This document shows positions 1-10,363 of a DNA stretch of 10,363 nt, in pieces. Each line of letters begins with the position of its first letter. Positions within the stretch are counted from its first letter, which is position 1. This DNA is from Candidatus Rokuibacteriota bacterium (GTDB lineage Bacteria; Methylomirabilota; Methylomirabilia; Rokubacteriales; CSP1-6). The stretch lies in NCBI GenBank assembly GCA_016184305.1, contig JACPCX010000103.1, positions 1 through 10,363 on the forward strand. Reading direction: 5' to 3'. A program made the position numbers and the translations under genes. The notes under the pieces are model-generated. The model saw only the letters and a list, made by a program, of their open reading frames with translations. It was not told where the DNA came from and searched no databases.

Positions 1-49
1 CTCACGTAGACTGACCCGGAGAAGCAGAGGGGGAATCCAAGAGGACCGC

Positions 50-331
50 GTGCCGACGATACTGCATCTGCTGCTGGCGCTTGCGCTGACGGTGTTCCTG
101 GCGTTTCAGGCGGGCGCACTGGTCTTTGTCCTTCGCTCGAGACAGGCCCTGGCGGCCGGACGGTCCGCGCGGCGCTCCGAGCTTCTCTGGACCGTGATCC
201 CCGTGATGGTCGTCCTCTTCCTGGCCGCTCGCAGCTGGGTGGCGGTCTTCGACGTGGGGCGCCCGGCGCTGGCCTCGCCCGTCGTGCAGGCGGAGCGCCA
301 CGCCTCCGACACATCGACCCCTCAATGGTAA
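50..331 (+). CDS. Small two-helix membrane protein resembling the cytochrome c oxidase subunit II N-terminal transmembrane domain
   Basis: 93-aa ORF with GTG start and AAGAGGA Shine-Dalgarno at 39-45. Two hydrophobic segments; the second starts with ELLWTVIP, matching the subunit II helix-II consensus ExxWTxIP. Its stop TAA (329-331) abuts the coxB RBS. Confidence 0.7.
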   Translation: MPTILHLLLALALTVFLAFQAGALVFVLRSRQALAAGRSARRSELLWTVIPVMVVLFLAARSWVAVFDVGRPALASPVVQAERHASDTSTPQW

Positions 332-339
332 GGAATCCC

Positions 340-1365
340 ATGCGCGAGCGCCGCCAGAGCCCGTTCCGCTTCGAGACCGCGGTCCTGCTCCTCGCCGTCC
401 TGACGCTGGCCGCCGCCTGCGGCTGGAGCGGCTGGGACACGAAGATGACGACCGTCATCCCCAAGTCCGACTTCGGGAAGCTGACCCACGGCGTCTTCAT
501 GCTGATCTCCTGGTGGACGCTCTGGATCTTCATCCTCGTGGAGGCCACGCTGCTCTTCGCCGTCTGGCGCTTCCGCGAGCGGCCCGGGGCGCTGATCCCG
601 AAGCAGATCCACGGGCACACGGCGCTCGAGATCTCGTGGACGGTGGCCTTCGCCGCGATCCTGCTCATCATCGGCATCCCGACGATCCGCGTCATCTTCA
701 AGACCCAGGAGGCCCCGGCCGCCACGGCCCTCCGCGTTGACGTCACCGGCCGCCAGTGGTGGTGGGAGTTCAAGTACCCGGCGCTCAACGTCGCCACGGC
801 GAACGAGGCCCACATCCCCGTCGGGCAGACGATCGCTTTCCACCTCAACGGGCCGGACGTCATCCACTCCTTTTGGGTCCCCCAGCTGGGCGGCAAGCGC
901 GACGTGGTTCCGGGTCGGGTCAACCGGCTCGTGCTCACGCCGGACACGCCGGGCGAGTACATCGGGCAATGCGCCGAGTACTGCGGCATCTCTCACGCCA
1001 ACATGCGCTTCCGCGTCATCGTCCACTCGAAGGAGGACTTCGAGCGGTGGGTGGCGGGCCAGCAGGCGCCGGCAGCGGAGCCCAAGGACCCCCTGGCGCA
1101 GAAGGGCAAGGAGCTCTTCGGCCAGTCGGCCTGCGTGGGCTGCCACACCATCGCGGGCATCTCGGCCGGCGTGCTGGGACCCAACCTGACCCACTTCGGC
1201 AGTCGCAAGATCTTCGCGGGCGGCATGATGCCGAGCACTGCCGAGACCCTCGTCATGTGGATCGAGAACCCCGGCCACATGAAACCGGGAGTGCTCATGC
1301 CCAACCTGGGCATGAAGGGCGAGCAGTCTCAGGCCCTGGCAGCCTACCTTCTGAGCCTCAAGTAG
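340..1365 (+). CDS. coxB: Cytochrome c oxidase subunit II with fused C-terminal cytochrome c (caa3-type), probable lipoprotein
   Basis: Lipobox-like LAAAC; two TM helices with IHGHTALEISWT; GRQWWWEFKY; CuA ligands DVIHSFWVP and CAEYCGISHANM; heme c motif CVGCH with distal Met in PGVLMP. Start placed at ATG 340 (AAGGA at 330-334) rather than ATG 325. Confidence 0.96.
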   Translation: MRERRQSPFRFETAVLLLAVLTLAAACGWSGWDTKMTTVIPKSDFGKLTHGVFMLISWWTLWIFILVEATLLFAVWRFRERPGALIPKQIHGHTALEISWTVAFAAILLIIGIPTIRVIFKTQEAPAATALRVDVTGRQWWWEFKYPALNVATANEAHIPVGQTIAFHLNGPDVIHSFWVPQLGGKRDVVPGRVNRLVLTPDTPGEYIGQCAEYCGISHANMRFRVIVHSKEDFERWVAGQQAPAAEPKDPLAQKGKELFGQSACVGCHTIAGISAGVLGPNLTHFGSRKIFAGGMMPSTAETLVMWIENPGHMKPGVLMPNLGMKGEQSQALAAYLLSLK

Positions 1366-1374
1366 AGGAGCCCC

Positions 1375-3234
1375 ATGGCGACACACGCGGCATTCATGCG
1401 CGGCGAGGCGGTAGCGGCTCCGAGCGGCCTCTGGTCCTGGATCACCACCGTGGACCACAAGCGGGTCGGGATCCTGTACGGGACCAGCGCATTCATCTTC
1501 TTCCTGGTGGGCGGCATCGAGGCCCTGATCATGCGGCTGCAGCTCGCCACACCCGACAACACCCTGGTGGGGGCGCAGCGGTTCAACGAGCTGTTCACGA
1601 TGCACGGCACGACGATGGTCTTCCTGGCGATCATGCCCATGAGCGCCGCCTTCTTCAACTACATGATCCCGCTCCTGATCGGCGCGCGGGACGTGGCCTT
1701 CCCCCGGCTGAATGCCCTCTCCTACTGGGTCTTCCTGGCCGGCGCGCTGCTCCTGCACATGAGCTTCGTGGTGGGGGCGGCGCCGGACGGCGGGTGGTTC
1801 GGCTACGCGACGCTCACCTCGAAGCAGTTCTCCCCCGGCCAGAGCATCGACTTCTGGATGCTGGGGCTGCAGATCCTCGGCGTCTCCTCCCTGATGGCCG
1901 GGTTCAACTTCATCGTGACCATCGTGAACATGCGAGCGCCGGGCATGACGCTGATGCGGATGCCCGTGTTCGTCTGGATGAGCCTCGTCGTGCAGTTCCT
2001 CGTGGTGCTGGCGTTCCCGGCCATCACGGTGGCGCTCATCCTGCTCATGTTCGACCGGTTCTTCGGGACCCTCTTCTACGCGCCGGCCGCCGGCGGCGAC
2101 CCGCTGCTCTGGCAGCACCTCTTCTGGATCTTCGGCCACCCGGAGGTGTATATCCTGATCCTGCCGGCCATGGGCATCGTCTCGGAGGTGCTGCCGACCT
2201 TCGCCCGGAAGCCGCTCTTCGGGGCCCCCGTGGTGATCTACTCGGGGATCATGATCGGCTTCTTCGGCTTCGGCGTCTGGAGCCACCACATGTTCGCCGT
2301 GGGCATGGGACCGGTGGCGGACTCGGCCTTCTCCATCGCCACCATGCTCATCGCCGTGCCCACGGGCGTGAAGATCTTCAACTGGATCGGGACTCTCTGG
2401 TCGGGCTCCATCCGCTTCACCGCGGCGCTGTACTTTTCGCTGGGCTTCATCGCCATGTTCATCATGGGGGGGCTGTCCGGCGTCATGCACGCCTCGCCCC
2501 CCGTGGACCTGCAGCAGACGGACACGTACTTCGTCGTCGCCCACTTCCACTACGTGCTCTTCGGCGGGTCCATCCTCGGTCTCTTCTCGGGCGCGTATTA
2601 CTGGTGGCCCAAGATCACCGGCCGGCTGCTCGACGAGCGGCTGGGCACGCTGCACTTCTGGCTCATGCTGATCGGGTTCAACGTGACGTTCTTCCCCATG
2701 CACTACCTCGGGCTCATCGGCATGCCCCGGCGCATCTACACCTACGCCCCGGACCTCGGGTGGAACTTCTGGAACCTGGTGTCCACCGTGGGCGCCTTCC
2801 TGATCGCGGTGTCGTTCCTGGTCTTCATCGCCAACGTGTGGAAGACGATGCGGGCGGGCGCCGTCGCGAGCCCGGATCCCTGGGATGGCCGGACGCTCGA
2901 GTGGACCATCGCCTCGCCGCCGCCCGTCCACAACTTCGGCGTCATCCCGACGGTGCACGGCCGGGACGAGCTGTGGCTGCAGAAGCACGGCGACGGCCAC
3001 GGCGGCACGCCGGCGCCGCGCCCGCCGGCGCCGACGCGCCAGGATCTCGCGTCCATCCACATGCCGCCACCGTCCTACTGGCCCATCCTGCTGGCGGCAT
3101 CCATGCTGTTCATGATGAGCGGCGCCCTCATCAGCATCTACCAGGTCGTCCTGGGCGGGCTGCTCACGCTCTACTGCATGTTCCGGTTCGCCCTCGAGTA
3201 TCACCGGCCGCACCCACAGGAGAGCCGCCGGTGA
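1375..3234 (+). CDS. coxA: Cytochrome c oxidase subunit I (A1-type heme-copper oxidase) with two extra C-terminal helices
   Basis: TTVDHKRVG (D-channel Asp), TMHGT, FGHPEVYI, WSHHMF, PTGVKIF (K-channel Lys), VAHFHYV, GMPRRIY. RBS GAGGAG at 1365-1370. Confidence 0.98.
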   Translation: MATHAAFMRGEAVAAPSGLWSWITTVDHKRVGILYGTSAFIFFLVGGIEALIMRLQLATPDNTLVGAQRFNELFTMHGTTMVFLAIMPMSAAFFNYMIPLLIGARDVAFPRLNALSYWVFLAGALLLHMSFVVGAAPDGGWFGYATLTSKQFSPGQSIDFWMLGLQILGVSSLMAGFNFIVTIVNMRAPGMTLMRMPVFVWMSLVVQFLVVLAFPAITVALILLMFDRFFGTLFYAPAAGGDPLLWQHLFWIFGHPEVYILILPAMGIVSEVLPTFARKPLFGAPVVIYSGIMIGFFGFGVWSHHMFAVGMGPVADSAFSIATMLIAVPTGVKIFNWIGTLWSGSIRFTAALYFSLGFIAMFIMGGLSGVMHASPPVDLQQTDTYFVVAHFHYVLFGGSILGLFSGAYYWWPKITGRLLDERLGTLHFWLMLIGFNVTFFPMHYLGLIGMPRRIYTYAPDLGWNFWNLVSTVGAFLIAVSFLVFIANVWKTMRAGAVASPDPWDGRTLEWTIASPPPVHNFGVIPTVHGRDELWLQKHGDGHGGTPAPRPPAPTRQDLASIHMPPPSYWPILLAASMLFMMSGALISIYQVVLGGLLTLYCMFRFALEYHRPHPQESRR

Positions 3235-3836
3235 GCAGCGCACACGTCGCCGCGCACGCCGTGCACGACCCGAACACCGGCACCACCGGGCTCGACAACC
3301 GGAAGATGGGCATGTGGGCCTTCCTCGGCTCGGAGTGCATGTTCTTCGGGACGCTCATCGGCACCTACCTGTCCTACAAGGGCAAGAGCATCAGCGGCCC
3401 CACCCCGCACGAGATCCTCAACATCCCGCTCACCTCGGTCAGCGCCTTCGTCCTCCTGATGTCCTCCCTTCTCATGGTGCTGGCGCTGGCCGCCGTCCAG
3501 CGCAACGACATGAAGTGGGGGAAGATCTGGCTCTTCCTGACGGCGCTCCTCGGCGCCGGGTTCGTCGGCTTCCAGATCTACGAGTTCACCCACTTCGTCC
3601 ACCTCGGGCTCACGCTCCAGACCAACCTGTTCGGCACCACCTTCTTCGTGCTCACGGGCTTCCACGGCGCGCACGTCACGGGCGGAGTCATCTGGCTCCT
3701 GTCGCTCTGGGTGCTCGCCCTCCGCGGCAAGCTCGGGCCGCAGGACTCGCTCAAGGTGGAGATCTGCGGGCTGTACTGGCACTTCGTGGACATCGTGTGG
3801 ATCGCCATCTTCACGCTGGTCTACCTGATCCCGTAG
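3231..3836 (+). CDS. coxC: Cytochrome c oxidase subunit III (short form, 201 aa)
   Basis: GTG start overlapping the coxA stop (GTGA), preceded by AGGAG. Motifs GMWAFLGSECMFF, QIYEF, TGFHGAHV, LYWHFVDIVW. This is the real C-terminal part of the listed 756..3836 ORF. Confidence 0.95.
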   Translation: MSSAHVAAHAVHDPNTGTTGLDNRKMGMWAFLGSECMFFGTLIGTYLSYKGKSISGPTPHEILNIPLTSVSAFVLLMSSLLMVLALAAVQRNDMKWGKIWLFLTALLGAGFVGFQIYEFTHFVHLGLTLQTNLFGTTFFVLTGFHGAHVTGGVIWLLSLWVLALRGKLGPQDSLKVEICGLYWHFVDIVWIAIFTLVYLIP

Positions 3837-3847
3837 GAGTCGAGACC

Positions 3848-4180
3848 ATGGCAGACGCCCACGCTCACGCCGCGTCCCACGCCGAGGGAGGGCATGCCTC
3901 CGTGGCGACCTATCTCCGCGTCGCCGTGGTCCTGGCCATCATCACCGCCATCGAGATCACCGCGCTCTACGTGCCGGGCCTGCCCAATGCGGTGCTCGTG
4001 GCGGTGCTGATCGTGTTCTCCGTTTTCAAGTTCGGGCTGGTGGTGGCCTTCTTCATGCATCTTCGCTACGACTCGAAGGTCCTCGCGGCGCTCTTCGTCG
4101 GGCCGCTGATGATCGCCTGCGCCATCATCCTGGCCCTCATGGCGCTCTTCAGCGCGTTCCTGCTCCTGCCGCGCGCCTAG
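3848..4180 (+). CDS. coxD: Cytochrome c oxidase subunit IV (caa3 CtaF / COX4_pro type, 110 aa)
   Basis: ATG 3848 after AGGAG. His-rich N-terminus, YLRVAVVLAIITAIE, KFGLVVAFFMHLRYD, three TM helices; positioned directly after subunit III. Confidence 0.9.
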   Translation: MADAHAHAASHAEGGHASVATYLRVAVVLAIITAIEITALYVPGLPNAVLVAVLIVFSVFKFGLVVAFFMHLRYDSKVLAALFVGPLMIACAIILALMALFSAFLLLPRA

Positions 4181-4182
4181 CC

Positions 4183-5049
4183 ATGGCGCATGGACTGCCC
4201 TCGCCCGGGGCGCCGCCGCCTCTGGGGCCCGAGGGCTTCGACTGGACCGTGTGGAGCGCCGATCCCGTCGTCGTCTTGGGCCTGGCGCTCCTGGGCGGCG
4301 CCTACCTCGCGGCGACCCTGTGGCGCCGCCGGCTGGACCCGGACGCCCGCGTGGAGCCCGTCCGGGCGGTCACCTTCGCATGCGCCATGATGGTGCTGCT
4401 GGGATCGCTCACGGGCCCCCTCCACGACCTCGCCGACTACTACCTCTTCAGCGCCCACATGGTGCAGCATCTCCTGCTGGCCTTCGCCATGCCGCCGCTG
4501 CTCCTTCATGGCATCCCGGCGTGGATGGCCCGGCCGCTGCTGCGCCACCCCGCTTTGCTTCGCGCCGGGCGGAGGCTCACCCGCCCCAGCGGGGCCTTCG
4601 CCGCCTTCAACCTCGTGCTGGTGGCCTGGCATCTGCCGCCGCTCTACAATCTGGCCATGGAGGCCCACCCCGTCCACATCGCCCAGCACCTGATGATCAT
4701 GGCGGCCTCCGTCCTGCTCTGGTGGCCGCTCCTGTCGCCCACGCGTGACCTGCCTCGCGCGCCGTACCCGGTGCAGCTCCTCTATCTCTTCATCGTCGGC
4801 CTCCCGATGGTGATGGTGTCCATCTTCATCACGATGGCCGACAGCGTGCTCTACCCGTATTACGCCGCCGCCCCGCGCGTCTGGACCGCGCTCTCCCCCC
4901 ACGCGGACCAGCGCCTAGGCGGGCTCATCATGTGGATCCCCGGAGGCCTCGTGTTCCTCGCCGCCATCTCCGTGGTCTTCTTCCGCTGGCAAGCCGCCGG
5001 CGCCGGCGATGTGACCGTGGGGACCGCGGAGACGACGCATGTCCGCTAG
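4183..5049 (+). CDS. ctaG: Caa3-type cytochrome c oxidase assembly factor CtaG
   Basis: Motifs YLFSAHMVQHLLL..PPLLL, WHLPPLY, HIAQH, DQRLGGLIMWIPG, typical of the Caa3_CtaG family; operon context. Confidence 0.92.
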   Translation: MAHGLPSPGAPPPLGPEGFDWTVWSADPVVVLGLALLGGAYLAATLWRRRLDPDARVEPVRAVTFACAMMVLLGSLTGPLHDLADYYLFSAHMVQHLLLAFAMPPLLLHGIPAWMARPLLRHPALLRAGRRLTRPSGAFAAFNLVLVAWHLPPLYNLAMEAHPVHIAQHLMIMAASVLLWWPLLSPTRDLPRAPYPVQLLYLFIVGLPMVMVSIFITMADSVLYPYYAAAPRVWTALSPHADQRLGGLIMWIPGGLVFLAAISVVFFRWQAAGAGDVTVGTAETTHVR

Positions 5050-5959
5050 CCCGCCGCGCGCCCTCGCCTGGGCCACCGTCGTCGCCCTGTTCGCCCTCAT
5101 GACGCTCGGCAATATCGTCAGCGCCACCGGATCGGGCCTCGCCTGCCCGGACTGGCCTCTCTGTCACGGCAGCCTGATCCCGCCGCTGAGACCCGATGTC
5201 CTCGTCGAGTACGGCCACAGGCTGGCTGCCGCCCTCACCTCCATCCTGCTCGTGACCACCATCGTCCTCACCATTCGCCGGCGCCGCGCCCCGGGGGTGC
5301 GCCGCATCGGCCTGGGGCTCCTGGTCCTGCTGGGCATCCAGATCGGCCTCGGCGGCGTGACCGTGCTCCTGCGCCTGCCGCATCTCATCAGCACCACGCA
5401 CCTGGTGAACGCTCTGCTGATCTTCGCCGGGCTCCTGGTACTGCAGGGGCCGGGGGGGAGTGCCGCGCCCGCCGGCGTCCCGCCCAAGGTCAGACGTCTG
5501 GCCGTGGCGGGCCTCGTCGTCCTCCTGGCCCAGCTCGCCCTCGGCGGCTATGTCCGGCACACGGGGGCGGGGCTCGCCTGCCCCGATTTCCCGCTCTGCA
5601 GCGGCGATCTCCTGCCGCGCGGGTGGCTCGCCGTCGCTCACTGGGTCCACCGGTGGCTGGGGATGACGCTGCTCCCGTTCTTCATCCATCTGGCGGTGGC
5701 GGCCCGACGCACGCCGCTCGCCCGTTCCGCGTGGACGGTGGCGGCGCTCGGGGGCGCGCAGGTGGCGCTAGGCATCCTCGCCGTCGTGCTGCAGCTCACG
5801 CCAGCGGTCCGGGCCGCTCATGCCGCGGTGGGCTACGCGCTCTGGGGCACGCTCGTGTGGCTCAGTCTGGGCACGGGAGCCTGGAGCCTCGCCTTCGCCC
5901 CGGCGCGCGCGGGGCGCCAGCCTCTGCTCGAGGCCGGGGGGGCGGCCCGTGTCTCCTAG
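5039..5959 (+). CDS. ctaA: Heme A synthase (CtaA/COX15, type 1 with two Cys pairs)
   Basis: GSGLACPDWPLC..EYGHR..TTHL in the N-half and GAGLACPDFPLC..HWVHR..AAHA in the C-half (four conserved His). 11-nt overlap with ctaG. Confidence 0.93.
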   Translation: MSASPPRALAWATVVALFALMTLGNIVSATGSGLACPDWPLCHGSLIPPLRPDVLVEYGHRLAAALTSILLVTTIVLTIRRRRAPGVRRIGLGLLVLLGIQIGLGGVTVLLRLPHLISTTHLVNALLIFAGLLVLQGPGGSAAPAGVPPKVRRLAVAGLVVLLAQLALGGYVRHTGAGLACPDFPLCSGDLLPRGWLAVAHWVHRWLGMTLLPFFIHLAVAARRTPLARSAWTVAALGGAQVALGILAVVLQLTPAVRAAHAAVGYALWGTLVWLSLGTGAWSLAFAPARAGRQPLLEAGGAARVS

Positions 5960-7082
5960 CAGGCTGCTGAAAAAGGCCCATCTGCTTCGTTGGCGCCCTC
6001 GGCCGCACGCTCAACGTGGCTCGCTTGCGCTCGCCGGATCTCCGGATATGCTCGCCTCGCCTCCGGCTCCGCTCGCCAAGCGGAGTACGCCTCGCGTGCG
6101 GCCGTCGGGCGCCGCCTCGCATCTGGACCTTTTTGAGCAGCCCGCAGGGTTTCCCCGCATCCTGCTAGGTCGGCGCGCGCTCCCGCCTGCCGGAGTGCGG
6201 GACAGCGTCGGCGCCTACGCGGAGCTCTCCAAGCTCGGCATCGTCCTGCTCGTGCTCGTCTCGGCCTGCGCCGGCTTCATGCTGGCGGCCCCCCTCGGCG
6301 CCGAGTTCCCGTGGCGGCAGGGCGTCCTGGTCCTCCTGGGGGTGATGCTCCTGTCCTGCGGCGCCTCGGCGCTCAACCAGGTGCAGGAGCGTGAGCGCGA
6401 TGCCCTGATGGGACGGACGGCAAACCGGCCACTCCCCTCGGGCCGCCTCTCGCTGGCCCAGGGAACCCTGTTCGCCGTCCTGGCGCTCGTCACCGGGGCG
6501 ATGGTGCTGTGGCTCGGCGTGGGCGGGACGGCCGGCGCCCTCGGGCTCGCCGCGGCCTCCTTCTACAACGGCCTCTACACCCCGTGGCTCAAGCCGACCT
6601 CCCCCTTCGCGGCCGTGCCGGGGGCAGTGCCGGGATCGCTCCCGCCCGTGATCGGCTGGGTGGCCGGCGGGGGATCCCTCACCGACGCGGGCGCGCTCAT
6701 CCTGTTCGGCGTCCTGTTCCTCTGGCAGATGCCCCACTTCTGGGCGCTGGCCCTGCGCTACCGAGCTGACTACGCCTCGGGGGGCTTCCCCATGGTGTCC
6801 GAGGCCGTCGGCGTCGAGGGCACGGCCCGGCTCATCCTCCTCTACGCGCTTGGGCTCACCGCGCTCGCCGTGGCCGCGCCGAGCTTCGGGCTGGGCGGAT
6901 TGGCCTCGCTGGCGGCCGCCTCGCTGCTGGGCTGGCGGCTCATCTGGCTGGCCAGCAAGTTCGCGCGGCGGCCCGAGGACCGGCGCGGATGGCTCTCCCT
7001 CTTCCTCTTCTCCAACGTCTATCTCCTGCTGTTCTTCGCCGTCCTCGTCGGAGAGCGCCTCGTCCGCCACGCCCTCCCCTAG
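5949..7082 (+). CDS. ctaB: Protoheme IX farnesyltransferase (heme O synthase); start uncertain (GTG 5949 reading through the repeat element, or GTG 6195 after it)
   Basis: YAELSKLGIV, ALNQVQERERDALMGRTANRPLPSGR, YNGLYTPWLK, GSLPPVIGW, FLWQMPHFWALA..YRADY..GFPM (UbiA/CyoE family). Recognisable domain begins about 6195. GTG 5949 overlaps the ctaA end by 11 nt, the same geometry as ctaG/ctaA. Confidence 0.9.
   Translation: MSPSRLLKKAHLLRWRPRPHAQRGSLALAGSPDMLASPPAPLAKRSTPRVRPSGAASHLDLFEQPAGFPRILLGRRALPPAGVRDSVGAYAELSKLGIVLLVLVSACAGFMLAAPLGAEFPWRQGVLVLLGVMLLSCGASALNQVQERERDALMGRTANRPLPSGRLSLAQGTLFAVLALVTGAMVLWLGVGGTAGALGLAAASFYNGLYTPWLKPTSPFAAVPGAVPGSLPPVIGWVAGGGSLTDAGALILFGVLFLWQMPHFWALALRYRADYASGGFPMVSEAVGVEGTARLILLYALGLTALAVAAPSFGLGGLASLAAASLLGWRLIWLASKFARRPEDRRGWLSLFLFSNVYLLLFFAVLVGERLVRHALP
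5956..6168. mobile_element. Non-autonomous MITE/REP-like palindromic element bounded by CTAG
   Basis: CTAG at 5956-5959 and 6165-6168. Terminal IR CCTAGCAGGCTGC (5955-5967) vs 6157-6169, 12/13. Second IR 5962-5985 vs 6119-6142, 20/24. Inner stems 5992-5998/6107-6113 (7/7), 6000-6010/6094-6104 (11/11) and 6022-6027/6077-6082 (6/6). No transposase in the window. Confidence 0.8.
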
Positions 7083-7120
7083 CCCGCCGCGGCGGGCCTG
7101 CGGCCTCAGGCCCGCGCGGC
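7082..7120. terminator. GC-rich hairpin(s) between convergent ctaB and acyl-CoA synthetase; possible bidirectional terminator or 3'-end stabiliser
   Basis: Stem GCGGGCCTG (7092-7100) / CAGGCCCGC (7107-7115), extendable by 7086-7090/7116-7120 with a 1-nt bulge. Overlapping perfect palindrome GCCCGCCGCGGCGGGC at 7082-7097. No U-tract on either strand. Confidence 0.4.
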
Positions 7121-8641
7121 ACCGGCCCGCTCCTGGTCGCGCAGGACCCGCCGCAGGAGCTTGCCGTTGGCCAGCTTGGGCAGTTCGGCCACGAACGCCA
7201 CCGCGCGAGGCACCTTGAAGCTGGCGAGGCGGTCCCGGCACCCGGCGATCACGGCCTCGGCGGTCGTCGACGTGCCCGGCCTGAGGACGACGAAGGCCTT
7301 GACGATCTCGCCCTTGACCGGGTCCGGCGCGCCGACCACGGCCGCCTCGTAGACCTCCGGCATGGCGTACAGGACCTCTTCCACCTCGCGCGGGTAAACG
7401 TTGTAGCCGGCGGTGATGATCAGATCGTCCTTGCGATCGACCAGGAAGTAGAAGCCGTCGGCGTCCTGGTAGGCGAGGTCGCCGGTGTGGAACCACCCTC
7501 CGCGGTAGTCGTGCGCGGTCTTGCTGGGCAGGCGCCAGAAGCCGGGCGGGATGGAGGGACCGCGCGCGAGCAGCTCGCCGACCGTCCCGGCAGGCACGGC
7601 ATGGCCGTCCTCGTCGACGATGGCCATCTCCATCTCGGGGAACGGCAGGCGCTTGCCGAGGGAGCCGTACCTCTGTGGCGCCGCGGGCTCCCAGAGGGGA
7701 GACGTGGTCGAGGCCCAGCCGGTGCATCCGTACCAGTCGACCACGACGACTCCGGTGCGGGCGATGAACTCGCGCTGGATCTCGACGGGGATGGGAGCGC
7801 CGCCCACCACCGCCAGGCGGAGCGAGGTGAGGTCGCGCCGCTCCAGGTCGATGTCGCGGGTGAGGTAGACGTACATGGTCGGCACGCCGGAGAAGACCGT
7901 GATGCGCTCGCGCTCGATGCGCCGGGCGACCTCCTCCACGTCCCACCGGGGCAGCAGGCGCAGGGTTGCGCCGGTGGCGCAGGCCACCAGGGTCATCATC
8001 AGGCCGAAGGTGTGGAAGATGGGCAGCGCCACCAGGTGGCGGTCGTCCTGGCGGAGCTGCCAGACCTGGACATGCCACTGCATCATGCCGACCCACCAGT
8101 TGCGGTGAGTGATCATCACGCCCTTGGCCCGGCCGGTGGTGCCGGAGGTGTAGTGAAGGGCGCAGAGATCGTCCGGGTCGCGCTCCACCAGCACCGGGGC
8201 GGCGGGCCGGGCGACCAGGTCGGCGAGGCGATGGCTGCCGAAGGGGACGGTGTCGGCCGCGACGATGAGGTGCTCGAGCTCGGGCGCATCGGGCCAGGCC
8301 AGGTCCAGCAGCGGCAGGAACTCGGGGTCGGCAATGATCACCCGGGAGGCGGCATTGCGCAGCACGTAGGAGATCTCGTCCTGCCTGTACATGGTGTTCA
8401 GCGGCGAGGCGACGCCGCCTGCCTTGATCGCCGCCCAGTAGCTGATCAGGAAGGCGATGGAGTTCGGCAGCATGATGCTGACCCGGTCGCCGGGGCGCAA
8501 CCCGAGGGCCTGGAGGGCTGCGGCGAGGTTGTCGGTCCGCCGGTCCAGCTCGCGCCAGGTGAGGCTCTCCTCGCCGAAGCAGACAGCCGCCCTGTCGGGC
8601 AGGCGCCGGGCGTTGTCCACCAGATACTGCGCCAGGTTCAT
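7106..8641 (-). CDS. AMP-dependent acyl-CoA synthetase (ANL superfamily, long-chain-fatty-acid--CoA ligase-like); substrate unknown
   Basis: P-loop HYTSGTTGRAKG, LPIFHTFG, GELLARGP, WFHTGDLA, VDRKDDLII.AGYNVYPREVE, C-terminal LPKLANGKL. RBS GGAGGAG (complement of 8651-8657). Confidence 0.93.
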   Translation of the reverse strand: MNLAQYLVDNARRLPDRAAVCFGEESLTWRELDRRTDNLAAALQALGLRPGDRVSIMLPNSIAFLISYWAAIKAGGVASPLNTMYRQDEISYVLRNAASRVIIADPEFLPLLDLAWPDAPELEHLIVAADTVPFGSHRLADLVARPAAPVLVERDPDDLCALHYTSGTTGRAKGVMITHRNWWVGMMQWHVQVWQLRQDDRHLVALPIFHTFGLMMTLVACATGATLRLLPRWDVEEVARRIERERITVFSGVPTMYVYLTRDIDLERRDLTSLRLAVVGGAPIPVEIQREFIARTGVVVVDWYGCTGWASTTSPLWEPAAPQRYGSLGKRLPFPEMEMAIVDEDGHAVPAGTVGELLARGPSIPPGFWRLPSKTAHDYRGGWFHTGDLAYQDADGFYFLVDRKDDLIITAGYNVYPREVEEVLYAMPEVYEAAVVGAPDPVKGEIVKAFVVLRPGTSTTAEAVIAGCRDRLASFKVPRAVAFVAELPKLANGKLLRRVLRDQERAGAARA

Positions 8642-8774
8642 GGCAACTCGCTCCTCCGTCGGCCCACAGGGGGGGGTTGAGCTGCGGGACGCGCCCTCTC
8701 TCTACCAGGATAGGGGGAGACTGTGACCCCCTGGGAGTCTAGAGCCTATTCCAGGACTTGGGAAGGGGCGCGAT

Positions 8775-8804
8775 TCGCCAGCCGGCGGGATGTTCTGGTA
8801 TCCT
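8775..8804 (+). promoter_or_regulatory. Putative sigma70-type promoter for ugd
   Basis: Extended -10 TGG-TATCCT (8796-8804) with weak -35 TCGCCA (8775-8780), 18-nt spacer, 23 nt upstream of the ugd ATG. Pattern match only. Confidence 0.4.
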
Positions 8805-8827
8805 GGTACTCCTTTGCGGGAGGGTTC

Positions 8828-10138
8828 ATGAACATCTGTGTCGTGGGTACGGGGTACGTGGGGCTGGTGACGGGCGCCGTGTTCGCCGACCTGGGCAACG
8901 ACGTCGTCTGCGTGGACAAGGTCGCCGCGAAGATCCAGTCGCTCCAGGCCGGGCGGATGCCGATCTACGAGCCCGGGCTCGAGGAGATGGTGGCCCGCAA
9001 CGTGGGCGACGGTCGGCTCGCCTTCACCATCGACCTGCCTGCGGCCGTGCGCCAGGCCGACGTCGTCTTCATCGCGGTGGGCACGCCCTCCCGCGACAAT
9101 GGCGAGACAGATCTGTCCCAGGTGGAGGCCGTGGCGGTCGAGATCGGCGGGGCCATGGACCGCTACAAGGTGGTGGTCAACAAGTCCACCGTGCCGGTGG
9201 GCACGGGCGAGCTCGTGCGGGAGGTCATCGCGCGCAGCCAGCCGCGCCCTGTCGACTTCGACGTGGTGTCGAACCCGGAGTTCCTGCGCGAGGGCTCGGC
9301 CATCGAGGACACCCTGCGCCCGGACCGCATCGTGATCGGCGCGCCGAACCAGCAAGTGGCCATGACCCTGGTGGAGCTCTACGCCCCGCTCGAGCGCCCC
9401 ATGATCATCACCGACCTGCCGTCGGCGGAGGTGATCAAGTACGCCTCCAACGCGTTCCTGGCCGCCAAGATCTCTTTCATCAACGCCATCGCGAACATCT
9501 GCGAGGCGGGGGGTGCGGACGTCCGCCAGGTGATGAAGGGGATGGGCCTCGACTCCCGGATCGGCTCGGCGTTCCTCCAGGCGGGGCTCGGCTACGGGGG
9601 GTCGTGCTTCCCCAAGGACGTGGACTCGCTCATCCACACGGCGGCCCGGCTCGGCTACGACTTCAAGCTGCTGAAGTCGGTGGCGGAGATCAACCGGGAG
9701 CGGGCCGGGCTCCTCGTGGAGGCGATCCGCAAGGCCCTGGGCCCCCTCGACGACAAGATCGTGGCCGTGCTGGGGCTGGCCTTCAAGCCCAACACGGACG
9801 ACATGCGCGAGGCCAAGAGCGTGGAGGTTATCGGCGCCCTCCGGGCGGCGGGCGCCGCCGTGACGGCCTACGATCCCGTGGCGACGGACAACGCGCGGGC
9901 GCTCCTCCCTCCGGATGTCGTCTTCTGCGCCTCGCCCTACGAGGCGGCGGACGGGGCGGATGCCGTCGTCCTGGTGACCGAGTGGAACGAGTTCCGCTTC
10001 TTGAACCTGGAGCGCCTCCGCGCCGTCCTGCGCCGTCCCGTGATCTTCGACGGGCGGAACCTCTGGGAGCCCGAGCGCATGCGCCGGCTGGGCTTCGAGT
10101 ACCACTCCATCGGGCGGAAGCCCGTGCTGCCGTCCTGA
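8828..10138 (+). CDS. ugd: UDP-glucose 6-dehydrogenase
   Basis: [12 protein letters not shown]ossmann start at ATG 8828 (GGGAGG just upstream); [40 protein letters not shown], catalytic [27 protein letters not shown]. Confidence 0.95.
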
Positions 10139-10149
10139 GGGCCTGCGCC

Positions 10150-10363
10150 ATGCGCGTCCTCGTCACGGGCGGAGCCGGATTCATCGGGTCCCACCTCTGC
10201 GACTTCCTGCTCGCCCGGGGGTGCGACGTCCTCTGCGTCGACAACCTCCTGACCGGCTCTCTGGACAACATCGCCCACATCCGCGACGGGCGCTTCCTCT
10301 TCATCAAGCACGACGTGACCAACTACATCGTGGTGGACGGGCCGCTGGACTACGTGCTCCACG
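10150..10363 (+). CDS. NAD-dependent epimerase/dehydratase SDR, UDP-glucuronate decarboxylase (UXS)-like; truncated by the window end
   Basis: Translated by hand, not in the ORF track: [87 protein letters not shown] and HDVT fit the UXS subfamily; lies 11 nt after ugd. Confidence 0.85.

Follow-up and report, generated by a model that had tools for sequence, protein, structure and literature searches.

Does the palindromic repeat that lies between ctaA and ctaB in this Rokubacteria genome form part of the CtaB protein, or does it separate the two genes? We studied this question within the window, i.e., the whole stretch of DNA analysed (10,363 nt). The genes and start codons concerned are the following.

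5039..5959, + strand: ctaA (heme A synthase, COX15-CtaA family), a 306-aa ORF with Pfam PF02628 (E 1.5e-38)
5949..5951, + strand: GTG, ancestral (native) ctaB start codon, placed by its 11-nt overlap with ctaA and by orthologous junctions
6096..6098, + strand: in-frame GTG within the repeat, candidate alternative ctaB start, with GGAG 10 nt upstream
6169..6194, + strand: remaining ancestral ctaB leader (26 nt), from junction sequences and distances
6195..7082, + strand: conserved body of ctaB (heme O synthase, UbiA family), Pfam PF01040 (E 3.2e-48)

The frame that opens at GTG 5949 is free of stops for the 82 codons up to GTG 6195 and continues through the PF01040 domain, which begins near nt 6252, to the ctaB stop at 7080-7082. 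The remaining two forward frames have 2 stops each within 5949-6195. This open frame had been proposed from the letters of the DNA and is confirmed here, as is the position of GTG 5949 11 nt inside ctaA. The same arrangement is found one gene upstream, where the ctaA ATG at 5039 overlaps the Caa3_CtaG ORF (4183-5049) by 11 nt, as ATG TCC GCT AG. The overlap of ctaA and ctaB suggests translational coupling of both genes. It is also correct, as had been noted, that GTG 6195 has no properly spaced ribosome binding site. It is preceded by ccgga, such that the sole GGAG-like letters abut the start codon with zero spacing. In contrast, coxA and the UDP-glucose dehydrogenase gene show gaggag and gggggag 5-7 nt upstream of their starts.

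Between these start codons lies the repeat, for which we distinguish four parts (no strand assigned).

5956..6168: long-form hairpin MITE, 213 bp, CTAG to CTAG, delimited by own-genome copies, folds and empty orthologous sites
5956..5974: left terminal inverted repeat CTAGCAGGCTGCTGAAAAA, from the inverted-repeat pair and the copy alignment
6018..6081: inner module of ~64 nt, nested in the hairpin tip and missing from short-form copies
6147..6168: right tail, which repeats part of the end motif a second time and ends with the right CTAG (6165-6168)

The original prediction of a 213-bp CTAG-to-CTAG palindrome is borne out by the sequence and by its folds, and the ctaA stop TAG (5957-5959) indeed falls in the left CTAG (5956-5959). 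On both strands, 5956-6168 folds into a single long hairpin (-131.2 and -142.7 kcal/mol; z-scores -6.3 and -7.5), and 0/200 shuffles fold equally well. The terminal inverted repeats comprise 19-20-nt ends (CTAGCAGGCYGCTGAAAAA) that return inverted at the opposite end, and an alignment of 29 copies shows the left boundary to be sharp. At the other end, the right tail is present in copies of ~213 bp and missing in those of ~190 bp. Apart from the long form (213 bp) there is a short form of ~150 bp, and these sizes leave no room for a transposase. Short copies match only columns 1-64 and 131-215 of the repeat profile. Likewise, RNA and DNA contigs of other copies jump from 6017 to 6082-6086 with 3-6 different letters in between. 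A search of Rfam (E up to 1) gave no match at the repeat; the only one in the window was a chance miRNA-like match elsewhere.

The repeat is a mobile family across Methylomirabilota, present in soil and groundwater Rokubacteria. Within the 3.2-Mb source genome (G000), a profile search yields 77 merged places (30 long forms, 19 short forms and 28 fragments) and BLAST of the genome with the repeat yields 78, far above chance, with 81-95% identity among own-genome copies. All other species of the genus (3/3) contain tens of matches each, and several other genera of the order carry the repeat as well. The 20-mer core occurs in at least 121 stretches in GTDB genomes, and 59 of 80 fetched loci with this core are titled NC10, Rokubacteria or Methylomirabil-. 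The multiple copies, together with the empty state of 29/33 orthologous junctions (see below), agree with the mobile multi-copy repeat that had been proposed. In the literature on Rokubacteria repeats and Methylomirabilota MITEs, we found no published description of the family.

Next, we consider where copies insert. The tetramer CTAG is very rare in this genome, i.e., 596 occurrences outside the elements are observed vs. 8804 expected. The first letters of the copies are CTAG in 34/49 cases (GTAG in 7/49). Furthermore, a coding-like ORF ends at a terminal TAG in 35/49 full copies, vs. 229/596 other CTAGs. The repeat thus prefers CTAG and TAG stop codons, as had been suspected. The empty ctaA-ctaB site shows a single CCTAGG and the filled site CTAG at both ends, and at this junction insertion into one CTAG is seen in both orientations. 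The target duplication is likely TA within CTAG, TA and CTAG being hard to separate as the duplicated letters. Two copies with GTAG left and CTAG right (C203 181-392, C38 44478-44627) and two further ones with CTAG left and CTAC right have unlike ends and suit a TA duplication over a 4-bp one, whereas one ATAG/ATAG copy suits the 4-bp model.

These properties resemble MITEs of the IS630/Tc1-mariner type, i.e., CTAG insertion, a TA-compatible duplication, terminal inverted repeats, small size and no encoded transposase. IS630 reportedly prefers TA within 5'-CTAG-3' (Tenzen and Ohtsubo 1991). A TA target is given for IS630/Tc1-mariner elements in the part of the source drawn on here (PMC2170065). 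In contrast to such MITEs, no IS630-family transposase with matching ends was found: DDE_3 (PF13358) gives 1 match in 5 genomes (in G003), and the repeat profile finds nothing at that locus. Nor did the source genome yield an autonomous element with the same ends. Metagenome-assembled genomes often come without their insertion sequences, such that the absence of a partner is weak evidence. Three candidates were rejected. Half-copies in the source genome are internally deleted short forms, those of C72 turn out to be a pair of partial copies that enclose a fatty-acid desaturase gene and not an insertion sequence, and at the locus L099 two inverted copies 1.3 kb apart enclose an unrelated 338-aa ORF.

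We then compared 33 orthologous ctaA-ctaB junctions (ctaB orthologues of 72-97% identity), 29 of which are empty and 4 filled (G000, G001, G002, G135). In 19/29 empty junctions, ctaA ends in a TAG that an ATG or GTG overlaps by 11 nt, i.e., at the same place as GTG 5949. The ctaA stop is followed by the 6195-equivalent codon at a distance of exactly 40 nt in 20 junctions, and all junctions with a TAG stop (28/28) have a length of 1 mod 3. Leader codons 5-17 look coding, with a GC3 of 0.93, position 2 least variable and the leader length fixed, and the NCBI gene call in an empty-site relative (P0031, 312 aa) begins at the overlapping start. The original prediction had offered 6195 as a possible ancestral start; its equivalent is neither ATG, GTG nor TTG in 18/33 junctions. 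These comparisons support the codon overlapping ctaA, and not 6195, as the ancestral ctaB start. Since the overlapping starts are conserved and the 6195 codon is often no start, the repeat sits in codons 3-4 of the ancestral ctaB.

The four filled junctions carry net inserts of +195 nt (G000), +198 nt (G001), +150 nt (G002) and +135 nt (G135, relative to its sister G141). The ctaB frame is kept and open in 4/4 of them and is the sole open forward frame in 3, which argues, on the level of sequence, for read-through translation. Given that the empty G003 is sister to G002 and the empty G141 sister to G135, we count about three separate insertions, a small number derived from a single-locus tree.

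For the source genome, a compensating indel had been posited given that the clean insert would measure 209 nt. We find such an indel as a 14-nt flank deletion. That is, the leader measures 26 nt, 14 nt under the 40 nt of the empty sites and of G002, and 209 - 14 = 195 nt restores the reading frame. The same insertion and the same deletion are found in G001. The insert of G002 is a short form in opposite orientation that shows no flank deletion, with a leader of still 40 nt. For G135 we make no claim of a frame-restoring deletion; its right junction is eroded, and the right ends of G135 and G141 copies are too varied.

As a background model, each of the 18 end-intact copies was inserted precisely and in either orientation (n=36). 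Only 3/36 are in frame and open, all of them short and reversed, i.e., of the G002 type. None of the long-form insertions (0/24) is in frame, which fits the 14-nt deletion in the source genome.

Given these results, we lean towards the reading that a MITE has landed on the ctaA stop and the ctaB start and that ribosomes starting at 5949 read through it into CtaB; we consider this reading probable, with appreciable room for doubt. The steps are as follows. A non-autonomous repeat inserts, probably at TA, inside a rare CTAG, here as a copy that consists of a ~150-bp hairpin element with a second repeat of ~64 nt nested in its tip. The landing site was the CTAG of ...GTG TCT CCT AGG..., which belongs to both the ctaA stop and ctaB codons 3-4, and the duplicated TAG preserves the ctaA stop. 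The left end of the element contains a TAG in one frame and a TGA (codon 5) in another and is open in the ctaB frame only, where it reads AGC AGG CTG CTG AAA AAG. The end thereby shuts two frames, and the 11-nt overlap places ctaB in the third. With the subsequent flank deletion, the net insertion became 195 nt (65 codons), and the open frame of this length would allow ribosomes from 5949 to read the repeat into CtaB. The short N-terminal leader of CtaB, presumably cytoplasmic, would be lengthened by the inserted peptide, which is basic (14 K+R vs. 3 D+E) and proline-rich. The family, its mobility, its target, the ancestral start and the kept frame at all filled sites are established by these data; the read-through protein may be made and may be the functional CtaB. 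A point against is the -131 kcal/mol hairpin, which might hinder translation.

A more far-reaching version, which we put forward tentatively and at somewhat short of an even chance, states that the element ends stop two frames and pass the third, that an element landing in a stop/start overlap of coupled genes leaves the upstream stop intact, and that the approximately three landings at ctaA/ctaB were selected as translated N-terminal modules of CtaB, with frame-restoring deletions where needed. If true, heme O synthase, an essential respiratory enzyme, would carry repeat-derived N-terminal segments of 45-66 residues that vary between species. It would also mean peptide donation of the Rickettsia type outside Rickettsia, with its selective footprint visible.

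The main competing explanation, which we consider rather doubtful but worth serious attention, leaves the mobile repeat outside the protein. That is, CtaB starts at GTG 6195 or 6096 and the repeat forms an intercistronic or 5'-leader RNA hairpin. Such a hairpin might reduce ctaB expression or uncouple it, or make the ctaA message more stable, which is a known effect of REP/BIME hairpins on upstream messages; the open frame would then be accidental or a relic. G001 fits such a downstream start: it has CTG where the native upstream GTG is expected, while its ctaB is intact, such that either a downstream start must serve there or a rare CTG start is used. In-frame GTGs inside or downstream of the element exist in 4/4 filled genomes (6096 and 6195 here; index 54 in G135). 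Every one of the four species of the genus has GTG at the 6195 position, and since the empty G003 is among them, this fallback start predates the insertion. However, G135 has GCC at the matching codon, and GTG 6195 offers no usable Shine-Dalgarno spacing.

Open frames are also frequent at 70% G+C: the ctaB frame is open in 13/30 long and 8/19 short copies that are certainly non-coding, and the copies at ruvC and at a lipoprotein gene are open in the downstream frame by chance, with the true start behind the element. On the other hand, a downstream start leaves unexplained why 4/4 junctions are in frame and why the 14-nt deletion turned an out-of-frame +209 into +195, given that only 3/36 modelled precise insertions are compatible with the frame. 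Moreover, unless the frame is preserved, ribosomes from the conserved coupled start would pass over a downstream start in another frame.

Public protein data are in line with a downstream start, as gene calls begin at 6195 (295 aa) or at the in-element GTG (328 aa) and never, as a complete protein, at 5949. The exact 295-aa product is found in a public protein collection, and P0033 and P0034 (328 aa) begin at the codon equivalent to 6096. When the 377-aa read-through product is compared with 1.84 billion representative proteins, the insert is covered by a single fragment only (P0043, 128 aa). Among complete proteins the best match is P0036 (314 aa), whose alignment begins at its residue 18, which resembles an empty-site protein that has the 17-residue leader. 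Four metatranscriptome assemblies compared with 5600-6600 give cover at 5955-6146 only. These RNA contigs derive from many other copies, whose flanks differ. The missing cover on ctaA and ctaB is uninformative either way, and contigs cannot show starts. A second, distant UbiA homologue (37% identity) is encoded on contig C123 of the source genome; selection on ctaB could thus be relaxed.

We also investigated whether or not other copies lie in frame within proteins. The original prediction had considered a family that donates peptides to proteins in general. This is not supported, since ctaB is the sole case among the 49 full copies of this genome in which a native start lies upstream. A coding-like open frame holds 4/49 copies, and 3 of these have the start behind the element or an opposite-strand shadow frame. 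A search with the peptide, proposed in order to find it inside unrelated proteins, gave 28 predicted proteins. In the 14 examined, it always extends the N- or C-terminus, often after garbled frames, or forms a tandem array (P0001), and in none of these 14 do conserved domains flank the repeat peptide on both sides.

A further explanation takes the repeat for a palindrome of the REP/REPIN kind that a RAYT-type tyrosine transposase mobilises, or for a structural RNA/DNA element maintained by the host and repeated by chance; we consider both very improbable. The likeness is that of hairpins downstream of genes with a terminal TAG that is often the stop of the flanking ORF, which the part of the source used here describes for GTAG REPs (PMC3733652), i.e., for (G/C)TAG-tagged palindromes. 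The GTAG-starting copies (7/49), the missing DDE partner, the Y1-transposase genes in G000, G001 and G002, and the abundance of element sequences in the four metatranscriptome assemblies would all suit this explanation. However, the 5 genomes contain 3 Y1_Tnp loci, all without a repeat or end motif in flanks of ~1.5 kb, and a common IS200/IS605 gene pair accounts for one of these loci. While REPs measure 20-40 bp with GTAG at one end, the elements studied here measure 150-215 bp, are bounded by 19-nt terminal inverted repeats and, for the most part, have CTAG at either end. No RAYT gene was found with the repeat in its flanks. Rfam gives no match at the repeat, and its presence/absence at orthologous sites and its insertion in both directions into a single CTAG are in line with transposition.

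The bacterial mobile repeats known to us from within proteins are nearly all those of Rickettsia, and to our knowledge evidence of selection on the frame is rare. Rickettsia palindromic elements (RPEs) are found within the bodies of unrelated genes, dozens of them in each genome. They are palindromic repeats of ~100-150 bp, found in frame inside protein-coding genes to which they add a peptide segment, as described in part of PMC10969869. The Rokubacteria repeat shares with them the in-frame position of a palindromic repeat within a gene. It differs in that only 1/49 copies lies in a gene with an upstream native start, namely at the extreme N-terminus and in a stop/start overlap. RPEs are furthermore CGTC-tagged, according to the part of PMC3733652 used here, whereas the Rokubacteria repeat ends in CTAG, and the phyla differ. 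QMITE1/QMITE2 of Coxiella burnetii and intragenic ERIC are MITEs that provide neighbouring genes with stop codons or terminal residues, and their RNA folds into stable stems (PMC5896051, PMC10969869). These cases are mostly C-terminal, and the parts of these two sources considered here do not describe a stop/start overlap that is hit recurrently and whose frame is restored.

Taken as repeated hits at one site, with relatives that lack the repeat, insertions in two orientations and two forms, and a deletion that restores the frame, the ctaA/ctaB junctions constitute a small natural experiment on the tolerance of a selfish repeat in an essential gene of an uncultured phylum. Two uses for annotation follow. 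Start calls of ctaB conflict (295, 312, 317 and 328 aa), and the conserved overlapping start settles the call at empty sites. The strong link of the repeat to TAG stops is useful when annotating Methylomirabilota genomes.

Finally, we compared the repeat with MIRUs (mycobacterial interspersed repetitive units), i.e., repeats between genes of one operon in which stop and start codons overlap the repeat and one frame is open through it. The intra-operon site, the stop/start overlap and the open frame are common to both. In contrast, MIRUs are tandem direct repeats that have neither terminal inverted repeats nor a long hairpin. MIRU-like behaviour is limited to the inner module of ~64 nt, which is found both singly and as tandem copies at other places in the genome (C76 60880-61050, C142 830-1080).

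The + strand of the window carries an operon for a caa3-type cytochrome oxidase, with the following genes (from the ORF list and Pfam; ctaB from Pfam):

325-1365, + strand, coxB
1375-3234, + strand, coxA
3314-4180, + strand, subunit-IV-containing ORF
4183-5049, + strand, Caa3_CtaG
5039-5959, + strand, ctaA (stop TAG 5957-5959)
Pfam domain from near nt 6252, + strand, ctaB, UbiA-family heme O synthase

The element is located between ctaA and the conserved ctaB body and runs from the CTAG at 5956 to the CTAG at 6168, such that the ctaA stop (TAG 5957-5959) is part of its left CTAG. A single long hairpin is the fold of either strand of the element, at -131.2 and -142.7 kcal/mol (z -6.3 and -7.5), and 0/200 shuffles are of equal stability. 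Rfam gave no match at the element. Further downstream, a 563-aa open frame without Pfam match (6989-8680) overlaps the ctaB 3' end by about 90 nt.

We studied the repeat in the window's own genome G000, a 3.2-Mb MAG of 239 contigs (88.8% complete, 70% G+C). A BLAST search of the genome finds element matches at 78 places. A profile from 16 full copies yields 106 matches that merge into 77 places, i.e., 30 long copies (~190-216 bp), 19 short copies (~150 bp) and 28 fragments. An inner module of ~64 nt (window 6018-6081) is missing from short copies; it is also found in G000 without the hairpin element in tandem arrays of 2-3 units (C76:60880-61050 and C142:830-1080). This makes the long form a composite in which a second small repeat sits within the tip of the hairpin element. 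When 29 copies are aligned, left flanks diverge exactly before (C/G)TAG, and the element ends are 19-nt inverted repeats, CTAGCAGGCYGCTGAAAAA. Full copies begin with CTAG (34/49), GTAG (7/49) or ATAG (1/49). We consider it highly probable that the repeat is a mobile element. A public predicted protein of 247 aa (P0001) consists of four tandem long-form copies read as one open frame on a public contig, i.e., the family is able to form head-to-tail arrays. At another locus (L099:1492-2825), two inverted short copies 1.3 kb apart flank a 338-aa ORF that has no evident family assignment, and the TAG stop of the upstream gene is inside an element end.

For the start of ctaB, we read 33 orthologous ctaA-ctaB junctions from genomes of the bacterial family, after leaving out G118 (frame problem), G100 and G111 (contig end before ctaA) and G157 (too short). 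This comparison with empty-site orthologues, proposed beforehand, shows 29/33 junctions to be empty and 4/33 to be filled. Of the empty junctions, 19/29 show an 11-nt overlap of an ATG (in most cases) or GTG with the ctaA TAG, in the form ATG CCN CCT AGG; the overlap is 8 nt in four more junctions, and the remainder shows other close arrangements. Exactly 40 nt separate the stop from the codon equivalent to window position 6195 in 20 empty junctions, and at 18/33 junctions this codon is GTC, CTG, CTC, GCC, GGC or TCC, none of which is a normal start. The lengths of TAG-stop junctions are all 1 mod 3 (28/28; 37, 40, 52, 73, 91, 187, 190, 235, 238). Within leader codons 5-17 of 16 orthologues with a 40-nt spacer, G+C is 0.69, 0.84 and 0.93 at positions 1, 2 and 3, respectively, and position 2 is the least variable. 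For an empty-site relative, the NCBI gene call starts at the overlapping codon (P0031, 312 aa). The overlaps, the fixed spacer, the non-start codons at 6195, the junction lengths, the leader G+C and the NCBI call together identify the overlapping codon, GTG 5949 in the window, as the ancestral ctaB start. This agrees with the original prediction of GTG 5949, 11 nt inside ctaA, and argues against its alternative of an ancestral start at 6195. The target CTAG serves both as the ctaA stop and as ctaB codons 3-4 (CCT AGG).

Filled junctions, with the distance from the ctaA stop to the codon matching 6195 and the net insert relative to the nearest empty relative (G003, same genus, for the first three; G141, sister genome of G135, for the last)
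G000 (window): long form, 235 nt, net +195 nt
G001 (same genus): long form, same orientation as G000, 238 nt, net +198 nt
G002 (same genus): short form, opposite orientation, 190 nt, net +150 nt
G135 (another genus): short form, same orientation as G000, 187 nt, net +135 nt

All four net inserts are multiples of three. No stop is found from the native start position into CtaB, such that the open ctaB frame described for the window is seen in 4/4 filled junctions; in three of them it is the sole open forward frame. G000 and G001 share a spacer shortened from 40 to 26 nt, i.e., a 14-nt deletion that turns the out-of-frame inserts of +209 (G000) and +212 (G001) into +195 and +198, which is the compensating indel that had been postulated. 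G002 retains the full 40-nt spacer, its raw insert being already 150 nt. Within a single-locus tree of ctaA+ctaB, G002 pairs with the empty G003 and G135 with the empty G141 as sisters, which implies about three separate insertions.

As a control, we modelled the precise insertion of 18 end-intact G000 copies in both orientations (36 cases). Here, 3/36 insertions are in frame and open, all from short reversed copies (G002 type), and 0/24 long-form insertions are in frame. If only stops are considered, 13/30 long and 8/19 short copies of G000 are open in the ctaB frame. Three frame successes by chance are unlikely, with a probability that ranges with the model from about 1 in 300 to about 1 in 2000. 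The element end has TAG in one frame, TGA at codon 5 in a second and an open third frame. Since the 11-nt overlap puts ctaB into this third frame, the geometry of the element end accounts for the tolerance of the site. The ctaG/ctaA junction (5039-5049, ATG TCC GCT AG) has the same layout, i.e., an 11-nt overlap with CTAG in the stop codon, and is thus a second potential landing site, which is empty here.

Judging from sequence, we hold it moderately probable that the element is translated by read-through into CtaB. CtaB may instead start downstream of or inside the element, with the repeat not being part of the protein, which we regard as possible if rather doubtful. Such a start would fit the CTG that replaces the native GTG in G001 as well as the in-frame GTGs inside or behind the element in 4/4 filled genomes. 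In the window, these are GTG 6096, with GGAG 10 nt upstream, and GTG 6195, for which a properly spaced RBS had been denied and where we also see no usable spacing; a GTG at the latter position is already present in the empty G003. Further points against translation are the public ctaB calls, which vary between 295 aa (window), 328 aa (in-element GTG) and 317 aa (G002 type), the eroded right junction of G135, which cannot be reconstructed, and a second, distant UbiA/heme O synthase-like gene in G000 (C123:14668-15513, 37% identity to the window's CtaB). RNA contigs on the locus cover only 5955-6146 and stem from other copies of the element.

Peptide donation by the family, as originally suggested, is not general in G000. 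Only 4/49 full copies are in a coding-like open frame, each at the frame's 5' end; for the ruvC and lipoprotein gene copies the real start is behind the element, and one more copy is in a shadow frame. Among 28 public predicted proteins with the element peptide, we read 14, and in 14/14 it is a terminal extension or a tandem repeat array.

The target is rare. Outside of elements, G000 has 596 CTAGs compared to 8804 expected from base composition (~15-fold depletion), and TA is ~2.3-fold under-represented. The ~49 full copies contribute appreciably to the CTAG total of G000. Based on a crude own set of coding-like ORFs (>=90 codons, filtered on codon-position G+C), the TAG is an ORF stop for 229/596 (38%) non-element CTAGs, and the terminal TAG stops an ORF reading into the element in 35/49 full copies (23/30 long, 12/19 short). 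The rare target and the loss of gene-breaking insertions are enough to explain this association; duplication of the TAG preserves the stop of the upstream gene. Four copies (two GTAG left/CTAG right, two CTAG left/CTAC right) are better explained by duplication of TA within CTAG than by a 4-bp duplication; the 4-bp model suits one copy, which has ATAG on both sides. A TA target is a habit of IS630-type elements (PMC2170065). Going by the title of Tenzen and Ohtsubo 1991, which is cited there, the IS630 target is reportedly TA within CTAG. A search for a partner transposase found none: a DDE_3 search of five genomes gave one gene with no repeat nearby, and a Y1-transposase search of the same number gave three loci, none with the element nearby.

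TA/CTAG targeting is already known for other families. Earlier work also describes in-frame MITE fusions (RPEs, ERIC, QMITE; PMC10969869, PMC5896051) and (G)TAG-tagged palindromes that supply stop codons (PMC3733652). What is new is the CTAG hairpin element family itself, the literature search having found no description of a Rokubacteria/Methylomirabilota hairpin family, and its repeated, frame-preserving insertion, accompanied by a compensating deletion, at a stop/start overlap of an essential respiratory gene.

The family is found in 3/3 other species of the genus (at least 41-44 matches each), and weaker or end-only matches extend to further genera and families within the order. G012, a genome flagged as unpublished, enters the tallies only and carries none of the conclusions. 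The element-end 20-mer occurs in at least 121 stretches of GTDB representative genomes. Among 80 fetched loci, 59 have NC10, Rokubacteria or Methylomirabil- titles and 21 are from MAGs under other labels. The latter include L092 (Limiplasma), with the 20-mer three times at 188-189-nt spacing, and L069, L098 and L106 (Limiplasma/Bacillota). Since these four match the element profile over only ~32 nt, they may represent a different element with a common end or mis-binned contigs. In four sediment/soil metatranscriptomes (X15, X16, X17, X19), element contigs are abundant, mostly of the short form and with many different flanks.
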